DNA of 64,000 nucleotides from a virus. Positions 1-64,000 of this stretch are shown piece by piece; positions within the stretch are counted from its first letter, which is position 1, and each line of letters opens with the position of its first letter. The DNA is taken from IMG/VR virus record IMGVR_UViG_3300031933_000117, positions 2,688 through 66,687 of that record, one strand, 5' to 3'. The position numbers were made by a program, and so were the translations under genes. The notes beneath the pieces were generated by a model. The model had not been told where the DNA came from, did not search any database, and saw nothing but the letters and a program-made list of their open reading frames with translations.

Positions 1-479
1 AGTGGATAAGTATTTCCTTCTTTGATAAAGGACATTCCGGTAATATAATTACCTCTTCCCACATAAAACAAATCAGCATCATTTATTGGAGTTACAGTCA
101 CTTCTCTTAGACTGTCTCCAACAACACTAACTTGAGGAGGTAATTTTATTGGATTATCTTCTACATAGGTTCCGGCAGTTACACGAATAACTGTTCCGTC
201 TTTAGAATCCGCAACTGCCGCTTTAATGGTTGCTTTCGCATCTCCCGCTCTTAATCCACTATTGCTGTCATTTCCGTCTGGTGTAACCCAAATCAGATTA
301 GATATAGTCGCTCCTGCACCAATACGAATAATGTCCGTTCCAATTCCGGCACGATCTCTTCTAGCGGTTAATTCACCATCATAGGTGTTATATGCTAGTT
401 CGCCAGTTAATAATTGATCGATTGTTGGTCTTTTGCCGGGAACAGCAGACCTTCTAATTCTAATCGGAGTTCCGTCCAT
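1..479 (-). CDS. Virion structural/tail-fibre-like protein, N-terminal part (runs off window start)
   Basis: Read by hand from ATG at 479: MDGTPIRIRRSAVPGKRPTIDQLLTGELAYNTYDG...WVTPDGNDSNSG...TIKAAV...VIRVTAGTYVEDNPI; open to window edge; resembles cyanophage tail/beta-helix proteins. Confidence 0.65.
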   Translation of the reverse strand, partial: MDGTPIRIRRSAVPGKRPTIDQLLTGELAYNTYDGELTARRDRAGIGTDIIRIGAGATISNLIWVTPDGNDSNSGLRAGDAKATIKAAVADSKDGTVIRVTAGTYVEDNPIKLPPQVSVVGDSLREVTVTPINDADLFYVGRGNYITGMSFIKEGNTYP

Positions 480-543
480 CTATTACATTCGGTATTTACC
501 AGAAGAAGACAGTATATACTGCTCGATAGTTATTTATAAACTT

Positions 544-915
544 TTAAGACGCATTATTTTTTCTTGGACGATAAGAATAAAGATTAGTTGGTAATGGAGG
601 TTTTATCCAATTTTCTATTTTATCAAATCTTTTTTCACTATAAAAATCTTGCTGTACATACCATAGTTTCCAGTGCTCGTGCCCCTTGGATTGATTACAA
701 GAATGGCAAGAGCATACTACATTCGTGGTAGTATCCAATCCACCTTTTGATTGAGGAACTATGTGATCTATTGTAAGATTATCCTCAGACTCACAATAGG
801 CACACTTATGATTCCAACTCTCTTTGATATCTTTTCTCCATATTCGTTTAGCATCCCCAGAACTTGTTACACAAAGATTAAACAGGTACTCTTTAGGCGA
901 ATGGAGAGGTCCCAT
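544..915 (-). CDS. HNH endonuclease
   Basis: CAYC...LTIDHIVPQSKGG...NVVCSCHSCNQSKG motif. Confidence 0.85.
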   Translation of the reverse strand: MGPLHSPKEYLFNLCVTSSGDAKRIWRKDIKESWNHKCAYCESEDNLTIDHIVPQSKGGLDTTTNVVCSCHSCNQSKGHEHWKLWYVQQDFYSEKRFDKIENWIKPPLPTNLYSYRPRKNNAS

Positions 916-1160
916 AAGTTACTGCGACTTATGATTATTTAGAGTTATTGAGATGGTTTCTTTTAGACAAATCCAAATATAATGAAGTTGCTCTTGTAGT
1001 GTGGTATTATATTTCATTCTTCTTTATTTCTTCCAAAATTATAACCCCAATATATGATATAGAGGTCTATGAGAACATTAAACCAATTGATGTTTTGTAT
1101 CATTCGTTATTTCCTTTTTATTATTATAGGTCATTTATGAGGTTTTGTAAAGACCTTCTA

Positions 1161-1862
1161 TCAGTACTTTTCCAAACAATATACACCATTCTTTTCAGTA
1201 ATGGCAGAGCAAGTATCCACAAAATCTCCACAGCACATATAAGTGATTTTACCAAAGTTGCGAATATTTCCAGAATGTATGTGCCCACAAATTACACCAG
1301 AATATTTCTTATCTCTTTGAGCACAATAAGAAGCAATATCGGTCTCATATTGATTGATATAATTCTTTCCTCTTACCGTATTCTTGAGGAAATATACCAA
1401 AGAGAACCGAAAGAACCTTTCCAACCAAATACTCAAAGGTGTGATAAACTCATAACCTTTATTAAAGATGAGTTGCTTCCAAGAACCAGAAGAATACTCC
1501 GAATACTTATCTCCGTGAATACAAAGAAACTTATTTCCCTTTGAGTCCTTATGAACATATGCATCAACCATCTTAAAGTTCTTGTGCTCAAAGTCACAAT
1601 ACCTTCGTAGCATACCTTCGTGATTTCCAAGAATATAAACAATCTCGGTTCCTTTCTTTGCGAGATTGAGTATTTGATGAACGCATTCGGTATGTTCTTT
1701 GGTCCAACGAGTGTTATATCTTTCCATACAATGAATATCAATAACATCACCAACTAAAACTAATTTCTTGGTCTTAAGTTCTTTTAGAAATTTAAGAAAC
1801 TTTTCAGTATTACATCGTGGGGTTCCTAGGTGAATATCACTGATAAAAGTTGCGTCGTACAT
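1161..1862 (-). CDS. Calcineurin-like metallophosphoesterase (LpxH/UDP-2,3-diacylglucosamine hydrolase-like)
   Basis: DIHLG, GDVID, GNHE, HGD and GHIH metallophosphoesterase motifs. Confidence 0.85.
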   Translation of the reverse strand: MYDATFISDIHLGTPRCNTEKFLKFLKELKTKKLVLVGDVIDIHCMERYNTRWTKEHTECVHQILNLAKKGTEIVYILGNHEGMLRRYCDFEHKNFKMVDAYVHKDSKGNKFLCIHGDKYSEYSSGSWKQLIFNKGYEFITPLSIWLERFFRFSLVYFLKNTVRGKNYINQYETDIASYCAQRDKKYSGVICGHIHSGNIRNFGKITYMCCGDFVDTCSAITEKNGVYCLEKY

Positions 1863-1888
1863 AAAAAGTTGTGGTTTTATCTTATATA

Positions 1889-1954
1889 TTATAGCAGAGA
1901 CATTAGAAAGAGGAACACTCCGAATGCTATGAAGGCTGCGAGGATTGTTAGCAT
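1889..1954 (-). CDS. 21-aa hydrophobic microprotein (MLTILAAFIAFGVFLFLMSLL)
   Basis: Read by hand; ATG at 1954, TAA at 1889-1891, abuts upstream ORF; single TM helix. Confidence 0.45.
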   Translation of the reverse strand: MLTILAAFIAFGVFLFLMSLL

Positions 1955-1955
1955 T

Positions 1956-2165
1956 TTAGTTCTTATAAAGGTCTTCTAGTCTTTCTTTGGTGAGGTCAAC
2001 ATATAAGAGTTCATCACCTTCTTTTGGTGCTTCTGGATGTTGAGGTTTTCTTGGAGTTCTCATTTCCTCATTGATGGATTGGATGTTTCCCCACATCATC
2101 GCAAAGGCACCTCCTGCGATGACTGCGAAGAATGTGAAGTATAGGAGAGGGAGTAGGGGGTTCAT
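1956..2165 (-). CDS. Small membrane protein, DUF2973-like
   Basis: N-terminal TM helix followed by HPEAP motif, as in cyanobacterial/cyanophage DUF2973-type proteins. Confidence 0.55.
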   Translation of the reverse strand: MNPLLPLLYFTFFAVIAGGAFAMMWGNIQSINEEMRTPRKPQHPEAPKEGDELLYVDLTKERLEDLYKN

Positions 2166-2542
2166 GGGGTTTTATGTGTTTGTAGGTATTTAATCATAGT
2201 CTCAAGGATTTGTATATTATCACCAACAAGACCAAGTGCAGTATTGCAGTTGTTACAAAGAACACCACGAACTTTATTTGAAGAATGGCAGTGGTCTATA
2301 CACTTCTTATCCAAAACCTTATCACATATCTGGCAGTTCTCATTTTTCATCAAGTCATTATATTGGTCTTCTGTAAATTTAAACTTTCTACGCATAAACT
2401 CGTGTGGTTTATAATATTGTTTTCTATTTTTTGTTGCACATTTTTTACATCTTGGTTGCAATCCAACATTACCAGAATTAAAAGTTCTTTTATGAAATGC
2501 ACTATCTGGCAATTCAAGTTTACAATCGTTGCACGTTTTCAT
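2162..2542 (-). CDS. Free-standing Endonuclease VII-family homing endonuclease (F-CphI-like) downstream of psbA
   Basis: CQIC...CIDHCH...VRGVLCNNCNTALG EndoVII motif; N-terminal CxxC pairs; own late promoter TATAAATA (2568-2575); position directly 3' of psbA. Confidence 0.8.
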   Translation of the reverse strand: MKTCNDCKLELPDSAFHKRTFNSGNVGLQPRCKKCATKNRKQYYKPHEFMRRKFKFTEDQYNDLMKNENCQICDKVLDKKCIDHCHSSNKVRGVLCNNCNTALGLVGDNIQILETMIKYLQTHKTP

Positions 2543-2576
2543 ATTTGTAATGCGTATTTTCTATACTTATTTATAC

Positions 2577-2602
2577 AAAAAAAAGGAACTCCGAAGAGTT
2601 CC
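2577..2602 (-). terminator. Intrinsic terminator of psbA
   Basis: GGAACUC-UUCG-GAGUUCC hairpin followed by U8 on minus strand. Confidence 0.85.
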
Positions 2603-2612
2603 CCTTATTATA

Positions 2613-5131
2613 TCAACCGATAGAAGGAGCAGTTAGAGCAACCGAAGTTGTTTCTGCTGCTGCCAGATCTAAAGGAAAGTTCGCTTAACCCGTAAATTTA
2701 CCATCCTTACGGAGCAGACTATATCATCAACCTATTTCATTAGGTTGTCGGACGCTAATGGTGTATTACATAGGGCGCTCCCTAAACCACCTAGTCGTTG
2801 AACCTTCCTCAAAAGTTCGTTTGAGGCTTGGCTGCTGATTGCCCTTATATTTTGGAGGGGTTCCAGCAATTCATCCGATTTACATCTATCAATTACTTGA
2901 TAGAGCCACCACTTTCTAATGGGCGTTACGTTCATGCCGTTTTTGTTATCGTAAGAACTCTTTATTTCTTACTTCTTACTGTCGCCAGTAAGACCAGACT
3001 ATCTCTTCATCCGTTCTGGATGCTGGGCATTCGTGGGTAGATTATTGTTGGAACTCACTACCTAGTCGTTAGACCTGCCGAAGAACCTATGTCCTCTTCG
3101 GATTGGTACGGGATTGTCTACTTGAGAGTTTCCCCGTTTAACCCAGTTTCGTCAAGGAATATTCCTATTCCAGGGTGACTACATTTCAGAAATCACTTCC
3201 ATACCAAGTCCAGCACGATTTAAAATGTCAGCCCAAGTAGGAATTACTCGGTTTTGACTATCAATAAGAGACTGGTTAAAATTAAAACCGTTGCACTAGA
3301 TCCATAAGTTTACCATACTTGTGGAGTGGACTATATCTTCATCCCAGTAGGATGTCGGACGCTTATTCCTGTTATTAAGGGAACTATATCCCTCAGGTAG
3401 TCTCTGAACCTTTCTTGAGTGTACTCAAGACTTGGATGCTGATTGCCCTTTTATTTTGGAGGGTTTCCAGCAATTCATCCGATGTTTGCCGTTAAATTGC
3501 TTTAACGGAACCCCAATTGAGGTTAAATGCCATCGTGGATACACCAAGAGCGGTGAACCAGATGCCCACAACGGGCCAGGCAGCCAGGAAGAAGTGTAAC
3601 GAACGGGAGTTATTAAAGGAAGCATATTGGAAAATAAGGCGACCAAAATACCCGTGAGCAGCAACGATGTTGTATGTCTCTTCTTCTTGTCCGAACTTAT
3701 ATCCATAATTCTGTGACTCGGTTTCAGTGGTCTCACGAACTAGTGAAGAAGTCACTAGCGAACCGTGCATAGCACTGAAGAGTGAACCACCGAAGACACC
3801 AGCAACTCCAAGCATATGGAATGGGTGCATAAGGATATTATGTTCTGCCTGGAAGACTAGCATGTAATTAAACGTACCAGAAATACCAAGGGGCATAGCG
3901 TCAGAGAAAGAACCTTGACCGAAAGGATACACAAGGAATACAGCACTCGCAGCAGCAACAGGTGCAGAGTAAGCAACCATAATCCAGGGACGCATACCTA
4001 AACGATAGGAGAGTTCCCATTCACGACCCATGTAGCAATAGATGCCGATAAGGAAGTGAAATACAACAAGTTGAAATGGACCTCCATTATACAACCATTC
4101 GTCAAGACTCGCTGCTTCCCAGATAGGATAGAAGTGAAGTCCGATAGCATTTGAACTTGGAACAACAGCACCAGAGATGATGTTGTTTCCGTACATAAGA
4201 GAACCAGCAACTGGTTCACGAATCCCGTCGCTACATCTAACAAACAACCATATCTTTTGACTTAGGTTGCTTCTGTTGACGAATTTGATTTGCTCGTTTT
4301 GCGTTTTCTACTCTTCCACCGTTTTCTACCCACTCTTTCCAAGTTTGTAGGTAAGAAATAGATTCGGTTATTCTCTCTGCTCTTCTTACTCCCATATAAG
4401 GAAGTATTTTTTGTAGAATGAATAATACCTTTTCTTTTTCTCCGATGTGAAGTGTATAAACTTGTTTTCCTGTTACGGTCTTTCTTGATGGTGAAAAATA
4501 AGATTTATCTAAAAGTTTACTCAACCTTTGGATAATATCTTCATCCACCATAGAAATTTTGATAAAAGGTGCTGGTGGAGTATTAGAAACTTCATAACGG
4601 TCTTTGGAACGATTATCTATTCCAAAGTATCCTTCACCTTCTAATAATCCAGCAATCCAAGCAATATCAGTCTCGGTTATGTTTAACATTTTGTTTTTGC
4701 TTCTACTGTACTATTTATACAGCATTAGCAAGAAAAAGTCAACAGTAGATGTGTGGACTATATCTTCACCCTTCATTTTTATTGAAGGGGCTGGGCACTT
4801 AAACCTGTTATTAAGGGAACTATATCCCTCAGGTAGTCTCTGAACCTTTCTTGAGTGTACTCAAGACTTGGCTGCTGATTGCCTTTCGGTTTCCAGCAAT
4901 TCACCCAGTTTCGTCAATACTCTTACGAGTAAGGGACACCGATTAGTTAATGTCTACGGGAGGCGCTCCAACAAACGCAATAATGAAGCAAGTAGTTGCA
5001 GCGAGCAACGTTGGAATCATAAGAACGCCGAACCAACCAACATAAAGGCGGTTGTTCGTGGAAGTAACCCAGGAACAGAAATCGTTCCAGAGATTATTAG
5101 TATTAGAACGTGTAGCAATTGTAGCAGTCAT
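2613..5131 (-). CDS. psbA: Photosystem II D1 protein, 5 exons: 5131-4950, 4230-3520, 3293-3192, 2937-2919, 2681-2613
   Basis: Exon lengths 182+711+102+19+69=1083 nt = 360 aa + stop. Junctions restore PPVD(AT|C)DGIREP, AFN(CT|C)NGFNFNQ, GMEV(AT|G)HERNAH and H|NFPLDLA. Confidence 0.97.
2682..2918 (-). mobile_element. Group I intron 4 of psbA (237 nt, no ORF)
   Basis: 5' exon ends in U (CCAU pairs IGS GUGG with U-G); P10 GAAAGU pairs exon ACUUUC; core AAUUGCUGGAA, AAUCAGCAG, GGUUCAACGACUA, AUAUAGUCU; terminal G. Confidence 0.93.
2938..3191 (-). mobile_element. Group I intron 3 of psbA (254 nt, no ORF)
   Basis: Exon end GUGAU pairs IGS GUCAC (U-G at splice site); core AACGGGGAA/AAUCCCGU, GGUCUAACGACUA, AAGAGAUAGUCU; terminal G. 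Confidence 0.93.
3294..3519 (-). mobile_element. Group I intron 2 of psbA (226 nt, no ORF)
   Basis: Exon end AACCU pairs IGS GGGUU; P10 UUG/CAA; core AAUUGCUGGAAA, AAUCAGCAU, GGUUCAGAGACUA, AAGAUAUAGUCC; terminal G. Confidence 0.95.
4231..4949 (-). mobile_element. Group I intron 1 of psbA (719 nt) carrying a LAGLIDADG ORF near its 3' end
   Basis: Exon end GACAU pairs IGS GUGUC; core AAUUGCUGGAAA, AAUCAGCAG, GGUUCAGAGACUA, AAGAUAUAGUCC; terminal G at 4231. Confidence 0.95.
4237..4689 (-). CDS. Intron-encoded single-motif LAGLIDADG homing endonuclease
   Basis: [23 protein letters not shown]-type helix; inside intron 1 downstream of the S element; late promoter TATAAATA at 4712-4719. Confidence 0.85.
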
Positions 5132-5154
5132 TTGTTAAAAAGGGGGTAAGTATG

Positions 5155-5217
5155 AGTTCGGGGGACGAACTTATTAGTAACTATATTCCACGACACCCTC
5201 AGTCGTGGATATGAGGG
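5155..5217 (-). ncRNA. Structured psbA 5' leader (candidate PhotoRC-II-like cis element)
   Basis: Interleaved complementary pairs CCCUCA/UGAGGG and UCCACGAC/GUCGUGGA plus hairpin AGUUCG/CGAACU; family assignment not verified. Confidence 0.5.
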
Positions 5218-5297
5218 ATGCTTTACTTCTCTTGATCCCGGTTTGAGAAGACACGGTTCTCAGAATTGTCACATTCCTTAACCCCGTGTATGTATAT

Positions 5298-5326
5298 ATC
5301 ATACCATTGTTAGGAAATCCTGTCAA
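5298..5326 (-). promoter_or_regulatory. Sigma70-type (early) promoter of psbA
   Basis: TTGACA-17 nt-TATGAT on minus strand. Confidence 0.8.
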
Positions 5327-5405
5327 TAGGTCCAATTACCTAGGTGGCACATTATAAATAAAGGGTTTTTAATAAATATAAGTGTAATAAAAACATCTCA
5401 TCTCC

Positions 5406-5519
5406 GTGCCAAAATCACCGAATAAAGGTAAGAAAGGTTCTACTGGAGGAAAGCGTCCCAAACAAAATCAGGGAAATGCGGCCGCTAAAAAAGCAAAGAA
5501 TGGCGGCAAGAAGAAGTGA
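5406..5519 (+). CDS. 37-aa Lys/Gly-rich basic microprotein (MPKSPNKGKKG...AKNGGKKK)
   Basis: Read by hand; GTG start; late promoter TATAAATA at 5353-5360; stop abuts next ORF. Confidence 0.55.
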   Translation: MPKSPNKGKKGSTGGKRPKQNQGNAAAKKAKNGGKKK

Positions 5520-5525
5520 GGAATT

Positions 5526-5723
5526 ATGCCACGCGAATTCAACACTCCTCATAGAAAAGATTGGAACGCACCGATACATAACATTCTCAAAGCAATAGAT
5601 AATCATACTCAAGAATACTTTAAAAGTGGCGATACTTGGCATCTACAAAAAGCACAAATACTCCGTGAGTATGTTGCGGAATTAAAAACTTGGATACATA
5701 AAACAGAAAAAGAAAACTTATGA
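5526..5723 (+). CDS. Hypothetical cyanophage protein
   Basis: ORF in a compact plus-strand operon. Confidence 0.6.
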   Translation: MPREFNTPHRKDWNAPIHNILKAIDNHTQEYFKSGDTWHLQKAQILREYVAELKTWIHKTEKENL

Positions 5724-5860
5724 CTGACCCAGTATGGAGCGTAAATATTTTAATCGCACTAGGATTACTTGGTGCTGCCTGGATGATTTACTATATACTC
5801 ACACAAGACGATAGAGAAAATGTACCAATACAAGATCAAAAAGATCAACAGGATCATTGA
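5720..5860 (+). CDS. 46-aa single-TM protein
   Basis: Read by hand: MTDPVWSVNILIALGLLGAAWMIYYILTQDD...; ATGA overlap with upstream stop. Confidence 0.5.
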   Translation: MTDPVWSVNILIALGLLGAAWMIYYILTQDDRENVPIQDQKDQQDH

Positions 5861-6158
5861 TGGTGACACGATAGATGTCGCAATTGATGTAGGTTTTCAT
5901 ATTACAATCAATCAAAGAGTTCGTCTCAAAGGTATTGATGCTGCCGAAACAAGAACCAAAGACCTTACAGAAAAAACAGAAGGTCTCCTGGCAAAAGAGT
6001 GGTTGGAGAAAGAACTTTCCAAACCCGGTGAATGGATTATTGAAACCACCAAGGATGATAAGTATGGAAGAATACTTGGAACCTTATACTTAGTTGGAGA
6101 ACCAGTCACCGTGAATGAGAGAATGATAAATGATGGAATCGCAAGACCTTATATGTAA
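5820..6158 (+). CDS. Staphylococcal nuclease (thermonuclease)-like protein
   Basis: IIDGDTID, VRLKGIDAAE, DKYGRILG motifs. Confidence 0.85.
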   Translation: MYQYKIKKINRIIDGDTIDVAIDVGFHITINQRVRLKGIDAAETRTKDLTEKTEGLLAKEWLEKELSKPGEWIIETTKDDKYGRILGTLYLVGEPVTVNERMINDGIARPYM

Positions 6159-6162
6159 TTAC

Positions 6163-6831
6163 TTAGATAACACTAAGACACCTATTATAATACTTTTTAC
6201 GATCTTCTAATCCGCGATAACCACCATTCACTTTTCTGGTTACATCTTCTACGGATGGATTACGATCACATAAGGCATTCATATTATTATTATGCCACCA
6301 AAAACCGGCGGAAGTAGCAGGATACTTGGAAGAAACATAATCTACTCCATTCATAATCTTTGGATCATTCATATACTTGGAGAATGATGCGTAGTTTGCT
6401 CTGCCCGTAAGTTGAATAAATCCGGCGCCTTTGTACTTTTTCCCATCACCCGGTTGAGTATTTCCTATATCTCTTCTTCCCTCATAAGCATCACCAGAAG
6501 CAAGTTCTTTCATCCATTTTCCGGCACCAGATTCGTGTGAGATTTGAGAGATAAAATGTCTCATTCGGGACTGGGTATTAATCTTAAAAAGATTGAGACA
6601 ACTATTCAAGTCATTAATTACGGCGTCCGTGATTGAGTTTTCGTTTGATCCCCAAATAGAAGCAAGTTGTTTCTTGGTGATGAGTAACTTAACTTCTGGT
6701 TGTTTGCGATATAATTTCTCAAACTCTTCTAAAACATATGGAAGAGTATTTTCTTGTAGATACTCAAATGCTTCTATTTGTTCTTTGGTTCCCTTAAAAT
6801 GTTTGGCAGCGTCTGTGAATTTGATAGACAT
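6163..6831 (-). CDS. Glycoside hydrolase family 19 endolysin-like protein
   Basis: [32 protein letters not shown] motifs. Confidence 0.88.
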
Positions 6832-6882
6832 AATTAACTCTCCTGATAAACAACTTTGAATTTTCTTTTGGTGGACTCTTAC

Positions 6883-7593
6883 TTAGGGTAGAAAGATGCG
6901 ACCCCATCCGGTTCCAACTCCATCAGCAGTCCATCTTTTTTCTAGTTCCATTCTTCTATAAACCACTTGTTTGCCTTCAGTAACAGGACCAGTATACCCC
7001 CGCACCAGACTTCCGTATGGGTCGTGGAAAATATAATCTCCTTTATCAGTCTTACCAATACAGCAAATCATATGACCCGAGTTTCTAGTGGGCATATGAG
7101 TTGGACCACGATGAAGAATACCTAAAACAAGCGGTCTCCCGGCGGCAAGTTCACGATCCAAATCAGAAAAATTAAGATTCTTATGGAATACAGAATTTAG
7201 TCCATATCCTTGTAATACCCTTGTTTGTACTGAGTGATCTGTGGATTTACCAATAGCAAGAACTTTTTTTAAATATGCGTCATCACCTTTTGGTCCAGAA
7301 GGAAGAGAACCTGGTTTCAGGAACTTAAGAACCATCGCACAAGAAGAAGAATTACAAGTGCTATCGGGAAGTGTGTAATTATCTGTTTGTGGATAAAACG
7401 GAACATTCAACAAAATACCAGATGGTGGTGTAGGAGCACTTGGATTTTTATAAAGACGCACCCAATTCGCATTATCTTGAAGAAGTTCAGGTGCCTTCTG
7501 TTCTAATACTCTTACAAGGTCATCAACCGCAGCACGATGTCTTGGAAGTGTATGATCGTAATATCTAAAAAAGTTTTGTAGATCTATTTTCAT
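6883..7593 (-). CDS. C39-like cysteine peptidase (putative cell-wall hydrolase)
   Basis: QTDN...CNSSSCAM catalytic Cys region, GHMICCIG, HDPYG. Confidence 0.75.
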   Translation of the reverse strand: MKIDLQNFFRYYDHTLPRHRAAVDDLVRVLEQKAPELLQDNANWVRLYKNPSAPTPPSGILLNVPFYPQTDNYTLPDSTCNSSSCAMVLKFLKPGSLPSGPKGDDAYLKKVLAIGKSTDHSVQTRVLQGYGLNSVFHKNLNFSDLDRELAAGRPLVLGILHRGPTHMPTRNSGHMICCIGKTDKGDYIFHDPYGSLVRGYTGPVTEGKQVVYRRMELEKRWTADGVGTGWGRIFLP

Positions 7594-7731
7594 TTCAATA
7601 AAAAAACTCCTCCCTATATTTAGGAGGAGTACATTGATGCTTTAATTATAATCGCAGATACGCATAATACGATGAAAATATCCGCAATTAACATTTTAGT
7701 AAGTTTGTAAGGTTGTTAAGAGTATAATATA

Positions 7732-7851
7732 CTAAAAAACTCCTGGAAGTATTTGCCTGGCGGTAAGATAAGTACCAACGGCAATTACAAATCCCAACAT
7801 CGCAAGTCTTCCGTTAAGAATTTCTGCCTCGGGGGTAAATCCAAATTTCAT
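7732..7851 (-). CDS. hli: High-light inducible protein (39 aa)
   Basis: Read by hand: MKFGFTPEAEILNGRLAMLGFVIAVGTYLTARQILPGVF; AExxNGRxAMxGF chlorophyll-binding motif. Confidence 0.9.
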   Translation of the reverse strand: MKFGFTPEAEILNGRLAMLGFVIAVGTYLTARQILPGVF

Positions 7852-7933
7852 AATTTTTTTATTAAGAACTATAACAATATTATATATGAGAAGACGGGTC
7901 TTGTCAAGGGTCTTAAGTCAGCATCCTCTAACT

Positions 7934-8728
7934 TTATGACGGGTTTGTAATTCTTCCAAGATATGGATCATAATTCATCAAGTCATCGATTGTCATATCA
8001 GAACCCTGGGTTTCCCAGAACTGAAAAAGACCATCACGACTTTGACGATGAAAAACATCAATGTGCTCTGGATGTATAGTGGACCCCAACTCTATCTTAT
8101 AAAGAAATAAAGGAATTGAGAAAGTATTTCCAGAATTATAAATCAAATCATCCGCCACTGCTCTGGGTTTGACACCCTGATCGAGTTTATACTTATCACC
8201 ACGACAATGAAGATCAATTAGTTTTTTTGCGTGATGGCGAGTAATGATATATGCCGCTGTTGAAAAATCATTCACAAATCTCTTATGAAGTTTTACATGT
8301 AAATCACCAGTACAAATAATCGCAAGTTGAATTACATCATAGTCATAAGGAACTTTAGCAACAAAATCACTCCAAGTAAAGTTCCAGAATTTTGCTGTCT
8401 GTAAATCTACATCATCCTCCATAATGACCGCATATGGACTTTCGGAGGTTTCCACCCAGTGTTTGAGTGCCCTAAGATGAGAAGTGGTACATCCAATCTC
8501 ACCGGTAGTCATATTATCCGGATACTTTCCCTTGATAATTTCACTCAGGTCATCTTCTCTTCCGTCATAGGCAGAAATACGAGTATAGTTTTCAATCTCC
8601 CAGTACTTAAACTGCTGCTCCATATATTCACTTCTTTCTGGTTGCCCATCAAGATTTAGGTAATATATCGGTCCGATATTTTTAAATTTGTATGCTGCCT
8701 TATTTTTATCCATCAGATTGTAGTCCAC
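7934..8728 (-). CDS. Glycosyltransferase family 25
   Basis: YYLNLD...ERSEYM, GEIGCTTSH, IMEDDV. Confidence 0.8.
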   Translation of the reverse strand: MDYNLMDKNKAAYKFKNIGPIYYLNLDGQPERSEYMEQQFKYWEIENYTRISAYDGREDDLSEIIKGKYPDNMTTGEIGCTTSHLRALKHWVETSESPYAVIMEDDVDLQTAKFWNFTWSDFVAKVPYDYDVIQLAIICTGDLHVKLHKRFVNDFSTAAYIITRHHAKKLIDLHCRGDKYKLDQGVKPRAVADDLIYNSGNTFSIPLFLYKIELGSTIHPEHIDVFHRQSRDGLFQFWETQGSDMTIDDLMNYDPYLGRITNPS

Positions 8729-9519
8729 CTTTCCGGTATTAAGTCTTTTGTATTCTTATCAGAATTATTTACACCGAACCACCTCACAGGAGCCACAACA
8801 TTATCAGAACCAGATAACCATGCACCCCACCAGGAGTATGATGAATTGGCAATAATGTGTTGCTTACAAAGACTCATTAAACACAAATCAACATATTGAT
8901 CTCCAGATTCAGAAATCATAAAACGATCACCAGAAAATAGTTCTTGTTCTTTACACCATTCGGGATCATCAGAGAATACAAAAACTGAAGAAGTATCATA
9001 AAATTTGTTAAGTGCTTGCTCGTAGTAATCCAGACCCAGTATCGTATGATTTGGATTTGTAAGGTAATCAGTTCTACGAACATGAAGAGAAATTACCTCT
9101 CCAATTGAACCAACCATTTCCTTACAAGGTTCTAGGATCTCATCCTTGAATGAAAAATCTGCACGAATTTCATCTTCAATATGTTTGAAATATTTTTCAG
9201 ATTGAAAATATCCTGCAAGACTTATTTCATCGGGACACATATTAAAAAGAATTTCGTCAAAGTGAAAATGCTTTTCTTCTGCTACCGGAGCATATCCACG
9301 GTCAAGGAGTTTGATATTGCGAGGACTTACACCACTCATCTTAAATGGATAGAACAATTCAATCTTCATATCAAATCCATAAGGATCTTTAATTACTTGA
9401 TTGTGATTAGGAATACAATAGTCACATCCACGATTCCTTGCAATTCCTTTCAGGGAAGCATACTGAAACATTTGATTTCCAAGTCTTCCAAGTTGCCCCA
9501 AATAATTAAATGCTAACAT
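8713..9519 (-). CDS. Alpha-1,2-fucosyltransferase-like (GT11)
   Basis: GRLGNQMFQYA, GYFQSEKYF, HVRRTDY, IIANSSYSWWGAWL. Confidence 0.88.
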   Translation of the reverse strand: MLAFNYLGQLGRLGNQMFQYASLKGIARNRGCDYCIPNHNQVIKDPYGFDMKIELFYPFKMSGVSPRNIKLLDRGYAPVAEEKHFHFDEILFNMCPDEISLAGYFQSEKYFKHIEDEIRADFSFKDEILEPCKEMVGSIGEVISLHVRRTDYLTNPNHTILGLDYYEQALNKFYDTSSVFVFSDDPEWCKEQELFSGDRFMISESGDQYVDLCLMSLCKQHIIANSSYSWWGAWLSGSDNVVAPVRWFGVNNSDKNTKDLIPERWTTI

Positions 9520-10330
9520 TTAATTGATTCCTCCGATGTTTTACATAATTTTCTTCTTCGTAATATTTAACAAGAGTTTCTTTATCCCATGTTCTAATTT
9601 CATTCCACATATTCATATTATATTGCCACTTTGGATTATGATAATGAGAATTAAATGTTCTCTCATGATTCAAATGATAGCACATATCGTTGACTCTACC
9701 AACTTTACATCCCATAACTTGAATCCTATAAAGAAATTCACAATCTTCAGGACCCCAAGCCATAAAGTTCTCATTCCACATATAAGAATCAATTTCAGAT
9801 TGTCTCCGAATCATTTGCCCCAGCCCCATAACGGACGGGCAAATATTACATCCGGGTTGAAGAACGTTCAAATCAAATTTAGATTTTAAAAATTTATCAA
9901 ACATTTCAATAGGAAAATCTACTAACCACTGATAAACACCAACTCCATAGCAATAGACAGCATCAAATCCATATTGGGAGATCATATTATATGCAGTATG
10001 ATAACTACTTATTGGTAGAAGATGATCCACATCATAATTATAAACAATTTCAGTTTTTGATTCCAGTAAGAGATCATTTAGTATACGAGTCTTATGAAAG
10101 AAACCATCAGGATCATATTCAAAAATATGAGTTAAATTTTCTGGTTTTTTTCCAAACAACTGTGTAATATAAGGAAGTGCCTTTTCTTTAAAGATTGATT
10201 GAATATCGTGTTCTTTAACTATAATTTTACATTCCGGAAAATGATAAAGTAAATAACTAATTGAAGTTATGACATTTTTGAGTCTATCTTCAGACTCAAT
10301 TCTACAAGGCATTAAAAATGTTAAGTTCAT
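9506..10330 (-). CDS. GT-A glycosyltransferase (GT2/GT7-like)
   Basis: YDVD DxD-like motif, NENFMAWGPED, HLNH. Confidence 0.7.
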   Translation of the reverse strand: MNLTFLMPCRIESEDRLKNVITSISYLLYHFPECKIIVKEHDIQSIFKEKALPYITQLFGKKPENLTHIFEYDPDGFFHKTRILNDLLLESKTEIVYNYDVDHLLPISSYHTAYNMISQYGFDAVYCYGVGVYQWLVDFPIEMFDKFLKSKFDLNVLQPGCNICPSVMGLGQMIRRQSEIDSYMWNENFMAWGPEDCEFLYRIQVMGCKVGRVNDMCYHLNHERTFNSHYHNPKWQYNMNMWNEIRTWDKETLVKYYEEENYVKHRRNQLNVSI

Positions 10331-11175
10331 GATTCAACTTTAATCCAATTTTTTGGTAATAAATCGTCCATAATATAATAGTTATATCCAGGACCAAACC
10401 AGGGGTCGGGTGCAATAATTGGTTGAGTTGGATTTTCGATTAACCAGGCACCCCACCAACTTAAAGTGCTATTTGCAATAATACCACCAGTGCAGAGAGT
10501 CATCATACAGAGATCAAAATAAGGAATTAATGCATTTTGTTTTCCATCATTTGTATCAGACTTTTGGGGATATTTTTCTTGGTATTCAGACAACATAAAT
10601 CTATCAGAAGAGAATAATTCTTGATCTTTACACCATTCAATATCATCAGAAAATACTAATACTGGAGATGATTCATCAAAATGTTTTAGTGCATTTTCAT
10701 AATATTGAAGAGAGCACAGAGGATGATGCACCTGACTACCAATATAATCACTACGCCTTACGTGTAAGAATATTGGATTTTTTAAATCATCAAATATTTC
10801 TTTACATGGAGTTAAAATCTCATCTTTAAATTCAAAATCATTTCTGATTAAATCCTCGATATTTTTAAAATACTTTTCAGTAGTAAAATAATCATGAAGA
10901 TTTATATTGTCAGGACAATTATCAAAAAATTCTTGACTAAAATGAAAACATCCGGATTGAATACTCTGACCCTGAACATATCCAAAATTTTCTTCTTTTA
11001 CGGAAGACATTTTAAAACAATCAAATAATCCATAATTGGAATCACCATATCCCTCAAAAGGTGGAATTACCCAGTCATATCCTTTATGCGCAGCAATACC
11101 AAGAAGTGCTGCATATTGGAACATTTGATTACCAAGTCTCCCATTTGAACCTAAACGATTATAACCTATTGTCAT
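10327..11175 (-). CDS. Second GT11 alpha-1,2-fucosyltransferase-like protein
   Basis: GRLGNQMFQYA, HVRRSDY, IIANSTLSWWGAWL. Confidence 0.88.
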   Translation of the reverse strand: MTIGYNRLGSNGRLGNQMFQYAALLGIAAHKGYDWVIPPFEGYGDSNYGLFDCFKMSSVKEENFGYVQGQSIQSGCFHFSQEFFDNCPDNINLHDYFTTEKYFKNIEDLIRNDFEFKDEILTPCKEIFDDLKNPIFLHVRRSDYIGSQVHHPLCSLQYYENALKHFDESSPVLVFSDDIEWCKDQELFSSDRFMLSEYQEKYPQKSDTNDGKQNALIPYFDLCMMTLCTGGIIANSTLSWWGAWLIENPTQPIIAPDPWFGPGYNYYIMDDLLPKNWIKVES

Positions 11176-11795
11176 TATTTTTTTCTCACATATAGGGCAT
11201 CACCCCAAATACCACCAGACCAATCAGTCTCTACCCTATCCATTTCATATTCAGAAAGAAACTCATCAAGTTCTTCGATATAAGCATTATTCTCATAGAC
11301 TTCATCTCGGTTTACTTCACAGTAAACATAGTCAATATGTTTCAAAGTTTCAGATCCACCCTTCAAAACTTCTAATTCATACCCCTGAACATCCATATTG
11401 ATAAAATTAAATCCTTGAGTTTCTTCAGAAAAACTATCAAGTCTTTTCATTTCAACTTCTTCGGTTCCATCAAATTTTACCGTTGGATGATTAGTTAGAT
11501 GTAATTTTGGTTTAAGAATAGAACTACTCATCTGTTCATTATCACTCAAATACATGGTTACCATTTTTTCTTCATTTCCCAATGCAACTTGATGTCCAGA
11601 AATGTTGGCATTAGAGTTTCCAACGTTTTGTTCCAGAATTTTAAAATTGAGATTTAATGGTTCAAAAAGAATAATGTCTTGCACACCACAACTAATATAA
11701 TCTTCAATCTCTTGTCCCCTATGGGCACCAACATGAATGATACCTTTAACATCCATGCTATACTTGCAAACCATGGTTCTAAAATTTAACAGCAT
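11175..11795 (-). CDS. FkbM-family methyltransferase
   Basis: IIHVGAHRG, FEP, INMDVQGYELEVLKG. Confidence 0.88.
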   Translation of the reverse strand: MLLNFRTMVCKYSMDVKGIIHVGAHRGQEIEDYISCGVQDIILFEPLNLNFKILEQNVGNSNANISGHQVALGNEEKMVTMYLSDNEQMSSSILKPKLHLTNHPTVKFDGTEEVEMKRLDSFSEETQGFNFINMDVQGYELEVLKGGSETLKHIDYVYCEVNRDEVYENNAYIEELDEFLSEYEMDRVETDWSGGIWGDALYVRKK

Positions 11796-11802
11796 TTTTA
11801 AA

Positions 11803-12624
11803 TTACTCCGATTTTAAATAAATTTGGTAAATATAATCTTCATTAATTAAAAGATCTTTTACAATTTCTAGGTTTTCATTTACTGCATCAAGTCTATCAT
11901 AATACATTTCTGAAGTCAATAGTCCAATATCAAAGTCATCATTTAAAGTAATGATTCCTTTTGGATTAAAAAACTTTCCAATATCTGGTGCTCCATAATA
12001 AATTGGAATTGTTCCGGTTGCGAAACAATCTTGAACCTTTTCTGTAAAGTAGGTTTTATAACTTGCATTCTCGATTGCAACCGAGAACATATAGTCTACT
12101 AGACCTTCTTCTTTATTTTCAATCTCATTGAATCCACGACCATAAAAATCAACCTTTTCTTGAAATTTTTGTGCCCAGGTTAATCTATGATTATGCCCAG
12201 CACACATAGATTTATTAGAACAAATCATAGAGACTAACTTACTCTTCTCATAAAGTTTTGGTTCTGGAATCCAACTTCCTTGAAGAGGAGCAAACTTAAA
12301 CTTTGGATGAAGATTTACAAGTTCTTGATTGTGAGTGAAAATTGCATCATATGTTCTAGTATAATGCAAATAATTACGCTTTACATCTTCAATAATTTCT
12401 GGATAGATATTTGCTGATTCTAATAACCAAGCATACTTTTTAAGACTATCTTCATCATCAAATGCTAGACTAATTGCATGATCCACATAAAATGTTTCGT
12501 CTGCACCAGCATCTACCCATTCAATAAACTTAGACTCTTGTTTATAAATTGAGGATGCCTTATTACCATTATCATAATGGTTAAAACCACCACCAACTAA
12601 ATTATACTGTTTTTTATTTTTCAT
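11803..12624 (-). CDS. GT10 alpha-1,3-fucosyltransferase-like protein
   Basis: YMFSVAIEN...YFTEKVQDCF..GTIPIYYG motif. Confidence 0.75.
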   Translation of the reverse strand: MKNKKQYNLVGGGFNHYDNGNKASSIYKQESKFIEWVDAGADETFYVDHAISLAFDDEDSLKKYAWLLESANIYPEIIEDVKRNYLHYTRTYDAIFTHNQELVNLHPKFKFAPLQGSWIPEPKLYEKSKLVSMICSNKSMCAGHNHRLTWAQKFQEKVDFYGRGFNEIENKEEGLVDYMFSVAIENASYKTYFTEKVQDCFATGTIPIYYGAPDIGKFFNPKGIITLNDDFDIGLLTSEMYYDRLDAVNENLEIVKDLLINEDYIYQIYLKSE

Positions 12625-12648
12625 ATATAATAAAGAATTAATGCGAAT

Positions 12649-13329
12649 ATGAAAGTTGTATCTTTTTCTTTATGGGGAAATAATCCAAAATATACAATCG
12701 GAGCAGTAAAAAACTCGTTACTTAAAAAAAGATTTTTTCCAGAATGGGAAATGAGAGTTTATCACGACAACTCTGTCCCTTCTTATATATTAGAAGAATT
12801 AGAAAGCAATAATGCAACTCTTGTAAAAAGAAACAATCAAAATCATTCTAATGCAATGTGGCGATTTAGTCCAGCATCTGAAAAAAATGTAGAGTGTATG
12901 ATATCTAGAGACTGCGATTCTCGTTTGTTTGAACGTGATATTGTTGCGGTAGAAGAATGGTTAGCATCTGGTAAGAATTTTCATATTATTAGAGACCACC
13001 CTGGAGGACACGCTTGGGAAATCAGTGCTGGAATGTGGGGATGTAGAGAAGGTTTTATTGAAAATATTGACAATAAGATAAGTAATTATATCAAAACCAG
13101 TTCTTGGGTAACTGACCGAGCAGTAGATCAAAGATTTCTACAGGAAGTTATCTATCCCCAAGCAATGACAAGTCTTTTTCTTCATGATGAATACTTCAAC
13201 TACGAAAGAATTGGAACTACAATTAAAAGAGATCGTAGATTAGATGATTTTGCTTTTATTGGAGAACCATTTGATGAAGATGATAATCAATTATCAAATC
13301 ATCGAGATATGATCATTCAAAGATACTGA
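12649..13329 (+). CDS. Putative glycosyltransferase-like protein, inverted relative to its cluster
   Basis: VSFSLWG..PKY, MWRF, ISRDCDSR, DQRFL; type of ORF typical of glycan loci. Confidence 0.6.
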   Translation: MKVVSFSLWGNNPKYTIGAVKNSLLKKRFFPEWEMRVYHDNSVPSYILEELESNNATLVKRNNQNHSNAMWRFSPASEKNVECMISRDCDSRLFERDIVAVEEWLASGKNFHIIRDHPGGHAWEISAGMWGCREGFIENIDNKISNYIKTSSWVTDRAVDQRFLQEVIYPQAMTSLFLHDEYFNYERIGTTIKRDRRLDDFAFIGEPFDEDDNQLSNHRDMIIQRY

Positions 13330-14024
13330 ATACTTTCCGGAAGAACCTTTTGCTTATAGAATGAAAGATTTTTTTGGTAAATTGATTGATCTTCAAAATG
13401 AGAGGTTGCTACTTTTCCTACAGGAAGAGAACAAACTTTAACATGCCTGAGATCTTTTACATGATATCCAAATGCCCAAGCACGATAAGCCATATCACCA
13501 TCGGCACAATAGTATTGATAATCAGAACTATACATTCCAATCTCTCTAAAAATTTTCTTGCGATAAAGACCGTAATTCATAACAATTTCACCACCAGAAT
13601 CAGCATTATTGCAAAGACACCAACCCTCCGTATGATCTCTACCCTTTAACCAATTAGGATCTTTAGTATCCTCAAAAGTCCCATACTTCCAATTAAACAA
13701 ATAAAAATCATGATCTGATTCAATTTCAGAAAATACCTCAGACCACTTATTACAAAGAATTACATCGTCATTCCACTGACAGACAATATCATGTTTGGAT
13801 TCTTTAATCGCAAGATTCATAAAATGTGGATATGGACTTCTCCCACCGACTTCAATTAACCTAATTTGTGGGTGATTTAATTTGTTAACATAATCAATAG
13901 TGCCGTCCGTGCTCCCACCATCAACTAATACTAATTCAATCCTTTCATCAGACATAATAGTATTCTCAATTAATCTTGGCAGCATTACAGATCTATTGAG
14001 AGTGCCAGTAATAATGCTAATCAT
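13317..14024 (-). CDS. Glycosyltransferase family 2
   Basis: ISIIT..LNR, LVDGGSTDGT, WNDD, ADGD. Confidence 0.8.
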   Translation of the reverse strand: MISIITGTLNRSVMLPRLIENTIMSDERIELVLVDGGSTDGTIDYVNKLNHPQIRLIEVGGRSPYPHFMNLAIKESKHDIVCQWNDDVILCNKWSEVFSEIESDHDFYLFNWKYGTFEDTKDPNWLKGRDHTEGWCLCNNADSGGEIVMNYGLYRKKIFREIGMYSSDYQYYCADGDMAYRAWAFGYHVKDLRHVKVCSLPVGKVATSHFEDQSIYQKNLSFYKQKVLPESIQYL

Positions 14025-14042
14025 TTTTTTATATAAGTAAAT

Positions 14043-14726
14043 TTAATCAATTCCAATAACATTATTTAGTCCTTTGGAATGAATTGATTCTGGATAATTT
14101 CTAACATACTTATGCAAATGAATCTTTGGTTTATTCATCTTATAAGAGTTAATTAAATCTAAAAATCCTGTTTGCATTGTATGAATTTCTTCAGCATTCT
14201 CCAACAATTTGATATAATCAAACATTAAAAATTGAGAATCATTTCGAATAATTTTATAGTCTTGTCCGACTTTTCTCATATCAATTTCATATCCTCGTTC
14301 AGGAGCATCCATATAAAAAATATATTTTTCATCATTTGGATTCAAAGTTTTACAAACTAAATCCTCTCTCTCTTCATCACGTTGAAAATAATATTCATCA
14401 AATCTTATTTGAAAATCAAGATCAATCATTTCATAAAATGCTTGATCGAAAGTCATTCTATCTAAATAAAAATCCAATCTTTCGAATCCAGTTCGTATTA
14501 AACTATTATGAAGATTGTTTCTTTGAATAAAATTGACTATTTCAGGTTCTGTAGCAAAGTCAAATATTTCGAGATTATCGATATCCCTATACATATACTC
14601 AATATTTTTTCTATAATGAGTATAACAAAATAATACGATATTATTATTTTTTTTACAAAAATGTCTTACCATACCATTACAAATAATATGATCGCCAAGA
14701 CCAAGGTGATGATGAATATATTTCAT
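14043..14726 (-). CDS. Hypothetical glycosyltransferase-like protein
   Basis: HLGLGDHII N-terminal motif reminiscent of GT-B enzymes; cluster context. Confidence 0.5.
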   Translation of the reverse strand: MKYIHHHLGLGDHIICNGMVRHFCKKNNNIVLFCYTHYRKNIEYMYRDIDNLEIFDFATEPEIVNFIQRNNLHNSLIRTGFERLDFYLDRMTFDQAFYEMIDLDFQIRFDEYYFQRDEEREDLVCKTLNPNDEKYIFYMDAPERGYEIDMRKVGQDYKIIRNDSQFLMFDYIKLLENAEEIHTMQTGFLDLINSYKMNKPKIHLHKYVRNYPESIHSKGLNNVIGID

Positions 14727-14745
14727 TTTAATGTTTTTTCAAATT

Positions 14746-15627
14746 CTAAAATTTTAGATTCCAGTAATTAAAATCTATAAGATCACTATCATATTTTTTA
14801 TTTTTTTGATCTTCAATTTGAGATTTTAAATAATCTTCATCGAATAATTGTTTGTAATTATCTAGTATGACTATCGGAAGTTGCGAATAAAGTTTGCTAT
14901 AAATTGCATACTCATCTCTTTGAGGAGGAATATGAAAAGATTCTCCGGGAAATGCTGTACTTATTCTAATGGTTTTTGATGAATTTGCATTAATTGTAAT
15001 TGGAATCCTTTTACAGTACAAAACTTCCCAAATTCTATGAGTATCTAAACCATTACCAATGGGGCAAAAGGTAGATTCATGATCCAAAATTTTAGATATA
15101 TAACTATCATATTGATCAGGATATTCTGATATACTATTTGGAGCACAATCTTCATGATCAATATGTGGAATGGAGATGCAAAGGTTCATTATAAACGACC
15201 TGTATCCTAAGTTACTAGTTGCACTAAAATTGGAATATATGAATTTACTAGGAATTGTATTGTTATTTAAATAGACATCAGTAAGTTTTTTTGAGGAATA
15301 TTTTCCATCTTCATATGATGCATCAGATGATATTGAAAACTGATTTAGTATATGATGCTGAAAAGAATTTCGCAATCCTATTGGTATAGGGATAATATTA
15401 TCACTAACAGTTAGTGCATTTTGAGCAAAGTGATATTTTACATTTTTTGGAAGATCCTTACCAAAATTTGGATGATCGCAACTACCAGTAATTAGTATAA
15501 CTTCGTGATTTAATGAATTAATTTTTGATAATACTTCACTTACATGCTCACTATGAGAATAAAATATGGTCTTCTCATTATGCAAAGTTGCAAACTTAAC
15601 AGAAGATATTGTTTCCATACTATTCAA
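14746..15627 (-). CDS. Exostosin/GT47-like glycosyltransferase
   Basis: FCPIGNGLDTHRIWEVLY..RIPI motif. Confidence 0.6.
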   Translation of the reverse strand: MNSMETISSVKFATLHNEKTIFYSHSEHVSEVLSKINSLNHEVILITGSCDHPNFGKDLPKNVKYHFAQNALTVSDNIIPIPIGLRNSFQHHILNQFSISSDASYEDGKYSSKKLTDVYLNNNTIPSKFIYSNFSATSNLGYRSFIMNLCISIPHIDHEDCAPNSISEYPDQYDSYISKILDHESTFCPIGNGLDTHRIWEVLYCKRIPITINANSSKTIRISTAFPGESFHIPPQRDEYAIYSKLYSQLPIVILDNYKQLFDEDYLKSQIEDQKNKKYDSDLIDFNYWNLKF

Positions 15628-15965
15628 ATTCCTTTATACAACTTTACAGAATCTTCCCTTAGAGATTTATTCTGAGCAATTGCATTATCAACAAGAAAAT
15701 TAATTGCCTGTACCAAACGGGGGCGTTTTACCTTGAAGCAAATATCAATCTTACGCTTTAGGTCAGCAACTTCAGCATCAGTCTTTGCCTCTTGAATTGC
15801 ATCTTCCAACATCCACATACGTGTATGAAGAATTGAAAGTTTTTCAACAACTTCTCCCAGATTGTCAGTTTCAATATACTCTACATCAGGAAGTTCCCTG
15901 CGCGAAAGAACTTCATCTATAGTTTCCTTGATGCACTCGTCAATCAGATTTCCAAACTTATTCAT
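15624..15965 (-). CDS. Hypothetical helical protein (DUF4254-like)
   Basis: ETDNLGEVVEKLSILHTRMW motif; overlaps neighbours. Confidence 0.5.
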   Translation of the reverse strand: MNKFGNLIDECIKETIDEVLSRRELPDVEYIETDNLGEVVEKLSILHTRMWMLEDAIQEAKTDAEVADLKRKIDICFKVKRPRLVQAINFLVDNAIAQNKSLREDSVKLYKGI

Positions 15966-17128
15966 TAGATTTCTCCTACAATTTTTGCAAGTAGTTTCAT
16001 ATCATTATTAGATACAAATTGGTTATTGCCAATATACACACCATTTTCGTGAATTAAATCGGCATTAAAGTTTTTTTGTTTTCCAGTAATGAAATATTCC
16101 TTAAGATAAGGTTGTTTCAACAGATTACCTCCAACAACTGGACGATATTCAATTTTATATTTTTCAAAAAGTTGAATCAGTTTTTCTTTTATCTCCTTAG
16201 TTTTGCAAATAAAGGGGAAACAAAAACAACTGTTACCACTATTATACACTACTGAATAAAAATTGTCATTGGCATTTAAAATTTCAACAAACTTGCCATA
16301 AGTCTTTCTACGATTTTGAATGAACTCATCTAACCTCTTCAACTGAGATAGTCCAAGAACTGCACCAAACTCCGTGTTCCTAAAGTTATACCCATCACTC
16401 ACAAATAAAAATGATTTCTGTATATCAGGATTCTGTTGAACATATTCATCAAATCTATCAGAAACTCTAGCAAGACCATGAGATCTCTTAAGTTTCATTA
16501 GATCATAAAGTTCTTTATTATTGGTACAAACCATTCCACCTTCTACAGTGGACATATGATGTCCAAAGTAAAAACTAAAAGTAGAACCTAAACTATTTTT
16601 ACCAACACGTTCGCCACTAGCACCTAAACATCCATGAGATTCGCAAACATCATCAATAAAAAGAGCATTTGGAAGGATTTTTTTATATTCTTCAACTTTA
16701 GCTGGAATACCTAATAGATGAGTTACAAATACAACTTTAATATCTGGAATATTTTTAGCAATAATCTTTAAGTTTGCAATATCAAAACTATAATCATCCA
16801 AACCAATATCACAAAAAATAGGAGTCAGTCCCAACTGAATGATTGGATTGATATTTGTAACCCACGTACATGCAGGAACTAGAACTTTATCTCCTAGTTG
16901 TAAATTATATTTTTCTATGATTGTAGCAATCAAAAGAAAATTTGCAGTACTGCCAGAAGTTACAAATAATGAGTAGTCACATCCCAACCATTCAGACCAA
17001 GATTTTTCAAATTCTTCTACTTTTCGACCTTGAGTGAATTTATCAGAGGTTAAAACAAACTTTGCTAATTTGATTCTATCCATAAATGAGATAGAATTTT
17101 TCATCAATGGCCACTTAAACTCTGACAT
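15965..17128 (-). CDS. DegT/DnrJ-fold PLP enzyme, ColD-like GDP-4-keto-6-deoxymannose 3-dehydratase
   Basis: SGSTAN, DDVCESHG, and FSFYFGHHMSTVEGG with His at the position of the usual Schiff-base Lys; 387 aa. Confidence 0.75.
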   Translation of the reverse strand: MSEFKWPLMKNSISFMDRIKLAKFVLTSDKFTQGRKVEEFEKSWSEWLGCDYSLFVTSGSTANFLLIATIIEKYNLQLGDKVLVPACTWVTNINPIIQLGLTPIFCDIGLDDYSFDIANLKIIAKNIPDIKVVFVTHLLGIPAKVEEYKKILPNALFIDDVCESHGCLGASGERVGKNSLGSTFSFYFGHHMSTVEGGMVCTNNKELYDLMKLKRSHGLARVSDRFDEYVQQNPDIQKSFLFVSDGYNFRNTEFGAVLGLSQLKRLDEFIQNRRKTYGKFVEILNANDNFYSVVYNSGNSCFCFPFICKTKEIKEKLIQLFEKYKIEYRPVVGGNLLKQPYLKEYFITGKQKNFNADLIHENGVYIGNNQFVSNNDMKLLAKIVGEI

Positions 17129-18074
17129 AATTGCTCCTATTTTTTAAGAACCAACCGATTGTAATTTTAAGACCATCTTCAAGAGAAGTAGATGCTTTCC
17201 ATCCAAGAGAATTCATTTTAGAAGTATCCAATGCTCTTCTAGGAGTTCCATTTGGTTTCGTAATATCCCAAATTAATTCTCCATCATATCCAACTTGTCC
17301 AGAAATCAATTCAGAAAGTTCTTTAATACTCACTTCACGGTTTGGTCCAATATTAATAACCTCCGGATCGGAATAATTATTCATCAAGAAAATTAAACCA
17401 TCGGCAAGATCGTCAGAGAACAAAAATTCCCTAGTAGGACTTCCATCACCAAAGCAAGTAACGTTAGGAAGATTCTTATCCTTTGCGGATACAAACTTAT
17501 TAATGAAACTTGGAATTACGTGACATTGTTCGAGAATAAAATTATCATTTATTCCATAAAGATTATTAGGCATAACTGAAACAGTTGAAAATCCATACTG
17601 TTCCGTATATTTTTTACACATCATATACCCAGCAATCTTTGCCAATGAATATGAGATATTGGTTTCCTCTAAAGGACCTGTCATCAAATATTCTTCTTTA
17701 ATTGGCACAGGTGCTAATTTTGGATAAATGCAGGCAGAACCAAGAAATAGAAGTTTTTTGCAACCATTGCGATAAGCACTATCAATTACATTAGTTTGAA
17801 TCTGCAAATTTTCACGAATAAAATCTGCAGGCACTTGCTTATTATATCCAATACCACCTACTTTAGCAGCTCCCAAAAAGACATACTCAGGTCTTTCTTC
17901 CACAAAAAACTCATCTACATCTTTTTGGATCCGAAGATCTAATTGAATTCTATTTCTAATTACAATATTTTTACAACCTTGTTTTTCTAATTGTCGAATA
18001 ATTGCGGACCCAACTAATCCACGATGTCCGGCCACAAAAATTTTACTATCCTTATCCATAAATGTACTAAACAT
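17115..18074 (-). CDS. fcl: GDP-L-fucose synthase family epimerase/reductase (Fcl/WcaG/ColC-like)
   Basis: GHRGLVGSA, AAKVGGI, LGSACIYP, YSLAK, PNNLYG, GDGSPTREF. Confidence 0.88.
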   Translation of the reverse strand: MFSTFMDKDSKIFVAGHRGLVGSAIIRQLEKQGCKNIVIRNRIQLDLRIQKDVDEFFVEERPEYVFLGAAKVGGIGYNKQVPADFIRENLQIQTNVIDSAYRNGCKKLLFLGSACIYPKLAPVPIKEEYLMTGPLEETNISYSLAKIAGYMMCKKYTEQYGFSTVSVMPNNLYGINDNFILEQCHVIPSFINKFVSAKDKNLPNVTCFGDGSPTREFLFSDDLADGLIFLMNNYSDPEVINIGPNREVSIKELSELISGQVGYDGELIWDITKPNGTPRRALDTSKMNSLGWKASTSLEDGLKITIGWFLKNRSNYVRV

Positions 18075-18891
18075 AACAATTTGTGAAATCTATTTGACCA
18101 TTTCTGGTTGCCCAGATAGGAAACTCACTCCCATAAGTGTTCCATACTCTTGCCTGATCGGGTCCGACAGGCAATCCTTGAAGACCATTTTTTTGCCATA
18201 TTTCTTCATAAGTATCATCCTCATAAAAAGTAAAGTCATATCTTTCGGCAAAGTTTTTAACTAGAAGAGATAGAATTGATTGATCGTGCCTGTTCTCCCT
18301 AAAGATTGGATCATTCTGAAGTTCTGAAGGACTATCATCGAGGTAATGTCCATTTTCTTCTACGCAAATATCTTTCCACTTGCCAACAAGTTCTCTGGTT
18401 ATTGGAGTATTCTTCAAAAGAAAAATACCGGAAATGATTTGCCTAGTCATTAGATACTCATCATTTTCTGCCATAATTCTACGATATGTATCCATCTTAG
18501 TCCACTGACATTCTGGAAGATCCAATGAAAAGAACAGTCCATTTGTATTCAGAGATTCTTGATAATATTGCTCTAGTTTAGAAAGTCCATTCTTATTTAA
18601 TTCGCATCCAGAATCCACAAAAAGAAGAACATCATCTTCTTCAATTTCATTGAGTGCCGTTTCTACAAAGTATGGTTTACAGGCATAGTACCCATAAAAC
18701 TTTCCTGGCACACCAATACGTTCTTGCATCATGTGCTGAACACTATTGTCCCAAAAAGAATTATTCTTTAAATCATCTTCACCATATTCTTTAATGGAAG
18801 AAAATACTTCAAAGTTTTCTGCTTGTTTGCGAATTCGCTTCTTACCTGGAGAAAAATTATTATCTCCAAAATAAGTTAGATGTAAATTCAT
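18067..18891 (-). CDS. Hypothetical protein, glycosyltransferase-like
   Basis: ACKPYF, FVDSGC, ENRHDQSILSL; first gene of glycan cluster. Confidence 0.55.
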   Translation of the reverse strand: MNLHLTYFGDNNFSPGKKRIRKQAENFEVFSSIKEYGEDDLKNNSFWDNSVQHMMQERIGVPGKFYGYYACKPYFVETALNEIEEDDVLLFVDSGCELNKNGLSKLEQYYQESLNTNGLFFSLDLPECQWTKMDTYRRIMAENDEYLMTRQIISGIFLLKNTPITRELVGKWKDICVEENGHYLDDSPSELQNDPIFRENRHDQSILSLLVKNFAERYDFTFYEDDTYEEIWQKNGLQGLPVGPDQARVWNTYGSEFPIWATRNGQIDFTNCYV

Positions 18892-18977
18892 TTAATTAAT
18901 TTCATTTGTTATGTTATACCAAATAAAAGAAGTTTATGCAACTTCTCTTTGAGAGGTCTTCGACTCCACCAGTTCTG

Positions 18978-19244
18978 TTATAGACCTTCCGTGTCTTCAT
19001 CATCGTCCTTAATGTAAGAAGGAACATTATCAGGATCTAACCAGCAGGTGTAAGAAAAATCTTCCATAGCGGTCATAAGTTGCATTTCATTATCCAGAAG
19101 ATACATATCCCGATATCGTCCGGTATAAGAATCTACTTTCTGAATGCGACAATCGGGTTTTCCATTAATTTCAAGAGTTCCGACCTGAACATAACGATAT
19201 GGAAAACGCTCAAGAAGAACTGTGGGTTTCCGGGAAACTTTCAT
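18978..19244 (-). CDS. Conserved-type cyanophage hypothetical protein
   Basis: ORF with operonic overlap. Confidence 0.6.
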   Translation of the reverse strand: MKVSRKPTVLLERFPYRYVQVGTLEINGKPDCRIQKVDSYTGRYRDMYLLDNEMQLMTAMEDFSYTCWLDPDNVPSYIKDDDEDTEGL

Positions 19245-19459
19245 CCGGCAACCTCTACAGATTTGAGATCTTGGTCCAGATAATCCATCAACATTTCATA
19301 ATCATCAAGAGGATCTCCAGAAAAAATCATACCCTCATTTTCATAAAAACGACGAACTTTTTTATAAAGTTTTGGATTTTTTACATCAAGGTAAAAGTCA
19401 CCATTAGAAGCACCACGAAGAGTGCCAACATCTTTCTTGAATTTTTGAATCAGAGACAT
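19241..19459 (-). CDS. Conserved-type cyanophage hypothetical protein
   Basis: ORF directly downstream of a TTGACA-17-TATAAT promoter. Confidence 0.6.
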   Translation of the reverse strand: MSLIQKFKKDVGTLRGASNGDFYLDVKNPKLYKKVRRFYENEGMIFSGDPLDDYEMLMDYLDQDLKSVEVAG

Positions 19460-19482
19460 TGTTCTGTTTTGTTTACCTCACT

Positions 19483-19511
19483 ATTATAGTGTATTTAATT
19501 TTCTGTGTCAA
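19483..19511 (-). promoter_or_regulatory. Sigma70-type early promoter
   Basis: TTGACA-17 nt-TATAAT. Confidence 0.8.
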
Positions 19512-19535
19512 GTGTGCCAGTCATAAAACTGGCAA

Positions 19536-19611
19536 TCGGAGTATTCAGATTTGAACTGAAATTATTCCGCTTCCCAAAAGCGGTGCCATGACCAAGTTAG
19601 GCGATACTCCG
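19536..19611 (-). tRNA. tRNA-Pro(UGG)
   Basis: Acceptor CGGAGUA/UACUCCG; anticodon arm CCGCU-UUUGGGA-AGCGG; GUUCAAAUC T-loop. Confidence 0.88.
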
Positions 19612-19901
19612 GTGTCAATCGTCTTCGTTCTCATCCTCGTATTTAGAAGGTTCCTCAAAGAGTTCTTCCATCTTGAGTTTTTGAATGCGACCATAAAGTT
19701 CATTATAGTCGTCATCTGGCATTTCGTCAAAACTTACAACCATCAGTTAATCTCCTTTCATTTCATAGGACCCAATGTCTTATCAACCATATGGAATGTA
19801 TAATACCAAAAACAAACAAGGAACCAATAATTCCACTAATCCATCCAACACGAATTTCGTGATTTTTTATGGATTCATTTATCATTGACTGAATTTCATT
19901 T

Positions 19902-20102
19902 TTATCCATTCATAAAATCCTCATATGTCCTTAAGATTTCTCTATCAATATCATCTAAACTTTCATAAGAAGATTTCCAATCAGACTTAATTAATCTATC
20001 AATAAATTGATACACTTTAGTTGTTAGAGAAATATTCATACGAACAAAGGAACTTAAAAAAAATTGTCTTTTTTGCCAATTTTTATCCTTGATGTTCTCC
20101 AT
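19902..20102 (-). CDS. Hypothetical protein
   Basis: ORF track; co-oriented. Confidence 0.5.
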   Translation of the reverse strand: MENIKDKNWQKRQFFLSSFVRMNISLTTKVYQFIDRLIKSDWKSSYESLDDIDREILRTYEDFMNG

Positions 20103-20238
20103 TTAGATATTTTGATAATGGATCTTTTTTAGTTTTTATAATTTCACAAGCTCTTTTATAGAACATATTATCAATATTACCAGATTCTTCAAATGTTTGT
20201 TTAATTTTTACCCAATTGTTATAGGTATGATCGTCCAT
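20083..20238 (-). CDS. 51-aa hypothetical protein (MDDHTYNNWVKIK...)
   Basis: Read by hand; fills the gap between neighbouring ORFs. Confidence 0.5.
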   Translation of the reverse strand: MDDHTYNNWVKIKQTFEESGNIDNMFYKRACEIIKTKKDPLSKYLNGEHQG

Positions 20239-20323
20239 TTAAATTTATAATTAATAATAATAATTTATCTTAAAGACAATATTGACTTTAATTTTTATGT
20301 GTGGATTTTATGACATAAAATAT

Positions 20324-20584
20324 TCAACGAATCTCAAAATCTAAACGCCTAACTTTACGCTGGCGTCTTTCTTCTTGCCACATTAAATCCTCATTACGAA
20401 GAACATTACTTGTGGTTTTTTGAGTTTGATTATTCAGCATTACTATCATTGACAAATCAAGAGCAGTAATTTTAGCATTACGAATAATGGTTGCCATATT
20501 AGAGCAACCACAAGAAACTGATTTTGCGGCATTTCCTTCTATCTCTTTTTCACAAGAGCGACATCTAATTCTTAAGTTTTCCAT
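20324..20584 (-). CDS. Hypothetical protein with CxxC...CxC motif
   Basis: CRSC...SCGCSN. Confidence 0.6.
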   Translation of the reverse strand: MENLRIRCRSCEKEIEGNAAKSVSCGCSNMATIIRNAKITALDLSMIVMLNNQTQKTTSNVLRNEDLMWQEERRQRKVRRLDFEIR

Positions 20585-20603
20585 TTGTCATTATAAGTTA
20601 ATT

Positions 20604-21038
20604 TTATTCGGTAAATGAACGCAGCATCCAAACAAACTTACCATGTGCTTCGTTTAAATCATCAGCAAGATTAACAGTTCCTCTTGACTTTTGTGCGTCT
20701 GCTTCTTCGGCAACTTCACCTAACATATCTATAATTTTTTTATGACCCTCAAGTAGATCTTTAATCATTTCCATTTCAGAAATATTAGTTTTTGCTTCCT
20801 CAACACCAGACACTTCTACAACTCTAGACAAAGAACTAATTGGTTTGATTCCCAAAAATCTCATATGTTCTGATATACGATCAACTTCTTCCTGAAGTTC
20901 TTCATACTGTTCTCTAAACAAATCGTGAATTTGTTTAAAGTCGGATCCCACAACGTGCCAATGATAGACCCAGGTTTTTTGAAATAACAAAAAAAGTGAT
21001 GCTTGCGTATCACTTATAAGTTTATACAGTTTTTCCAT
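20604..21038 (-). CDS. dps: Dps/ferritin-like DNA protection protein
   Basis: YHWHVVGSDFKQIHDLF...DRISEHMR, WML ferroxidase motifs. Confidence 0.88.
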   Translation of the reverse strand: MEKLYKLISDTQASLFLLFQKTWVYHWHVVGSDFKQIHDLFREQYEELQEEVDRISEHMRFLGIKPISSLSRVVEVSGVEEAKTNISEMEMIKDLLEGHKKIIDMLGEVAEEADAQKSRGTVNLADDLNEAHGKFVWMLRSFTE

Positions 21039-21146
21039 TATACTAAATGTTTTAAGTATTTATTTAGGAACCACTTATCATATAAAAATAAATCCCCTAT
21101 AAGTATAACTCATAAGGGATGGAAAGTCAAATTAAATATTCAGTAT

Positions 21147-22109
21147 TTACTTACCAATCTGTTTCACAGCAATTCGTGATTTGTTGAGAATGCTTCCAGA
21201 GAGTGGAACATATCCCAAATCATCAGCAAGTAATTGTGCCTTACCAGTCAAGGCATAGTTAAGTGCCTTTTGGATGTCTCCAGTCTTGGCACCATTACCA
21301 TTCTTATAGGCAAGAATCCAAGTCAAAGTAGAAATTGGATAAGCACCAGAGGTAGAAGGATTAGGATTTTCTCCAGCAAGATTGACATCCAATTTAATGG
21401 AGTTGAGAGCAAGAGCACCAGATTTTGCCGTGGGAAGAACAAACTGTCCTGACTTATTTTGAAGAGCAGCGACTTGAAGTTTATTTGTTTTTACAAATCC
21501 AGTATTCACATAACCAATTGTGCCAGGTGCGGTTTTAATAGTTCCGGCAACACCTTCATTTCCTTTTCCGCCGACACCCACAGGCCACTTGACCGACTTA
21601 CCTACACCGGGTTTCCAACCACCGAAAGAATCCAGAGAATTAGTGAATGCAAAGGTAGTTCCAGAACCATCAGAACGATGAACTACTTTAATGGGTCCAG
21701 CAGAACATCCAAGTTCTTTCCAGTCCTTAATAGTTCCGGAGAATATATTTACCGTTTGTTTTTGAGTGAGTTTTAGAACACAACCGGGTTTGTTATAGGC
21801 AATCGCAATTGTTCCACCCACCATAGGAATTTGAACGACACCACGCTTTACTTTAGACGCCTCTTTTGATGAGATAGGTTCATCAGTTGCACCGAAATCA
21901 ACAGTACCGGCGATATATTGGCGCACACCGGCACCTGATCCGACACTTTGATAATTTACTCTTTCTCCAGTAGAAGATGCATAATCAGCAAACCATCGTT
22001 GATAAATTGGCGCCGGGAAGGTGGCACCAGCACCATTTAGAGCAGGTCCGGCAAGTGTTGCGGTAGGAGCAACAATCAGACCAGCAATAATAAGATTTTT
22101 GAGTTTCAT
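21147..22109 (-). CDS. pstS: Phosphate ABC transporter substrate-binding protein
   Basis: GAGATFPAP, YQSVGSGAG, DFGATD, RSDGSGTT, YPIST. Confidence 0.95.
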   Translation of the reverse strand: MKLKNLIIAGLIVAPTATLAGPALNGAGATFPAPIYQRWFADYASSTGERVNYQSVGSGAGVRQYIAGTVDFGATDEPISSKEASKVKRGVVQIPMVGGTIAIAYNKPGCVLKLTQKQTVNIFSGTIKDWKELGCSAGPIKVVHRSDGSGTTFAFTNSLDSFGGWKPGVGKSVKWPVGVGGKGNEGVAGTIKTAPGTIGYVNTGFVKTNKLQVAALQNKSGQFVLPTAKSGALALNSIKLDVNLAGENPNPSTSGAYPISTLTWILAYKNGNGAKTGDIQKALNYALTGKAQLLADDLGYVPLSGSILNKSRIAVKQIGK

Positions 22110-22148
22110 AAAAATTGAATAACTACAAAGTAAGTCTAATAGAATAAA

Positions 22149-22177
22149 AGATAAAAGTCCACTAAGATTTGGTTAAG
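22149..22177 (-). promoter_or_regulatory. Candidate Pho box upstream of pstS
   Basis: CTTAACC / CTTAGTG / TTTATCT with exact 11-bp period; only the first repeat matches the cyanobacterial YTTAAYY consensus well. Confidence 0.45.
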
Positions 22178-22228
22178 AAAAAAGACCACCCAAAAAATGG
22201 ATGGTCTCACTCATTTTATGAGTAGTTA

Positions 22229-23713
22229 TCAGAACGTAAACTTAGTCTGAATTACGCCACCCCACTTGGAGGAGTTTTGATAACGTTGATTGTTATCAAC
22301 ATAGAACAGAGCAGGAGTGATACTGATGTTATCGGTGACTTGATACTTATAGAAGATTTCAATCATCGTAGCATCAGATACTCCGGCGGTTTCTGCCGAA
22401 GGTGCTTGACCCACAGCAACACCAGCAGAGTTGCCAGCGACAAATACATCAGACCACTGAAGACCAACGAACCACGAATCTGAGTTCGTAGCATCAGTTT
22501 TACCAGTAGCACCATTTACAGAGTTATATCCATAACCGGCACTGACTGAAGGAACCCAACCAGATTGTACGGGTTGCCAGTAAGCATTCAGGGCAACCGA
22601 GTTTGATTCCTGACCGTCTAGAAGAGTACCATTGGCACCCAGAAGACCGTTGTAGGTGCGAGGACGGGTGTTTTCACCACCATAGCGGTAACCAACAGCA
22701 ACCCCCCACTGAGGAGCACGATACCCGATTTGAGCGAGCACGTTAAGAGCACCATCAGAATCAAATACACCAGTGTCAGAAAACTCACCCTCCTGGGCGA
22801 CATAGTTTAGCGAAGCAACGAGACCACCTTTACCCTTTTGAGTAGGTTGTTTCCATTGAGCACCGAAACCAGCACCAGTTGCCTTGTTATAGACACCTGG
22901 AGTACCCGCAACAGCGAAGAAGTCAAGGATTTCTGACTTATAGGCAGAAGGAACCCACGACATTTCAGTGTTACGAACCAAAGGACCAGCAGTTAGAGTT
23001 ACACTCTTACTGACTGGGAATTGATAGTACAAGCGGTCAATAGTTACTTGATCAGTAGTAGATTCTGCCTTATCAAGTTTGAACAGAGAAGAGGAAGAAC
23101 CAAAAGGATCAGAACTAAAGTTTCCTGAACGGAGACGAGTACGAAGCAAATCCTTACCCGTAAATGAAGTATCAAAATTCAGACGGAGATCATAGTTGAA
23201 TGCGGTGTTGCCGACGTTTCCACCTTTATTCGTTTCTAGACTAGGAACTCCACCCAACATAAAGTTAACTTCACCTTTGAGTTTGGTTGTGGTAGAAAAT
23301 TGAGTTGCCTCAAGTTGACCTACCTTTGCATCAAGACCATCTACACGAGCAGTAAGAACTACAAGTTCTGCTTTGAACTCATTCAGCAGACGCTGAAGTT
23401 CATCAGTAACCTCTGTTACACGATCCAGGCAAGCATTCAGAAGAGCAGCAGCTTCAAAGCGAGTCATTGACTGACCACCCTTATAGGTTCCGTTAGGATA
23501 CCCCGCTACACAACCATAACGCTCTACAAGATTGCTGAGTGCTTGATACGCCCAATCAGTAGGACGGACATCTGAGAATTGAGTAATGCTAGTAACTTGT
23601 TCTTGAGAAGCATATTGATTTACACCCTCAAGATTCAGTTCAGCAGCAGTTGCGGTAGGAGCGATAAGTCCCAGAGCAACCGGAGCAAGCATTAATTGTT
23701 GAAAAAATTTCAT
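22229..23713 (-). CDS. Cyanobacterial porin (SLH domain + OprB-like barrel)
   Basis: Likely start MKFFQQ; FSDVRPTDWAYQAL..LVERYGCVAGYP SLH-like domain, QFSTTTKLKGEV, C-terminal TKFTF. Confidence 0.9.
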   Translation of the reverse strand: MKFFQQLMLAPVALGLIAPTATAAELNLEGVNQYASQEQVTSITQFSDVRPTDWAYQALSNLVERYGCVAGYPNGTYKGGQSMTRFEAAALLNACLDRVTEVTDELQRLLNEFKAELVVLTARVDGLDAKVGQLEATQFSTTTKLKGEVNFMLGGVPSLETNKGGNVGNTAFNYDLRLNFDTSFTGKDLLRTRLRSGNFSSDPFGSSSSLFKLDKAESTTDQVTIDRLYYQFPVSKSVTLTAGPLVRNTEMSWVPSAYKSEILDFFAVAGTPGVYNKATGAGFGAQWKQPTQKGKGGLVASLNYVAQEGEFSDTGVFDSDGALNVLAQIGYRAPQWGVAVGYRYGGENTRPRTYNGLLGANGTLLDGQESNSVALNAYWQPVQSGWVPSVSAGYGYNSVNGATGKTDATNSDSWFVGLQWSDVFVAGNSAGVAVGQAPSAETAGVSDATMIEIFYKYQVTDNISITPALFYVDNNQRYQNSSKWGGVIQTKFTF

Positions 23714-23772
23714 ATAGTTTGTTAAGAAATACAACTACGATGTTTATTTAGCTCCCCTGATATTTGAGGGGA

Positions 23773-23843
23773 AGCGGATACACGGATTTGAACCGAGGAT
23801 AAAAGTTTGGAAAACTCTTGTGTTACCACTACACCATATCCGC
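23773..23843 (-). tRNA. tRNA-Gly(UCC)
   Basis: GCGGAUA/UAUCCGC acceptor; UUUCCAA loop; GGUUCAAAUCC. Confidence 0.9.
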
Positions 23844-23881
23844 ATTTGAGAGAATTATAAGACATAATGAGTATTATGTCA

Positions 23882-23955
23882 AGCCCCCAGCGAGGATTTG
23901 CACCCGCGACTATCGCTTACAAGGCGATTATTTTAACTACTACAACTATGGGGGC
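23882..23955 (-). tRNA. tRNA-Thr(UGU), atypical D and T loops
   Basis: GCCCCCA/UGGGGGC acceptor; AUCGC-CUUGUAA-GCGAU anticodon arm; T-loop reads UGCAAAU; D-loop lacks GG. Confidence 0.7.
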
Positions 23956-24035
23956 AAATAAAAGCAGGGTCTCTTGGATATACCGCAGTTCTTACTTTTA
24001 AATTTGAAAGACCCGAACATTTCCAGATCTTTCAA

Positions 24036-24108
24036 CTCCCCCTCCTGGGATCGAACCAGGGACATTCTGATTAACAGTCAGACGCAACTACCGCTGTGCT
24101 AAGGAGGA
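24036..24108 (-). tRNA. tRNA-Asn(GUU)
   Basis: UCUGA-CUGUUAA-UCAGA; GGUUCGAUCC. Confidence 0.93.
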
Positions 24109-24130
24109 ATGATGGAGTAAAAACTCCAAG

Positions 24131-24204
24131 CGTCTTGGGAGGGACTCGAACCCCCGACCAACTCATTAGAAGTGAGTGGCTCTATCCATCTGAGCTACCA
24201 AGAC
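24131..24204 (-). tRNA. tRNA-Arg(UCU)
   Basis: GUCUUGG/CCAAGAC; ACUCA-CUUCUAA-UGAGU; GGUUCGAGUCC. Confidence 0.93.
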
Positions 24205-24242
24205 ATAAGACAATCATAACAGACGATGCTAGGATTGTCAAA

Positions 24243-24314
24243 TGGGTCGTAGAGGAGTCGAACCTCTCTCTACCGGTTAAAAGCCGGGTGCAAAAACCGA
24301 TCTGCCAACGACCC
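24243..24314 (-). tRNA. tRNA-Lys(UUU)
   Basis: GGGUCGU/ACGACCC; CUUUUAA loop; GGUUCGACUCC. Confidence 0.88.
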
Positions 24315-24389
24315 ATAAGAAGAGAAGACCCAGACCTTCTCTATGGTCTCTCAACCACCCTCATAGAATAGCACCCAAGACCCGTGCTG

Positions 24390-24578
24390 TCAATCCTTTG
24401 CTTCCTTACGGGCGTTCTTTTCTTCGGTAATCTCGCCTCTGCGGGTCTTTACCAGTTTTGACATTTCTTGTAGTGCCTTGCGAGCACGAGTTCCGGCAGC
24501 ATTATTACCGGCAGCGAACTTTTCGTCTTCTACTTTCCATGCTTCAACAGCGTTCAGTAGTTCTTGTGATGTAGTCAT
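24390..24578 (-). CDS. Small basic protein, Hc1/histone H1-like
   Basis: KF..GNNAAGTRARKALQEM motif. Confidence 0.6.
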   Translation of the reverse strand: MTTSQELLNAVEAWKVEDEKFAAGNNAAGTRARKALQEMSKLVKTRRGEITEEKNARKEAKD

Positions 24579-24622
24579 AATGATCTCTATAAAAAATAAG
24601 ATATGTTTATATAGGTTAAAAA

Positions 24623-25117
24623 TTACTCAAATGGTATTTCACGAGGGTCTGGAGCAACCCAGGCACCACGAATACCCATCGTTCCGTCAGCAAACTCATA
24701 ATAAATTGCGTTCTTCACAATCAATTTTTGTAGATTATCATACTTTGGTTTATTGATTTCTTCCAGAATATTTTGATTTCTCATATTAATCATGCGACTT
24801 CTTTGTTCTTCTATTTCGTAATCTATAATCGCATAATCAACTTCGTTTTCTATTTTTTGCTGTAGAAGTTCTGGGTCTTCATTAATGCGTTGATTGAGTT
24901 GATTATCAAACTCATCAATCATAGTATCAGGCAAATCCCACTTTATAAGTTTTCGCAGTTCGTTATAATACTTTAGAACATCTTTTTCTGAAATGTCACA
25001 CTTTACCGTTAGAAAAGCGAGAAATGATGCTACTGCTACAGCAACTATAGATGCTTTTCTGGATATTTTTAGATTGAATAGAACATTAAAGTTGGGTTTT
25101 TGTTTCATAATCTTCAA
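24623..25117 (-). CDS. Hypothetical protein with N-terminal TM/signal
   Basis: ORF; hydrophobic N-terminus. Confidence 0.5.
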   Translation of the reverse strand: MKIMKQKPNFNVLFNLKISRKASIVAVAVASFLAFLTVKCDISEKDVLKYYNELRKLIKWDLPDTMIDEFDNQLNQRINEDPELLQQKIENEVDYAIIDYEIEEQRSRMINMRNQNILEEINKPKYDNLQKLIVKNAIYYEFADGTMGIRGAWVAPDPREIPFE

Positions 25118-25370
25118 TTAGTTCGTTGACTATTCTCTTAATTCTATAACCTAATAATTCATCATCCTTAATAATATAATCATTCAGGACATCAATTCCA
25201 AGTTTTAATTGAAGAACATCAACCAAATTAAAGAGTTTTTCTTTTTTTACTCCTGGAACGAGAGAAATCAAATCAATTGAACCTTTAAGTAAAAGACCAA
25301 CTTTTACATAGTGAAAAATATCATATCTTTTTTTACCATAACTAAATCTAACTTTATTCTCAGAAGTCAT
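25086..25370 (-). CDS. Hypothetical protein
   Basis: Late promoter TATAAATA immediately upstream. Confidence 0.55.
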   Translation of the reverse strand: MTSENKVRFSYGKKRYDIFHYVKVGLLLKGSIDLISLVPGVKKEKLFNLVDVLQLKLGIDVLNDYIIKDDELLGYRIKRIVNELIEDYETKTQL

Positions 25371-25385
25371 GATAAGGAGTTTTAA

Positions 25386-25669
25386 GTATTTATAAAAAAA
25401 GAGGGTTGGTTAGACCCTCTCTTCATCTAAAAAATCTTCCAAAGCATCATCTAACATTTGTTTGGCATCTATTTTCTTCTGTTCTCTCATTTTTTTAGTA
25501 TCAAGAGTAAGTGTTGGTACGATTTCTCCGTTTTCTTCTATATTAACCTTTGTACCAAATGGAGTTCCTTTGGGTTGAATATCAATTGAAATATTACGAA
25601 TATCTTGTACGTTCATCTTACAAATACTTTTTAGGTATTTATAAAAAAAGAGGGTTGGTTAGACCCTCT
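25386..25669. repeat. 35-nt exact direct repeat (25386-25420, 25635-25669) = terminator hairpin + late promoter
   Basis: GTATTTATAAAAAAAGAGGGTTGGTTAGACCCTCT occurs twice, flanking ORF 25410-25616. Confidence 0.9.
25410..25616 (-). CDS. Hypothetical late protein
   Basis: Starts MNVQDIRN like ORF 31881-33455 (MNAQDIRN). Confidence 0.55.
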   Translation of the reverse strand: MNVQDIRNISIDIQPKGTPFGTKVNIEENGEIVPTLTLDTKKMREQKKIDAKQMLDDALEDFLDEERV

Positions 25670-25688
25670 AAAGATTATCTTATGAATA

Positions 25689-26417
25689 TCAAACTGAAGT
25701 AGCAATCAGTCTCTTTGAGTAATTATAAGCATATTCAGTTCTGGCACCAGTATGCCCCCAGCGTATCCACTTTCTAGCAAGTTTCATATATTGATGAATG
25801 GTCTTGCCGGGAGTTTTCATATGAGGTTCAATCATCTTCCAATCACCTTCATACAACATATAATCAAGTTGTGTATCAAGTGCGGAAGGATTGGCACCAA
25901 TACGAGCAGCATGATACCCTAGTCCTTTATACCTTGGAGCATTCGTCCACTGTATAATTCCAAATCCACCACTTCTACAAGCGTGATAAGGCACTCGGGC
26001 ACCTCCTTCACAAATGTTTGGAGTGAAAGTGGATTCTTGGCGAATATTACCCATAATGGTCGCTAGGGCATTTTTGTCAGTAACTCCACGATCCTGGAGA
26101 AACTCCAGAGTTCGTGATTCATTATGATTACATCCTTTACAAACTAATCGTGTTTTAAGGTTTTCGGGAACAACCTCTTTGGTCTCTGTTTCTTGTGTGG
26201 AATCTTTAGTCATTAAAGGATTTGTGCTGGCACTTGTTCCTTTTGTTTTTTCTCTTTCTGAAAGAACATCAGCAAGTTGAGGATTTGCTTTTTGCCATTC
26301 GGAAAGATTTACAGATACATTTTCTAAAGATTGAGCCATACCTTGTGTTGGCAGTGCTACCGCTGATGTTGCAACCGCACCTAAAAGCACGGCTACATTT
26401 GTTAGGTTTTTAAGCAT
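25689..26417 (-). CDS. Secreted/periplasmic phage-tail-lysozyme-like cell wall hydrolase
   Basis: Signal peptide; ALATIMGNIRQES catalytic Glu region, GFGIIQWT, TQLDYM. Confidence 0.75.
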   Translation of the reverse strand: MLKNLTNVAVLLGAVATSAVALPTQGMAQSLENVSVNLSEWQKANPQLADVLSEREKTKGTSASTNPLMTKDSTQETETKEVVPENLKTRLVCKGCNHNESRTLEFLQDRGVTDKNALATIMGNIRQESTFTPNICEGGARVPYHACRSGGFGIIQWTNAPRYKGLGYHAARIGANPSALDTQLDYMLYEGDWKMIEPHMKTPGKTIHQYMKLARKWIRWGHTGARTEYAYNYSKRLIATSV

Positions 26418-26549
26418 TTAAGTTAATAGAATTCGGCATCCGTATAGAAGGGGGGTATACCAACCCTCTCGGGAGGCACCTTCCACGGCTCTAGTTTCAA
26501 GTCAAAGACTCATTATGAAAAAACCCACCTTTAGAAGCGGGTTTGGGAC

Positions 26550-26578
26550 ATTATATGTGATTATTTAGGGTTTGTCAA
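26550..26578 (-). promoter_or_regulatory. Sigma70-type early promoter upstream of lysozyme-like gene
   Basis: TTGACA-17 nt-TATAAT. Confidence 0.75.
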
Positions 26579-26982
26579 GCCTTAGAACCCAGATGTCCCA
26601 GATTTCTTGCTGTAGCATTATTTCTGGATTGCCCCCTTACCCCACCAGACCTTCCAGAACGACGGTCTCCAAATCTTCCACCAGTAGAAGTATCTTCTCC
26701 TTCACCATCACTTGAAGGAATATTGGCAAGACTACCACCTCTTGCTCTAGTATCTTTTGGTTTTGATGCTTTTCCAGAAACCCAAGTGTTTTCTCTTTCA
26801 TCTTTTTTATCCCTATCACCGGTTAGGGCACCGATTTTTGCTTGAGTTCCTGCCTGTAATTCTCCCGCCTGCATTTCAACTTCCAAAGCACCTTTCATAT
26901 CTCCCTTTTGCCTAAGCATTTTTGCTTTTGCTCTAAGTTCTTGAATTGTTGCTTCTAAAATAAACTCTTGAAACGTCTTCAT
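26575..26982 (-). CDS. Putative internal head protein (CTS-like N-terminus)
   Basis: MKTFQEFILE|A resembles the T4 capsid targeting sequence; late promoter at 26999-27006; Gly/Arg/Lys-rich body. Confidence 0.55.
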   Translation of the reverse strand: MKTFQEFILEATIQELRAKAKMLRQKGDMKGALEVEMQAGELQAGTQAKIGALTGDRDKKDERENTWVSGKASKPKDTRARGGSLANIPSSDGEGEDTSTGGRFGDRRSGRSGGVRGQSRNNATARNLGHLGSKA

Positions 26983-26993
26983 ATGAATAGTTT

Positions 26994-27179
26994 CTAATTA
27001 TTTATAGAATCCATATCCATATAAATGATATCTATTTCTTTTACATTCTCAGGAATATGAATCCACTCATAAAACTCTGCTTCTAATGCTTTTGCATTCT
27101 TGTGACGATCTGCTTCGTGAAGTAAATCAATTTTGCTTACAGCCCAGTCTTTAATGTCACCCAGATACTCATTTTCCAA
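26994..27179 (-). CDS. Hypothetical protein
   Basis: ORF track. Confidence 0.5.
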   Translation of the reverse strand: MENEYLGDIKDWAVSKIDLLHEADRHKNAKALEAEFYEWIHIPENVKEIDIIYMDMDSINN

Positions 27180-27269
27180 AGTTAGTTCCTCATATGTGAA
27201 TATTATATTTTAATCCAATCGCTCTGTCAAGTGCTTTACCTACATACTATGATTAGGAATACTTATCAT

Positions 27270-27731
27270 ATGACTTGGCAGTACAACAAAGAGGACTTTA
27301 CCGATGTACCCAAAGGTATGGAAGGATTTGTTTATGTCATTACAAATCTAACTAATGATAAAAAATATATTGGAAAGAAGAACTTCTGGACTCGTCAAAA
27401 AGATCGTAAGACTGGTCGTAGAAAAACTAAAGAAAGTGATTGGCAATCTTACTTTGGCTCCTGTGATGAACTTAAGGACGATATAAAGTTATTGGGTCAA
27501 GATAAGTTCTTTAGAGAAATCTTGTATTTGTGCCCTCATAAGAAATCTATGAGTTATTATGAGACTATGGAACAATTCAAGCGTGATGTAATCTTAAGAG
27601 AAGATTATTACAACACAAATGTTGAAGGTAAGTATTTTTCCAACGAAATGGATCGAATTTACAATTTGGTAGAACGTTCTGCGATAAATAATGATGTCTC
27701 TAGGAACGGCAATTCTCTACGGGCAGATTAG
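27270..27731 (+). CDS. GIY-YIG-family nuclease (Seg-like)
   Basis: Likely start MTWQY; GFVYVITN...KKYIGKK, YFGS, FFREIL, YYE. Confidence 0.7.
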   Translation: MTWQYNKEDFTDVPKGMEGFVYVITNLTNDKKYIGKKNFWTRQKDRKTGRRKTKESDWQSYFGSCDELKDDIKLLGQDKFFREILYLCPHKKSMSYYETMEQFKRDVILREDYYNTNVEGKYFSNEMDRIYNLVERSAINNDVSRNGNSLRAD

Positions 27732-27794
27732 GTGCTTTCGGGCACCTTTTCTATTATGAACTCTTATAAATAATAATGCCGTTCATAGAGAATA

Positions 27795-28481
27795 ATGATG
27801 ACTTCACAAAGTCCAAGAATATACTTGTATAAAATTACTTTTGAAGAAGTTCCATATTACTATTATGGAGTTCACAAAGAAAAAATATTTGATAAGTATT
27901 ATATGGGTTCTCCGGTATCACATAAATGGTGTTGGAAACTTTATACTCCAAAGAAACAAATATTAGAAATCTTTCCTTATACTGATGAAGGATGGATTGA
28001 AGCGCAAGAAGTTGAAAGTAGAATAATAAAAATATTTTATCAAACGGATAAATGGTGTCTTAATGAAAATTGTGGTGGGAAAATATCGTTGAATTCTCTC
28101 AAAAAAGCAGGAATATATGTATATAAATCTAAAATAGGTTTTTTTAAATTCTCAAAAGAAGAAAGAGTAAAAATTAATAAATTAGCAGGCAAAAAAGGAG
28201 GAAAAAAATCAAAAGAACTTGGTGTTGGTATTTTTGGACTTACTAAAGAAGAAAGAAGAGAACACGGAAGTAAAATGGGAAAACTTAGTTATGAATTTGG
28301 TACTGGTATTCATGGAAGAACAGAACAAAAAGTGGTAGAAGATTGTAAAAAAGGAGCAAAAAAAACCAATTCTCAAAAATGGATGTGTGAAGAAACTGGT
28401 TATATAACAACATCAGGACCACTTACATTATACCAAAAGACAAGAGGTATAGATACTTCCAAAAGAGTTAGAATACTATAA
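27795..28481 (+). CDS. Free-standing GIY-YIG-type homing endonuclease
   Basis: IYLYKITF...YYYGVH...YMGS, KQILE, CLNEN; repeated GIFG/GKKG DNA-binding-like segments; TATAAATA upstream. Confidence 0.75.
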   Translation: MMTSQSPRIYLYKITFEEVPYYYYGVHKEKIFDKYYMGSPVSHKWCWKLYTPKKQILEIFPYTDEGWIEAQEVESRIIKIFYQTDKWCLNENCGGKISLNSLKKAGIYVYKSKIGFFKFSKEERVKINKLAGKKGGKKSKELGVGIFGLTKEERREHGSKMGKLSYEFGTGIHGRTEQKVVEDCKKGAKKTNSQKWMCEETGYITTSGPLTLYQKTRGIDTSKRVRIL

Positions 28482-28554
28482 GGACATATGTCCGTAAGAG
28501 TTCGAACGTGTCTTAAAGTACTTAAAGCTCCCTGTTCTCAAAAGCAACAAACCT

Positions 28555-28583
28555 ATTATAGCGACAAAAAAGCACCTTGTCAA
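28555..28583 (-). promoter_or_regulatory. Sigma70-type promoter facing the plus-strand endonuclease genes
   Basis: TTGACA-17 nt-TATAAT; -35 lies inside hairpin AAAGCACC...GGTGCTTT. Confidence 0.65.
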
Positions 28584-28625
28584 GAGGTGCTTTGAGTTAT
28601 GTTAAGATTTTGTAATAATTAGTCT

Positions 28626-30269
28626 TTATTTCTTTTTGGTTGGGGGGAGTTTGCGTTCATCTACTTCAGGATTATATTCTCTTTTATATTCTCCATGACT
28701 AGGTGGATTGCTACCATCTCCTCCTTTTGTTCCTTTTTTAACAGGTACAATAGGTATAGGAACTGACTGTACTGTCGTCATTACTTCTACAATATCACCA
28801 ATCATCTCAGCGTTCATCTCAAGCATCACATAATTTGCTTCTTCTAAGGTGCCTGCGTGACCCTGTGAGAGGAGATACTCAAGCACGAGGTCATAGGCAT
28901 CATACTCATAAGATTGCCTTAGAGTAGTTCTGGGAGGTGGGGGAGCTGTCTCTTTTTTAGGAGGTAGTGGAGCTGCTTTAGGATCCGCTGTTGGGGTTGG
29001 TGGTGCTGTTGAAGTCGCAGCACTTAATTTAGCAGCAAGTGGAGCAGTAGGAACTCCAAAACCACTAGGACGAGATGTTACTGCTGGTTTTGGAGCAGGT
29101 TTTGATGCCTCTACACCTGCCTTAACCGCTGCTTCTTCAGCACCCTTTGTATTGCCTGCTGTCTTTGCTGCTTCTCTTGCTTCTCTTGCTGCTTTTAATT
29201 CTGCACTAGTTGCCGCTCTTCTTTCAAACTTAGTTCCACCTGCGGTAGTTCCAACAAACTCACGCTTTCCAGTTACAGTAGACATTCTTGTTTCAAGTGG
29301 TTTTGCTGGTGCTGGTCTAGAAGGTGTTGGTGCTGGTGTAGAAGCAGGAGGTTTTGGTGCTGGTGTAGAAGAAGTTGGTGCTGGTGTAGAAGCAGGAGGT
29401 TTTGGTGCCTCAGGTGCTGGTGTAGAAGGAGTTGGTTTTGGTGAAGGTTTTGGTGCCTTGCCTGGAACTGTGATTTCCTTTTCACCTTGAGATTTTAATC
29501 TTTTGTTAATTGTTCCCGGTAATTGATAACTATTAGTCTCCGGATCCCAAAGTTTTGTTACTCCACCTACTGTCAATTTGGACCAGTCACCACCTTTAGG
29601 TTTTTGTGATGGAAATGCAGGATCTTCTGTTATAATATAGTTTTTACCATAACTATATTCTTGCGTCAAATGTGCCGGTGGGAGATTTCTTTTAGGAGGA
29701 CTTGGTTTTGATATATCTGGTGCTGCTATGTAAGGCTTTATAGAATCAGCAGCTTGTTGGGTTTGTCGGGCAGCTTGTCCTGGACTTGGGATACTGTGTC
29801 CCGCTCTTCTTAATGCCTGAATCGCAGATCCAGCATATTCTCTAACCTTTCCACCACTTAAATATTGATCCAATCCAGCAGCAATAGCAGCGGGAACTGC
29901 CAATTTTCCTGCTTTTGTGGCAAGTGCCTTAGCAGGACCTTTTGCTCCCTGAAAAAATGCAGTTGCAGATTTCTTAGCAGCTTCTTTTCCTGGTCCTTTT
30001 ATACCTTTAACAATTGCCGACCCAGCTTTTCCGGCAAGGGCACCTACACCTTTCAATAATGCTCCCCATCCTTCTGTTATATGATATTCATATAACTCTT
30101 CATAAGTATATTCACTTAGATCATATCCATCTTCAATTAAGAAATCAATAACTTCAAGAAACTCTTTAATTTCTTTTTCTTCATTTAATTTATTTCTAAT
30201 ATCGTCATCATATACTGCATAATATGCTTCCATTAAAGAATTATATTGATTTTGCGCTGTCTTATTCAT
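28626..30269 (-). CDS. Large Pro/Ala/Lys-rich late protein, paralog family member 1
   Basis: Acidic modules LMEAYYAVY, LIEDGYDLSEYTYEELYE and YDLVLEYLLSQGHA..LEEA flank low-complexity regions. Confidence 0.7.
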   Translation of the reverse strand: MNKTAQNQYNSLMEAYYAVYDDDIRNKLNEEKEIKEFLEVIDFLIEDGYDLSEYTYEELYEYHITEGWGALLKGVGALAGKAGSAIVKGIKGPGKEAAKKSATAFFQGAKGPAKALATKAGKLAVPAAIAAGLDQYLSGGKVREYAGSAIQALRRAGHSIPSPGQAARQTQQAADSIKPYIAAPDISKPSPPKRNLPPAHLTQEYSYGKNYIITEDPAFPSQKPKGGDWSKLTVGGVTKLWDPETNSYQLPGTINKRLKSQGEKEITVPGKAPKPSPKPTPSTPAPEAPKPPASTPAPTSSTPAPKPPASTPAPTPSRPAPAKPLETRMSTVTGKREFVGTTAGGTKFERRAATSAELKAAREAREAAKTAGNTKGAEEAAVKAGVEASKPAPKPAVTSRPSGFGVPTAPLAAKLSAATSTAPPTPTADPKAAPLPPKKETAPPPPRTTLRQSYEYDAYDLVLEYLLSQGHAGTLEEANYVMLEMNAEMIGDIVEVMTTVQSVPIPIVPVKKGTKGGDGSNPPSHGEYKREYNPEVDERKLPPTKKK

Positions 30270-30331
30270 TCTTTGGATATTTTGATCTTAATTTTATTTA
30301 TAATGATTGCCTTTTTATTTGAGGTTTTAGT

Positions 30332-31816
30332 CTATCTACCACCCCTTTTTCCGCCCATACCTCCTCCTGCTGGTGGTTTAGGTGGAGCTGGTTTTGCTCC
30401 AACAATCTTAGGTCCAACGATCTTAGGACCTACAAGATTTTTAGAACCCTTAACTCCCAAATCTTGCTGACGTTTAATATCACTTTGAGAAGCTTGCTTC
30501 AGTTTTTGTGCCGCAAGTTTCGCATCATTTGCCTTATAAGCATTAGGATTAAATGTTCTACCAATTCTTTCAAGTGCGCTACTTGATCCTTCACCTGGTT
30601 TTGCTGCTCTTTTATATATTGCCTTTCCGCCTTTATAAGCAAGAAAACCAGTTTCCGCTTTACCAGTTTCTGGATTTTTAACTACTGATGTTTTGGCAAG
30701 TTGAACTGTCTTCTTTTGAGAACCAGACCCAGTTGTCATAGTTCCTTTCTTGGTATCAAACGATGTTGGACCACCAATACCTTTTAGTGCTCCGCCTGCC
30801 TGTCTCTTACGATTTGCCTCTCTATCTGCAGCTCTCTGTACCGCATTCTTTCCGGCAGCAACATCAAATGCCTTAGATGCTGCCATAGATCCACCAGTAG
30901 CACCAGCAACTGTTCCAACTGGACCAGCTACAGATCCTGCAGCACCACCAAGAGCACCACCAGCGGCAACCGCCGCACCTTTTGCCAAAGATCTAGCCCA
31001 TCCAGATCCTTTTGATTTTTCGTTAGCAACCTCAAGAGCAGAGGCCGCCGGACCTGCAAGTTTACCAGCAACTCTAAGTGCTTTTCCAGCACCAGAAGGT
31101 AATTTTGGATTAGGAACATTTCTATTTGTTCTAATAACATCCGGATTTGATGGAGATCCCTTTGGAGCGGTTAGTGTTGATTTGGAGGTTGTTGCTAATG
31201 GTCCACCTTTTACGGGTGTTGCGGATGGAGTTTTAGCGGGAGGTAATGCTGGTTTTGCGGATGTACCACCGGCAGGAGCAAGAGTTCTATTTGGCAATCT
31301 ACTGGATGGTCCTTCTTTAGGAATACCTAATTGTGATTGAGGTTTCTTGGGAAACTGTTTCCAAGGATCTCTGGCGGCACCAGTTGCAGGTTTTCTTGCA
31401 GTAGACGCCAATTTACCACCGGTTTGTCCCGCAGCAGGTAATGCTGGTTTTGCGGATGTACCACCGGCAGGAGGAAGAGTTCTATTTGGTAATCTACTGG
31501 ATGGTCCTTCTTTAGGAATACCTAATTGTGGTTGGGGTTTCTTAGGAAATTGGTTCCAAGGATTTCTTGCGGTAACTTTTTTTAATACTGGAGTTACAAC
31601 TTTCGCAACAGCGCCAAGTCTTTCGTCTAATTGAATATAAGACTCATACATCTCTTCCCAAGTACAATCACTTAGGTCATAACCTTCTTCAATAAGGTCA
31701 TTTACCCAGTTCTCAACTTCTTCCCATACCTGTTCTTCGGTAAGTTCTTGAGGGGCATATACTGCCTGATATGCCTCCATCAAACCATATACATCAGTAC
31801 CAGTAAGTCTAGACAT
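30332..31816 (-). CDS. Large low-complexity late protein, paralog family member 2
   Basis: LMEAYQAVYAPQELTEE...LIEEGYDLSDCTWEEMYE; internal 42-aa duplication. Confidence 0.7.
   Translation of the reverse strand: MSRLTGTDVYGLMEAYQAVYAPQELTEEQVWEEVENWVNDLIEEGYDLSDCTWEEMYESYIQLDERLGAVAKVVTPVLKKVTARNPWNQFPKKPQPQLGIPKEGPSSRLPNRTLPPAGGTSAKPALPAAGQTGGKLASTARKPATGAARDPWKQFPKKPQSQLGIPKEGPSSRLPNRTLAPAGGTSAKPALPPAKTPSATPVKGGPLATTSKSTLTAPKGSPSNPDVIRTNRNVPNPKLPSGAGKALRVAGKLAGPAASALEVANEKSKGSGWARSLAKGAAVAAGGALGGAAGSVAGPVGTVAGATGGSMAASKAFDVAAGKNAVQRAADREANRKRQAGGALKGIGGPTSFDTKKGTMTTGSGSQKKTVQLAKTSVVKNPETGKAETGFLAYKGGKAIYKRAAKPGEGSSSALERIGRTFNPNAYKANDAKLAAQKLKQASQSDIKRQQDLGVKGSKNLVGPKIVGPKIVGAKPAPPKPPAGGGMGGKRGGR
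31241..31561 (-). repeat. Intragenic 126-nt duplication (31436-31561 and 31241-31366), period 195 nt
   Basis: PW(N/K)QFPKKPQ(P/S)QLGIPKEGPSSRLPNRTL(P/A)PAGGTSAKPALP occurs twice. Confidence 0.9.
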
Positions 31817-31880
31817 TTTTTATTTTAAGTTCTTTATAGTTTTATTTATAAAAAAAAAGAGTCCCGAAGGACTCTGGTAA

Positions 31881-33455
31881 TTATCCACCAATAGATTTCT
31901 TTCTTGGTTTTGGTCTTAAGGATCCACGTTGGAGATAAGGTCTTCCCCTCTGCATAAGCAACCTTTCATCATCTACAGGATGTCCCTCTAAAATAGTAGA
32001 TATCCATTTTTCACTCATATTTTCAACAATAGTTGTCGCTGCTTCTTCATTATCAGCATATCCTTCATCAAGAACATAAGAAAATAGAGCATCATATTCT
32101 TCCTTTCTCAATAATCTACCAGCAAGTCTTGCTGCACCACTTATACCAGAAGCAACTCCACTAGCAAAAGGAGCAGCAGCTTTTGCTGCTTTTCTAAGGG
32201 TTTTACCAGTTTCGCCAGCAAGACGCTCTGCATCTCGTGTTGCTTTATTATGGCGTTCTATGCCTGCATCAATCGCAGCGAATAATCCTTTTTTGGTTTG
32301 GTTTGGAGTTTCCTCAGTTTCTGGTTGATTTTTTACTGCTGCCTTTGTTGCTCTCTTTCTTGTTTTGGCAGCATCCCTTTCCTCCTGCTTTTTCTTTACT
32401 TCCTCATAGCTAGGACCTCCGGCACGTCTTCTTTTTGCTGACCTTGCCTCATTTAAGGTATAATCTTCAGCAATCTCATTAACCCAATCAACAAACTCTT
32501 CCACTCCAAGTTCTTCAATTAAAATATCAATTCCATATTCATTAAGTCCCATTTCGTAGAAATATTCAGTTGCGATCTCTACTTCTTCGGTAAGTTCTTG
32601 AGGAGAATCATATCCTTCAACTTTATAAGACTTGTTGTTCCAAGTAAAAGTAGAACCCATCCCACTTTTAATTTTTGCTGTTTTATATGCCTTATCAAAA
32701 GACTGAGATTTAGACAAACCTTGATCTGGATTTTTTGGACCCTGTTGTGGTTTATAATCTCCTCTCTTTAATGCGGCAGTAAGTGTTCCGGAAGCAGTAG
32801 GTCTTGGTGCAGACACAGCAGCAGCAACACCAGCAGGAGTTATTCCTCTCAATCCAGCAAGAACACCTGCAACTTGCCCTACTCGATTGGCACCAGGTAA
32901 CTTAGTTGTTGGTTTTGTAGTAGATGTTGGAGTTGGTTTTGTCGTTGTTGGTTTTGGTGCTGGTCCTAATGCAGGTTTTTCCCAAGCAGGTTTTGGTGCT
33001 CTTGAAGGAAGATTTGTTGGGTTTGTTGTTCCCATTAGACCACCACCAGTTGTTCTGTTTAGTCTTTGAGTATCTCTAAATTGTTGAGAACGATTTGTTG
33101 AAGTTGCTGGAGATGGTACTTTAGTGCTTTTAAATTGAAGTTCTGGTCTTGCTGCAGCGCCTGTTGGACCTCTTTGTGCCGCTTTTGCTGCCTTTGCTGC
33201 GTCTTTAGCAGCAATACCTGCGTTCACTTGTGCAACAGAAGGTCCACCAGTTCTTCTATTCGCTGGTCTACCTTGTTCTTCAATATAAGACTCATACATT
33301 TCTTCCCAAGTATAATCACTTAGGTCGTAACCTTCTTCAATAAGATAATTTACCAAGTTCTCAACTTCTTCCCATACCCGTTCTTCGGTGAGTTCTTGAG
33401 GAGCATATACTGCCTGATATGCTTCTTGAAGATTACGAATATCTTGTGCGTTCAT
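31881..33455 (-). CDS. Large low-complexity late protein, paralog family member 3
   Basis: LQEAYQAVYAPQELTEE...LIEEGYDLSDYTWEEMYE; further modules PQELTEEVEIATEYF and YVLDEGYADNEEAA. Confidence 0.7.
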   Translation of the reverse strand: MNAQDIRNLQEAYQAVYAPQELTEERVWEEVENLVNYLIEEGYDLSDYTWEEMYESYIEEQGRPANRRTGGPSVAQVNAGIAAKDAAKAAKAAQRGPTGAAARPELQFKSTKVPSPATSTNRSQQFRDTQRLNRTTGGGLMGTTNPTNLPSRAPKPAWEKPALGPAPKPTTTKPTPTSTTKPTTKLPGANRVGQVAGVLAGLRGITPAGVAAAVSAPRPTASGTLTAALKRGDYKPQQGPKNPDQGLSKSQSFDKAYKTAKIKSGMGSTFTWNNKSYKVEGYDSPQELTEEVEIATEYFYEMGLNEYGIDILIEELGVEEFVDWVNEIAEDYTLNEARSAKRRRAGGPSYEEVKKKQEERDAAKTRKRATKAAVKNQPETEETPNQTKKGLFAAIDAGIERHNKATRDAERLAGETGKTLRKAAKAAAPFASGVASGISGAARLAGRLLRKEEYDALFSYVLDEGYADNEEAATTIVENMSEKWISTILEGHPVDDERLLMQRGRPYLQRGSLRPKPRKKSIGG

Positions 33456-33494
33456 CTTACAAATACTTTTTAGTTATTTATAAAAAAAAGGGTC

Positions 33495-33644
33495 TCAAGG
33501 ACCCTTATCTAACCAAACATAAGAATAGTCGTGATCTCCAAAAAGAACATCATCATATTCGGCAGCATCTTTATAGCATTTTAGAAGTTCTTCTTCACAC
33601 CACTCATCGTAATTTCCATCACTATTGAGTAGTTTTGGTGTCAT
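33495..33644 (-). CDS. 49-aa acidic hypothetical protein
   Basis: Read by hand: MTPKLLNSDGNYDEWCEEELLKCYKDAAEYDD...; overlaps nrdB stop. Confidence 0.5.
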   Translation of the reverse strand: MTPKLLNSDGNYDEWCEEELLKCYKDAAEYDDVLFGDHDYSYVWLDKGP

Positions 33645-34822
33645 AACTTAAATCCGGAGAAAGTATCAGATTTTACATCAGACTTAATACCACCAACCAA
33701 ATATGAAGTTATCTCCGATTCTTGTGGTGCTATTTGTACTTCTCTCGAATTTAACCAGTGTGAGGTCCAAGGAAGTGGATTATTCTTCGCCGGAACATCA
33801 TAAACAGGACGAAGACCGATTGCCTTCATTCTACGATTAGCGATCCATTCCACATACTGCTGAAGAAGTTTATCATTTAAACCAATCATCGAACCATCCT
33901 TAAAGAGATGCTCCGCCCAGTGTTTTTCCTGATTAACTGCGTTCTCAAAGGTCTTATAAACCCACTGCTCTTCTTCCTGTGAGATTTTCTTCATATCAGG
34001 GTCATCACCCTCCTTCCACTTGTTTAGAATGTTCTGGGTGATGACTAAATGCTGACTTTCATCTCTGGCAATCAAACCGATGATTTTTGCACTTCCTTCC
34101 ATAAGTTTGAGTTCGCCAAATGCAAAACTGCAAGCGAAACTAACATAAAAGCGAATACCTTCAAGAATATTAACATTTGCAACTGCTCTGTAGAGTTTGC
34201 GTTTGAGTTCATATCTTTCTACCTGTGCGTAAGGAACTTGTTCTTGAGCGTGTTTCCAAAGTTCAGAAGTTCCATAATGTTGAGCACTATTGATAAAGTC
34301 ATTATATGCCTCAGTTACACTTGCCGCTCTTTCCATAATACGATCATCACAAAGAATTGTATCAAAAACATCAGAAGGATTTGAATATACATTCTTAATG
34401 ATATAGGTATATGAACGAGAATGAATCATCTCCATAAACTCCCATACTTTCATACATGCTTCTAGTTCTGGTAGAGAGCAGTACGGAGCAAATGCCATAC
34501 CGGGACCTCTTCCCTGAACCGAATCAAGCATAATCTGATATTTTAGATTACTTGTGAAAATATGTTTTTGTTCGGGTCGTAGAGTCTGATAGTCCCCACG
34601 ATCTTTTTGTAATGAGATTTCTTCGGGTCTCCAAAAGTATCCAAGTTGTTGTTGAGTCAATTTATCAAAGATTGGATACTTATAAGAATCATATCGTTGT
34701 ATCCCCAGTGGTTGTCCAAAAAACATGGGTTGTTTTTTAGTATCCACTTCTTGGGAATTAAAAACGGTCATAGATTCGACCATTAGGTTCTCCTTCGTAC
34801 TTTTCTTAAAACTAAAAGTCAT
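33641..34822 (-). CDS. nrdB: Class Ia ribonucleotide reductase beta subunit
   Basis: FWRPEEISL, DSVQGRGP, EMIHSRSY, LEGIRFYVSF, IARDESQH, APQESEITSY. Confidence 0.95.
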   Translation of the reverse strand: MTFSFKKSTKENLMVESMTVFNSQEVDTKKQPMFFGQPLGIQRYDSYKYPIFDKLTQQQLGYFWRPEEISLQKDRGDYQTLRPEQKHIFTSNLKYQIMLDSVQGRGPGMAFAPYCSLPELEACMKVWEFMEMIHSRSYTYIIKNVYSNPSDVFDTILCDDRIMERAASVTEAYNDFINSAQHYGTSELWKHAQEQVPYAQVERYELKRKLYRAVANVNILEGIRFYVSFACSFAFGELKLMEGSAKIIGLIARDESQHLVITQNILNKWKEGDDPDMKKISQEEEQWVYKTFENAVNQEKHWAEHLFKDGSMIGLNDKLLQQYVEWIANRRMKAIGLRPVYDVPAKNNPLPWTSHWLNSREVQIAPQESEITSYLVGGIKSDVKSDTFSGFKL

Positions 34823-34867
34823 TTTTTTCCTTTAATAAATTAACTCACCTTCTTATATTTAATCAAA

Positions 34868-37179
34868 TCAAATAGAGCAACTTTCGCAATCTTCTTCTTT
34901 AGAATCAGAAAGTTCTAATAGAAGTGATTGGAGGTCTTCTTTTGATTCTTCAACTACTTCATCGATCTTAATATCATATGTGTTTTGATAGTATGCTGTT
35001 TTATGCCCAACAGAGTAGGCATAAAGCATATCACCCGCCATTACGCTAACAGGAACTTCATTATCGGCATAATTCTGTGGATTATACGACCAGTTTCCAG
35101 AAATCGCTTGATCGAAGAACTTTTGCATAACTGCAACAATATTAATATAACCAGTATTGCCAGGCATATCCCACAGAAGCGTATAATTGTTCTTAAGAGT
35201 ATGATACTGGGGTACAATTTGTTTAAGAGGACCCTTCTTCGATTTTTTAACGGACAGTATCCACGAGGTGGTTCGATTCCATTAGTTGCGTTTGACACAA
35301 CGGAACTGCTCTCCGAAGGCATCTGTGCCGACAATGTTGAGTTCCTGACTCCGTATTGCTTAACTTGCTCCCTAAGGTTATTCCAATCATATTTTAAGTT
35401 GTTGGGGACAATTTCATCGACTTCCTTCTTATAAGTATCTATAGGAAGAATACCACGAGAGTATTTGGTTCGGTGAAAATATTCACAGGCACCCCTTTCT
35501 TTCGCAAGATTTGTAGATGCCAGAATAAGATAATATTGGAATGCTTCCGTCAAGTCATGAACGAGTTTCCAAGCAATAGGATCCTCGTATTTAACGCCGT
35601 TCTTGGCGAGATAATGTGCCAGACCAATATAACCCACCCCAAGAGAACGACGCCTCTTGGTGAAGTTCTCCGCCGCTTTTACGGGGTAATTCTGGTAGTC
35701 AATAATCTCATCCAAAGCACGGACAGAAAGATCGCAAAGTTCTTTCATATCATCAAGGTGCTTTAGTTTTCCCACATTAATCGCAGATAGAATACAAGTC
35801 GCAATTTCTGCATTCTCATCATCAATATGCTGAATTGGAACTGTGGGTTCTGTGATTTCCATACAAAGGTTACTCATATTAACCTTATCCAAATAAGAAC
35901 TGTGAGAGTTACAGTGATCGATATTCATAATGTAAATACGACCGGTCTCCGCTCTTTCCTTTAGAAGGTCCAGAAAAAGTTCTTGTGCTCCAATCGTTTT
36001 TCTTGGAATAGACTCATCTTGTTCCGCATTCACATATATCTCATCGAATAAATCTGTGCCAAAGGCATCATACATTCCGGGAACTGAATGTGGAGAGAAA
36101 AGTGTAATCTCCTCATTCTTGATAAATCGCTCATAGAACAGTTTGGAGATTTGGATTCCATAGTCTAATTTACGAACACGATTATCTTCGGTTCCTTTAT
36201 TATTTTTGAGAACTAAAATATCTTCTATTTCTTGGTGCCAGATAGGAAAGAAAACTGTAGCAGAACCACCTCTGATGCCGTTCTGAGTGCAGCATCGGAC
36301 AGTTGCCTCAAACTTCTTAAGGAAGGGCACCACGCCTGTGTGCTGTACCTCTCCGCCTCTGATTTTGCTATTGATGCCACGGATTCTACCAGCGTTAATG
36401 CCGATACCAGCCCTTTGTGAGACGTATTTACCAATAGCCATATCGCTGCTAAAGATACTATCGAGGGTGTCATCAACATCAACGAGAACACAAGATGCAA
36501 ATTGACGAAGTGGTGTTCTGACCCCTGCCATGATTGGTGTGGGAATGTTGATTCTGTGCCTACTGATTGCGTCATAATATCTCTTAACGTAATCCAAACG
36601 TGTTTCTTTTGGATATTTAGAGAAGATGGTCGCAGCGATCAAAAGGTACATAAACTGCGGAGTTTCATATAGTTCTCCGGTGCTGCGATCCTGTACCAAA
36701 TACTTATCCGCAACCTGACGAAGACCGGCATAAGTGAAGAGATAGTCCCTATCGTGATTTATAAAAGACTCAAGTTTCTCGAAATCCTCATCGGTATAAA
36801 AAGACAGGATCTCATCATCATAAACTCCCATCTCTACGCATCTTAAGGTATGCTCCTTTACGGTTGATGTCTCACGTATTCCCCCGAAGATTTGCTTACG
36901 AATCGCAAACAGAAGAAGACGAGCAGCAACAAACTGATAGTTTGGATGATCCAAATCAATTAAATCAGAAGCGGAGCGAATTAGAATCTCCTGAATCTCT
37001 GCGGTTGTAATGCCATCATAAAACTGAATGCCAGACTGCATTTCGACCTGACTTGCGGAAACTCCGGCAAGATCTTTACATGCTTCCTCCACCATTATAT
37101 GAAGTTTATTTAAATCTAGAGATTCGGTAGAACCGTTTCTTTTAAATACCTGTGTTCCGTTACTCATACTTTTTTCCAT
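34868..37179 (-). CDS. nrdA: Class Ia ribonucleotide reductase alpha subunit with apparent 1-nt frameshift near 35256
   Basis: ATP cone, PTP, SCVL, SNLCMEI, CILSAIN, SNATNGIEP; C-terminus (SVKKSKKGPLKQIVP...KTAYY...CESC) continues in a shifted frame. Confidence 0.9.
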
Positions 37180-38135
37180 TCGTTAAACTTTACTTTTGCT
37201 TCTAAACCTGAATAAGTATTTGATTCTAACATATTTTCCGGATCATAACCGGCAATTACAAGATCATTAATATCTTTTTGTTTAATACTTGTGGGCCATA
37301 TGACTACCTTATCACCTCTGTCGATGGTTTTTGAGATTCTGTTGATGATTTCTCTGTTGCGTGGTTCATTATCAAAAACCCAAATATAATCGCTCCAACC
37401 AAACGACCTAATATCAATATCGGACCCACACATGGCAACAGCATTTTTAATAAATGTGGAGTCGAATGGTCCTTCAACGATGTAAATTGGTTTTTTGGAA
37501 TCAATTTTTTCAAGTCCATAAATTTTTGGAGAATCATTATTAAGCATCACAGTGATATATTTATTGGTAGAAGATTCTATTGCTCTTCCCTGAAATCCAA
37601 TCAAATTATTATCAACATCATACATGGGTATAATGATACGAGATTCATCTTTATCAATATTCTTAAATGTATGTTTTTGTTGATTTACCCATTTTTTAAA
37701 GTTTTCGGCATAATAAAACTTTTCTGGATTGAGTTTTCTTTTCTCAAGATACTCTTTGGCAACAGGAACTTCTGATGCCTTTGGTAGATCTAATTTTTTT
37801 GTGAACTTTGGTTTACTGAACTCAAACTTTGGTTCTTCTACCACAAAGTTTTTTCCGGTGAATCCTTCTTTAAACTTCTCCAAAGTATATTGCTTATGAA
37901 GCATCGGGTCTATCTGTTTAAGAAAGTTATTAAAGGATAAACTTACTCCACAATTATGACACTTATAATTTGTGTTGTTCTTAATCTGGTACAAGTATCC
38001 TCTTGTTTTTGTTTTGTTCTTCTGGGAGTCGCCACAAATAGGGCATCGACAATTATAAAGATCTGCCTTAACTCTCTTGAACTTTTCCAAGCGAACCGAA
38101 ACTAATCCAATATACTTGGAATCAATTAAATCCAT
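37164..38135 (-). CDS. DNA primase (T4 gp61-like)
   Basis: CRCPICGDS zinc finger, FQGR, VEGPFDS TOPRIM, DNEPRN. Confidence 0.92.
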   Translation of the reverse strand: MDLIDSKYIGLVSVRLEKFKRVKADLYNCRCPICGDSQKNKTKTRGYLYQIKNNTNYKCHNCGVSLSFNNFLKQIDPMLHKQYTLEKFKEGFTGKNFVVEEPKFEFSKPKFTKKLDLPKASEVPVAKEYLEKRKLNPEKFYYAENFKKWVNQQKHTFKNIDKDESRIIIPMYDVDNNLIGFQGRAIESSTNKYITVMLNNDSPKIYGLEKIDSKKPIYIVEGPFDSTFIKNAVAMCGSDIDIRSFGWSDYIWVFDNEPRNREIINRISKTIDRGDKVVIWPTSIKQKDINDLVIAGYDPENMLESNTYSGLEAKVKFNEWKKV

Positions 38136-38149
38136 TATAAGAGGTTTTA

Positions 38150-38569
38150 TTACTTCTTGCTCTCTATTCTAACAGGTTGTGGGTCAGGAGTCAAGATGTC
38201 AATTATGACTGGAGACTGGGAAAGGGCAAATGAAATAAAAACAACGGCACCGAGTATCATCCAACGAAACTTTACAACTTCATCAATTTTAGTTTCTAAT
38301 CCATCTATTCTTTTTTCTACTTCTTTATGTTGAGATTTATTTTCACTTCTCATATCTTCAATTGATTTAGATATTGATTCATCCGTCTTCGAGCACTGGT
38401 CTATTTTTTCTTCATGGACCGCAAGCATTTTAGAAATGTTTTGACTGGTTTTACCCATGATCTGAATTGCTTCGTCTATTTTTCTCATCATGACCTCATA
38501 AGAAGATAAACGTTCTTCTAAGACAGCGAGTTTTGTTTCTGAATTTGTAGGTTTGTTATCGAAGATCAT
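38150..38569 (-). CDS. Hypothetical coiled-coil protein with C-terminal TM helix
   Basis: ORF composition. Confidence 0.6.
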   Translation of the reverse strand: MIFDNKPTNSETKLAVLEERLSSYEVMMRKIDEAIQIMGKTSQNISKMLAVHEEKIDQCSKTDESISKSIEDMRSENKSQHKEVEKRIDGLETKIDEVVKFRWMILGAVVFISFALSQSPVIIDILTPDPQPVRIESKK

Positions 38570-38630
38570 TTTTAGGAACCTGAGGATTACTTGACTCTAC
38601 AAAAACTAAAATCTCAAGTAGATTATATGA

Positions 38631-38882
38631 TTATTTATTGGTTTTAGATTTATTTAATTTTCTTTTTTTAGCAAAAAACTTTCTATATCCGGGAGGCAAT
38701 CTTCTCATAAGATTAGTTTTACGCCCTAATGGTTTAGGATACCCGGCAGTGGGAGATGGTGATTTCTCGCTATATCCCGCCACTTCCGGAGTACTACCAG
38801 TATTGTTTGTGGGTGCCCCTACACTCATACCTTCTTCTTTAAGATTTCTAATAATCGAAATAAGTTTATCTATTTTATTCAT
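38631..38882 (-). CDS. Hypothetical protein
   Basis: ORF in operon. Confidence 0.55.
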   Translation of the reverse strand: MNKIDKLISIIRNLKEEGMSVGAPTNNTGSTPEVAGYSEKSPSPTAGYPKPLGRKTNLMRRLPPGYRKFFAKKRKLNKSKTNK

Positions 38883-38883
38883 A

Positions 38884-39255
38884 TTAGATTTTTTGTAAGT
38901 GAGAAAGGCAATTCTGATCTACTTCAATATCATGTATTTGAGTTCTTGGATATTCTGGTAGGCGATTCAAAAATATTAAAAAACTTTTAATCGAAGACCA
39001 AAGATCTTTATCTAAACTATAAAACAATAGAGGAACTGCGGCATCATTAAAAACATTAAAAAGAATAATAAGATGATTCAATATTAAATGTGTTTTTAAT
39101 TCTCCGGTATTCTTATATCTTTTTAATAATCTTTTTACATACCGTATTCTTTTCAAGTCAGCCTCAAAATCCTCCATCGTCACAGATTGAGGATTTTCAT
39201 AATATTTAATTGCAAATAATATATAATTATTCTCATTCAACTCATCAAATCTCAT
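38884..39255 (-). CDS. Conserved T4-like phage hypothetical protein
   Basis: FEADLKRIRYVKRLL...LILNHLIIL motif. Confidence 0.65.
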   Translation of the reverse strand: MRFDELNENNYILFAIKYYENPQSVTMEDFEADLKRIRYVKRLLKRYKNTGELKTHLILNHLIILFNVFNDAAVPLLFYSLDKDLWSSIKSFLIFLNRLPEYPRTQIHDIEVDQNCLSHLQKI

Positions 39256-39261
39256 ATATTA

Positions 39262-40137
39262 TTATGTGTAATCAAGAGTTGCGGCGCTAGAAGTTGCTGT
39301 TGCTCCACCAGTTGAAGTAACCACGGCACGATACTGGAATCCATCAGGAATATCAGCACCAACCGTTGTTGAACCAATTCCGACTGTTGAGGTGGTTACG
39401 TTGCTATAGATTCCAGTATTGGTGAGGTTAGTGAACCCGGCACCGACATAGGAAGCATACTGCCATTGGAATGTAAGAGCATCAGTTGGTGTTGCGGTTG
39501 CGACAACACTAAACAATTGTGCCGCAGTTGTAGAAACTCCACTCAGACTTACTGGTTGAGTAGTAATCGTAATGTAACGGTCTGGGAATACTACATCATC
39601 AAGAGCATCACCAGTTGTACCATAAGTTGCGGGAACATTAGAACTGATGCCAGACATAGCAACAAGAACTTCTGACTTAACTCTCAGATTTCCATGCATA
39701 TCAGTATAAGTATGTATTCCAACCCAACCAGCGTGTGCTACTTTATACTTAGAACCGGTTGCAGCATTGGCGGCGGCTTCATATTCGTCTACACCGTAAA
39801 CCGCATTAGTTGAAGAAGAATTACCAATACCAGGTATTGTTGAATAATTCTTATCTTCAAGAGTATAAACCGGTTTTTGAGTTAGAGTATAACCAACTCC
39901 AGAAATTGCCGCTCCACTCAGATATTGAGTTGTTGCGATTGAAATAACTCGGTCAGAAGTAATTCCAGAAATTACTGCTTGCCCGTATGTGCCCCCTACA
40001 CCAATAACAATTACAGTTCCTGTTGAAATGCCAGCAGCTGTGAATGAAGTTCCTGCTCCCGTAATAGTTTCATTTGCGTAATTTACTTCAACTGTACCAG
40101 GAGAAAATAGATTGTCTGCCTTGCCCCAAAGAGCCAT
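39262..40137 (-). CDS. Virion structural protein with C-terminal Ig-like domain
   Basis: Gly/Thr/Ser-rich; ITITTQP...LTFQWQ...QYRAVVT; late promoter upstream. Confidence 0.65.
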   Translation of the reverse strand: MALWGKADNLFSPGTVEVNYANETITGAGTSFTAAGISTGTVIVIGVGGTYGQAVISGITSDRVISIATTQYLSGAAISGVGYTLTQKPVYTLEDKNYSTIPGIGNSSSTNAVYGVDEYEAAANAATGSKYKVAHAGWVGIHTYTDMHGNLRVKSEVLVAMSGISSNVPATYGTTGDALDDVVFPDRYITITTQPVSLSGVSTTAAQLFSVVATATPTDALTFQWQYASYVGAGFTNLTNTGIYSNVTTSTVGIGSTTVGADIPDGFQYRAVVTSTGGATATSSAATLDYT

Positions 40138-40223
40138 GTTTCTTACCCTTAATTCTTTTATACTGATATTTATAAAAAAAGGAGACCTTATATTTGGTCT
40201 CCTTTATATTGATTTGTTTATAC

Positions 40224-40409
40224 TCAGGGTGTTGGGTCTTTGGCACCCTTATTTTCTAGAACTTTTCTTACTTGAAGAATAACAAATGATGCAAGTCCGT
40301 TTGATTTGACTTGTGGAACCGCTCCTAAAAGTTCAGAAACGATCAAAAGAATTGTTGCTACGGCTGCCTCGTTTGCGAGTACCCAAGCCCAGATTACTGC
40401 TACTGACAT
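40224..40409 (-). CDS. Small membrane protein
   Basis: Hydrophobic helices. Confidence 0.5.
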   Translation of the reverse strand: MSVAVIWAWVLANEAAVATILLIVSELLGAVPQVKSNGLASFVILQVRKVLENKGAKDPTP

Positions 40410-40453
40410 AATTTACCTCGTGTGGGGAGTATCCTGTATTATTTAGAATTAAT

Positions 40454-41962
40454 TTATCTTAATCTTGGATTTTTTTGACTGGGAGTTAATGCTGGATTAT
40501 CTCTATCATCACCATCGTCTCCGGAATTATTTTTATTACGTTTTAATTCAGGATATTTTTCCACAGGTTCACCTTTAAGCATTTTTTTCTTTTCTTTTTT
40601 TGTTCTTCCTGGATATACTCCAATATTTGTAGGATCATAAGTACCGCGAGGATTGGCAGATTGTCTTGGTTGTCTTATTCTTTGTTCTGCTTCATCAATC
40701 ACATCGCCTTCTGGTTCATAAGACATCTTAAGACCCATCGCCCTTAAATAATTTCTTCTAAGGTTATCTCGTGTCTTATTGGAACGGGGGTCATCTTCGC
40801 AAGTTTCTTCCTCACTTTTCTTTTTTTTATCATCATAATCCATTTCTTCCTCTACTTTTACTTTTTCAGGAAGACCTTTGTGAGAAGTTCTGGCAAACTT
40901 TTTGAGTTCTTTTCTTCCCATTTTTGCCATTTGTTTTACGGCATCACTCGCATCAGGCATATTTCCATCAAGATATTCAAGAGCCATAGCAGCAAGTTGT
41001 TGTTGATTTTGACTTACTGCTTTTTCCTGAAGAGAATGGACCTTTTTAAGAAACTTGGAATATCCGGTTTCTGCGATCATCTCACCCTCAAGTTCTTGAT
41101 GCATCGTCAAGTCATCTTTCGTTGAGGGACCATGAACTTTATAGTTATTTTTTCCTTTCATCGGTTTAATTTGTTTATTTTCATCTCCATTATCCTTTTC
41201 GCCTATAAACTCCTCTTTAACTTTTTTTTTACCGCCCATTTGATCTTTTCCGGTAGCACCAGCGATAACATCACCCCGAGTTACTTTATTATAAGGAGGA
41301 TAATTATTAGCAAGATTCCCATCATTATTTTTTAGACCCTTACCTGCCGCCACACTTGCGGTTTGAGCGCCCCTTGTTCTTTCGCTTTCATTTGGTTCTG
41401 GACTTCCGTAGAGGTCAAGCATTTCTACGGAAACAATATTTGGATTTGCGCGAAGTTCGTTAATTTTTGAACGATTTGCCATCCGAATATAAGAGTTTCC
41501 AGTATCCTTATCAGTTACTCGTACCTTATATTTTCTCTCTTCTGGACCTTGATCCGCCTCACTTAATTCCCTTTTAAGTTTCTCAATATATTCTTCATCA
41601 ATAACTCTAGAAGGTTGTTCCACAAAAACGGAATAAAGTGCCTTGGCAACATTCTGTGAGGCAAACTCCTTCATTTCTCTTACTTGAGTATCTCCCATCA
41701 CAATTTTCCTTGCTCTTGCTTTAATTGGTTGCGAATACTCAGAAGAATCTATTTTTTCCAAGACTGCCTTTGTGACCGAAGCAGGATCCATTCTGCTATC
41801 TGGACCCATTTCTTTGCGAACTTTATACCTCGCATCATATACACACTGTTTTGCTTTTTTCTCCATATCTCCACCACCACCATCTACTGCTGGTCCTCCA
41901 CCTGTACTTGCGGCAGGAGCAAACTTTCTTGCTGGCAAATCTTCAGAAATATTCCTTTTCAT
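40454..41962 (-). CDS. Hypothetical protein (possible head-associated protein)
   Basis: Long ORF rich in xxE motifs and charged stretches. Confidence 0.6.
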   Translation of the reverse strand: MKRNISEDLPARKFAPAASTGGGPAVDGGGGDMEKKAKQCVYDARYKVRKEMGPDSRMDPASVTKAVLEKIDSSEYSQPIKARARKIVMGDTQVREMKEFASQNVAKALYSVFVEQPSRVIDEEYIEKLKRELSEADQGPEERKYKVRVTDKDTGNSYIRMANRSKINELRANPNIVSVEMLDLYGSPEPNESERTRGAQTASVAAGKGLKNNDGNLANNYPPYNKVTRGDVIAGATGKDQMGGKKKVKEEFIGEKDNGDENKQIKPMKGKNNYKVHGPSTKDDLTMHQELEGEMIAETGYSKFLKKVHSLQEKAVSQNQQQLAAMALEYLDGNMPDASDAVKQMAKMGRKELKKFARTSHKGLPEKVKVEEEMDYDDKKKKSEEETCEDDPRSNKTRDNLRRNYLRAMGLKMSYEPEGDVIDEAEQRIRQPRQSANPRGTYDPTNIGVYPGRTKKEKKKMLKGEPVEKYPELKRNKNNSGDDGDDRDNPALTPSQKNPRLR

Positions 41963-41971
41963 TTGATTAGA

Positions 41972-43183
41972 TTACTGATACGCTTTTCTATGCTTATTTA
42001 TGAAGTTTTTAATCTCTTCTATTTTTTGTTCTCTTAAACTTTTATTTCTATTTCTTGGAGCATGATACTCCGAAACATCTCTAATCCAAGACTTAAACAT
42101 CATTTCAGATTCTGTTACACAGATTAGATAATTTGTTCCTCTACGAATAATTTTTCCAACCAGACCGGTATTTAGATTTTCAACCAATTGCCCGATTTGG
42201 AATATTTTTTCATTTACATAATTTTCACGAAGAGACTTGAAATCTAACTTTGGAGCAATATCCCAGATATCCCAACTTTCTTTGATTCTCATCGAACCAC
42301 GAAGAATATCAAATAGTTCTTTTGCTTCTGATCTCTTTACATCAGGAGGAAGACCGGATCTAAATGTCTTAAAATCATTTTCCGCAGCGGCAAGTCTCAT
42401 TCTTGATGCCGACATTCCTTCTACACCTTTCGCATCAGGATCTCTGTCCCCAGAAGAAATAATCTCAATATTATCAAATTGATATAGTTCCCCGTTATAA
42501 TTATTGGATAATTTCTCAAACTCCTTTACTCTATCGGCACCACCCACAATTCTTACACCAGCATATCCATCATTATGTGCCATCCTTAACACATCAAAGA
42601 TTGTTTTGGTATTAGGATCATTTACGATGTTTCCAGCGTGAGTTGGATAAAATCGCTGCATATAATCAATCTTTGTATCAGGATCTAATGGATTTTTCTT
42701 TTTATCCTGACTGCGTGATGGGAAAATTAGATATTGACCGTCTTCATCCCCTGCAGCAGCATTTGCGGCAACATCCATAAGTTGCTGATGCCCTATTGTA
42801 GGAGGATTAAATCTTCCAAAAGCAACGGTTAAAGTTCCCTTTGTTTTTTCTACCGGAGGTGGTCCAACTTGCTCTGGTGCTACTGCTTGCTGTTGTAGTG
42901 CTGGTTCTTGTTGAGGTACTGGTTGTGCCGCTGGTTGTGGTTTGTTATGGTCGTTATAACTTGGAGAAGGAATACTTTTTTCGTGTTCTGTTTGATTAGG
43001 ATCTTTTGCTCCTATTCTCTGTCTCTTGTTATAAAATACTAATTCATCTCCTTTCGTTTTCGCAACAAACTCCCCGGTTCTTGGATCTACCCATCCTCCG
43101 TGCCCGTCAGTTCCCAGATTAAGTTTTTTAGCGTGTTCTTTCGCTGAGATTGCTTCGTATATAAACTGACGAAAAGATTTCAT
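41972..43183 (-). CDS. Cytidylyltransferase-like nucleotidyltransferase
   Basis: FGRFNPPTIGH HxGH-type motif, VGGADR, SASRMR; CTS-like N-terminus MKSFRQFIYE. Confidence 0.8.
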   Translation of the reverse strand: MKSFRQFIYEAISAKEHAKKLNLGTDGHGGWVDPRTGEFVAKTKGDELVFYNKRQRIGAKDPNQTEHEKSIPSPSYNDHNKPQPAAQPVPQQEPALQQQAVAPEQVGPPPVEKTKGTLTVAFGRFNPPTIGHQQLMDVAANAAAGDEDGQYLIFPSRSQDKKKNPLDPDTKIDYMQRFYPTHAGNIVNDPNTKTIFDVLRMAHNDGYAGVRIVGGADRVKEFEKLSNNYNGELYQFDNIEIISSGDRDPDAKGVEGMSASRMRLAAAENDFKTFRSGLPPDVKRSEAKELFDILRGSMRIKESWDIWDIAPKLDFKSLRENYVNEKIFQIGQLVENLNTGLVGKIIRRGTNYLICVTESEMMFKSWIRDVSEYHAPRNRNKSLREQKIEEIKNFINKHRKAYQ

Positions 43184-43416
43184 TTTTTACTGGTAATTTT
43201 TTTCTTAATTATATTGTTTATGAGAATCTTATTGGATAGAATATACTGAAGAATACTCTTTCTCATTTTAATATATTTATTCTTTATGATTTCTTTTTTT
43301 TCTTTTTTGATTTTTTCATCAAATGAGAAGTAAAAATATTTCAGAAAATCACCAAATGTTAATTTCTTTTCGTTTTTTATAAACTCAGCAATATAATCAT
43401 TTACAAGTTGTTTCAT
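43180..43416 (-). CDS. Hypothetical basic protein
   Basis: ORF in operon. Confidence 0.45.
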   Translation of the reverse strand: MKQLVNDYIAEFIKNEKKLTFGDFLKYFYFSFDEKIKKEKKEIIKNKYIKMRKSILQYILSNKILINNIIKKKITSKK

Positions 43417-43461
43417 AGAAACAGCACATTATACATTATTTATTCTTACAAAAAATACAAT

Positions 43462-43872
43462 CTAAATGTCTCCTTCTTCACGATGTTCGCTATAATACAC
43501 ATCGAAAAATCCGGCTGGATAACGCTTCATCAGTTTATCAATATTAGTCTCAATTACTTCGTCAAAAGAAACATCAAGGGCAATACACGCTTGTGCCACA
43601 TACCACATCGTATCACCGAGTTCTTTAATTAGGTGAGTTCGGGTCTCATCATTCCAAGATTTACCCTGAAAGACCATTTTCTTTACAATCTCCAAGAACT
43701 CGCCACCTTCGGCATTAATACCAACAGAAGCGGTTAAAAGACGCTCAATATTAGCACCCTTTTCATCCAACTGAACCATACGATCTGATAGAGCAAGAAA
43801 ATCTTTGGACGCATCAGATGTTACTGCGTCTACAAAGTTCTGATACTTATTAAAATCTACTTTTTGTGCCAT
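43462..43872 (-). CDS. mazG: MazG-like nucleotide pyrophosphohydrolase
   Basis: Likely start MAQKVDF; AEGGEFLEIVKK, KELGDTMWY, NIDKL..RYP. Confidence 0.88.
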   Translation of the reverse strand: MAQKVDFNKYQNFVDAVTSDASKDFLALSDRMVQLDEKGANIERLLTASVGINAEGGEFLEIVKKMVFQGKSWNDETRTHLIKELGDTMWYVAQACIALDVSFDEVIETNIDKLMKRYPAGFFDVYYSEHREEGDI

Positions 43873-43873
43873 A

Positions 43874-45250
43874 CTAAAACTTAAATCCCTCGAATGATTT
43901 TTTTGGTTTGGTTTCTTCGTAATTATACTCTGGTTCCTGCCCGCTGTCAAGTATGTCTTTTTGTGCTGACTGTTCTACATCATAAAGTCTCATTTTAGCG
44001 CGGTCAATACCAACAACAAAACGCTTGAAGATTGATTTATCACCGTAACGATTTTTTAACTGCTTTATCATAATTTGATTCAGTCCTTCTAATTCTTCGG
44101 TGCTGATAAGAGCAACAAGAAAGTCGGCAGTCGCAGGAAGTCCAAAAGATTCTGAAGTATCCGTGATTTCAACATCTGATGAACTAAAACCGCTACGTGT
44201 CGTCTGTGTGGCGCTGAAAATTGGAACATCGTGCTCCACAGCGAGACCACGAAGTTCTTCGGCAATTGATTTAATTATGCTATAAGAATTGATATTACTT
44301 CCGGCACGAAATCTAGATGACGCACAGATATTAATATAATCAATAAAAATAACATCAGGTCTGAAAGATTTCTTAAGAGAAAGTTCATTTAGAAGTGCCT
44401 TAAAGTGCCCGGAGTGTGCGGAGGCAGTTGGATACTCCTTGATAATTAAGGTTCCTTTTGTTTTTTCTGCGAGTTTAGATGCCTTATTAGTGAAAGTGGA
44501 TTTTGGTAAATCTTCCAATTGATTAATAGCAACGTTTAGCATATTAGCGTCCATTCTTTTGGCAATTTCTTCTTCTGCCATCTCCATAGTAATGTAGAGA
44601 ACATTTTTCGATTGAAGCAAAAAAGAAGATGCCATATGACACATCGCCAGAGTTTTGCCAACGTTTGTTCCGGCAAGAAAAATATTTAGAGTTTTATTTG
44701 GAACACCACCATTCGTAATTTTATTGAAGAAATCTAAATCAAACTCAAGACGATTTTCTTTCTTATGATAATACTCATAGCGTTCTTCATAATTAAGAAG
44801 ATAATCGTGACCGATATTATTATCAAAAGATACCGCTAGAGCATCAGAAAGAATACTGGGAATAGCATCTCTACCTTTTTTCTCATTATTTCCATCGGCA
44901 ATATGAATCGATTCCATAAGTGCCAGATAAATTGCCCGGTCACGACACCACCTCTCGGTAGTATCCAGTATCCACTGACTATCTACCGGACTATCATTAA
45001 GTTTAGAAAGTAGTTCTACAATTTCCTTACTTTCGGTTTCAGTTAAATCCTTACGATTATCAATCTCAATATTGAGTGCTTCTATCGTAATAGAAGACCC
45101 ATACTTAACAATAAACTTAACAATTTCCTCAAAAACTATTTTTTCTACTCTTTGTTCGTAATATTCCGGTTGAATAAATGGAATAACTTTTCTGGCATAG
45201 TCTTCATTAAATATTAAGTTTTTAAGAATTGTAATCTCAAGTCGTTCCAT
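43874..45250 (-). CDS. Replicative helicase (T4 gp41-like)
   Basis: AGTNVGKT Walker A, IFIDYINIC, ATQTTR, SESFGLPATAD, KNRYGD; uninterrupted. Confidence 0.93.
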   Translation of the reverse strand: MERLEITILKNLIFNEDYARKVIPFIQPEYYEQRVEKIVFEEIVKFIVKYGSSITIEALNIEIDNRKDLTETESKEIVELLSKLNDSPVDSQWILDTTERWCRDRAIYLALMESIHIADGNNEKKGRDAIPSILSDALAVSFDNNIGHDYLLNYEERYEYYHKKENRLEFDLDFFNKITNGGVPNKTLNIFLAGTNVGKTLAMCHMASSFLLQSKNVLYITMEMAEEEIAKRMDANMLNVAINQLEDLPKSTFTNKASKLAEKTKGTLIIKEYPTASAHSGHFKALLNELSLKKSFRPDVIFIDYINICASSRFRAGSNINSYSIIKSIAEELRGLAVEHDVPIFSATQTTRSGFSSSDVEITDTSESFGLPATADFLVALISTEELEGLNQIMIKQLKNRYGDKSIFKRFVVGIDRAKMRLYDVEQSAQKDILDSGQEPEYNYEETKPKKSFEGFKF

Positions 45251-45258
45251 TATTTTAT

Positions 45259-45804
45259 TCAAAGATTGCTTTTATGATGCGGAACGTCAAATACAAAAGT
45301 AATTCTAACGTTGTCGCCAATATTAACTGCCTTATGAGGTAGTTTATTATTAAACCAGAAGAGTGTTCCGGGTTCGACAATTATGGTTTCGTCCCCAACA
45401 GTATATTCGTATTTGCCCTGAATGGAAAGATGATATCTGTCTTTTGTAAGATAATAAGTTCCTTCGTCAATATGAGAACCCACAATTTCACCAACTGGAA
45501 GCGCCAGAAACGCACAACGTCGAAGTTTCTTAAAATACTTACTTAAGTAATTAAGAATCTCTGTATGTTTTTCATATGCCGGGGTTTTAATACATATTTC
45601 AGTATTTCCAACATATTGACCTTCAGTCTCAACTCCACCCACAATAAGTTGTAGAACATCCACAGTAACTGTATATTTTGTGGGGTCTAATTGTTCCACA
45701 TCTTTAATATTTTTTTGAGAACCCCAATCTTCTGGATGTTCCTTAAGTTGTTCTAATATTTTAGAGACATTTACATTAGTTTTTATAATGCGAATATTTT
45801 TCAT
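45259..45804 (-). CDS. Aspartyl/asparaginyl beta-hydroxylase-like 2OG-Fe(II) oxygenase
   Basis: SHIDEG, RYHL, FWFNNKLPHKAVN...RITFVFD. Confidence 0.75.
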   Translation of the reverse strand: MKNIRIIKTNVNVSKILEQLKEHPEDWGSQKNIKDVEQLDPTKYTVTVDVLQLIVGGVETEGQYVGNTEICIKTPAYEKHTEILNYLSKYFKKLRRCAFLALPVGEIVGSHIDEGTYYLTKDRYHLSIQGKYEYTVGDETIIVEPGTLFWFNNKLPHKAVNIGDNVRITFVFDVPHHKSNL

Positions 45805-46274
45805 GCTCCATAACTGAAATTACCCTTGGCGATTACATCAAGTTTTTCCATTACTTCTGGCGGAAAATATTTTTCAATATTTTTCAGGATGTCTTTGGCA
45901 TAAAGTTTTTTACCATCAATTTCATATCGTCCGGCAACATTCTTCCACATTCCACCCAATTCACCAAGTTCAAGAAGACCATAATAACGATCAAGACCTC
46001 GTTCATCATAGAACAACCGAATTTGAACCTCTTGATTTTCTTTACTTAAACGAGACTTTTGAGTTTTAGCACGAATGATATTTCCAATTATTTCTGTTCC
46101 ATCTTTTTCTTTTGATTTGGAAAGATAGATGATTGTAGAGGCAGCATATTGTAATCCACTATTATGAGTTACTACACCATTTTCTAAAATATAATTTTCA
46201 TATTTTTCCACGGAGATATCATAAACATCTCCAACGCCAACACTTGTGATGGATTTTATTTTTTTAGTTTTCAT
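45801..46274 (-). CDS. uvsX: UvsX C-terminal part fused to split-intein C fragment (38 aa)
   Basis: MKTKKIKSI...VYDISVEKYENYILENGVVTHN|SGLQYAASTIIYL...KSRL; intein F/G blocks ending HN, Ser+1. Confidence 0.92.
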   Translation of the reverse strand: MKTKKIKSITSVGVGDVYDISVEKYENYILENGVVTHNSGLQYAASTIIYLSKSKEKDGTEIIGNIIRAKTQKSRLSKENQEVQIRLFYDERGLDRYYGLLELGELGGMWKNVAGRYEIDGKKLYAKDILKNIEKYFPPEVMEKLDVIAKGNFSYGA

Positions 46275-46933
46275 AATCTTTCTATCCTTATAATATTGTA
46301 GTTTTTTAATAAATGCTGAAATTGAGATTTAACTAACTTACACCCAAGATGTCCGGATTTCCCCAAATATATCCCCAAATACTTATACTGACTAAAAATA
46401 ATAAATGTACCATCATCGAAATAAACTTTTATGGGATTACTTTTCTTTATTGATAGTATTTTTTTAGTTTCTTCTGTGTGTTTTTTTCCGTAAAATGAAT
46501 TATTATTTAATAAGTTATATTCCTTATTTTTTATACTAATTAATTTTCTAGTTTCTTCAGTATGAGTTTTTCCATAAAATGAATTATTTTTTCCCATACT
46601 ATGAAGTCTATTATTTTCTATTATAGATTGATATATTTTTGAGTTTATTTTAATACAACTTCTACCAGAGTTTTTTCCCATAAATCTAACTAAAGCGCAA
46701 TACATTTTTTTCACATATTGAGACTCTACAGATTTAGAAAGTAACAGATGCGCTATAAAATGTTCTCTGGGGGTTAATAAGACTTTATTAGATGGGTTAT
46801 TACTACCACCCATACATTTTGGAACTATATGGTGAGAGTCATATATTCCACCATCTCCTTTACTCCTATTCATTTGTTTTCTTGTATTTACAAGATTCAT
46901 ATAAGTTTTAGTGTATTTGTTACAATTAAACAC
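46271..46933 (-). CDS. Free-standing HNH homing endonuclease (MobE-like, NUMOD3 repeats) splitting uvsX
   Basis: HHIVPKCMGGSN..SNKVLLTPREHFIAH; two SFYGK.HTEET repeats; late promoter upstream. Confidence 0.88.
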   Translation of the reverse strand: MFNCNKYTKTYMNLVNTRKQMNRSKGDGGIYDSHHIVPKCMGGSNNPSNKVLLTPREHFIAHLLLSKSVESQYVKKMYCALVRFMGKNSGRSCIKINSKIYQSIIENNRLHSMGKNNSFYGKTHTEETRKLISIKNKEYNLLNNNSFYGKKHTEETKKILSIKKSNPIKVYFDDGTFIIFSQYKYLGIYLGKSGHLGCKLVKSQFQHLLKNYNIIRIERL

Positions 46934-46997
46934 AACATAAAATACGAACCTAATACTATTTATAATATTCGTATTTTACACCGATACCGATTATAAG

Positions 46998-47918
46998 TCA
47001 AATACAACAAACTTCATTATCAACAACTAAATCTTTTGCCTCAATCCACATACCATCAATAAAAAATTTATGTTCTGGCGTACAGGTAACTTTATATCCA
47101 TCATCAAATTCTATCTGTAAAAGTTCTTTGTCCTTAAAATTGTGAGTTTCTAAAACTTTCATAAACTCACCTTCTTTTGTATATACAAAATCATTTTCAG
47201 TTATATCTTCGATATTTTTATACCCACCACGAGTAAAAATTTTAGTTCCGGGAGATAAGCACCCCCCGCTCATTTGTTTTCCACCATAAAGAGACATACT
47301 ATCATAGGTGTGATTTGTCACCAGCATAGGAATCTTTGCTTGACCCAGTTTGAGAGTAAGCATACGGAAAGCACCCTTAATCAATTGTGCCTTCGTCATA
47401 TCACGAGTATCCTTCTCCGCAAGAGCATCATTAATCTCTTTATTTGTAGAAAGCATTCCCAAGGAATCCAACACAAAGATACAAGGTTTTCTTTCTTCCT
47501 CCTTTTTCTTAAGGTAAATATCAACTGCCTTAAGTGTCTTGGTGCGAAACTCTTCAACCGTGACTACATTAACGACCACCAAACGATTTATATCAACTCC
47601 ACGAGACTCTAATAGTGATTTAGTAATTGCGGATTCAGTATCAAAGTATAGACAATACCCATCAGGATGAGTATCAAGAAAGTTCTTAACAACAGCGAGA
47701 CTGAAGAAAGTTTTTCCCGTAGAAGTTTCACCCGCGATAGCAGTAATCTTATTGCCAGATACACCACCAAATATACTACCGGATACAAGAGCATTAAAAA
47801 TGTATGAACCCGTATCCACATAAGTTTCAGTTTCATCAATCTCTGATGCGAGTTGCGTATATTCTCCCCCAATCTCCTTTACAATATCTTTAAGAAAACT
47901 TAATCCAGAATCAGTCAT
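46998..47918 (-). CDS. uvsX: UvsX N-terminal part fused to split-intein N fragment (87 aa, 47261-47001)
   Basis: Likely start MTDSG; AGETSTGKT, FDTES, DSLG, TNHTY..MSGG|CLSPGT...CTPEHKF; intein A and B blocks. Confidence 0.92.
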   Translation of the reverse strand: MTDSGLSFLKDIVKEIGGEYTQLASEIDETETYVDTGSYIFNALVSGSIFGGVSGNKITAIAGETSTGKTFFSLAVVKNFLDTHPDGYCLYFDTESAITKSLLESRGVDINRLVVVNVVTVEEFRTKTLKAVDIYLKKKEEERKPCIFVLDSLGMLSTNKEINDALAEKDTRDMTKAQLIKGAFRMLTLKLGQAKIPMLVTNHTYDSMSLYGGKQMSGGCLSPGTKIFTRGGYKNIEDITENDFVYTKEGEFMKVLETHNFKDKELLQIEFDDGYKVTCTPEHKFFIDGMWIEAKDLVVDNEVCCI

Positions 47919-47919
47919 T

Positions 47920-48057
47920 TCATTCCTCCTTTTGTTTTTGTTTGTTGTCATAATTCATCTTATATCGCCAAAGTTTTTGATACAGGGCAACATCTCCACC
48001 TAATCTCATAGCACTAACAATCGTATCAAGTTCTTTTTCGTTAATTGGCAAGTTCAT
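47920..48057 (-). CDS. 45-aa hypothetical protein
   Basis: Read by hand: MNLPINEKELDTIVSAMRLGGDVALYQKLW...; overlaps gp43B stop. Confidence 0.55.
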   Translation of the reverse strand: MNLPINEKELDTIVSAMRLGGDVALYQKLWRYKMNYDNKQKQKEE

Positions 48058-49145
48058 TAGATAAAAAATGAATCAAGGTTTGCTGTATGTTCTGTTTTCC
48101 ATCCAATCGAATCTAAAATAGACTTAAGTGGGTCCAAGAAGCTCTTCTCAAATTGTAGTTCATAATCAATATATTTGTCAAGTCCCAATTCTTTAGGAAA
48201 ATCAGAAATAAAGGAAATGACATTCTCTCGTATGATATTCGGTTTTTTTAAGAAAATATACTTCACTTTCTCTCCATTATTAATAAGTGAATATTTATGA
48301 GTAAGTTTTTTCTCCTTTATATAATGATTAAACAAAAGAGAACCACGAATATGAATTGGAGTTCCTTTTGAGTATATTTCATTACGAGAACTATACTTCC
48401 TTATATCTGACGCTGTTCTGGGAAAGGCAATTTGCTCCGGAGAAAAAGTTCTAAACTCTTGCCGACATTCATTAATAAACTTGATTACCTCATCTTCGGT
48501 TCCACTCATCATAATCTTTAACCCATCCTTAATCATTTTACGACAAGGTGCTGGAGTTGAGGATTTGACCGCCTCAATTCCCATCATCTTGAGTTTTGGT
48601 TCGGCATAACGAACACCTTCACTATCCCAGACATTTAGAATATAACGCTTCTTCGCAGTCCAGATTCCTCGGTCGGCAATATTCTCCCGCTTCATAATCA
48701 TCTTCTGGTCGTAGGCATTCATATACTCCGCTAGTTCCTCATAGCAACCCTGAATATATTTTTCAATTTCGGTCTTACAGATTTTATCAAGAAACGAAAC
48801 AACAGATTCGGTAGTTTTTTTCTTTTCCTTATATACGGCATTTACCAGAGGTCCCATATTCAGGTAAATGGAGTCGGTGTCGGACGCAATCACATAATCA
48901 TAATCCTCAGTTTTAAGTATTTTATTGAAATATCTATTCATCTTATTTTCAATCCAACGAATCGCAACCTGCCCCGAAAGAGTAATCGCTTCGGCATTCT
49001 CAAGTTTATAATACCTGAAGTATTGATTTCCACAAGCACCGTAGGCAGAATTGAGAGATATTTTTTTAGACATCTGAATATTATTACATCTTGAAATCTC
49101 CTTTATAGTTTTTTCCCTCAAAGATTTTAATTGAGAATCGGACAT
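48057..49145 (-). CDS. DNA polymerase gp43, C-terminal subunit (gp43B)
   Basis: Likely start MSDSQL; KISLNSAYG (region III), YVIASDTDSIY (motif C), KKRY, KMMGIEAVKSSTP, C-terminal clamp-binding LDSFF. Confidence 0.9.
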   Translation of the reverse strand: MSDSQLKSLREKTIKEISRCNNIQMSKKISLNSAYGACGNQYFRYYKLENAEAITLSGQVAIRWIENKMNRYFNKILKTEDYDYVIASDTDSIYLNMGPLVNAVYKEKKKTTESVVSFLDKICKTEIEKYIQGCYEELAEYMNAYDQKMIMKRENIADRGIWTAKKRYILNVWDSEGVRYAEPKLKMMGIEAVKSSTPAPCRKMIKDGLKIMMSGTEDEVIKFINECRQEFRTFSPEQIAFPRTASDIRKYSSRNEIYSKGTPIHIRGSLLFNHYIKEKKLTHKYSLINNGEKVKYIFLKKPNIIRENVISFISDFPKELGLDKYIDYELQFEKSFLDPLKSILDSIGWKTEHTANLDSFFI

Positions 49146-49146
49146 T

Positions 49147-49851
49147 TCAGATAAGTTCACATTTCCATCCCTTTGCTTTACCTTTTGTAATAACTTTACC
49201 ATTTTTACTACTACTAACCCAAAGAGTAGAATGAGGTAAATTATTTTCTTTACACCAGTCTTCTAATCTATTGGTAATAATTTCTTCACCAATTGGAGAC
49301 GTTATTTTAAATGTTGAAGATAAACAATCTCTCATATGATCTTTATTTTCTTTCCAGTGGTTAGTAGACCAATCTCTCATAAATTCAGAATGTTCTGGTC
49401 TTTTTTTACCAGTATTAACTTCAAGTGCTTTTTTTAAGTTTTCTTTTGCTATACTAACATATTTTGGATTTCCAGTTTTAAGTTTTTTTTGAGATTCTGA
49501 AACTTTATTTCTAACTTCTAATGATTTTTTCATAGGATTATTATCTCCCTTACATAAACCATTAGCATTTACATAGTTCCAACCACCTTTTCCACCAACA
49601 TTCATATTATAGCATTTATCTTTTTTATAATGCTCCTCAACTATTTTTTCTTCTTTTAAATACATTTCATTTTCCTCATTACAAAATTCAACTATTTCTC
49701 TATAAAAATTTTCTTTACCATGTTTTTCTATTGCCTTTTTTAAAGCAACACCAGAACCTAAATATTCATCATTTATGTTTTTAGTGGAGTGTGCTCCATA
49801 ATAGTACTTACCATTTTTCATATTTGTTGTTTTGTATATGAAATAATACAT
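49147..49851 (-). CDS. Free-standing GIY-YIG (Seg-like) homing endonuclease splitting gp43
   Basis: FIYKTTN..NGKYYYGAH...YLGSG, ENFYREI, YNM..GG; late promoter upstream. Confidence 0.88.
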   Translation of the reverse strand: MYYFIYKTTNMKNGKYYYGAHSTKNINDEYLGSGVALKKAIEKHGKENFYREIVEFCNEENEMYLKEEKIVEEHYKKDKCYNMNVGGKGGWNYVNANGLCKGDNNPMKKSLEVRNKVSESQKKLKTGNPKYVSIAKENLKKALEVNTGKKRPEHSEFMRDWSTNHWKENKDHMRDCLSSTFKITSPIGEEIITNRLEDWCKENNLPHSTLWVSSSKNGKVITKGKAKGWKCELI

Positions 49852-49879
49852 CTAAAATACCTGTTTCCTACAGCACTAT

Positions 49880-51349
49880 TTATAATAGTTTCCTTTTTTT
49901 CATTTCCGATTCAATTTGCTCCAATTCTTTTTTTTCCTTAATCATCAGGTCCTTATACACAACGCGGTCGTTATACATTTTCTCCATGAGTTCGGGAAGG
50001 AATCCCCTCACATCTTTACGATACATCGCACCATTAGGACATACCGCATAGTCCTTATACTTCTCAAAAGTTAGTTCTTGGTTGAGAATCTTATCTACAG
50101 TTACGGTGGGGTGCCTTTTATCAACAAGAGTTTCTGGACTCACGTTAAATTCCATAATTAAATGCGGATAAAGTGAATTCAAATCGAAATTAACGACCCA
50201 ATCATAAACTCCGGGTACGGGTTCTTTTACATAGGCACCAGCATACTTTTCACTTTTTTCTGATTTAGTTTTAGGAGGAATTACAATATTCCTATCCTTA
50301 AGATAATTGTAAATGATAGTATCCCACATAGAAACTTGAGAGAATACATCATTATAATTAACCTTGGCATCATATGCCATCGTAAGTGCCAGTTCAATTA
50401 GTTTCATCTTGTCTTCCAATCGGTCAACAAGTTCTACGTCCTTTATGTTATACTCACAAAATTTCTGCCAACCTTTGGTATAAAAATCCTTAAAGGTATC
50501 AAACTCGGAGTGGTCCAGTTTTTTCTGCCCGAGTTCCACTTCGGCAATATAATCCAGACGATATGATTCCTGTGCCTTATAGGTAAACTTTTTATAAAGA
50601 TCCAAATAATCTAATTGTGATATGCCACCAATATTATAATAGATTTGATTTCTTCCCAAAACAAATGTCTCCTTTTCGGATACTATTCCCCACGGAGAAA
50701 TACGCTTCATTAACTTTTCGCCAAGTATTTTTTCGAGACGACGAACCAAATAAGGAATATCGTAAAACATACTATTCCATCCAGTAATAACCTCTGGTGT
50801 ATTTTCCTCAATCATCCACCAGCAAATAAAATCATTTAACAGATCATACTCGGAAGAAAATTGCCGGTAAGTAACATTTTTTTGATTATTTTGATAAGGT
50901 CCAAGTCCCCAAGTTCGGATTTGTTTTGTATTGTAATCCTGTAAAGTAATCAAAAGAACCTCTTCTGCTGCGGATTCTACATCAGGAAATCCATTCTCCG
51001 ATGCGACCTCAATATCAATAGTGGTTAGTTTAATTTTACCAATATCAAACTTAATTTCAGTTTCTGGATATTTGTCAGAAATGTATTGATAAATGTACCG
51101 GTCATTCCCATAGATTTTAAAGTTTTCTACATTATCATACTTTTTAAGAAACTCTCTACATTCTTTTACCGAACCCGGTTGAATAGATTCTACATATTCT
51201 CCCTGAAGTGTTTTATATTTGGTTGGTTTTTTAGACGAAACAAAAAGAGTTGGAGAAAACTTTTCACGAGTCATAAAGTGGTTTCCGTCTTTATAACCTC
51301 TAACTAAAAAGTAATCTCCAATCATAAGTACATTTGTATAAAAATTCAT
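49880..51349 (-). CDS. DNA polymerase gp43, N-terminal subunit (gp43A: exonuclease + motif A)
   Basis: DIEV, TGWN..FYDIPY, YNIKDV exonuclease motifs; FDLNSLYP; stops after helical tail in fingers domain. Confidence 0.9.
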   Translation of the reverse strand: MNFYTNVLMIGDYFLVRGYKDGNHFMTREKFSPTLFVSSKKPTKYKTLQGEYVESIQPGSVKECREFLKKYDNVENFKIYGNDRYIYQYISDKYPETEIKFDIGKIKLTTIDIEVASENGFPDVESAAEEVLLITLQDYNTKQIRTWGLGPYQNNQKNVTYRQFSSEYDLLNDFICWWMIEENTPEVITGWNSMFYDIPYLVRRLEKILGEKLMKRISPWGIVSEKETFVLGRNQIYYNIGGISQLDYLDLYKKFTYKAQESYRLDYIAEVELGQKKLDHSEFDTFKDFYTKGWQKFCEYNIKDVELVDRLEDKMKLIELALTMAYDAKVNYNDVFSQVSMWDTIIYNYLKDRNIVIPPKTKSEKSEKYAGAYVKEPVPGVYDWVVNFDLNSLYPHLIMEFNVSPETLVDKRHPTVTVDKILNQELTFEKYKDYAVCPNGAMYRKDVRGFLPELMEKMYNDRVVYKDLMIKEKKELEQIESEMKKRKLL

Positions 51350-51603
51350 CAGGTAGTTAGTTCAAGATACTTTTCAGTAATTTCTTTTTTTGGATCAACA
51401 ATCGTTAAAATACTATCAGAATGAATCAACATTTCATTTTGATCTGTAACATCAGGCCAAGGAGTTAGATTCCCTTCCTTATCAATTTGATGTGGATTGA
51501 TAAGTTTACAATCTGGTTCACCAAGTTGAGATCCCAATTCAGCAATTTCGGTAATTAATACCGTATTAATCTTCAAAAGAAGACACTTCACATTCCGTTC
51601 CAT
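51349..51603 (-). CDS. Conserved-type hypothetical protein
   Basis: ORF in replication operon; similar short beta-rich type to neighbour. Confidence 0.6.
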   Translation of the reverse strand: MERNVKCLLLKINTVLITEIAELGSQLGEPDCKLINPHQIDKEGNLTPWPDVTDQNEMLIHSDSILTIVDPKKEITEKYLELTT

Positions 51604-51901
51604 TTACTTTTTCCTCGTACATTTTTTTAATATCGTTGACTGGTTCAACAATTGTTACAATCCAATCCGGTCGAACTGGAATCTCACTATCACTCGTAAA
51701 CATAATCCAAGAAGAGAATGTTACACTAACGGTGCCGTCTTCAGGTTCTGCTGGTTCTTCGGTTAAGAAAATTGAATTGCTGATTTGCATTTTATGCGGA
51801 TTTTTAAATAAGTATCCACATACCTTCTCATCAGAAATTAATTCCTTAATATCAGCGATTACGGATTCTCCAGATTTTAATAGAGCAATTTTTACAGACA
51901 T
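51566..51901 (-). CDS. Conserved-type hypothetical protein
   Basis: Likely start MSVKIALLKSGESVIAD. Confidence 0.6.
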   Translation of the reverse strand: MSVKIALLKSGESVIADIKELISDEKVCGYLFKNPHKMQISNSIFLTEEPAEPEDGTVSVTFSSWIMFTSDSEIPVRPDWIVTIVEPVNDIKKMYEEKVNGTECEVSSFED

Positions 51902-52006
51902 TTTTAGTTTTCCTCTCAATTCATTATAGCACAAAAAAAGGGGAGGTGCAACTGGTTTTTGCCAGTCACCTCCCTGTAGCAACGATATTTGGGTGGACCT
52001 CTGTAT

Positions 52007-52441
52007 TTAGATGTAATCTTTCCTCTTATGATGATCCGGGACAACTCTTCCGAGAGTAATTGATAAGAGTCCGTCCTCAAAATCAACAGATCTAACTTCT
52101 GTATCATCAGAAAGCGTCCAAGATCTGGTGAAGGATCTTTGAGCCAATCCTTTATGGAGGTAATTAGATTCTGTCTCTTTATCTTCTTTTTGACCTTCAA
52201 CGAAAAGTTTTCCATCTTGAGTATAAACAAAGACTTCTTTTTTTCTAAATCCGGCAAGAGCCAATTCGAGTCTTGATTCTAAATTATTGATTTGAACCAA
52301 GTTGTATGGAGGATAATTTGAAGTTGTTTCATGAAGATTAAACAAACGATCAAAATATTCATCCAGTCCAATACTGTTTCTTGTGATCTTATCCATTAGA
52401 TTGGGAAGATCCGCAGCAGTATACCTTGTAAGATTAGTCAT
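52007..52441 (-). CDS. Small heat shock protein Hsp20
   Basis: YPPYNL, ELALAGF, HKGLAQRSFTRSW, FEDGLL. Confidence 0.92.
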   Translation of the reverse strand: MTNLTRYTAADLPNLMDKITRNSIGLDEYFDRLFNLHETTSNYPPYNLVQINNLESRLELALAGFRKKEVFVYTQDGKLFVEGQKEDKETESNYLHKGLAQRSFTRSWTLSDDTEVRSVDFEDGLLSITLGRVVPDHHKRKDYI

Positions 52442-52548
52442 TTTAGTATCTCCTTAAAAAGCGAGGTTTGATTGTGTGGATCCTTTCGGCATCCGTATAT
52501 AATTATAAGACTTTCATAAAAAAAGCGGGATAGTATTTCCCGCACCTT

Positions 52549-52797
52549 TTATTCGGTTTTTTCTACTTCCTCAAGATGTTCCTTTAGAGCATTTTTCCAC
52601 TGCTTTTCAGTATAACCACAAGCAATAAAAAATCTCCTTACCATTTCTAAAAATTGATTTTCATTTAGATATGGATCATCGCATATAATATCCACATCCT
52701 CTTTGGGCAAAATAAACTTGGCATCCGGATTTGTGTGCCAAGCAGCGTTTTCATTACTATGATTATAACGAAATTGAAAACTTCCAGAAGCCATCAC
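52549..52797 (-). CDS. Hypothetical protein
   Basis: ORF track. Confidence 0.5.
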   Translation of the reverse strand: MMASGSFQFRYNHSNENAAWHTNPDAKFILPKEDVDIICDDPYLNENQFLEMVRRFFIACGYTEKQWKNALKEHLEEVEKTE

Positions 52798-53246
52798 TCA
52801 GCATCCTCAACAATTTTCTTTTTAGAACCAATATTATACTTAGTTTCCAAAACCCAATCTTCCTTATCCTTATAAGCAAGAACTTTGATTTGATTTAGTG
52901 GAGCAATATCCTGAATCTTGGCAACATCCACAATCTCAATCAAACCCCAATCCGCAAGAAGTTGAGCGATTCGATTACGACGCTGAACGTCATTCACAGT
53001 AAGATTTGCGTGTTTGCCATCAAGTGCGAAAAGCTCTTTAAAATGCGTAATATAATAACGACCTTGCTTATGAAGAATATGACAAGATTGATAAAGTTTT
53101 TTCTCTTTTCTTGATGCTACACCGATTCTCGTAAGAGTTTCACGAACCTTTAAAAAATCATCCGGTTCATTAAGAATTACTTCCACCATTTGATCTGGAG
53201 TCCATTTCACAATAGGTTCATTTACGACTGACATAATTTTCCTCAA
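52794..53246 (-). CDS. regA: Translational repressor RegA
   Basis: DDFLKVRETLTRIG, LYQSCHILHKQGRYYITHFKELF. Confidence 0.93.
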   Translation of the reverse strand: MRKIMSVVNEPIVKWTPDQMVEVILNEPDDFLKVRETLTRIGVASRKEKKLYQSCHILHKQGRYYITHFKELFALDGKHANLTVNDVQRRNRIAQLLADWGLIEIVDVAKIQDIAPLNQIKVLAYKDKEDWVLETKYNIGSKKKIVEDAE

Positions 53247-53299
53247 AATTATTTACATATCTTTTATTTAGGTTTTGTATCCTTTGGGTCATTTATAAA

Positions 53300-53686
53300 T
53301 TATTTTGTTCCTCCGGTTTCAATTTTTGACTTTATAAAATTAAGTTGCTCTTTGGTGAGAACTCTCAACGCTTGTTTTGCCTTCTCATTACTATATCCAT
53401 AATAACTTTTAACACAATCAAGATCTTTGATTTTATCTTTATAAATCCAAGGAGAATATCTTTTCCTTTTTCTCAAACTATTTAAGTAAAATGAATATTG
53501 AATATCTTTGTCAAGATGATGATTGATATTCATTTCGTTCACATACATAATTGTATCTATCTCACCGGATAAGCATTTGTTAATCACAAACGGAACATAT
53601 TCCTTGATAAGAGATGGATCTTCCTCCAACAGATTTTTCTTGGAGAAATTGATCGAGTTTAACCAGTCTTTTAATTCAGTCACCAA
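53300..53686 (-). CDS. Clamp loader small subunit (gp62-like)
   Basis: YVPFVINKCLS, QYSFYLN, YYGYSNEKAKQAL. Confidence 0.88.
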   Translation of the reverse strand: MVTELKDWLNSINFSKKNLLEEDPSLIKEYVPFVINKCLSGEIDTIMYVNEMNINHHLDKDIQYSFYLNSLRKRKRYSPWIYKDKIKDLDCVKSYYGYSNEKAKQALRVLTKEQLNFIKSKIETGGTK

Positions 53687-54578
53687 TCAATCCCTCACTT
53701 TTTAATCTATTGTAATTATAACATCCATCAAAATTAAATTGGATTTTTGGAGTTTTATTATAATTAAATAACAATAGTTCCTTTCTTTGCTTTTGATCTC
53801 GCATATATTCACCAACCGAACGCATCGTATAAGTTAAATCAAACTCTGCGGCAGTCCAGTTCTTAAATCTATCTTTTACTAACTGATCTGAATTGTAACT
53901 AATCAACTGATCCATAGTATTAGCATCACAATCAGCAGCAAACTTATCGTGATCGAATCCTTTGTGCATTGCTCCCTTGCGCCCATAGAGATTATCCTTA
54001 ATATCATAAGGAGGATCAAGATACATAAAGGCACCCATATTTCCATCCATCAAATAATCATAGGAATAATTGGTTATTCTCCATTTAGAGATAAGTTTAG
54101 AATACTCGGGCAGTTTCTCAATTCCACGAAAACTAAAATTAGATTTGGATGCCTGTGCCGAAAATGAAGAACTTTCAGTAAGACCACTAAAAGAACACTT
54201 ATTCACAATATAAAATGCTATGGCACGATCTACTGAAGTTTCTGCCGGATCATTAATCATATCCTTTGCGGCAAGAAAAAGTTCCTTTGCTGCCTCTGGA
54301 TTATAGTGATTGGATTTTTCACGAGAAAGAGTATCTCGTAAATCATCCGGAAATGTCTGTAGTACCTGCCAGAAGTTTACAAGAGGTTCATAAAGGTCAT
54401 TTACCCAAATCTTAATGTTTGGATATTTTTTTGTAATATGAATGGCAACACTTCCACCACCAACGAATGGTTCCCGAAACTCATCATAGTTTCGTAGGTC
54501 GGGAAAATGTGGATCCATCTTGACGCAAGCACGAGACTTACCGCCTGGATATCTTAAAGGAGTTTTAAGAGATTTCAT
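53676..54578 (-). CDS. dam: DNA adenine methyltransferase (Dam/D12 class)
   Basis: LRYPGGKS, EPFVGGGSV, YLDPPY. Confidence 0.88.
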   Translation of the reverse strand: MKSLKTPLRYPGGKSRACVKMDPHFPDLRNYDEFREPFVGGGSVAIHITKKYPNIKIWVNDLYEPLVNFWQVLQTFPDDLRDTLSREKSNHYNPEAAKELFLAAKDMINDPAETSVDRAIAFYIVNKCSFSGLTESSSFSAQASKSNFSFRGIEKLPEYSKLISKWRITNYSYDYLMDGNMGAFMYLDPPYDIKDNLYGRKGAMHKGFDHDKFAADCDANTMDQLISYNSDQLVKDRFKNWTAAEFDLTYTMRSVGEYMRDQKQRKELLLFNYNKTPKIQFNFDGCYNYNRLKSEGLIGD

Positions 54579-54579
54579 A

Positions 54580-55149
54580 CTACCACTCATAGGTTTCATC
54601 CTCCCATTTATAAAGTTCATCTACAATTTGATGATAAAGTTCCTTGACTTGTTTTTTGGGAGCAAGAGAAATATCTTTGGCGAGGTATTCTACATCTCCC
54701 TTATCAATAACAATCTTAAGTCCAGATTTAGAAATATTTTTTTCAGGATCAAATTTCTTAAGAGCATTCTCAAAAGATACCACTCCAATATGTCGTTGTG
54801 TTTGATCGATCAAAATCATTTCATCAAACTTTTTTTCTGGGAAATTATTATTTACAGTTCCCTGAAAGTTTTTAAGAGTTATTTCTTTCGTGTTGATGGT
54901 TTTATTAGTTTGAAATAATTTATCCAAACCCTTCGCCTCATATCTCCACAATTCCTCATTTACTTTAGTAGTAAAATCATGACCCAGAGTATCATTCAAT
55001 CCAACATAAACCAAGTTTTTACTTGTCTTTTCAATTGCCTTTTCGATAAATACTGCTCGACTAAACTTTTGACCACCAAATCTTAAACGACGAGTGTATT
55101 CAACTACTCCCATCACCATTTCAAAATCAAAATCAATTTTAGTTTTCAT
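54580..55149 (-). CDS. Hypothetical protein, possible PD-(D/E)XK nuclease
   Basis: GHDF...RYEAKG spacing resembles the D...ExK core; directly upstream of dam. Confidence 0.45.
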   Translation of the reverse strand: MKTKIDFDFEMVMGVVEYTRRLRFGGQKFSRAVFIEKAIEKTSKNLVYVGLNDTLGHDFTTKVNEELWRYEAKGLDKLFQTNKTINTKEITLKNFQGTVNNNFPEKKFDEMILIDQTQRHIGVVSFENALKKFDPEKNISKSGLKIVIDKGDVEYLAKDISLAPKKQVKELYHQIVDELYKWEDETYEW

Positions 55150-55345
55150 AATCTGCTGGGTGATACTTCAAATATTCTCTAAAGGTTAATTTCATTTCCT
55201 TGTGCGTCATACCACAATGTTTTGCGGCAGCGGGAACAGTCATTTTAGCGCGAAACAAACCTTCGTTTGCTTCTTTTACATTTTCCGGAGTTGTCTTGAC
55301 CGGAACCTCACATAATGATGCCTTGTCAATCTTATATGAGTTCAT
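55139..55345 (-). CDS. Hypothetical protein
   Basis: ORF in operon. Confidence 0.55.
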   Translation of the reverse strand: MNSYKIDKASLCEVPVKTTPENVKEANEGLFRAKMTVPAAAKHCGMTHKEMKLTFREYLKYHPADYEN

Positions 55346-56301
55346 TTAAACTCAACCTCACACATAATTTCCGTTAGTGCCGCCAAAAGATTTATCTCTT
55401 GGTCCATTACAAAACAACACTGATATTGATATTTAGATATAATAAGAATAGCAGAAGGAATGGTAGATGGCACTAGACATTCATAAAGAGCATCATAAAT
55501 CTTACGAAGAATAGCGGAGGCATCATTATCCAAGTTCTTTACCACCCAGTTTCTAACCTCCGTAAAGTTCTTATCTTTAAGATGTTTCATAAGGTCATTT
55601 ATGGCAATATCAGAAAAGGAAGCAAGAATACCGGAGTCAATTGTTCCGCCGGCAGAATATCGCTGAAGAACATTTAGTAGTTGTCGCGTATCCGGGAAAT
55701 AATTCTTTACGAGTTCGAGTATAACTTTTTTATCATAATCGATTTTTTCCTGTTCGAGTATGTGCGTCATCCTCTTAAAGATGTCGGACATCATCTGTGG
55801 TTTTTCTTCTTTTTGGATGGGCGTATATTTGAGAACAACACATCTTGATTGAATTGGTTCAATAATTTTATTCAGGTTGTTACAGGTAAAAATAAAGCAC
55901 ACATTATTATGAAGTTGCTCTATCACCCCACGAAGACACAGCATTACATCATTTGTGGTCCCATCAAACTCGTCAAAAAACACCACCTTCTTCTTGTCAT
56001 TAAACATCGAAACTGTGGTTCCAAAATTAATGACTTGATTGCGAACCGTATCCAAGTATCTTCCTTCTGAAGACCCATTTAGAAACAAAACATCTTGCTT
56101 TGTGATTTTACATAGTGTTTTGATTGTTTGAGTTTTACCACACCCCTGCGAACCCTGAAGAATAAGATTTTGATTTAATTGACCTTCCTTAGCGACATTA
56201 AGAAAGAACTCCTTAACATTTTTAGTGAGAATCAAATCTTCGACAGATTGTGGTGCCCAACGCTCAACCCAGAGAAATGGTTTATTATCAGTTAATTCCA
56301 T
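55342..56301 (-). CDS. Clamp loader large subunit (gp44-like)
   Basis: WVERWAP, GSQGCGKT, DEFD, SRC. Confidence 0.92.
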   Translation of the reverse strand: MELTDNKPFLWVERWAPQSVEDLILTKNVKEFFLNVAKEGQLNQNLILQGSQGCGKTQTIKTLCKITKQDVLFLNGSSEGRYLDTVRNQVINFGTTVSMFNDKKKVVFFDEFDGTTNDVMLCLRGVIEQLHNNVCFIFTCNNLNKIIEPIQSRCVVLKYTPIQKEEKPQMMSDIFKRMTHILEQEKIDYDKKVILELVKNYFPDTRQLLNVLQRYSAGGTIDSGILASFSDIAINDLMKHLKDKNFTEVRNWVVKNLDNDASAILRKIYDALYECLVPSTIPSAILIISKYQYQCCFVMDQEINLLAALTEIMCEVEFK

Positions 56302-56304
56302 AAT

Positions 56305-56817
56305 TTAATTTATCCACGAAGGTTTTCTTGACGGCATACGAAGATAATTATCTCTAACCCAAGTCTTGGTGTTAATGTAATTCTTGTAAGCAGTAAAAGT
56401 GTCAATAGTTGTATCCAGTTTAATCTCATCTGGCATCGCACGAGCAAAGGGAGTTACTTTATCAATTTTACCTTTTGGGAATAGATAGTATGCCCCCAAA
56501 AGAGTATTATAGCACGAATGAGGTTTTCCGTACCTCAAATGAAACTCATCACACAGGTTCATTCCATGCTTGATTAACCAATAGGCATTATCAATTGATT
56601 TTGCCGCCCACTGGGTACAGGGATGATTGCGAAATGCTCCTTTTTCTGTAGCATATGGTTCTCCATTTTTTTTAGCGAGAGTTCCATAGTTATGATACCA
56701 TTTGGACGCTACGATAGAAAGCATTTGACAGGTTTCTAACGCCATTTTAGTTACGTGGCGGTCAGGAAGTACAATAGCACTCTCCGCTGGATACGGAGAA
56801 GTTACAAAAATATTCAA
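56305..56817 (-). CDS. Pyrimidine-dimer DNA glycosylase (DenV)-like protein
   Basis: MNIF...DRHVTKMALETCQMLS, NHPCTQW, AMPDE. Confidence 0.65.
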   Translation of the reverse strand: MNIFVTSPYPAESAIVLPDRHVTKMALETCQMLSIVASKWYHNYGTLAKKNGEPYATEKGAFRNHPCTQWAAKSIDNAYWLIKHGMNLCDEFHLRYGKPHSCYNTLLGAYYLFPKGKIDKVTPFARAMPDEIKLDTTIDTFTAYKNYINTKTWVRDNYLRMPSRKPSWIN

Positions 56818-56827
56818 AGTTAGTTCC

Positions 56828-57253
56828 TCAAAAACAATACTTTTTGACTACATATTTTACTTCATTTGGTTTATCTTCCATCCAAAATGCTTCCATTTCA
56901 ATTTGCCGAATACTAGGACCAACCAATCTTACAGCAGATTCCACATCTTGCCTTCTTCTGTCAGAAAGATTCATATTAGAAGATGAGATTCCTAATGGAG
57001 TCATAGATTTATTCTTACAGTATTGTGCCAAATGAACTGACTCGTGTAGTAATGTTTCGTTGATGTAATATTTTACATTATCTCTCGAAACAATACGATT
57101 AGTACAAATATTCATAGTTTTTTCGGTTGGACTGAACCACCCATAGATGTCGTGTTTTCTACAAATTGGAGCATTTTCAACTACTCGAATCTTGCGAGAA
57201 ACCATTTGATAGATTTCCATAGATTGAGGAGAAAGATAAAATAAGAAATCCAT
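56828..57253 (-). CDS. Putative zinc metallopeptidase-like protein
   Basis: LLHESVHLAQ HExxH and later EMEA. Confidence 0.55.
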   Translation of the reverse strand: MDFLFYLSPQSMEIYQMVSRKIRVVENAPICRKHDIYGWFSPTEKTMNICTNRIVSRDNVKYYINETLLHESVHLAQYCKNKSMTPLGISSSNMNLSDRRRQDVESAVRLVGPSIRQIEMEAFWMEDKPNEVKYVVKKYCF

Positions 57254-57948
57254 TACTCAAAGGTAGAATCGGGTTCCATCGCAATCCAATAAGAAAGATT
57301 GTATTTGGTGTTTGTAAATTGAGAAAGAAGTTTTTCTGACAGAACTACATCATAAGCACCAGAAATAATCTTACTGAGATTCTCTACTTTGAAATTAAAA
57401 GTAAAGACATTATCAGTCTCTCCCACAACGATAGAATACTCATTAGAGGTATTATTCTTTTTATCACGAACCACCAGACGAATTACTCCTGCTTCACCAA
57501 TCGCAGAAATATCGGGAAGTTGATAGACAGATGCTGCCTTAACAAGTCTTTCGGTAATTCCACTTTCGAGTTGAAAAGAAACATCTTTGGAAGGAAGATT
57601 GATTTGCTTTTCTGGTGGAGAGACGATTACATTTGGATCTGAATAGAAATACTTGACCCTCCGCTTTCCATCACGAATTGTAATGTAACTATCTTCAGAA
57701 AAGTCCAAATCAGGATCCTGATGAAGACTCAATCCATTCAGAAACTGATTTAGGTCATAAATCGCAAAATCACGGGGAAAGTTTTCGGCAATTTCTGCTT
57801 CGGAAAGAATATTTTTGGCGATTGAGATTGTTCTCAATACATTACCTTTCTTAACCAAAATAGATTGATTAATACCAGAGAAGTTTTTGAGAATAGTAAT
57901 CGTGTTTTCAGAGAGTTTCATAGTGTTAGGTTTAAGTTTCATAATCAA
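57253..57948 (-). CDS. Sliding clamp (gp45-like)
   Basis: KLSENTITILKNFSGINQSI, FAIYDLNQFL, YWIAMEPDS. Confidence 0.92.
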   Translation of the reverse strand: MIMKLKPNTMKLSENTITILKNFSGINQSILVKKGNVLRTISIAKNILSEAEIAENFPRDFAIYDLNQFLNGLSLHQDPDLDFSEDSYITIRDGKRRVKYFYSDPNVIVSPPEKQINLPSKDVSFQLESGITERLVKAASVYQLPDISAIGEAGVIRLVVRDKKNNTSNEYSIVVGETDNVFTFNFKVENLSKIISGAYDVVLSEKLLSQFTNTKYNLSYWIAMEPDSTFE

Positions 57949-58370
57949 CGGAATTCGGAGAGACCATTATCCTTACGAGAATAATGCTTATCAAAGTGAA
58001 GTAGTAGCATAGCATAGTGAATGACCTTCAGCAAATCTCGTTTGTTGCGTCCGTCCTTATTCCCATAGCGACTACCATACTTGAGAATATTTGATTGACA
58101 AAATCCGGCGGCAAGTTTTTTGGCTGCCATCAGGTCAATAGTTTGAATGTCTGCGTAATCTTCTTCATCTCCACAGTAATGCCCGCTGTATGTGCTGCTG
58201 ACATAATTTTCAACATCCTTAAGGATTTTATCTTCATTATATTTCCAAAGATGATTTTTTGGTTCGTTCATAGCAGGAGTTTTTGTCAAATCAACATATC
58301 CAGAGTGTTCGTTCATAGTCATTTTATACTCAAGTGATTGCCTTTCATTTTCGGCATTAGAGAAAGCCAT
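57945..58370 (-). CDS. Conserved hypothetical protein (DUF3310-like)
   Basis: HY...FCQSNILKYGSRYGNKDG..DLLKVIHY. Confidence 0.6.
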   Translation of the reverse strand: MAFSNAENERQSLEYKMTMNEHSGYVDLTKTPAMNEPKNHLWKYNEDKILKDVENYVSSTYSGHYCGDEEDYADIQTIDLMAAKKLAAGFCQSNILKYGSRYGNKDGRNKRDLLKVIHYAMLLLHFDKHYSRKDNGLSEFR

Positions 58371-58413
58371 AATTAAGAAAAGTCATAATTAACCTCTCTC
58401 AATTATAGCAGAT

Positions 58414-58917
58414 TTAAGGTTGTTGGTCAAGTTGTTTCTGAATGAGTTTTTGTCGCTCGTCAAAAGAAAGATTTATCCAATAACTATGTTTTACTGCCAT
58501 TTCAGCATCACTATGTTTTTTGTGACAAGTTCTACAAAGGAGACGACACTTCTCAACTTCTTTCCACCACAAGTCTAAAGAACAACCAATTTTTCCAATA
58601 GTTAGGATTTTATGTGCTGGGTCAATATGGTCAAACTCAAGATTTTCAGTTTTTCCACACCAAACACATTTTCCTCCAAGTTTTTCTTTTGCTTGTTCTT
58701 TTAATTGTTTTCTTCGGTTGTTATTATTTTTAGTGTTTTGTTCTTTTAATTTTTCTTTGTTTTTTTCATAATACTTTAAATGCCTATCATTACATTTTTC
58801 TTTATTTTTGGAATAATATTCTCTATCAGCAAGGCGTTTTGCTTCTTTTTGCTCCTCCGTCATTTTTTGACGATATTTTTTATTGTATTCTGATTTTTCT
58901 TCTTTTGTAAGTGCCAT
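58414..58917 (-). CDS. Free-standing HNH endonuclease
   Basis: CVWCG..ENLEFDHIDP...KCRLLCRTCH; basic helical N-terminus; late promoter upstream. Confidence 0.85.
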   Translation of the reverse strand: MALTKEEKSEYNKKYRQKMTEEQKEAKRLADREYYSKNKEKCNDRHLKYYEKNKEKLKEQNTKNNNNRRKQLKEQAKEKLGGKCVWCGKTENLEFDHIDPAHKILTIGKIGCSLDLWWKEVEKCRLLCRTCHKKHSDAEMAVKHSYWINLSFDERQKLIQKQLDQQP

Positions 58918-58977
58918 AATTACCGAAAAGTGCTATTAATATTTATACGAATAACACTTTTCAGTAAAAAAGTTTTA

Positions 58978-60108
58978 TTAGAAAAGAACTTCGTGACCAC
59001 CCTCAATAGTCAGTTCAAGTTCGGTGGGCATCTTAAAATCGGCATCTACTTTATCATACAGTTCAAGAAAAGCAGTTTTAGTTTCATCATCAAAACGATT
59101 AGTACAAACCTGAATTGCCTTTGCCTTATCGCCAAAAATAGCATAAGCACGAATGATATGAACCAAACGACGAGTGCTGATGATTTCTTCAATACCGCCA
59201 TCATAGAAGGTTTTACGAATAATATCCCCCCAATCGCACAATTTCTTACAGAAATCATCAATCTCAGTCAGACCCAGAGTGGCAGCAATACCCTGAAGAA
59301 TACGGATTTCCACAGAACTGGCGGGATAAGGTTGCTCGAAAGTGACCGGGAAGCGTTCCAAGAATGCCTCATTAAGCACGTTGGTGCCGATAAAGCGACC
59401 ATCATCAGAACCCTTACCCTTGGTGTTTGCGGTCGCAATCACATTAAATCCGGCAGCGGGTTTGACGAAGCGACCAATCTTCTTCAGGAAGACACCTTTA
59501 CCTTCCAGAACAGACTGAAGACACAGGATTTTATTGGAAGCAAGGTCAATCTCATCGAGAAGCAATATGGCACCACGCTCAAGTGCTTCGATGACTGGAC
59601 CATTATGCCACGCAGTTTCACCATTCACAAGGCGAAATCCCCCAATCAAATCGTCCTCATCTGTTTCGATAGTCACATTCACCCTAATCATTTCACGTTT
59701 CAACTGAGCACACGCCTGCTCCACCGAGAACGTTTTGCCATTACCCGAAAGACCCGTAATGAATGTAGGGTAAAAGAGACGGGACTGAATAATGCGTTTA
59801 ATGTCAGCAAAATTACCAAACTTGACGAAGGTATCATCTTTATCGGGAATAAGGTCTTGTTGATGGTCGGGAAGAACGGCAACACTCTGAAAAGAACGCT
59901 CGATTTCTTCTACTTTATCTTGTGTGATTTCGAGGTTCCACTTACCACGACCAATCTTATGATGAGAAAGTTTGTTGCTTACGGTTTGGTAGTTAAGACC
60001 ACGAGAGGCACAAAACCCTTTGAGGTCTCCAGAAGTGATTTCTGGACCATAAAGTTCTTGAATGCTTTCAATAAGTTGCTGGTCGTTCACGGATGATTTA
60101 CGAGGCAT
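58978..60108 (-). CDS. MoxR/CobS-like AAA+ ATPase
   Basis: GLSGNGKT, LLLDEID, TANTKG, LNEAFLERF. Confidence 0.88.
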   Translation of the reverse strand: MPRKSSVNDQQLIESIQELYGPEITSGDLKGFCASRGLNYQTVSNKLSHHKIGRGKWNLEITQDKVEEIERSFQSVAVLPDHQQDLIPDKDDTFVKFGNFADIKRIIQSRLFYPTFITGLSGNGKTFSVEQACAQLKREMIRVNVTIETDEDDLIGGFRLVNGETAWHNGPVIEALERGAILLLDEIDLASNKILCLQSVLEGKGVFLKKIGRFVKPAAGFNVIATANTKGKGSDDGRFIGTNVLNEAFLERFPVTFEQPYPASSVEIRILQGIAATLGLTEIDDFCKKLCDWGDIIRKTFYDGGIEEIISTRRLVHIIRAYAIFGDKAKAIQVCTNRFDDETKTAFLELYDKVDADFKMPTELELTIEGGHEVLF

Positions 60109-60180
60109 AATGTAGTTAGGTCGTTTTGTTTAACTGAAGTTATTATACGACAAAAAAGGGGGTCGTGGGACCCCCAGTGG

Positions 60181-60399
60181 TCAGTTTGCCAACTGGTTCT
60201 TCAGGGTTTCAAGGTGCTCCCGACTTACAATTTTCCCAGTATATCCGGGATAAAACTTTTTCACAATCGCAGAAACACCCATCGCAGTAATCGCACTATC
60301 ACAAATTACACACACCTCTTTGGTGGTGTAATTTACAACGTGTTCGAGAGGAAACTTATATTTCATAGTATCAAGCGACCAAAGAAACGAACTCACCAA
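60181..60399 (-). CDS. Hypothetical protein
   Basis: ORF track; likely start MKYKFP. Confidence 0.5.
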   Translation of the reverse strand: MVSSFLWSLDTMKYKFPLEHVVNYTTKEVCVICDSAITAMGVSAIVKKFYPGYTGKIVSREHLETLKNQLAN

Positions 60400-62515
60400 G
60401 AATACGCCTATTCATTTTCTTGGATTTCAGACTTTTCACAAAAGCGGTCTTAATCTGTGATTTAGAGGCATCTTCAGAAACAGAAAACTCCGTGTCCTGT
60501 GATATGGAGGTAGAAGAAATACCAAAATAAGCGTGATATCCAGAAGTCTTAAGAGTAAAACTCTTTTCTTTCTTCCAGGAGTTCATCACATCATCATAAT
60601 CAGACCCAGAGTATCCACAATACCTGCGAATAAAGTTTCCGGCATCACGAGATTCGATTACACGAATACCAATAAAGTTCGTATTCACAAAAGTATCTCT
60701 TAAATTGTGAAGAATGACATCCGTAAATTTCCACCAGGCACTACCCAAAGAATAAGTATTTCCGGTTTTTCGGTCTCTCAAAAAGGAATTTGGTCCAATA
60801 GAACACGTTCCCATATAGGGACTTTCTTCCCATTTGCGTATAAACTCGTGATGATATTTTGGAGCATTTGCCTCACCATCAGTCAAGATTACACACTGGA
60901 CTTTCTGTAGTTTATTTTGTTTCTGAAATTGTGGAAGAATTTGATGAAGAGAAATTAGTGCCTCGTTTAGAGGTGTTCCAGAAAGACTCAATCCCATAGG
61001 AATATTATATTTACAAGAATATGATTCTTGAAAATGATTAGCAAGACGAAAGATATTTTTCATCTGTTCGTCAAGAGTCTTATTATTTACTTTACTTGTA
61101 AAAAGATTCATCATAGAAAAATGTTCTTCTACTCGAATCAAATTATCTTTCTTTTGATATGAAAGTTGCCTAATATTTGACTTACCTTCGGCATCATAAG
61201 AGATCAAAGGATAGTCGTGAGTGAAGGCATAAACCTCAAATGGAATAGCAACTTTTTTACAGAACCAAATCAGATTAAAGAGTTGTTTCACAGTATCTGA
61301 CATTACACTTGCCATCGAACCGGACCAGTCCAAAACAAATACAAGACCATGATTCTTGCCGTCAGCGAGGGTTGTAATCTTCTTAAAGAGGTCCTCACTA
61401 TACTTATATGAATGTATGCGAGAGCAATCAAGAACCCCTGTGCGGGCGGTTGTGGCACGGGCATAGGAGTCTGCTGCCTTGCGACACTCAAACTCTTTCA
61501 CCAGATAATTGACCTCTTTTTGTGCCGACCGCTTAAAATCAACAAACTTACGATCAACCTCGCCAAAAATATCAGAATACTGATATTCATAATGCTCAAG
61601 ATAAGAGGACCAGTGTTCTTTACATTTAGAATGAATCTCGGCATTTGGAACAATAACCCGTTTAAGATCAAGTTGAGGCAATTCCAGATATACACTTTCT
61701 GCCCCAGAACCACCAATCAAGTCTTTAAGGGACTCCTCAAGTGAATCCATCGTTTTGACTTCGGGTTCTGCTTTTTCCGAACCTTGCTGACCGCCTTGTG
61801 ATTGAGTGGATTGGTCCTGCTGTGCGGTTCCACCATAAGAATCAGTTTCACCGGGTTCCTCATTTTCAGATTCCTCACCGCCACCTTCCTCCTGATTCAT
61901 AGCATCAGAAGCACCACTTTGAGAGGTTTCTTTACTATCGGGACTTGATTCGATTTCTTCGTTCTGCTTCTGCTTACAATACTCATAGAGTACCTTTGCG
62001 GCGATTAGAACATCATCGAAAGTTTCGGCATTCGCAATCAAATTGGAGATTTCTGTTTCTTCACCAACCTGAATTGGCACATCAACATAATTACCAATCT
62101 TAAAATAAAGATTTACCCGGTCGGCAAGATTATAAGTTTCGAGATCAGTATCATCGATTAGGAAAAAATCTTGCTCTGCCAGTTCTTTATAACCAGCATA
62201 GAAACTTTTGGGAGAACCAGGATACTTCCTTTTACAAAGTTTTTCGACCCTTACATCCTCACATACATTTATAAATTGTTGAGGAATCTTATGATTCTTG
62301 CTCCAGTCAATATTGGGAGTCCAGAGTGAATGGGAGATTTCGTGAAGAACGAGCATATTATAAACACTATCAGTTGCTTTCTCCCAGAGAGGCAGAGTAA
62401 GACACCGAGTATGGACGTTAAAGCAGGCAGTATCTACTTTTTTGTGCTCCACTATGAGGTCCTCTGTTGCCAGAAGACGGGCAAGTGTTCCTCGTATCTC
62501 AAACTTATCAGACAT
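60371..62515 (-). CDS. CobT-like protein: N-terminal HExxH domain + VWA domain (partner of AAA ATPase)
   Basis: LHEISHSL; LDWSGSM MIDAS, GTPL, LTDGE. Confidence 0.82.
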   Translation of the reverse strand: MSDKFEIRGTLARLLATEDLIVEHKKVDTACFNVHTRCLTLPLWEKATDSVYNMLVLHEISHSLWTPNIDWSKNHKIPQQFINVCEDVRVEKLCKRKYPGSPKSFYAGYKELAEQDFFLIDDTDLETYNLADRVNLYFKIGNYVDVPIQVGEETEISNLIANAETFDDVLIAAKVLYEYCKQKQNEEIESSPDSKETSQSGASDAMNQEEGGGEESENEEPGETDSYGGTAQQDQSTQSQGGQQGSEKAEPEVKTMDSLEESLKDLIGGSGAESVYLELPQLDLKRVIVPNAEIHSKCKEHWSSYLEHYEYQYSDIFGEVDRKFVDFKRSAQKEVNYLVKEFECRKAADSYARATTARTGVLDCSRIHSYKYSEDLFKKITTLADGKNHGLVFVLDWSGSMASVMSDTVKQLFNLIWFCKKVAIPFEVYAFTHDYPLISYDAEGKSNIRQLSYQKKDNLIRVEEHFSMMNLFTSKVNNKTLDEQMKNIFRLANHFQESYSCKYNIPMGLSLSGTPLNEALISLHQILPQFQKQNKLQKVQCVILTDGEANAPKYHHEFIRKWEESPYMGTCSIGPNSFLRDRKTGNTYSLGSAWWKFTDVILHNLRDTFVNTNFIGIRVIESRDAGNFIRRYCGYSGSDYDDVMNSWKKEKSFTLKTSGYHAYFGISSTSISQDTEFSVSEDASKSQIKTAFVKSLKSKKMNRRILGEFVSLVA

Positions 62516-62597
62516 TTAGGTTAGGTGCGTTATGGACCTATTATACGAAAAAAGGGTCCTTATGAGGGACCCCGTGTGCCAGTTTTGGAAGTGGTCT

Positions 62598-63383
62598 TTA
62601 TCTACCTCTTGCTCTGCGGTTACGGGCCCGATAATCTGTAGGAACCTCCATATAACCAGATTTACCTTTACCATAAGGTTTAGAATGATCAATAGAATTT
62701 TCGTAATCACCATCTGCCTGTTTAACTTCTATATTTTTTGCAGCATTCATTCTGTTAATGGATTTTTTATTTGCTTCAATTCTTTCGCGATCTCTTCTAT
62801 CATTCATATTTTCAGTTTCTCCTTGTCTCCTTAACGCATATCCACGATATTCACGATCTACTTTATTTTCTACATCATCTTTCCATTTTGGCTTTTTATA
62901 TACAGTTTTTCCTTTTCTAGTAACTCCACGAATATCATTCCCAGTAATTCTGTCCGCAATAGACCTTCCAGAACCTCTAACTGCCTCGTCAAGAATCTCT
63001 TCTCTCCACTCTTCACTCATATTTGTCATAATCGCAAGTGCCGCTTCTTCGGTGTCGGCAAATCCTTCATCAAGTAGGTGACCTTTAATGATGTCAAAGA
63101 GGTCGGTTTCTTCACCTACAGTTGATTTTACAACTGGACGATATCCACCACTTGCTTTTGTTGGTGTTTTTCTTCCAGGACCAGCAGAAAGAACTGCACC
63201 AATTGCCCGTCCAACTGGATTTGTTTTTATAAACTTATCAGTTGCCTTAGCACCTGCAGCAAGAGTACGTTCTACGGCACCTTGAAAATCTTCATCAAGT
63301 TGCTCTACTTCTTCTTTAGGTTGATGAACCTGCAAATATGCTTCCCATAAACCTACAATTTCTTTGTCTCTCATTTTTTCCAA
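62598..63383 (-). CDS. Late protein, paralog family member 4
   Basis: GLWEAYLQVH, LFDIIKGHLLDEGFADTEEAALAIMTNMSEEW; late promoter upstream. Confidence 0.7.
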   Translation of the reverse strand: MEKMRDKEIVGLWEAYLQVHQPKEEVEQLDEDFQGAVERTLAAGAKATDKFIKTNPVGRAIGAVLSAGPGRKTPTKASGGYRPVVKSTVGEETDLFDIIKGHLLDEGFADTEEAALAIMTNMSEEWREEILDEAVRGSGRSIADRITGNDIRGVTRKGKTVYKKPKWKDDVENKVDREYRGYALRRQGETENMNDRRDRERIEANKKSINRMNAAKNIEVKQADGDYENSIDHSKPYGKGKSGYMEVPTDYRARNRRARGR

Positions 63384-63397
63384 AACTTTTTAATTAT

Positions 63398-63532
63398 TTA
63401 TAAAAAAAAACACTCCGGAGAGTGTTTCTTCTTAAAGGATTTCAATCGTGCCTTTGCTTGACGGAGTGCCTGCGGTTTCAGTTTCCGCTTTTGCTCCTTC
63501 TTGGAATGGTGGAATCGGTTTGGAACTTTCAT
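63398..63532 (-). CDS. 44-aa basic hypothetical protein
   Basis: Read by hand: MKVPNRFHHSKKEQKRKLKPQALRQAKARL... Confidence 0.5.
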   Translation of the reverse strand: MKVPNRFHHSKKEQKRKLKPQALRQAKARLKSFKKKHSPECFFL

Positions 63533-63604
63533 CGGTCTTGTGCTTATGAGAACACAATAATATCTATAATCGCAGTTGTCAAGAGGTCCAGTTGAGAAAG
63601 TGTC

Positions 63605-64000
63605 CTATGCCTCTGTCTTATAGGAAAATCCATTTTTTTTCTCAAACTTAATGATACGATCAAACTTATCCTGTATTCCGTCCTTATGAGAAATGACAAA
63701 AATATTCGCACCCTTAATTACATAACGAATAATCTTAAGAAAACTATCGGTTCCAAACTCATCCAGAGAGGAATCAAAAATCTCATCAAAAATTAATAAG
63801 TTCGTATTGCTTGAGTTTTTTAATCTGGCGACCTCACGCCAGGCAAAAACAATCGCAAGATTAATTTTTGCCTTTTCTCCTTCACTAAAAGAACTATAAG
63901 AAAAATCTTCGTGAATGGGAGACTTTACGGACTCATTAAACTCACTATCAAGATGGAAATTAATATAAAAATCCATCATCTGTAAGTATCGATTTACCTG
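63605..64000 (-). CDS. Recombination endonuclease subunit (gp46-like), C-terminal part
   Basis: FSEGEK signature, LLIFDEIFDSSLD Walker B, VISHK; runs off window end. Confidence 0.9.
   Translation of the reverse strand, partial: QVNRYLQMMDFYINFHLDSEFNESVKSPIHEDFSYSSFSEGEKAKINLAIVFAWREVARLKNSSNTNLLIFDEIFDSSLDEFGTDSFLKIIRYVIKGANIFVISHKDGIQDKFDRIIKFEKKNGFSYKTEA

Follow-up and report, generated by a model that had tools for sequence, protein, structure and literature searches.

The psbA gene (photosystem II D1) of this phage was interrupted by four group I introns, which very probably colonised it as independent, site-specific, self-splicing and selfish mobile elements. The gene lay on the minus strand (5131-2613) of the window, a 64,000-nt stretch of IMG/VR record IMGVR_UViG_3300031933_000117, and consisted of five exons (182, 711, 102, 19 and 69 nt) separated by introns of 719, 226, 254 and 237 nt. 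The gene was not a one-off but an example of an intron hot spot that is largely undescribed, with three to nine introns in the psbA genes of related environmental phages.

Exon map and flanking signals

Exon 1 (4950..5131, minus strand as for all features of the gene) comprised codons 1-60 and 2 nt of codon 61, ended in U, and was placed by translation, the junction map and spliced alignment. The junction map and spliced alignment also defined exon 2 (3520..4230, 711 nt, encoding D1 residues 61-298 in part), exon 3 (3192..3293, 102 nt), the 19-nt micro-exon 4 (2919..2937) and exon 5 (2613..2681, 22 codons and TGA). Intron 1 (4231..4949, 719 nt) contained an endonuclease ORF; intron 2 (3294..3519, 226 nt), intron 3 (2938..3191, 254 nt) and intron 4 (2682..2918, 237 nt) were group I introns without an ORF. 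The insertions fell within codons 61, 298 and 332 and after codon 338. When joined, the exons gave 1083 nt with no internal stops, and the same five exons were recovered by an independent spliced protein-to-DNA alignment. The original prediction of exactly 360 codons held for the complete D1 of 360 residues; the codon count itself was 361 with the stop. The exon 2 protein was 97-99% identical to IMG/VR psbA genes, intron-free genes among them.

Two other placements of the junctions were considered and rejected. With exon 1 ending at 4949 (ATT), intron 1 would end in C, and 4950/4231 was preferred. The junction 3191/2937 for intron 3 fitted the rule of a U before and a G at the end of the intron, but Ile would replace the conserved Met332 and the splice-site pair would be U-A instead of the U.G wobble. 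Retention of intron 1, 2 or 3 shifted the reading frame, and intron 4 started with TAG. Since any single retained intron gives a stop or a frameshift, all four must come out for D1 mRNA to be made. These events had been predicted to be sequential, but the sequence imposes no order on them, and the four removals would be free to occur in any succession.

A putative sigma-70-like promoter was located upstream of psbA at 5298..5326 (minus strand; TTGACA-17-TATGAT with TG, 11/12 in a consensus scan, a pattern match only). The 5' leader contained the PhotoRC-II RNA motif at 5173..5262 on the same strand (Rfam RF01717, 44.1 bits against a gathering score of 39 bits), a motif also found upstream of psbA in cyanophage S-SRM01 and at many IMG/VR loci. 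An intrinsic terminator with an 11-pair stem and a T run lay 3' of the gene (2581..2606, minus strand), and the same hairpin trailed psbA of S-SRM01.

Ribozyme pairings and the 19-nt exon

Group I introns were called with the Rfam covariance model RF00028 (gathering score 50 bits), and the predicted number of four was borne out by four matches above 50 bits on the minus strand: 4959-4737 (75.1 bits), 3529-3302 (83.0), 3231-2975 (56.5, just over the threshold) and 2937-2690 (93.4). Their E-values ranged from 1e-11 to 1e-22, and each covered model positions 1-253. No further RF00028 match was found in the 70.7-kb contig. At all four junctions the 5' exon ended in U and the intron in G, and every intron had a 6-bp P1 with the U.G wobble that had been foreseen, together with a P10 of 3-6 bp (only 3 bp in introns 1 and 2). 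With the hyphen marking the 5' splice site, P1 was GACAU-U/GGUGUC in intron 1, AACCU-C/GGGGUU in intron 2, GUGAU-U/AGUCAC in intron 3 and CCAU-UA/UGGUGG in intron 4; P10 was CGA/UCG in intron 1, GCAU/AUGU in intron 3 and ACUUUC/GAAAGU in intron 4. Compensatory variants of the intron 1 pairings were present in another IMG/VR contig (L200), and homologues of intron 4 likewise had compensatory variants. At site 338, P1 read CCAU/GUGG, GCAU/GUGC or ACAU/GUGU among homologues and P10 read ACUUUC/GAAAGU or AUUUUC/GAAAAU, while P10 at site 332 was GCAU/AUGU or GCAC/GUGU. In the alignment of the intron 3 family, the family for which pairs were counted, 26 of 60 pairs showed compensatory double changes. 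From these features we infer that the introns self-splice in this phage. Each ribozyme would recognise its own 5' exon through P1 with the U.G wobble and would align its 3' exon through P10.

The introns were of more than one descent. Intron 3 belonged to a lineage different from that of introns 1, 2 and 4; its relatives were confined to IMG/VR, and cultured cyanophage genomes yielded none, the only other hits being short ones to introns of Bacillus and Streptococcus phages. About 85 nt of the core were nearly identical between introns 1 and 2. A recent duplication within the gene was considered and rejected, because same-site introns in other contigs were closer (93-99% identical) than neighbours in the same gene (~86%).

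Introns 3 and 4 were separated, as predicted for the HERNAH segment, by 19 nt only. This exon (G CAT GAA CGT AAC GCC CAT) completes Met332 and encodes His-Glu-Arg-Asn-Ala-His338, including Mn-cluster ligands. The proposal that it serves both P10 of intron 3 and P1 of intron 4 was upheld, in that both pairings covaried in homologues: GCAU, the opening 4 nt of the exon, pairs with AUGU of intron 3, and CCAU, the closing 4 nt, pairs with GUGG in the guide of intron 4. The two segments did not overlap, so that the 5' end of the exon would be given to intron 3 and the 3' end to intron 4.

Nuclease genes, intron distribution and rival explanations

Intron 1 encoded a single-motif LAGLIDADG homing endonuclease of 150 aa (4237..4689, minus strand). 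The ribozyme core occupied the 5' 213 nt of the intron (to 4737) and the ORF followed P9, with TATAAATA at 4719-4712, just 5' of the ORF. The protein had the motif IAGLLEGEG, a marginal Pfam LAGLIDADG_3 score (23.0 against a 22.5-bit cut-off), and matches to I-AniI in the PDB (E 7e-4) and to PHROG 5046 (E 1e-17). The endonuclease gene was intact here and in one other contig (L190) and was reduced to remnants in two (L198 and L202); same-site introns of 254-322 nt had no ORF and kept remnants of its 3' end, identifying them as deletion derivatives. A second nuclease gene, free-standing and of the Endonuclease VII family (EndoVII; 2162..2542, minus strand; 126 aa; Pfam PF02945, E 5.5e-17), started 71 nt past the psbA stop. 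Its product was a homologue of S-PM2 F-CphI (33% identity, E 4e-19) and matched PHROG 2633 (E 2e-33). The S-PM2 insertion site falls within the micro-exon of the present gene, which is no more than suggestive of collaborative homing by EndoVII. The gene was present downstream of psbA at 4 of 5 site-335 loci, 10 of 44 site-337 loci and 1 of 6 loci with the 332 and 338 intron pair, in a biased sample. Co-occurrence was considered as a tie between EndoVII and introns 3 and 4 and was set aside as weak at 1 of 6 such loci; a role of the enzyme in moving these two introns has weak support.

When psbA loci in IMG/VR contigs were surveyed with a spliced aligner, seven other genes had four introns, one had five and one had nine. 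The aligner returned 22 insertion positions, a few of which differed by a single codon and may represent one site. The survey of viral psbA for the four sites, suggested at the outset, found introns at all of them in contig L138, and the 332 and 338 pair with the same micro-exon arrangement in six other contigs. Micro-exons of 15-19 nt were recurrent in psbA of uncultured T4-like cyanophages. One ribozyme lineage occurred at two neighbouring sites, 16 nt apart, of which one interrupts codon 332 and the other separates codons 337 and 338. Intron presence varied site by site across contigs, even between otherwise near-identical genes.

The accumulation of selfish homing introns is the best reading of these data, because each intron core shared 93-99% identity with introns at the same site elsewhere. 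The psbA gene of an uncultured T4-like cyanomyovirus would thus have been invaded by four independent site-specific introns, which would persist as selfish mobile elements in a highly conserved gene. Intron 1 would be mobile through its own LAGLIDADG endonuclease; introns 2-4, without ORFs, were probably dispersed by co-conversion or by an activity acting in trans, for which the F-CphI-like nuclease beside psbA is a possible source.

The original prediction had raised the possibility of kinetic or light-linked control. As a regulatory device, the four ribozyme reactions would gate D1 and their rates would answer light, redox state or GTP, adjusting the supply of phage D1 in the course of infection, a role that would be compatible with selfish introns. 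Any retained intron would block translation, and a precedent, though no more than a precedent, is provided by the S-PM2 psbA intron, the splicing of which shifts with light intensity, and by the light-dependent splicing reported for the four Chlamydomonas psbA introns (PMC5931967). However, 65 of the 75 complete genes of close relatives (a D1-seeded sample) were intron-free, which makes the introns dispensable. Intron content differed by site between otherwise near-identical genes, and no intron combination was conserved among the contigs compared. The site-specific presence and absence of introns and the decay of endonuclease genes fit selfish homing better than kinetic or light-linked control, and a regulatory role is unlikely.

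Metatranscriptome contigs from relatives of this phage (92-99% identical) contained the predicted junctions. Precisely 226 nt were missing at intron 2 in contigs of two runs, and one contig joined exon 3, the 19-nt exon (with one synonymous difference) and exon 5; intron-less alleles could mimic both results. Another contig joined 4231 to 4949, corresponding to a full-length circle of the 719-nt intron 1, in a single contig at a depth of 3.5. Among the RNA contigs, only this circle was inexplicable by intron-less alleles. These junctions bear on whether psbA is a pseudogene in which at least one degenerate intron fails to splice and no D1 is made. Although intron 3 scored just 6.5 bits over the Rfam threshold and P10 was short in introns 1 and 2, a pseudogene is very improbable given the junctions in RNA of relatives, the intact exons with an exon 2 protein close to that of intron-free genes, the covarying ribozyme helices and the 93-99% conservation of same-site introns. 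It is still harder to credit that several phage populations were chimerised in assembly via repeated intron cores, for all the near-identity of ~85 nt of core in introns 1 and 2 and the cross-joins of intron copies in RNA and DNA contigs (e.g., 2841 to 4890 and 3344 to 4867), because the exons were complete and colinear, 98% of sampled words from positions 2500-5300 were present in two runs (either possibly the source of the DNA), runs of other studies contained 45-61% of them, and other contigs shared the four sites or the 332 and 338 pair with its micro-exon.

Comparison with known psbA introns and implications

Since S-PM2, phage psbA has been known to contain group I introns; in phages at large, introns are considered sparse. 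Slightly more than 100 phage introns were known in a 2025 survey (PMC11878797). S-PM2 has one intron, at Arg335/Asn336, whereas here introns flank that position (codons 332 and 338) and two more lie upstream. The core of intron 2 was 87% identical to the S-PM2 psbA intron core, and intron 4 matched the S-PM2 intron at 71.5% (blastn). In S-PM2 the group I psbA intron is accompanied by free-standing F-CphI (collaborative homing), as an EndoVII homologue adjoins psbA here. S-CBWM1 psbA has two annotated group I introns, compared with four here, and no micro-exon. Its second intron occupies the exact intron 4 site (after His338) and aligned with 93% of intron 4 at 73.5% identity; its first has an endonuclease gene and lies at about codon 218, whereas the endonuclease intron here is at codon 61. 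S-SRM01 was the nearest cultured relative and, in DNA comparisons, the genome closest to this phage. Its psbA contains three unannotated introns, of which one encodes an HNH endonuclease, and is followed by an EndoVII gene, as here, but its sites (after codon 93, after codon 251 and at Arg335/Asn336, reported by the aligner as 334) all differ from those in the present gene. In the description of that genome (PMC8557907), a single intron was recognised by the authors, and the pieces were annotated as 'partial psbA' genes.

Chloroplast psbA of Chlamydomonas reinhardtii also has four group I introns, some with endonuclease genes (PMC5931967; PMC2761285). It is an organelle gene with large introns, and is likened to the phage gene by gene, intron number and intron class. 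For orf142 of Staphylococcus phage Twort, Landthaler and Shub reportedly described three group I introns and exon skipping in 1999. That case resembles the present one in that several small ORF-less introns are packed into a phage gene of limited length and leave short internal exons, and differs in having three introns rather than four and in a host gene other than psbA; a 19-nt exon is not known from it.

Four introns in one phage photosynthesis gene had been called exceptional. This stands against the literature searched, in which reports were limited to S-PM2, S-CBWM1 and S-SRM01, at most two introns were reported, and no phage psbA with more than two was found. It does not stand against public sequence, with three introns in S-SRM01 and four, five and nine in IMG/VR genes. 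With up to nine introns per 1.08 kb, recurring micro-exons and a lineage with a rewritten guide, psbA of some uncultured T4-like cyanophages may, on a balanced estimate, have the highest intron density of any viral gene seen to date and represent an undescribed phenomenon.

Four ribozymes in a 1.08-kb auxiliary metabolic gene, and nine in a relative, mark a host-derived photosynthesis gene as a homing hot spot, which can be likened to fungal mitochondrial cox1. Multi-intron psbA genes are mis-annotated as fragments (e.g., in S-SRM01), and surveys of viral psbA by amplicons or read mapping would overlook or mis-size them. The presence of a single lineage of introns at two sites separated by 16 nt is direct evidence on how new targets are acquired, and the 19-nt exon common to two ribozymes is a small system in which the order of splicing and the skipping of exons could be examined. 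If such an undescribed phenomenon is real, psbA would be a natural system for intron retargeting, for twin-ribozyme splicing around micro-exons and, possibly, for a light-tuned supply of D1.

Exon map and ribozyme features of psbA

Pieces of the D1 protein separated by non-coding stretches were seen in a six-frame view of the minus strand between 2000 and 6000. When a U at the 5' exon end, a G at the intron end and conserved D1 across each joint were required, a single exon/intron solution was obtained on this strand: E1 (5131-4950, 182 nt), I1 (4949-4231, 719 nt), E2 (4230-3520, 711 nt), I2 (3519-3294, 226 nt), E3 (3293-3192, 102 nt), I3 (3191-2938, 254 nt), E4 (2937-2919, 19 nt), I4 (2918-2682, 237 nt) and E5 (2681-2613, 69 nt). 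Three of the introns interrupt codons in phase 2 (codons 61, 298 and 332), and the fourth follows codon 338 in phase 0. The joined exons (1083 nt) were translated into a 360-residue D1 with zero internal stops, and a purpose-written spliced protein-to-DNA aligner returned the same five exons, the 19-nt one included. The original prediction of four psbA introns with U...G junctions and a full-length D1 on splicing was correct in every structural detail. Any retained intron would be disabling, because the lengths of I1, I2 and I3 are not divisible by three and I4, although divisible, opens with TAG.

The covariance-model check for group I introns bore out the assignment, with full-length minus-strand matches to Rfam RF00028 (group I intron) for all four introns in psbA: I1 at 4959-4737 (75.1 bits, E 3e-17), I2 at 3529-3302 (83.0 bits, E 1e-19), I3 at 3231-2975 (56.5 bits, E 1e-11) and I4 at 2937-2690 (93.4 bits, E 1e-22). 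No further group I match was found by Rfam in the whole 70.7-kb IMG/VR contig. Five tRNA genes were clustered at 23773-24314 on the minus strand (RF00005, 47-65 bits). An extra helix between P7 and P3' in the Rfam alignments of all four introns suggests subgroup IA.

A script searching for a P1 of 6 bp in which G faces the splice-site U, and for a P10 of 3-6 bp formed with the first nucleotides of the downstream exon, located both helices in every intron (arrow, splice site): GACAU↓U/GGUGUC and CGA/UCG for I1, AACCU↓C/GGGGUU and CAA/UUG for I2, GUGAU↓U/AGUCAC and GCAU/AUGU for I3, and CCAU↓UA/UGGUGG and ACUUUC/GAAAGU for I4. Exon and guide changed jointly in same-site introns of other contigs. 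At site 338, P1 was CCAU/GUGG, GCAU/GUGC (in cyanophage S-CBWM1) or ACAU/GUGU and P10 was ACUUUC/GAAAGU or AUUUUC/GAAAAU; P10 was GCAU/AUGU or GCAC/GUGU at site 332 and CGA/UCG or AGA/UCU at site 61. The lowest Rfam score of the four belonged to I3, and 26 of 60 pairs in its family held pairing via two-sided changes (RNAalifold, 24 members), spread over P2, P3, P6, the extra P7-P3' helix and the P9 hairpins.

The micro-exon E4 reads G CAT GAA CGT AAC GCC CAT; its G completes Met332 and the remainder encodes His-Glu-Arg-Asn-Ala-His338, a region including Mn-cluster ligands. Nucleotides 1-4 formed the P10 of I3 and nucleotides 16-19 the P1 of I4, so this exon does serve both introns as proposed. 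Since the two segments do not overlap, I3-first and I4-first splicing would both be possible. The intron site of cyanophage S-PM2, between Arg335 and Asn336, falls in the middle of E4.

RNA-library contigs over psbA

Logan contigs from four metatranscriptomes were placed on window positions 2500-5300. A joint omitting exactly 226 nt at I2 was present in two runs; it was reported as 3290 to 3517, with a 3-nt positional ambiguity whose range takes in 3293/3520. A freshwater contig comprised the 3' UTR and E5, a joint at 2681 to a 19-letter insert (the micro-exon with one synonymous change), and then a joint to 3192. These contigs derived from relatives 92-99% identical and could reflect alleles lacking the introns; what they establish is that exons naturally meet at the predicted positions, not splicing in the source phage. 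A 748-nt contig from the sediment run X16 ran from 4895 to 4231 and then from 4949 to 4867, so that the final G of I1 abuts its initial U; the contig ends overlap by 29 nt, which corresponds to a circle of exactly 719 nt. This single contig (depth 3.5), from a relative 97% identical and an RNA library possibly containing DNA, fits a full-length circular I1 RNA and fixes both I1 ends independently. Contigs spanning unspliced intron-exon boundaries were found in the same metatranscriptomes.

Some RNA-library contigs also connected different intron copies through the common core (2841/4890, 3344/4867 and 2882/3228); these may be assembly cross-overs, hybrid-intron relatives or recombinants without the intervening exons. 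The runs containing 98% of the sampled words of 2500-5300 carried subsurface labels (gas-well and rock metagenomes). A cyanophage is unexpected in such material, and its presence there probably reflects injected surface water; other runs with these words were aquatic, marine and lake samples.

Intron counts in other phage psbA genes

Four introns in one phage psbA had been called exceptional, and against the literature this held: full-text searches found no paper describing a phage psbA with more than two. The S-PM2 gene has one intron compared with four in the window; in S-CBWM1 two are annotated, of which the second shares the insertion site of I4 and has 73.5% identity with it. Against public sequence, however, the claim failed. 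The nearest cultured relative of the window's contig, Synechococcus phage S-SRM01, has a complete psbA with three introns (L001:2821-5223 (+), NC_070963): one follows codon 93 and contains an HNH endonuclease gene, another follows codon 251, and the third occupies the S-PM2 position. In NC_070963 the gene appears as two 'partial' D1 genes, and its last two exons carry no annotation; the S-SRM01 paper goes no further than 'partial psbA' genes and a single likely intron (PMC8557907).

An intron-biased IMG/VR sample (~200 loci from two exact-pattern scans for intron-core sequences) contained complete psbA genes with one (26 genes), two (11), three (11), four (8, the window included), five (1) and nine introns (1). 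In a D1-seeded sample, which by construction required an uninterrupted central exon, 65 of 75 complete genes had no intron, 8 had one and 2 had two. These counts place four introns in the tail of the distribution, uncommon yet recurrent.

The four insertion sites recurred in the survey of viral psbA. All were occupied in the nine-intron gene (L138:6653-11257 (+), IMGVR_UViG_3300042987_001812), whose ten exons encode D1 residues 1-360 and whose introns lie at 61, 107, 167, 186, 191, 216, 298, 332 and 338. Rfam confirmed eight of these nine, and micro-exons of 15 nt (residues 187-191) and 18-19 nt (residues 333-338) were present. The 332+338 pair with the micro-exon seen in the window occurred in six contigs of the intron-biased sample other than the window's own. 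Overall, the aligner reported 22 insertion positions, a few only a codon apart and possibly identical.

Intron lineages, endonuclease genes and mobility

I1, I2, I4 and the introns of S-PM2, S-SRM01 and S-CBWM1 formed one broad family, and I3 a separate one, for which only short stretches matched in cultured phages, in Bacillus and Streptococcus phage introns. Every compared core was nearest to same-site introns of other contigs, with identities of 93-95% for I1, up to 98.7% for I2 and up to 99.4% for I4. I1 and I2 within the window psbA were only ~86% identical, indicating separately acquired, established site-specific lineages; recent copying within this gene was ruled out by the same comparison (~86% vs 93-99%). 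The central ~85 nt of I2 were almost exactly as in I1, and its P3-P5 and P9 regions were common to I4; this mosaic predates the window genome because the 98.7% identical same-site introns have it too.

The I3 family occupied two sites 16 nt apart, codon 332 and, most commonly, between codons 337 and 338 (258 nt; L133:4407-4670, in a comparison contig, and ~45 other loci). The guide was AGUCAC at codon 332 and GGUGUU, pairing with AACGCU, at 337/338; the rest of the ribozyme was conserved between both sites. Four contigs carried both copies (332+337) in tandem around a 16-nt exon. The sequences point to retargeting of this lineage through guide-sequence change.

I1 contains a LAGLIDADG endonuclease ORF (4689-4237, minus strand; 150 aa, motif IAGLLEGEG) 3' of P9, which matched Pfam LAGLIDADG_3 (23.0 bits, cut-off 22.5), PDB I-AniI (E 7e-4) and PHROG 5046 (E 1e-17). 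The T4 late-promoter consensus, TATAAATA (4719-4712, minus strand), lies 22 nt ahead of the start codon of this ORF, within a small inverted repeat (CTGTA...TACAG). T4 intron ORFs have their own late promoter, and this arrangement suggests the same for the I1 ORF. The site-61 intron was 784 nt in one other contig. Introns of 269 and 322 nt elsewhere retained about the last 50 nt of the ORF, and one also part of the leader, indicating that they are deletion derivatives. The variants at this site follow the usual cycle of homing endonuclease genes: invasion, decay and loss.

Downstream of the psbA terminator (2606-2581, minus strand) lies an Endonuclease VII-family gene (2542-2162, minus strand; 126 aa; PF02945, E 5.5e-17) with 33% identity to F-CphI, the free-standing S-PM2 endonuclease. 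In collaborative homing, F-CphI cleaves psbA alleles that lack the intron, at the position where it inserts (PMC6083498). An EndoVII gene stood 3' of psbA in 4 of 5 IMG/VR loci with a site-335 intron and in 10 of 44 with a site-337 intron. It is possible that this gene helps move I3 and I4; co-occurrence in this biased IMG/VR sample did not support such a role, as 1 of 6 loci with the 332+338 pair had such a gene.

At psbA, an apparent homing hot spot, the mechanism would be four separate rounds of ordinary group I self-splicing. A possible kinetic or light-linked control of D1 by the introns, raised in the original prediction, is a legitimate rival, weakened by the introns being dispensable and varying site by site among near-identical psbA genes. 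Selfish mobility best explains the build-up of introns. Against public sequence data, the window psbA is one of many cases; new to the literature are more introns than in any described phage psbA, a micro-exon between twin ribozymes, and the combination of a LAGLIDADG gene inside an intron with an F-CphI-like gene next to psbA.

Follow-up and report, generated by a model that had tools for sequence, protein, structure and literature searches.

A cyanophage psbA intron encoding a predicted LAGLIDADG homing endonuclease is homologous to chloroplast site-179 introns

Intron 1 of the psbA gene analysed here is very probably a mobile group I intron whose L9 loop encodes a homing endonuclease, spreading and being expressed by the homing and promoter mechanism proposed below. 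Judged by its sequence, the element adds a phage representative to an organellar lineage of introns and endonucleases that was already known: homologous introns occupy the same site in psbA contigs of green-plastid type, and their ORFs are 45–54% identical to that of the phage. Such an organellar link had been raised as a possibility by the sequence-only reading of this DNA, and it turned out to be the strongest result of the present work. The nucleases of phage introns are described as belonging to the GIY-YIG, HNH, PD-(D/E)xK or EDxHD families, and LAGLIDADG enzymes as characteristic of organelles, archaea and certain bacteria (PMC3984707). A literature search, incomplete in its coverage and therefore no proof of novelty, returned no cyanophage psbA intron with a LAGLIDADG ORF.

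Splice sites, ribozyme core and L9 helices

Within the window, i.e. the whole 64,000-nt stretch of viral DNA that was analysed, psbA is a minus-strand gene interrupted by four group I introns, whose removal in silico restores an intact D1 of 360 amino acids. The reading frame of exon 1 runs to ...GAC AU at 4950 and exon 2 contributes its first base, C, at 4230; with G4231 as the terminal intron base and the 5′ splice site after U, the exons ligate in frame. In P1, the guide GUGUC (4939..4935) pairs with exon-1 GACAU (4954..4950) and places a U4950·G4939 pair at the 5′ splice site, while P10 is formed by guide UCG (4942..4940) and exon-2 CGA (4230..4228). The guide sequence is identical in the chloroplast and phage homologues. 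With E 4.4e-18, Rfam model RF00028 recognises the core (4959..4737) at 75.1 bits, above its gathering score of 50, and six nucleotides (AUGUAG) separate the end of the ORF from the 3′ splice site. The ORF, the intron, the S element, the promoter box and this 3′ spacing are all present, on the minus strand, where the sequence-only reading had placed them (Table 1). Intron 2 of the same gene has no ORF, and its P3–P8 core is nearly identical to that of intron 1.

Table 1. Features of intron 1 and its surroundings (window coordinates)
Feature	Position	Strand	Details
psbA exon 1	4950..5131	minus	60 codons + 2 nt, ending ...GACAU; ORF list and translation
Predicted homing site, left part	4950..4961	minus	with 4230..4223 forms TCCCGTAGAC joined to ATCGACGGGA in an intron-less allele
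Group I intron 1	4231..4949	minus	719 nt; follows nt 182 of this psbA (chloroplast site 179)
Ribozyme core P1–P9	4737..4949	minus	Rfam alignment; aligned to chloroplast L006 and L118 and phage L120 and L127
Internal guide sequence	4935..4942	minus	read directly in the sequence
S element	4767..4755	minus	GAAGAUAUAGUCC; upstream of the ORF
5′ strands of L9-closing helices	4738..4752	minus	P9 ACAUCUA 4752..4746; P9x CUGUUGAC 4745..4738
Promoter-bearing hairpin	4697..4731	minus	MFE -14.9 kcal/mol, z = -4.3
T4-type late promoter box	4712..4719	minus	TATAAATA; 22 nt before the ORF ATG
LAGLIDADG homing endonuclease gene (predicted)	4237..4689	minus	150 codons + UAG (4239..4237)
3′ strands of L9-closing helices	4233..4280	minus	overlap the final ~15 ORF codons; pair tables, 19 distinct variants
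P9x 3′ strand	4280..4273	minus	GUCAACAG; complement of P9x 4745..4738
P9.2 hairpin	4272..4265 with 4249..4242	minus	AAGCAACC with GGUUGUUU; pair tables
P9 3′ strand	4239..4233	minus	UAGAUGU; first three bases are the ORF stop codon
psbA exon 2	3520..4230	minus	starts C GAC GGG AUU

Two contigs from RNA libraries bear on splicing, both being assemblies from single studies that do not show the ends of the RNAs. The first (X17, depth 23) contains the joint 4230->4950, for which an intron-less psbA of another organism is a possible source. The second (X15, 748 nt, depth 3.5), the sole contig of its kind and found in one study, contains the head-to-tail joint 4949->4231, as would be expected of a full-length excised intron circle running from 4231 to 4949. 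A third joint (X18, 4232->4749), which resembles an ORF-less relative of the intron, was set aside because its shorter side measures just 25 letters, and a ranking of ORF against exons by depth in RNA runs was dropped because the exon depth is the sum over all psbA genes in the sample.

Covariation supports a placement of the ORF in loop L9, closed by helices whose 3′ strands fall within its own coding end. Compensatory double changes are seen for P9x in L009, L025 and L032 and for P9 in L014 and L027, and the pair tables of the 19 distinct variants show compensatory changes for P9.2 as well.

The predicted endonuclease and its target

The ORF contains a single motif, IAGLLEGEG (residues 12–20), which aligns with IAGFLDGDG of I-MsoI and thereby brings Glu19 to the position of the catalytic Asp. 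All 30 aligned homologues keep this residue, and the same is true of the basic pair R102/R103. On the single sequence, Pfam is marginal, with LAGLIDADG_3 (PF14528) just over its cut-off (23.0 versus 22.5 bits) and LAGLIDADG_1 (PF00961) under it (20.4 versus 23.1 bits), whereas profile and fold searches are unambiguous. A family profile run against the PDB matched I-AniI best (5.5e-8), followed by I-MsoI (5.5e-6), with a bI3-type mRNA maturase also among the matches. The AlphaFold2 model (mean pLDDT 89.0, pTM 0.78) shows the alpha-beta-beta-alpha-beta-beta-alpha order, with helices at residues 6–19, 50–60 and 85–98 and strands at 20–25, 40–47 and 78–82. Among the Foldseek matches listed, the best 50 consist entirely of LAGLIDADG enzymes with a probability of 1.0, including I-CvuI, I-MsoI and I-CreI, and all of the top ones are homodimeric.

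Modelled in two copies, the protein forms a symmetric homodimer with a score of 0.79, versus 0.00 for the best of three controls, a mark that 20 of 30 homodimers and 1 of 23 monomers of solved structure attain. Agreement between the runs was 100%, with a pLDDT of at least 79 for the partner, and the modelled interface consists of the LAGLIDADG helix (residues 6–19) together with residues 47–55 and 98–102. Since similar dimers have already been solved, this result may reflect the memory of the model and speaks for likeness rather than for binding. Taken with the fold, it supports the earlier proposal of a single-motif, homodimeric LAGLIDADG homing endonuclease, as a prediction from structural models. 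Against nine phage homologues, dN/dS ranges from 0.07 to 0.23, a signature in the aligned sequences that the ORF is under purifying selection.

Chloroplast 23S rRNA introns encode I-CreI, I-MsoI and I-CvuI, three LAGLIDADG endonucleases that are homodimers. Like the phage ORF, they are ~150–170 amino acids long, with one motif, a terminal acidic residue in it and a pseudo-palindromic target (predicted in our case), and the ORF model shares their fold (Foldseek probability 1.0, TM 0.5–0.6), its predicted dimer likewise forming through the motif helix. However, sequence identity is just 10–18%, the acidic residue is Glu instead of Asp, and the predicted target belongs to a gene for a protein, not for rRNA. 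The C-terminal part of the ORF product also differs in being helical and in having a coding sequence that doubles as intron helices.

The codons of D1 PVDI/DG had been suggested as the target, and symmetry analysis agrees with this. Among 1,063 centres of the spliced psbA, the best pseudo-palindrome is the exon junction itself, with 8 of 10 half-site pairs and its centre at nt 180, two nucleotides from the insertion site at nt 182. The flanks are nearly invariant in intron-bearing alleles, whereas the intron-less alleles of phage S-SRM01 and contig L035 deviate at synonymous positions. Counted from their sequences, chloroplast alleles show a weaker pseudo-palindrome (5 of 10), so that the symmetry on the phage side may partly be due to codon choice. 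Targets would remain, since ~290 cyanophage psbA genes in GenBank are uninterrupted at this site.

Late promoter, proposed homing and alternatives

The putative promoter box TATAAATA occurs 16 times in the window versus 6.8 expected, a count reached in none of 100 shuffles, and 13 of the 16 copies lie 16–29 nt ahead of an ORF start. One of them stands 25 nt before the ATG of the neighbouring EndoVII-motif nuclease gene, directly downstream of psbA. All 16 upstream variants from close phage relatives have the exact box, as do L127 and L035. The latter carries an 85% identical copy of the gene, which stands free downstream of a psbA that has no intron and keeps this promoter. Two diverged relatives have imperfect boxes, TATAATAC in L122 (ORF 62% identical) and TCTAAATA in L120. 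In favour of a promoter, NATAAATA is the published late promoter of cyanomyoviruses (PMC2984593).

The box sits in a hairpin whose apical loop is formed by its AAAUA and whose stems covary among phage variants (CUUGC/GCAAG, UCUCAA/UUGAGA, CUCCUUC/GAAGGAG); the alignment of plastid-type copies contains no such hairpin. The sequence-only reading had already reported the box inside a stem-closed loop, and this part stands, unlike the stem it had drawn: CUACUGU/ACAGUAG can be formed in the window but is not conserved, as 10 of the 16 phage variants carry ACAGAAG, and the local covarying hairpin takes its place. The hairpin ends ~8 nt upstream of the AUG and leaves it uncovered, which makes translational masking plausible but not evident. 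From conservation and covariation, we infer that the promoter is in use and that the hairpin has a functional role.

According to the mechanism that we propose, the protein would dimerise through its LAGLIDADG helix and bind a ~20-bp pseudo-palindrome of the joined exons (P-V-D-I-D-G codons) in an intron-less psbA. It would then cleave over the four base pairs at the centre, placing the top-strand break at the insertion site, and in a mixed infection the repair off the intron-bearing phage would copy the intron and some flanking exon into the cut allele. The carrier phage would be immune because the intron splits its recognition site, and its D1 production would continue because the ribozyme excises itself. 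A difficulty arises from the final ~15 codons of the ORF, which also serve as 3′ strands of the L9-closing helices that position the 3′ splice site: with this double use, translation and splicing would interfere. The phage copies may avoid the conflict as the T4 td, nrdB and nrdD introns do, through an intron-internal late promoter, here at the apex of a hairpin. In the psbA pre-mRNA the hairpin would fold just upstream of the ORF start codon, whereas late transcripts would start in its 3′ arm, hence lack it and be translatable. The T4 intron ORFs in td, nrdB and nrdD (sunY), i.e. I-TevI, II and III, reportedly each possess a late promoter of their own, together with a hairpin close to where translation begins, as Gott et al. 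are said to have described in 1988. In both cases promoter and hairpin would separate endonuclease expression from splicing, and the nrdD ORF is likewise situated towards the 3′ end of its intron. By contrast, the T4 enzymes are GIY-YIG or HNH proteins rather than LAGLIDADG, and the T4 hairpin covers the ribosome-binding site whereas the present one holds the promoter itself.

Among the LAGLIDADG proteins of introns there are maturases and bifunctional enzymes. One LAGLIDADG maturase has been described in bacteria (PMC3984707), and the best PDB sequence match of the ORF is the bifunctional I-AniI, accompanied by the bI3-type maturase. Nevertheless, it is very unlikely that the product is chiefly a maturase, an RNA-binding cofactor for the folding of intron 1 in which DNA cleavage has been lost or become secondary. 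The invariance of Glu19 and R102/R103 speaks against it, as does intron 2, which needs no encoded protein with almost the same core, and the free-standing copy of L035 has no cognate intron to assist; the palindrome at the target also fits DNA recognition. Decay after fixation is common among homing endonuclease genes, and degraded variants do occur here, with an early stop in L120 and L032 and the 3′ half gone in L129. A relic of a past invasion, where the intron splices with an inactive or immobile endonuclease, is very unlikely for the present copy all the same: this ORF is unbroken, as are those of most of the homologous metagenomic protein clusters, which number more than 100, dN/dS is low, the catalytic residues are invariant, promoter and hairpin have been kept through compensatory changes, and the uninterrupted cyanophage genes still offer targets.

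The role of the promoter hairpin leaves more room for an alternative, although a rather unlikely one, in which box and hairpin do not switch expression, the psbA pre-mRNA or the excised intron serves as the message for the ORF, and the hairpin is merely structural in L9. The uncovered AUG, the imperfect boxes of L122 and L120 and the chloroplast homologues, which express their ORF without such an element, are in line with it. It accounts poorly for a box that stays exact in the close phage variants despite changing stems, accompanies the gene to its free-standing position in L035, keeps the spacing to the ATG of other late genes of the window and recurs before the neighbouring EndoVII gene. 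A mobile intron with its own late promoter is the reading that we retain.

Kinship with chloroplast introns

The chloroplast intron Oc.psbA.1 of Oedogonium cardiacum is a subgroup IA1 intron at site 179 with a single-LAGLIDADG ORF of 184 codons in L9, and it has positional homologues in other green algae (PMC2442088). Likened through this published description, Oc.psbA.1 and intron 1 have in common the site, which splits the Ile codon of PPVD-I-DG behind its second base, and a single-motif LAGLIDADG ORF in L9, IA1 being the subgroup published for Oedogonium. Their hosts differ, as the gene studied here is of the cyanobacterial 360-aa type and resides in a T4-like cyanophage. A direct comparison comes from four plastid-type psbA contigs (L006, L118, L124 and L126) with the homologous intron at site 179. 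In L006 and L118, nt 179 is the last of the plastid-type exon 1 (...GACAU), and the guide sequence is the same. L006 was also considered as a cyanobacterium, given psaA/B nearby, but this was ruled out by its 353-aa D1, which starts with MTAILERRES and has a green-plastid C-terminus; Pfam and tRNA scans of the neighbouring sequence gave no further pointer. The phylogeny groups phage and plastid-type ORFs in one clade (support 93/97), separate from other LAGLIDADG proteins. P3–P5 and P7 of the plastid-type introns closely resemble those of intron 1, whereas P6 and P8 of the phage copies match intron 2 of this phage instead, and only the phage copies have a hairpin with a late promoter ahead of the ORF.

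The rarity of the combination in phages, anticipated from the sequence, is borne out: among 50,697 GenBank phage records there is no close homologue (E <= 1e-12), and tblastn finds only free-standing genes of actinobacteriophages that are 31–36% identical. A scan of one genome per prokaryote species gave no cyanobacterial copy of the ORF, which has no bearing on a cyanobacterial intermediate either way, and only distant relatives (at most 38% identity) in Chloroflexota and Actinomycetota. Among known cyanophage introns, the psbA intron of S-PM2 has no ORF and relies on F-CphI, a neighbouring free-standing enzyme of the EndoVII family, in a process named 'collaborative homing' (Zeng et al. 2009; PMC6083498). 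Both are group I introns in cyanomyophage psbA, with ribozyme cores 78.8% identical over 153 nt and an EndoVII-type gene near psbA, yet intron 1 encodes its own nuclease, of another family. The cyanomyophages S-SRM01, the nearest isolate to the window, and S-CBWM1 have psbA introns with an endonuclease ORF (PMC8557907). The ORF of S-SRM01 was ruled out as a relative, being an HNH protein that shows no similarity to the LAGLIDADG ORF, and its psbA, unlike that of this phage, is uninterrupted at site 182.

These observations raise the possibility, to which we give a little less than even weight, that the intron-plus-endonuclease lineage passed horizontally between green-algal chloroplast and cyanomyophage psbA, either directly or via cyanobacteria. 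The phage side would have gained the T4-type late-promoter hairpin, which would also move with the gene as a free-standing cassette. If this is true, the psbA introns that are abundant in green-algal plastid genomes would have a reservoir or vector in cyanophages.

To conclude, a LAGLIDADG enzyme inside the intron of a T4-like phage widens the host range of this enzyme family, and its homologues in metagenomic clusters, set against none in the GenBank phage records, indicate that it is not the oddity of one contig. On the practical side, the family offers a natural set of small meganucleases, predicted to be homodimers, whose 20-bp target is defined and of which there are many variants in sequence. 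For the biology of the element, one selfish intron appears common, site for site, to the psbA of a cyanobacterial virus and of green-algal chloroplasts, a concrete and testable case of group I intron passage among plastids, cyanobacteria and their viruses, in which the phage-specific promoter hairpin may represent the adaptation of a selfish element to the transcription programme of its new host.

Anatomy of intron 1 and its reading frame

The source record is an IMG/VR virus of 70,707 bases (estimated as ~34% complete), for which the closest isolate is S-SRM01, a freshwater T4-like cyanophage of the Kyanoviridae. On the minus strand, psbA (2613-5131) contains four group I introns according to Rfam, and joining its exons gives a complete cyanobacterial-type D1 of 360 aa. 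The leader carries a PhotoRC-II motif (RF01717, 44 bits, 5262..5173), likewise found in S-SRM01 and related contigs. Between introns 3 and 4 lies a 19-nt micro-exon (G CAU GAA CGU AAC GCC CAU), and five Rfam intron matches fall within psbA of L009, a related contig. Directly downstream of the gene, a free-standing 126-aa EndoVII-motif gene (2162-2575, minus strand; PF02945 at 5e-17) has its own TATAAATA box 25 nt before the ATG. The same arrangement is present in S-SRM01 and contig L127, and the gene resembles S-PM2 F-CphI, a free-standing gene known earlier (PMC6083498).

Coordinates of psbA, intron 1 and its elements
Feature	Position	Strand	Sequence, length or basis
psbA exons	5131..4950, 4230..3520, 3293..3192, 2937..2919, 2681..	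-	joined reading frame
Group I intron match 1	4959..4737	-	Rfam
Group I intron match 2	3529..3302	-	Rfam
Group I intron match 3	3231..2975	-	Rfam
Group I intron match 4	2937..2690	-	Rfam
Intron 1	4949..4231	-	719 nt; sequence, splice signals
P9, 5' strand	4752..4746	-	ACAUCUA; immediately 3' of S element
P9x, 5' strand	4745..4738	-	CUGUUGAC; adjoins ACAUCUA, 3' of S element
Late promoter box	4719..4712	-	TATAAATA; 22 nt before ORF ATG
LAGLIDADG ORF	4689..4237	-	150 aa; translation
P9x, 3' strand	4280..4273	-	GUCAACAG; complementary to CUGUUGAC, far ORF end
P9.2 (small hairpin)		-	AAGCAACC paired with GGUUGUUU; between P9x and P9 3' strands
P9, 3' strand	4239..4233	-	UAGAUGU; complementary to ACAUCUA, far ORF end

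In intron 1, the exon-1 end GACAU pairs with the guide GUGUC (4939..4935) to form P1 with a U.G at the splice site, P10 is possible between the exon-2 start CGA and UCG (4942..4940), and the last base is G4231. The ORF is present where the sequence-only reading had placed it, and its UAG (4239..4237) leaves six bases to the 3' splice site. Among 19 distinct variants compared, the helices closing L9 are maintained by double changes (C-G to U-A in L009, U-A to A-U in L025, G-C to U-A in L032, C-G to U-A within P9 in L014 and several compensatory changes in L027). Since these covarying helices pair across both ORF ends, sequence comparison places the ORF in loop L9. Its final ~15 codons double as structural RNA, with the stop codon belonging to P9, which explains the conserved C-terminus. 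This overlap predicts a clash of translation with splicing, a conflict already noted for bacterial introns (PMC3984707). A motif resembling the S element AAGAUAUAGUCC, AAGAUAUG(G/A)U (4250-4262, minus strand), is kept near the intron 3' end in phage and chloroplast copies (L006, L118, L124, L126). Where translated, it codes for the conserved C-terminal D-M; in L124 and L126 it lies beyond the ORF stop.

Contigs from four metatranscriptome runs were compared with window positions 2550-5250, each joint resting on a single contig from a single study. One 748-nt contig (X15, depth 3.5), whose ends overlap by 29 nt, reads through the intron interior as far as 4231 and then passes straight to 4949. 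Such a product is expected from assembly of a full-length intron circle of 719 nt, and the joint agrees to the base with both intron ends. In contig X17, 4230 is joined to 4950 as predicted for exon ligation; this joint would also arise from some other organism's psbA that lacks the intron. An unspliced contig of 779 nt (X16, 4201-4979) reflects precursor RNA or DNA carry-over. In another RNA-library contig (X18), 4749 is joined to 4232, as if in a relative of intron 1 without promoter hairpin and ORF; with only 25 letters on its shorter side, this joint was left out of the evidence.

The endonuclease and its predicted target

The family assignment is marginal for the single sequence, with LAGLIDADG_3 barely passing in Pfam (23.0 versus 22.5 bits) and LAGLIDADG_1 failing, while a profile of 30 homologues matches the solved enzymes I-AniI (5.5e-8) and I-MsoI (5.5e-6). 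The motif aligns with I-MsoI residue by residue, which puts Glu19 in the catalytic position. Invariant among the aligned homologues are W11, A13, G14, E17, G18, E19, M47, D49, D51, R102 and R103. Comparison with nine phage homologues gives a dN/dS of 0.07-0.23. For the AlphaFold2 model (mean pLDDT 89.0; alpha-beta-beta-alpha-beta-beta-alpha), the top structural matches are chloroplast homodimers, namely I-CvuI, I-MsoI and I-CreI (probability 1.0), in agreement with the single-motif homodimer proposed from sequence. A two-copy model scored 0.79, a mark reached by 20/30 solved homodimers and 1/23 solved monomers; among three controls, the highest score was 0.00. The runs agreed at 100%, with a partner pLDDT of at least 79 and the interface on residues 6-19. 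Because similar dimers are already solved, the score shows likeness to homodimers and is not proof of a dimer.

Scored at 1,063 centres, spliced psbA has its one top-ranking pseudo-palindrome where exons 1 and 2 join, TCCCGTAGAC|ATCGACGGGA (8/10 symmetric pairs). The insertion site (nt 182) lies 2 nt from the centre of this palindrome (nt 180/181). Given the known geometry of I-CreI-type enzymes, cleavage by a dimer across the four central base pairs would place the top-strand cut at the insertion site. Flanks of intron-bearing phage alleles are nearly invariant, as co-conversion would produce. Synonymous flank differences occur in S-SRM01 and contig L035, both intron-less at the site, and ~290 GenBank cyanophage psbA genes are uninterrupted there (84-90% identity over 38 nt).

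A predicted late promoter within a covarying hairpin

The predicted late promoter is present upstream of the ORF. The window contains 16 TATAAATA boxes versus 6.8 expected, 13 of them 16-29 nt before an ORF start, and NATAAATA is the published late promoter of cyanomyoviruses (PMC2984593). The box is exact in 16/16 close phage upstream variants, where AAAUA forms a hairpin loop on covarying stems (CUUGC/GCAAG, UCUCAA/UUGAGA, UUUCAAA/UUUGAGA). This local hairpin (-14.9 kcal/mol, z = -4.3 in the window; a perfect 18-bp stem of -31.6 kcal/mol in L002) replaces the proposed enclosing stem CUACUGU/ACAGUAG, which is not conserved and is the only part of the sequence-only reading to fall. Among other contigs, L127 retains TATAAATA, L122 has UAUAAUAC at that position and the more distant L120 encloses UCUAAAUA in a hairpin whose sequence is unrelated. 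By analogy with T4 introns, as reportedly described by Gott et al. (1988), late transcripts from the intron promoter would begin in the hairpin 3' arm and be hairpin-free.

Phage and chloroplast relatives

The rarity in phages expected from sequence was borne out, as no close homologue was found in 50,697 GenBank phage records; the nearest matches are free-standing actinobacteriophage genes (31-36% identical). For S-SRM01 and S-CBWM1, endonuclease ORFs within psbA introns have been reported (PMC8557907); that of S-SRM01 is HNH by Pfam. Our literature search found no account of a cyanophage psbA intron that encodes a LAGLIDADG protein. Homologues are numerous in the metagenomic protein collection (123 matches, ~100 at 45-96% identity) and at 25 IMG/VR loci. 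In all contexts examined, the gene lies between psbA exons 1 and 2 of cyanomyophage-like contigs, with two exceptions.

The first exception is plastid-type psbA in L006, L118, L124 and L126, with an MTAILERRES N-terminus, AT-rich exons and, in L006, a 353-aa D1 with a green-plastid C-terminus. These contigs share both the intron and its insertion site, numbered nt 179 in chloroplasts because the plastid D1 N-terminus is one codon shorter. Their guide sequence is the same and P3-P5 and P7 are similar; promoter and hairpin are absent from all four. They match the published Oedogonium Oc.psbA.1 (site 179, subgroup IA1, L9 ORF of 184 codons with one LAGLIDADG motif; PMC2442088). Such same-site introns with homologous ORFs substantiate the suspected organellar link. 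In the protein tree, psbA-associated proteins form one clade (93/97), in which a branch (88/93) sets the plastid-context rows apart, protein P0053 being counted as phage context via its near relative P0055; with no fixed root, this topology is compatible with transfer in either direction. Within phage psbA, a ~110-nt P3'-P6-P8 stretch is almost identical between introns 1 and 2 (4760-4905 and 3330-3480, minus strand), which diverge in L5, P1/P2 and P9 regions. The chloroplast site-179 introns differ in P6 and P8. The pattern suggests exchange between introns inside the phage gene.

The second exception is L035 (1826-3480), whose psbA is uninterrupted with an altered target site, CCTGGAGTAGACATTGATGGT. 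An 85% identical gene copy, preceded by the same TATAAATA, stands free beyond the terminator of psbA, so the promoter-plus-gene cassette moves on its own; the same nuclease thus occurs both intron-encoded and free-standing. L002, which has the intron-1 gene, carries a different single-motif LAGLIDADG gene between psbA and psbD (5415-5918, 167 aa, MSDIDAAWLAGILEGEG...). In L129 (3001-3480, 91-95% identity), the ORF breaks off after codon 87 (GEKEK) and runs on in frame into exon 2 (DGIREP), without its second half, the 3' strands of P9 or the 3' splice site. This could be a deletion that would block intron 1 splicing or an assembly chimera; the contig has a further intron with a 223-aa ORF after ...DEWLY.

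Altogether, a known organellar intron/endonuclease lineage has a new phage member, to which a phage-type expression cassette has been added.

Follow-up and report, generated by a model that had tools for sequence, protein, structure and literature searches.

Two introns of a single viral psbA gene share a stretch of 68 identical nucleotides, and the locus raises the question whether one of them has taken up sequence from elsewhere. The gene lies in the 64,000 nt of the IMG/VR record IMGVR_UViG_3300031933_000117 that were analysed here (the window), and the original prediction was that its intron 2 is a chimera of introns 1 and 4. We compared the introns with a set of about 270 loci from viral and metagenome contigs; the psbA introns in it form a single family and occupy about 12 insertion sites. 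A core pattern, CTGCTGGAA...CAATCAGCAKCCAAG, was tried as the definition of an ortholog and rejected; among the matches listed were IA introns of many unrelated phages, and since the pattern is too unspecific its loci were used only as background.

All four psbA introns are group I introns, each scoring above the Rfam RF00028 gathering score (50 bits) with model positions 1-253 matched (Table 1). At all four junctions, as read from the sequence, the 5' exon ends in a U paired to a G of P1 and the 3' end of the intron is a G. Predicted splicing of the four introns would restore the D1 frame over residues 1-359, including a micro-exon coding for the last base of M331 and HERNAH. Every intron had been said to have a P1 guide of its own, and the four guides do differ, each matching the end of the exon before it (GACAU/GUGUC, AACCU/GGGUU, GUGAU/GUCAC and CCAU/GUGG). 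Following the GACUA of P7 there is an insert of 30-34 nt forming an extra hairpin, P7.1/P7.2, between P7 and P3', with compensatory changes between its alleles (for example GGGA/TCCC, GGGG/CCCC, GAGG/CCTC and GGAA/TTCC); this extra helix places the introns in the phage-type subgroup IA. They are members of a single family of such introns, to which the psbA intron of S-PM2 also belongs, as intron 2 resides in a phage psbA and is 82.6% identical over 161 nt to the introns of S-PM2 and S-RSM88. Upstream of the gene lies a PhotoRC-II RNA motif, a hallmark of cyanophages.

Table 1 Features of the psbA locus and its introns (positions are those of the window)
Feature	Position	Strand	Evidence
Whole psbA gene (5 exons, 4 introns)	2613..5131	-	tblastn vs S-RIM8 D1, residues 1-359 covered
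psbA exon 1	5131-4950	-	tblastn and junction reading
psbA exon 2	4230-3520	-	tblastn and junction reading
psbA exon 3	3293-3192	-	tblastn and junction reading
psbA micro-exon 4, 19 nt, between introns 3 and 4	2919..2937	-	tblastn with S-RIM8 D1 and junctions
psbA exon 5	2681-2613	-	tblastn and junction reading
Intron 1, 719 nt, between D1 codons I60 and D61 (site 61)	4231..4949	-	RF00028, 75.1 bits
Intron 1 ribozyme core	~4722-4949	-	
Intron 1 LAGLIDADG-like ORF, after the ribozyme core	4240-4689	-	Pfam LAGLIDADG_3, 23 bits, E=9.6e-5
68-nt block of intron 1, proposed converted tract (recipient copy)	4804..4871	-	exact identity to 3368-3435
P6 hairpin within the intron 1 block	~4845-4871	-	
Six positions separating the intron 1 block from L150/L264-type orthologs	4849-4866	-	
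Intron 2, 226 nt, within the L297-N298 codons (site 298), without ORF	3294..3519	-	RF00028, 83.0 bits
68-nt block of intron 2, proposed donor type, native to the site-298 lineage	3368..3435	-	site-298 orthologs
Intron 3, 254 nt, inside codon M331	2938..3191	-	RF00028, 56.5 bits
Intron 4, 237 nt, between H337 and N338	2682..2918	-	RF00028, 93.4 bits
PhotoRC-II RNA motif upstream of psbA	5173..5262	-	RF01717, 44.1 bits (cut-off 39)
Free-standing endonuclease VII-family gene just downstream of psbA	2165..2542	-	Pfam PF02945, 62 bits, E=5e-17

The blocks of introns 1 and 2 agree letter for letter, as had been claimed, and are bounded by mismatches at both ends (3367/4803 and 3436/4872); they sit within a 94-nt stretch at 94% identity, and the two copies are 1,436 bp apart. 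In RNA terms the block comprises P6, J6/7-P7 and the P7.1/7.2 hairpin between P7 and P3'. Outside the block the two introns differ at 76 of 161 positions and inside it at none, identity by segment being 44% in P1-P2, 67% in P3-P5, 100% in the block and 53% in the 3' part. Introns 1 and 3 had further been said to have one type of P3 in common, and both carry its TTGACGAAACTGGGT...GCCCAGC form.

Intron 2 has orthologs at site 298 in 15 viral contigs. The site-298 orthologs L159 and L130 show no differences in the block (0/68) and 8-10 differences over 153 flank positions, with psbA exons 86-91% identical to those of the window, and L143 and L161 likewise match the block at 0/68. In L143 the ortholog with the exact block occurs in a gene whose exon is uninterrupted at site 61. 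Judged by these orthologs the block of intron 2 is normal for its own site-298 lineage, and the intron itself appears unaltered.

A different picture emerges for intron 1. Its flanks are about 99% identical to those of other site-61 introns, the closest being L182 and L187 (1/149 differences) followed by L189, L223, L229 and L240 (2/149), and its block differs from those of these flank-nearest introns at 6-12 of 68 positions (Fisher one-sided p 4e-6 to 0.013). The comparisons thus run in opposite directions, intron 1 being set apart from site-61 introns by up to 12/68 positions in the block and from intron 2 by its flanks. The P6 allele of the block, TCTTGAG/CTCAAGA, was found in none of the 48 other unique site-61 introns and in 4 of the 11 other unique site-298 introns (Fisher p=7e-4), which leaves intron 1 as the only carrier among 49 unique introns at a site where at least 17 P6 alleles occur. 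In the tree of the flanks the two site lineages stand apart (SH-aLRT 100%); the tree of the block is incongruent with it, needing 7 changes of site label, and a site-61 clade is rejected for the block by the AU test (p=0.0096). When nearest relatives are sought segment by segment, intron 1 is a mosaic of site-61 flanks and a site-298 block. As the P6 changes are all compensatory and the helix covaries, the cassette would be a working P6 and not the product of decay.

The strength of this contrast depends on the intron chosen for comparison. Our first contrast, with L150 alone, showed no excess of divergence in the block over the remainder of the intron (6/68 vs 14/155); with L150 and L264 block divergence is no higher than elsewhere (Fisher p ~0.6), and only six diagnostic positions, amounting to three compensatory P6 pairs, separate intron 1 from L150, L264 and L223. 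The L150-only contrast was set aside because L182 and L187 are nearer by their flanks and the contrast is clear there. The cassette is in any event hypervariable, since many different blocks are already found among site-61 introns whose flanks are nearly identical.

Mosaicism and exchange between introns, the substance of the original prediction, are thus borne out by the disagreement of the trees and the mixed make-up of intron 1, but the polarity is reversed: the allele frequencies (0/48 vs 4/11) support intron 1, not intron 2, as the recipient.

The second half of that prediction concerned introns 2 and 4. The block said to be common to them is there, positions 2827-2879 and 3431-3483 being identical at 50 of 53 nt (3 mismatches) across P3-P4-P5. 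This likeness was read as recombination, which the orthologs of intron 2 do not bear out, being about equally close to intron 4 in P3-P5. It is no recombination signature because all site-298 introns of the subfamily have 2-3 P3-P5 differences from intron 4 and its orthologs, and comparison of the raw ortholog sequences led us to reject any recent P3-P5 exchange between the two introns. Their similarity reflects common descent within one subfamily.

Across the family the 5' part (the P1-P2 guide and P3-P5) and the 3' part (P3', P8 and P9) follow the insertion site, and the P6 and P7.1 hairpins behave as exchangeable cassettes between the near-invariant strings CAATCAGCA-CCAAG, AAGGTTCAGAGACTAC and TTAATAACAGG. 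The identity of introns 1 and 2 would mean little if such identity were routine in the subgroup, and in part it is: some 45 of the 68 nt, P7-P7.1, are near-invariant and are identical in many introns at eight sites, while exact runs of at least 60 nt occur in about 3% of different-site intron pairs, whether or not a genome is shared. Transposition to new sites with re-targeting of the guide, also put forward initially, could reasonably account for how the entire family arose, but leaves the block unexplained. Residence in the same contig brings no excess of sharing. Identical blocks were seen in 1/134 same-contig intron pairs and 83/9312 different-contig pairs (permutation p=0.62), and within-site permutation for concerted evolution in cis gave no enrichment for P6, P7.1 or the whole block (p=0.68, 0.11 and 0.62); the donor could therefore be an intron of another phage. 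Between phages the introns are about 6% divergent and the flanking exons 15-22%, and this greater likeness of the introns points to horizontal traffic. The psbA genes of the family have up to six introns each.

The reading we favour, and consider somewhat better than an even bet, is that intron 1 took its P6 cassette by gene conversion from a site-298-type intron and that intron 2 was left unaltered. The P6(-P7.1) cassette of the site-61 intron would have been overwritten by the site-298-type version in a short patch (18-68 nt), for which intron 2 of the same gene, 1,436 bp off, would be the simplest donor. The stretch of about 45 nt already common to the two introns may have served as the seed, with the patch forming as a T4-like phage replicates and repairs its DNA through recombination. 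The identity of the blocks, the flanks particular to each site, and a block foreign to intron 1 but native to intron 2 are direct observations; conversion, a donor in cis and a recent event are what we infer. The endonuclease VII-family gene beside psbA is a possible source of breaks or of heteroduplex processing.

Several other accounts of the identical block have to be weighed against conversion of intron 1. Within the window alone, intron 2 could pass for a recombinant that took P6-P7.2 from intron 1 and P3-P5 and the rest from intron 4, with which it shares 94% identity over P3-P5 and 76% over the 3' part, its block being 100% identical to that of intron 1; the block types of introns 1/2 and of intron 4 both occur, moreover, among site-298 and site-337 introns elsewhere, so that whole blocks must at some time in the past have been exchanged between those two lineages. 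Yet the same flanks with the exact block are found in at least four other contigs with exons 10-14% divergent, one of them without intron 1, the block is foreign to the site-61 lineage, and intron 2 is no nearer to intron 4 in P3-P5 than are its orthologs from other phages, so that we regard this origin of intron 2 as very improbable. It is unlikely that no exchange specific to this genome took place and that introns 1 and 2 came by chance to carry one and the same combination, drawn from a limited, strongly selected pool of P6 and P7.1 alleles or reached by parallel compensatory evolution. Of the different-site pairs, 0.9% have identical blocks and 4.3% identical P6 alleles, with no enrichment among co-resident introns; chance would yield about one identical co-resident pair in the dataset (permutation mean 0.91), and the P7.1 allele of the block is the commonest of the family (37 introns at 8 sites) and is present in 5 of the 49 unique site-61 sequences. 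Against chance stand the absence of the P6 allele from the other 48 unique site-61 introns and the route to it, which from any observed site-61 allele would need compensatory changes in three pairs at once. That alleles are shared across sites throughout the family requires either recombination or repeated identical convergence in several steps, and P6 is not under selection for one sequence, given the number of alleles at site 61.

A donor in trans, with a second, co-infecting phage supplying the site-298 or site-224 intron in place of the neighbouring intron 2, would leave a sequence that looks the same as one converted in cis. L139 and L152 have the exact block in their site-224 introns and several other phages have it in theirs at site 298, and both the horizontal traffic and the absence of cis enrichment speak for such a source; we nevertheless hold it to be quite improbable, as a perfectly matching donor 1.4 kb away in the same gene is the simplest one. 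Finally, the recombinant intron 1 is a singleton from a metagenome assembly, an IMG/VR contig of 70.7 kb with a CheckV completeness of 34%, and a search of viral and metagenome contigs gave no second example of its chimeric junction, in which its own P5 is followed by the P6 of intron 2. The exon order is nevertheless intact, with no collapse, and a false join would have to rest on 5-11 shared 5' bases (GGCAATCAGCA, a G/T mismatch and CCAAG), an overlap far under usual k-mer sizes; on this reasoning misassembly of the hybrid or mixing of strains would be extremely improbable. Conversion of intron 1 by a site-298-type intron remains our preferred account.

Such an event would be of an ordinary kind in a large family that swaps cassettes, and of a type already known from the domain shuffling of T4 introns and from Twort orf142. 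In T4 the td, nrdB and sunY introns (Bryk and Belfort 1990; Hall, Liu and Shub 1989) reportedly form hybrid introns by homologous recombination via short conserved core sequences. Those events are single crossovers that delete or rearrange the DNA between introns, whereas here a patch has been replaced and the gene is intact. The orf142 gene of Twort, by the account in PMC10136302 (citing Landthaler and Shub 1999), has three group I introns, of which two highly similar IA2 ones flank a 23-nt exon. Like the psbA of the window it combines paralogous group I introns in one gene with a micro-exon between neighbours (19 nt here); its similar pair is adjacent and alike over the whole intron, whereas introns 1 and 2 are 1.4 kb apart and share only the cassette.

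Closer to hand, S-PM2 shares with the window the host gene, the ribozyme family and a free-standing EndoVII-family nuclease gene close by, and in its intron (L147) the P7-P7.1/7.2 string is identical and the P6 allele related. That intron is the only one in S-PM2 and lies at about codon 334/335, where the window has none; the four introns of the window lie at other sites and one has a LAGLIDADG-like ORF. The nearest GenBank isolate is Synechococcus phage S-SRM01, whose multi-intron psbA has three introns of the same family, one with a homing endonuclease, at H92/F93, A250/A251 and R334/N335; none of these is among the four sites of the window, and the A250/A251 intron has the same block type at 59/68 identical positions. 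The genome paper of S-SRM01 recognised one intron only (PMC8557907), and our literature search found no account of a multi-intron cyanophage psbA or of exchange among such introns.

With its polarity corrected the chimera claim amounts to a modest finding, a natural example of patch exchange between paralogous self-splicing introns in one phage gene, with the direction supported. The case is relevant to the spread of group I introns and to how they keep working once they have reached a new site. The psbA intron known from isolates such as S-PM2 is one member of a far larger family at about 12 psbA sites. It is possible, if doubtful, that these introns form one metapopulation over at least 12 sites in which P6/P7.1 cassettes circulate among lineages and among phages, anchored on the string of about 45 nt, which would be kept beyond the needs of folding, for instance as a recombination anchor or a site for a phage factor; were this true, the window would show a single recent exchange within a continuing traffic across the family, by which paralogous ribozymes are kept compatible or made diverse. 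More practically, multi-intron phage psbA genes are being deposited as "partial" D1 genes, and in surveys of psbA diversity the introns would disrupt primers and read mapping.

The ORF of intron 1 scores 23.0 bits against LAGLIDADG_3 (cut-off 22.5) and 20.4 bits against LAGLIDADG_1, under the cut-off of 23.1, and it is kept in the orthologs L150 and L132 at a nucleotide divergence of 6-7%. Among orthologs of the other introns, the core segments of intron 3 are 100% identical in L153, L156 and L159, and segments A-C of intron 4 are identical in L012 and L156.

The source sequence is a 70.7 kb IMG/VR viral contig with an estimated completeness of 34%, and its psbA gene is complete within the window, on the minus strand with four interruptions. 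The Rfam group I intron model aligned with each of them along the whole of the model, with scores that exceed the gathering cut-off (93.4, 83.0, 75.1 and 56.5 bits). Exon/intron junctions were placed by reading the sequence and by tblastn with D1 of phage S-RIM8, which is intron-less. At each of the four the 5' exon ends in U and the intron in G, while the P1 guide is different in every intron and matches its own exon. Micro-exon 4 must serve both P1 of intron 4 and P10 of intron 3. The endonuclease VII-family gene occupies the same position as F-CphI in S-PM2, and an EndoVII gene lies in the same place in the freshwater phage S-SRM01, the nearest isolate. At 19 nt, micro-exon 4 resembles the 23-nt exon of phage Twort orf142, at which exon skipping occurs. 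As outlined in PMC10136302, orf142 has three introns, two of which are highly similar and flank that exon.

Features of the psbA region, in window coordinates
Feature	Position	Strand	Remarks
PhotoRC-II RNA motif	5173-5262		upstream of psbA; 44 bits
psbA exon 1	5131-4950	minus	
psbA intron 1	4949-4231	minus	between I60 and D61; 719 nt; ORF with marginal LAGLIDADG match
psbA exon 2	4230-3520	minus	
psbA intron 2	3519-3294	minus	within L297-N298
psbA exon 3	3293-3192	minus	
psbA intron 3	3191-2938	minus	inside M331
psbA exon 4	2937-2919	minus	19 nt; encodes HERNAH and the final base of M331; flanked by introns 3 and 4
psbA intron 4	2918-2682	minus	between H337 and N338
psbA exon 5	2681-2613	minus	
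Endonuclease VII-family gene, free-standing	2165-2542	minus	next gene after psbA; Pfam score 62 bits

The similarities described in the original prediction were confirmed throughout. Introns 1 and 2 share a perfect block of 68 nt (4804-4871 and 3368-3435), with a mismatch at either boundary, that comprises P6, J6/7-P7 and the additional P7.1/7.2 hairpin lying between P7 and P3', and introns 2 and 4 differ at 3 of 53 positions across P3-P4-P5 (3431-3483 and 2827-2879). By segment, identity runs 44%, 67%, 100% and 53% between introns 1 and 2, and 49%, 94%, 57% and 76% between introns 2 and 4. From the window alone, an intron 4 backbone carrying an intron 1 block is a fair description of intron 2. 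The P7.1 hairpin loop (3378-3398 and 4814-4834) reads GATATAGT, a repeat of the core J8/7-P7' string GATATAGTC that lies farther downstream (3325-3337) in the same intron; this repeat could provide an alternative pairing or be a reason for the strong conservation of the hairpin allele.

Relatives were gathered by pattern scans of IMG/VR and metagenome contigs (about 270 loci) and orthologs were defined by insertion site, numbered by D1 codon, and the site-specific 5' part; the site-298 (intron 2) and site-61 (intron 1) samples were drawn with a P2-P3 pattern blind to the block. Intron 2 orthologs in comparison loci L159 and L130 (also L143 and L161) differ from it at 8-10 of 153 flank positions and at 0 of 68 in the block, with exons only 86-91% identical to those of the window, and in L143 site 61 is uninterrupted. 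At site 298 TCTTGAG/CTCAAGA is the most frequent P6 form, seen in 4 of the 11 other unique sequences; in the site-61 sample of 102 loci and 49 unique sequences it occurs in the window's copy only (0 of 48 others; Fisher p=7e-4 against site 298). The introns closest to intron 1 by flanks show 1-2 differences in 149 flank positions, yet 6-12 of 68 in the block (Fisher p from 4e-6 to 0.013). In the flank tree the two site lineages fall into separate groups (100% support), whereas in the block tree they are mixed, with 7 label changes, and a site-61 clade is rejected (AU p=0.0096). Taken together, ortholog distances, P6 allele counts and trees indicate that intron 1 holds a foreign, intron-2-type block and that intron 2 is unaltered. 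The predicted exchange between introns is thus partly supported, with its roles reversed and intron 1 as the probable recipient. Intron 2 as the recombinant is very unlikely in view of the site-298 orthologs with identical blocks and of the site-61 allele count.

The supposed contribution of intron 4 falls away. Intron 2 orthologs in other phages also show two or three P3-P5 differences from intron 4 and its orthologs, and site-298 and site-337 (intron 4) introns are 79-94% identical in P3-P5 across many contigs. This likeness reflects membership of one subfamily, in a core segment that is conserved, and is no trace of recombination.

Replication in T4-like cyanophages depends on recombination, and hybrid introns of phage T4 reportedly arose by recombination through conserved core sequences (work of Bryk and Belfort from 1990 and of Hall et al. 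from 1989); the event in the window is a new case of a process of known type. A heteroduplex between two introns could form via the approximately 45 nt already common to them and the CAATCAGCA-CCAAG string, and the donor hairpin would then be copied when repair, or branch migration, extended into P6, leaving a patch of 18-68 nt without deletion of exon 2. The adjacent intron 2 is the simplest donor, and an intron of a co-infecting phage is a less likely one. In favour of such a source, these introns evidently travel from phage to phage: over window positions 4131-5050, intron 1 with its LAGLIDADG ORF is approximately 6% diverged from its orthologs in L150 and L132 as against 15-22% for the adjoining exons, which is consistent with recent horizontal spread by homing. 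A hybrid intron 1 created by misassembly also appears unlikely, since the junction would need joining over only 5-11 common bases.

The identity between introns 1 and 2 is less special than at first appearance. Its second half (AAGG...AACAGG), some 45 nt of the block, recurs unchanged in 37 introns spread over eight sites, and only six positions, forming three compensatory P6 pairs, distinguish intron 1 from its site-61 orthologs in L150, L264 and L223. Among introns at different sites, exact runs of at least 60 nt occur in 3% of pairs and identical 68-nt blocks in 0.9%; neither was enriched among introns of the same contig. One P6 allele is found at up to five sites, many occur per site (at least 17 at site 61), and every combination of P6 and P7.1 alleles is seen, including in site-61 introns whose flanks are almost the same. 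This reticulate pattern implies that small cassettes are often exchanged between family members, and the event in the window is a single case of this, private and probably recent. In locus L027 the co-resident introns at sites 184 and 224 (1012-1219 and 1341-2205) have a 103-nt exact run in common and are another candidate case of conversion between introns of a single gene.

The larger psbA intron family is a more interesting by-product than this single event; the literature searched contained no description of multi-intron cyanophage psbA, of the family with its roughly 12 sites or of exchange among these introns. Using a profile built from seven introns and tblastn against D1, well over 150 family introns among the fetched loci were placed in psbA, in roughly 12 classes of site (codons 60/61, 77, 92, 106-108, 166, 183-185, 218, 250, 298, 331-333, 334/335 and 336/337), with up to six in a single gene (five or six in some, for example among L172, L116, L166, L211, L239 and L255). 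The family includes the classical psbA intron of S-PM2 at site 334/335, which has 82.6% identity to intron 2. A consensus fold from 20 members recovered P2, P3, P4, P5, P6, the P7.1 hairpin, P8 and P9; 27 of its 48 pairs show compensatory changes, indicating maintained ribozymes. S-SRM01 (L001, NC_070963) is annotated at 2284-4335 as two partial D1 genes and a homing endonuclease; the region is in fact a single psbA gene with three group I introns of the family, at H92/F93 (with the endonuclease ORF), A250/A251 and R334/N335, sites other than the window's four, whereas one psbA intron was recognised in its genome paper (PMC8557907). The P6-P7-P7.1 part of intron 2 also shows 75-83% identity to unannotated stretches of Pseudoalteromonas phage PH357 and several human-faecal crAss-like phages, so this module reaches well beyond cyanophages.

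Follow-up and report, generated by a model that had tools for sequence, protein, structure and literature searches.

How a phage whose uvsX is cut into two genes obtains its recombinase is the question raised by the locus described here, which lies in a 64,000-nt stretch of viral DNA (the window). Because the cassette cuts uvsX into two genes, we infer that UvsX is most likely stitched together as protein, by splicing. The locus is very probably a fractured uvsX of an uncultured T4-like cyanophage, the product of which is joined by protein trans-splicing. The gene order on the minus strand is the N-terminal half of uvsX with the N-terminal intein fragment (IntN), a 64-nt spacer, an HNH/NUMOD3 endonuclease gene, and the C-terminal intein fragment (IntC) with the C-terminal half of uvsX. 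The features are as follows:

46998-47918, minus strand: uvsX N half (N-extein plus IntN), 306 aa from the ATG at 47918
47262..47918, minus strand: uvsX N-extein, 219 codons, with Walker A and TNHTY, ending ...KQMSGG
46998..47261, minus strand: IntN, 87 codons, with Cys1 at 47259-47261, block B TPEH and a TGA at 46998-47000
46934..46997, minus strand: spacer, 64 nt, with a hairpin at 46937-46979 and TATAAATA at 46957-46964 in the hairpin loop
46271..46933, minus strand: free-standing HNH endonuclease gene, 220 aa, two NUMOD3 motifs, GTG start
45801-46274, minus strand: uvsX C half (IntC plus C-extein), 157 aa, MKTKKI...VVTHN/SGLQY
46161..46274, minus strand: IntC, 38 codons, MKTKKI...VVTHN, its ATG overlapping the endonuclease TGA
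45801..46160, minus strand: uvsX C-extein, 119 codons from Ser+1 (SGLQYAAS...) plus stop

The C-terminus of the N half reads ...KQMSGG/CLSPGT...TPEH...VCCI-stop (the slash marks the splice junction), which sets IntN at 87 aa. The ATG at 47918 is preceded, 7 nt upstream, by GGAGG, and an alternative in-frame ATG at 47951 would give a product of 317 aa. The N-extein matched the UvsX-like PHROG 97 (E 5.7e-73) and Pfam RecA. A preliminary description of the window had picked out this N half, the C half with its 38-aa IntC and Ser+1, and the ATGA formed by the endonuclease stop and the IntC start; all were recovered at the positions listed above. As in a naturally split class-1 intein, the fragments are carried on separate ORFs and the exteins join into an uninterrupted UvsX. 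As in a fractured gene, a free-standing endonuclease ORF lies on the same strand between the IntN and IntC genes, within an essential conserved gene. Only one copy of uvsX was found in the 70.7-kb record, which represents about 34% of a genome and therefore leaves room for another, unbroken uvsX outside it. Next to uvsX, the DNA polymerase gene of this phage is also in two pieces, without any intein.

Joined end to end, the N-extein and C-extein align to the intact UvsX of Synechococcus phages S-B68 and S-SM2 with zero gap or overlap, the N-extein covering residues 1-215 of the S-B68 protein. The C-extein is ~80% identical to intact cyanophage UvsX, and its alignments begin exactly at residue 39 of the C half. 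An uninterrupted ...KQMSGG/SGLQYAAS... (empty site) is present in six close relatives. The cassette is inserted where the L2 DNA-binding loop ends, between conserved Gly-Gly and Ser. Excision of both intein fragments thus restores a contiguous UvsX, as had been proposed, and the intact orthologs that were to be looked for exist in S-B68, S-SM2 and the six relatives. The N-extein stretch SMSLY-GGKQMSGG was considered as an intein-linked feature and rejected, given that the empty-site relatives have the same stretch. Comparison of intein-containing with intein-less alleles gave no consistent synonymous-codon signature of endonuclease-site immunity at the insertion site, and both kinds of Ser codon occur there in each group.

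Conservation of the intein was examined in 105 N-half and 120 C-half protein clusters drawn from independent metagenome assemblies. Cys1 follows Gly-Gly (Cys231 of P0001) in all 105 N-half homologues, block B TPEH has His in 105/105 and Thr or Ser in 105/105, and all 105 end at the same place; the terminal His-Asn followed by Ser+1 (THN/S) is present in 120/120 C-half homologues. Given that the catalytic residues are invariant while adjoining positions vary, the splicing chemistry is probably in use. Values of dN/dS were 0.05-0.3 for IntN, 0-0.2 for IntC, 0.04-0.18 for the exteins and 0.15-0.3 for the endonuclease (about 0.5 against its most divergent allele, L058); by these ratios, purifying selection acts on all four parts.

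A Hint HMM search had been recommended in the preliminary description. Each half alone fell below the threshold of Pfam Intein_splicing (35.8 bits), whereas a match read across both halves reached 58.5 bits. IntC matched positions 121-155 of this profile (E 7e-7). The best solved match of IntN was the gp41-1 intein (6qaz, E 8.5e-7; about one third identity over IntN), and the Pho RadA intein was among the weak PDB matches of the intein. Modelled as a complex, IntN and IntC scored 0.80 (0.78-0.80 in three runs) against 0.01 for the best control. Of 78 solved complexes 51 attained this mark, as did 2 of 108 mismatched pairs; part of the score may stem from solved split inteins (e.g. gp41-1) that the model had already learned. 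Contact agreement between runs was at least 88%, with a partner pLDDT of at least 75. Single-sequence AlphaFold2 gave a pLDDT of 36 for a contiguous cousin mini-intein (P0106:5-175).

In the proposed mechanism, two polypeptides would be made, UvsX(1-219)-IntN and IntC-UvsX(220-338), and IntN and IntC would associate into a Hint fold that carries out class-1 protein splicing. A thioester would form at Cys1, the N-extein would be transferred to Ser+1, the terminal Asn would cyclise with the help of the preceding His, and an O-to-N acyl shift would follow. The product would be the normal 338-aa recombinase of about 37 kDa, with QMSGGSGLQYAASTIIYLSK as its predicted tryptic junction peptide. Assembly of UvsX by trans-splicing, which the preliminary description had put forward, gains support from sequence and modelling through the invariant catalytic residues, purifying selection, predicted binding of the fragments, the seamless junction and the status of this uvsX as the sole one in the record.

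The invariance of Cys1, the block-B His, the terminal His-Asn and Ser+1 (105 and 120 variants), with neighbours that vary, makes it improbable that the intein halves no longer splice and act instead as a non-covalent clamp for a two-chain UvsX recombinase. The break also interrupts the ATPase core, in its L2/strand region. The high-confidence predicted binding of the halves would fit a clamp too, and the DNA polymerase of this phage, in two pieces with no intein, suggests that two-chain enzymes are tolerated in it. Decay of a disrupted uvsX, with the halves as remnants, could be read from the interruption itself and from the truncation or loss of the endonuclease gene in relatives L059 and L006/L007, but is highly improbable: dN/dS is 0.04-0.3 for exteins and intein halves alike, at synonymous distances that are saturated, the reading frames are intact in more than 100 variants, and the endonuclease-less alleles retain both intein halves intact.

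There is next to no chance that assembly or sequencing errors made this arrangement out of a contiguous intein containing an endonuclease domain in frame. A single frame broken by assembly errors had been named at the outset as one case that would overturn the reading, and nothing beyond that general possibility speaks for it. The three ORFs of the cassette region occupy three different frames, which a single error in one frame would not produce, and a 64-nt non-coding spacer is present as well; the same stops and starts occur in the JGI, ENA, NCBI and Logan assemblies, these being independent. Parts of the stretch were found in 14 studies, and 8 of 9 contigs from one run were at least 99% identical.

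The gene between the halves had been labelled MobE-like. The gene itself is confirmed, and it is better described as a T4 Mob-family-like HNH gene with two NUMOD3 motifs: its product matched NUMOD3 (E 1.1e-12) and PHROG 655 'homing endonuclease' (E 4.6e-37), scored 17 bits against Pfam HNH_4, below the 22-bit cut-off, and is ~35% identical to T4/T6 Mob-type genes, with matches at five places in T4. A PDB sequence search with the endonuclease gave no match. The motif SHHI.PK..GGS...N.V.LTP.EHF..H is invariant in 10 endonuclease alleles. The GTG start is weak, without a clear Shine-Dalgarno sequence; other alleles have ATG at this position. Contigs from RNA libraries cover the endonuclease gene, possibly through DNA carry-over.

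The spacer hairpin folds at -14.2 kcal/mol (z -2.4), and hairpins of unlike sequence occupy the same place in L008, L056 and L060. TATAAATA was found 16 times in the window against 6.8 expected, 14 of the 16 on this strand, and one copy lies just before the endonuclease start. The late promoter previously assigned to the HNH gene stands as a putative box, with the refinement that the box is within the hairpin loop. A hairpin with TATAAATA has been described before endonucleases in fractured genes and in T4/Aeh1 (PMC2677866, PMC2988022). Expression of the endonuclease would probably be late, the hairpin forming on read-through transcripts, and transcripts from the late promoter in the loop would be made without the 5' arm. 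The endonuclease would cut or nick uvsX alleles that lack the intein in co-infecting phages, and the cassette would then be copied into them, along with flanking extein DNA, by recombinational repair.

The cassette is 98-100% identical to that of relative L003, with dS of 0-0.065 in the cassette and 0.30 and 0.40 in the exteins, and identity to L003 decays on both sides of the cassette. One DNA sample contained both a 993-nt cassette contig (zero differences) and a cassette-less contig joining Met-Ser-Gly-Gly-Ser; the intein-less form of uvsX was found in a metatranscriptome too. On such sequence comparisons, the cassette looks actively mobile. The three-gene layout is kept in eight divergent alleles, down to 60% identity. 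When IMG/VR was scanned with the C-extein, 75 of the best 80 were intact loci and 5 lay at contig ends, and the IntN scan gave at least 10 loci with the same IntN allele (73-100% identical, several cut by contig ends); taken as bounds only, these counts suggest that few uvsX loci in IMG/VR carry the split allele.

Some sister phages have uvsX in three pieces; in L005, L145 and L146 there is a second intein at the P-loop (Walker-A lysine), which resembles the atypically split, short-IntN type and appears unrelated to the intein of the window. We consider it about an even call that the cassette still homes at present among aquatic cyanophages, within the recombinase that homing itself needs, and that in these sister phages two split inteins, orthogonal by nature, join three polypeptides into UvsX. 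If true, this would be a natural tandem trans-splicing system directly usable for three-piece protein ligation.

The element is of a known kind, the fractured gene, in a host gene, uvsX, that is without description in the open-access literature searched, where no paper was found to link UvsX with a split intein. To our knowledge, no protein ligase outpaces the natural split inteins of cyanophage fractured genes (gp41-1, NrdJ-1, IMPDH-1). With more than 100 natural variants, another family with Ser+1 and the canonical split would be a ready source of protein-engineering tools, and the UvsX intein may be orthogonal to existing inteins. Given that the element sits inside the recombinase that homing requires, strong selection for efficient splicing is expected. 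The UvsX intein family includes contiguous, endonuclease-free and chimeric relatives, and field data on it span the life cycle of a homing element, from empty sites, fresh invasion with co-conversion tracts and long-term maintenance to the decay or loss of the endonuclease and to recombination inside the intein.

Among known inteins, gp41-1 is split into fragments of about 88+37. The inteins of mycobacterial RecA and archaeal RadA also lie in the RecA/RadA ATPase core, but they are contiguous rather than split and occupy other sites than the uvsX intein (the P-loop in RadA). UvsX is reportedly among the hosts of the atypical split inteins that Thiel and co-workers listed from Lake Vida. As far as they are described in PMC13014065, the atypically split metagenome inteins AceL TerL and VidaL (Thiel et al. 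2014, Burton et al. 2020, cited therein) are natural phage split inteins like the one here, but have a very short IntN (16-25 aa) in place of the canonical split; this type resembles the second, P-loop intein of L005, L145 and L146, not the window's intein. In phage Aeh1, as summarised in PMC2988022 and PMC2677866 (citing Gibb and Edgell), a free-standing Mob-type HNH gene, mobE, likewise splits an essential gene, nrdA, and a hairpin and late promoter control the endonuclease; the NrdA halves associate non-covalently and there is no intein.

The closest described type is that of the fractured genes found in ocean metagenomes by Dassa et al. 2009 (gp41-1 to -9, NrdA, NrdJ, IMPDH, DnaE, ligase and gp17; PMC2677866), in which a free-standing endonuclease gene is placed between the two halves of a split intein, all on one strand. 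The likeness noted in the preliminary description holds in detail: both have a TATAAATA hairpin before the endonuclease, an endonuclease 3' end that overlaps the IntC start, endonuclease-free alleles and cyanomyovirus hosts, and the fragments of 87+38 at the canonical split position are as in that type. The differences are the host gene, given that uvsX is absent from that list and appears there only as an intact neighbour, and the endonuclease, which is HNH/NUMOD3 here and Vsr-like or GIY-YIG there (PMC2677866). Fractured uvsX of T4-like enterobacterial phages carries a homologous split intein (IntN 39-42% and IntC 65% identical): in Proteus phage vB_PmiM_Pm5461 (KP890823), uvsX is split at the same site (..GG/C ... 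HN/, then T or S) with the same three-gene layout. This phage belongs to the Straboviridae, whereas the phage here is among cyanophage relatives of Kyanoviridae, and the gene in its endonuclease position encodes a NUMOD3 protein with no Pfam nuclease-domain match, different from the HNH gene here. Its uvsX halves are annotated in GenBank simply as two RecA-like proteins. The earlier suggestion that no RecA/UvsX host of this layout was known must therefore give way, since a homologous split intein at the same site is already present in GenBank, in Pm5461.

The uvsX gene of the window is carried as two genes with an HNH gene between them (45801-47918), as the preliminary description had proposed. 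Open reading frames and domain matches placed the parts as follows.

46998-47918, minus strand: uvsX N half, 306 aa from the ATG at 47918; UvsX residues 1-219, then an 87-aa IntN
46934-46997, minus strand: spacer, 64 nt, non-coding
46271-46933, minus strand: endonuclease gene, 220 aa; two NUMOD3 motifs and a predicted HNH motif
45801-46274, minus strand: uvsX C half, 157 aa; 38-aa IntC ending VVTHN, then the UvsX C-extein

Each of the three open reading frames lies in a different frame, and GGAGG is located 7 nt upstream of the N-half ATG at 47918. The 87-aa IntN (start CLSPGT, internal TPEH, end VCCI) and the 38-aa IntC were recovered as described, with Ser+1 directly after VVTHN opening the C-extein (the last 119 UvsX residues), and the endonuclease TGA does overlap the IntC ATG. 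In domain searches the N half matched UvsX PHROG 97 (E 5.7e-73) and Pfam RecA, and the middle gene matched PHROG 655 'homing endonuclease' (E 4.6e-37) and NUMOD3. The profile check that had been suggested for the intein gave an Intein_splicing match to each half, with 58.5 bits when read across both against a cut-off of 35.8.

Sequence comparison identifies the source as a T4-like cyanophage. The window belongs to a 70.7-kb IMG/VR virus record (~34% complete), its UvsX exteins are ~80% identical to Synechococcus myovirus UvsX, and its gene order (gp43, uvsX, 2OG-oxygenase, gp41) is that of Synechococcus myoviruses. The cupin/2OG-oxygenase-like gene between uvsX-C and gp41 (PHROG 32420; 45259-45804, minus strand) is missing in the otherwise close relatives L002, L003, L005 and L009, and is a variable insert adjoining the cassette.

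Removal of the intein restores a contiguous UvsX, as had been claimed: N- and C-extein aligned end to end with the uninterrupted protein of phages S-B68 and S-SM2, and no residue was lost or repeated (junction ...KEMGGG|SGLKY... in intact UvsX versus ...KQMSGG + SGLQY... in the window). The search for intact orthologues also yielded six close uncultured relatives (L065-L067, L074, L103, L109), with C-exteins 90-96% identical to that of the window, in which the uninterrupted ...SMSLYGGKQMSGGSGLQYAAS... reads as the empty site. Insertion is at the conserved Gly-Gly with which the L2 region ends; in 9gbg, a solved phage UvsX, this position is G218|S219.

Two other origins were weighed for the split, a contiguous intein broken by assembly error and a decaying gene. 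A search of IntN against 5.8 billion proteins returned 107 proteins from JGI, ENA, NCBI and Logan assemblies (60-100% identical over IntN), nearly all of them 301-306-aa UvsX-N + IntN fusions; all fusions share one end point, with an IntN of 87-94 aa. The IntC search returned 190 proteins, most of 156-159 aa. Cys1, the block-B Thr/Ser and His, and the Gly-Gly preceding the intein were invariant (105/105), as was His-Asn|Ser at the IntC/extein junction (120/120). At the DNA level, eight divergent alleles (L005, L008, L009, L010, L056, L058, L060, L145) keep the three-gene layout with an endonuclease of 216-220 aa, and most also have the ATGA overlap. Fourteen studies of marine, freshwater and other aquatic habitats include runs with parts of the uvsX stretch, and in one run 8 of 9 matched contigs were at least 99% identical.

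Pairwise dN/dS (Nei-Gojobori) by part of the cassette and host gene
IntN: 0.05-0.3
IntC: 0-0.2
Endonuclease: 0.15-0.3; ~0.5 versus the most divergent allele
Exteins: 0.04-0.18

Because more than 100 fusions from independent assemblies share the same end, and the stretch recurs across studies and near-identical contigs, an assembly artefact was ruled out. A decaying gene was likewise excluded, given the conserved catalytic residues and dN/dS well below 1 in halves and exteins.

The fit of the two halves was modeled by complex prediction in three runs on IntN (residues 224-317 of P0001, the N-half protein counted from an upstream ATG) and IntC (residues 1-50 of P0002, the C-half protein). Scores were 0.80 (two runs) and 0.78, with a best control of 0.01; 51 of 78 solved complexes attained the score mark, compared with 2 of 108 mismatched pairs. 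Runs shared at least 88% of contacts, with partner pLDDT of at least 75. Since solved split inteins exist, the prediction shows likeness to these and is not proof of IntN-IntC binding; among solved structures, the gp41-1 intein (6qaz) matched the IntN sequence best, with E 8.5e-7 and about one third identity. The observation is confirmed, and sequence and model support its interpretation as a UvsX predicted to be assembled by trans-splicing.

The spacer holds a hairpin (46937-46979; -14.2 kcal/mol, z -2.4) whose 3' arm stops 4 nt short of the endonuclease GTG start. The late-promoter box reported ahead of the HNH gene is present in its loop as TATAAATA (46957-46964), which occurs at 16 sites in the window (14 on the coding strand) versus 6.8 expected, with 16 reached in 0 of 100 shuffles. 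In L008, L056 and L060 the corresponding place is taken by hairpins that differ in sequence, just upstream of an ATG at the same codon position. In T4/Aeh1, read-through transcripts fold and block translation, and late transcripts begin inside the hairpin. The spacer hairpin matches this paradigm by analogy, and hairpins of the fractured genes of Dassa et al. 2009 are similar to it; read-through transcripts of the endonuclease would be blocked and late ones translated, a timing that we infer. RNA-library contigs of run X15 were identical to 46582-46975, but these contigs may be DNA carry-over. A second TATAAATA (4712-4719) lies in the loop of another stable hairpin (4690-4745, minus strand; -14.9 kcal/mol, z -3.2) of like promoter-in-hairpin design.

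Mobility of the cassette was examined among related loci. Between the window and L003 the cassette (~47300 to 46200) is 98-100% identical, with dS of 0.065 (IntN), 0.026 (HNH) and 0 (IntC) versus 0.30 and 0.40 in the flanking exteins. Away from the cassette, identity drops in steps in both directions (84-87% is reached within 300 nt on the downstream side) and is just 58-84% in the DNA polymerase gene, as would be expected if the cassette had homed recently and its flanks had been co-converted. DNA run X3 contained both a 993-nt contig of IntC, HNH and IntN without differences from the window and a contig omitting 46159-47270, with Met-Ser-Gly-Gly-Ser across the joint; the latter reads as an intein-less allele, placing both alleles in one sample. 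The intein-less form is also present in metatranscriptome X16. In L006 and L007 the endonuclease gene has been cleanly deleted, and their intein is still split because the remaining 54-nt spacer holds stop codons; their first ~70 IntN residues are 99% like the window in a background 65-80% identical, which points to recombination within the intein. The L059 endonuclease is truncated to 157 aa, apparently by decay. From the L003 pattern, the coexisting alleles, the L006/L007 deletion and the L059 truncation, a full homing-element cycle of invasion, maintenance, decay and loss is visible. T4-type homing requires UvsX (PMC2988022), and the cassette therefore occupies a gene on which its own homing depends.

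Two metagenome proteins show other arrangements. P0106 (996-bp contig) is a T4-like UvsX with a contiguous mini-intein at the corresponding site (GG|C...HN|T); this mini-intein lacks an endonuclease domain, is 47% identical to the window IntN, passes Intein_splicing (45.8 bits) and may serve as a model for the ancestral intein before it was split. In P0100 (421 aa), ~360 residues that match nothing in Pfam continue in frame into the final ~60 IntN residues; this chimera is probably a rearrangement remnant.

Sister loci (L146:723-3133, L145:3-2097, L005:1848-3445) have uvsX in three pieces. In piece 1, a 93-94-aa ORF ending GETSTGK|CARGSEK..., the Walker-A lysine is followed by an IntN of 25-28 aa. 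Piece 2 has a 131-aa IntC (ending HHN|TFFSLAV) at its start and the 87-aa window-type IntN at its end. The two pieces are separated by a gene of 322-329 aa whose C-terminus is weakly T5orf172/MUG113-like; in L005 this gene has shrunk to a 92-aa remnant. This makes two fractured-gene cassettes in one gene, one atypically split and one canonical. The window gp43 DNA polymerase is also in two ORFs (48057-51349, minus strand). A GIY-YIG/SegE-like gene at 49147-49851 separates them and has TATAAATA directly upstream (49877-49884); no Hint signature was found in this split gp43. L057, L058 and L060 have unsplit polymerases of 831-854 aa.

No description of a split intein in uvsX was found in the open-access literature, in line with the earlier statement that a RecA/UvsX host is not known for this layout. 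Atypically split UvsX inteins from Lake Vida are reportedly listed by Thiel et al. 2014. The statement did not hold for GenBank, where a homologous intein (IntN 39-42%, IntC 65% identical) splits uvsX at the site used in the window in Proteus phage Pm5461 and in many T4-like enterobacterial phages; the endonuclease gene of these phages is a different one. Among 50,697 phage records, the window IntN/IntC was found in no cultured cyanophage. The cassette has the 'fractured gene' layout of Dassa et al. 2009 (PMC2677866), whose hosts (gp41, NrdA, NrdJ, IMPDH, DnaE, ligase, gp17 and one unknown protein) include the gp41, NrdJ and IMPDH cited previously, and where uvsX is named solely as an intact neighbour. 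Endonucleases there are Vsr-like or GIY-YIG, whereas that of the window is predicted to be HNH/NUMOD3. IMPDH N-halves at L018:3452-4764 and L022:3416-4327, ending in an IntN 35-39% identical to the window's and followed in L018 by NUMOD3-like matches, probably represent the fractured IMPDH gene that Dassa et al. described. New relative to these systems are the cyanophage branch of the uvsX split-intein family, its HNH/NUMOD3 endonuclease, and the population-level evidence of cassette mobility.
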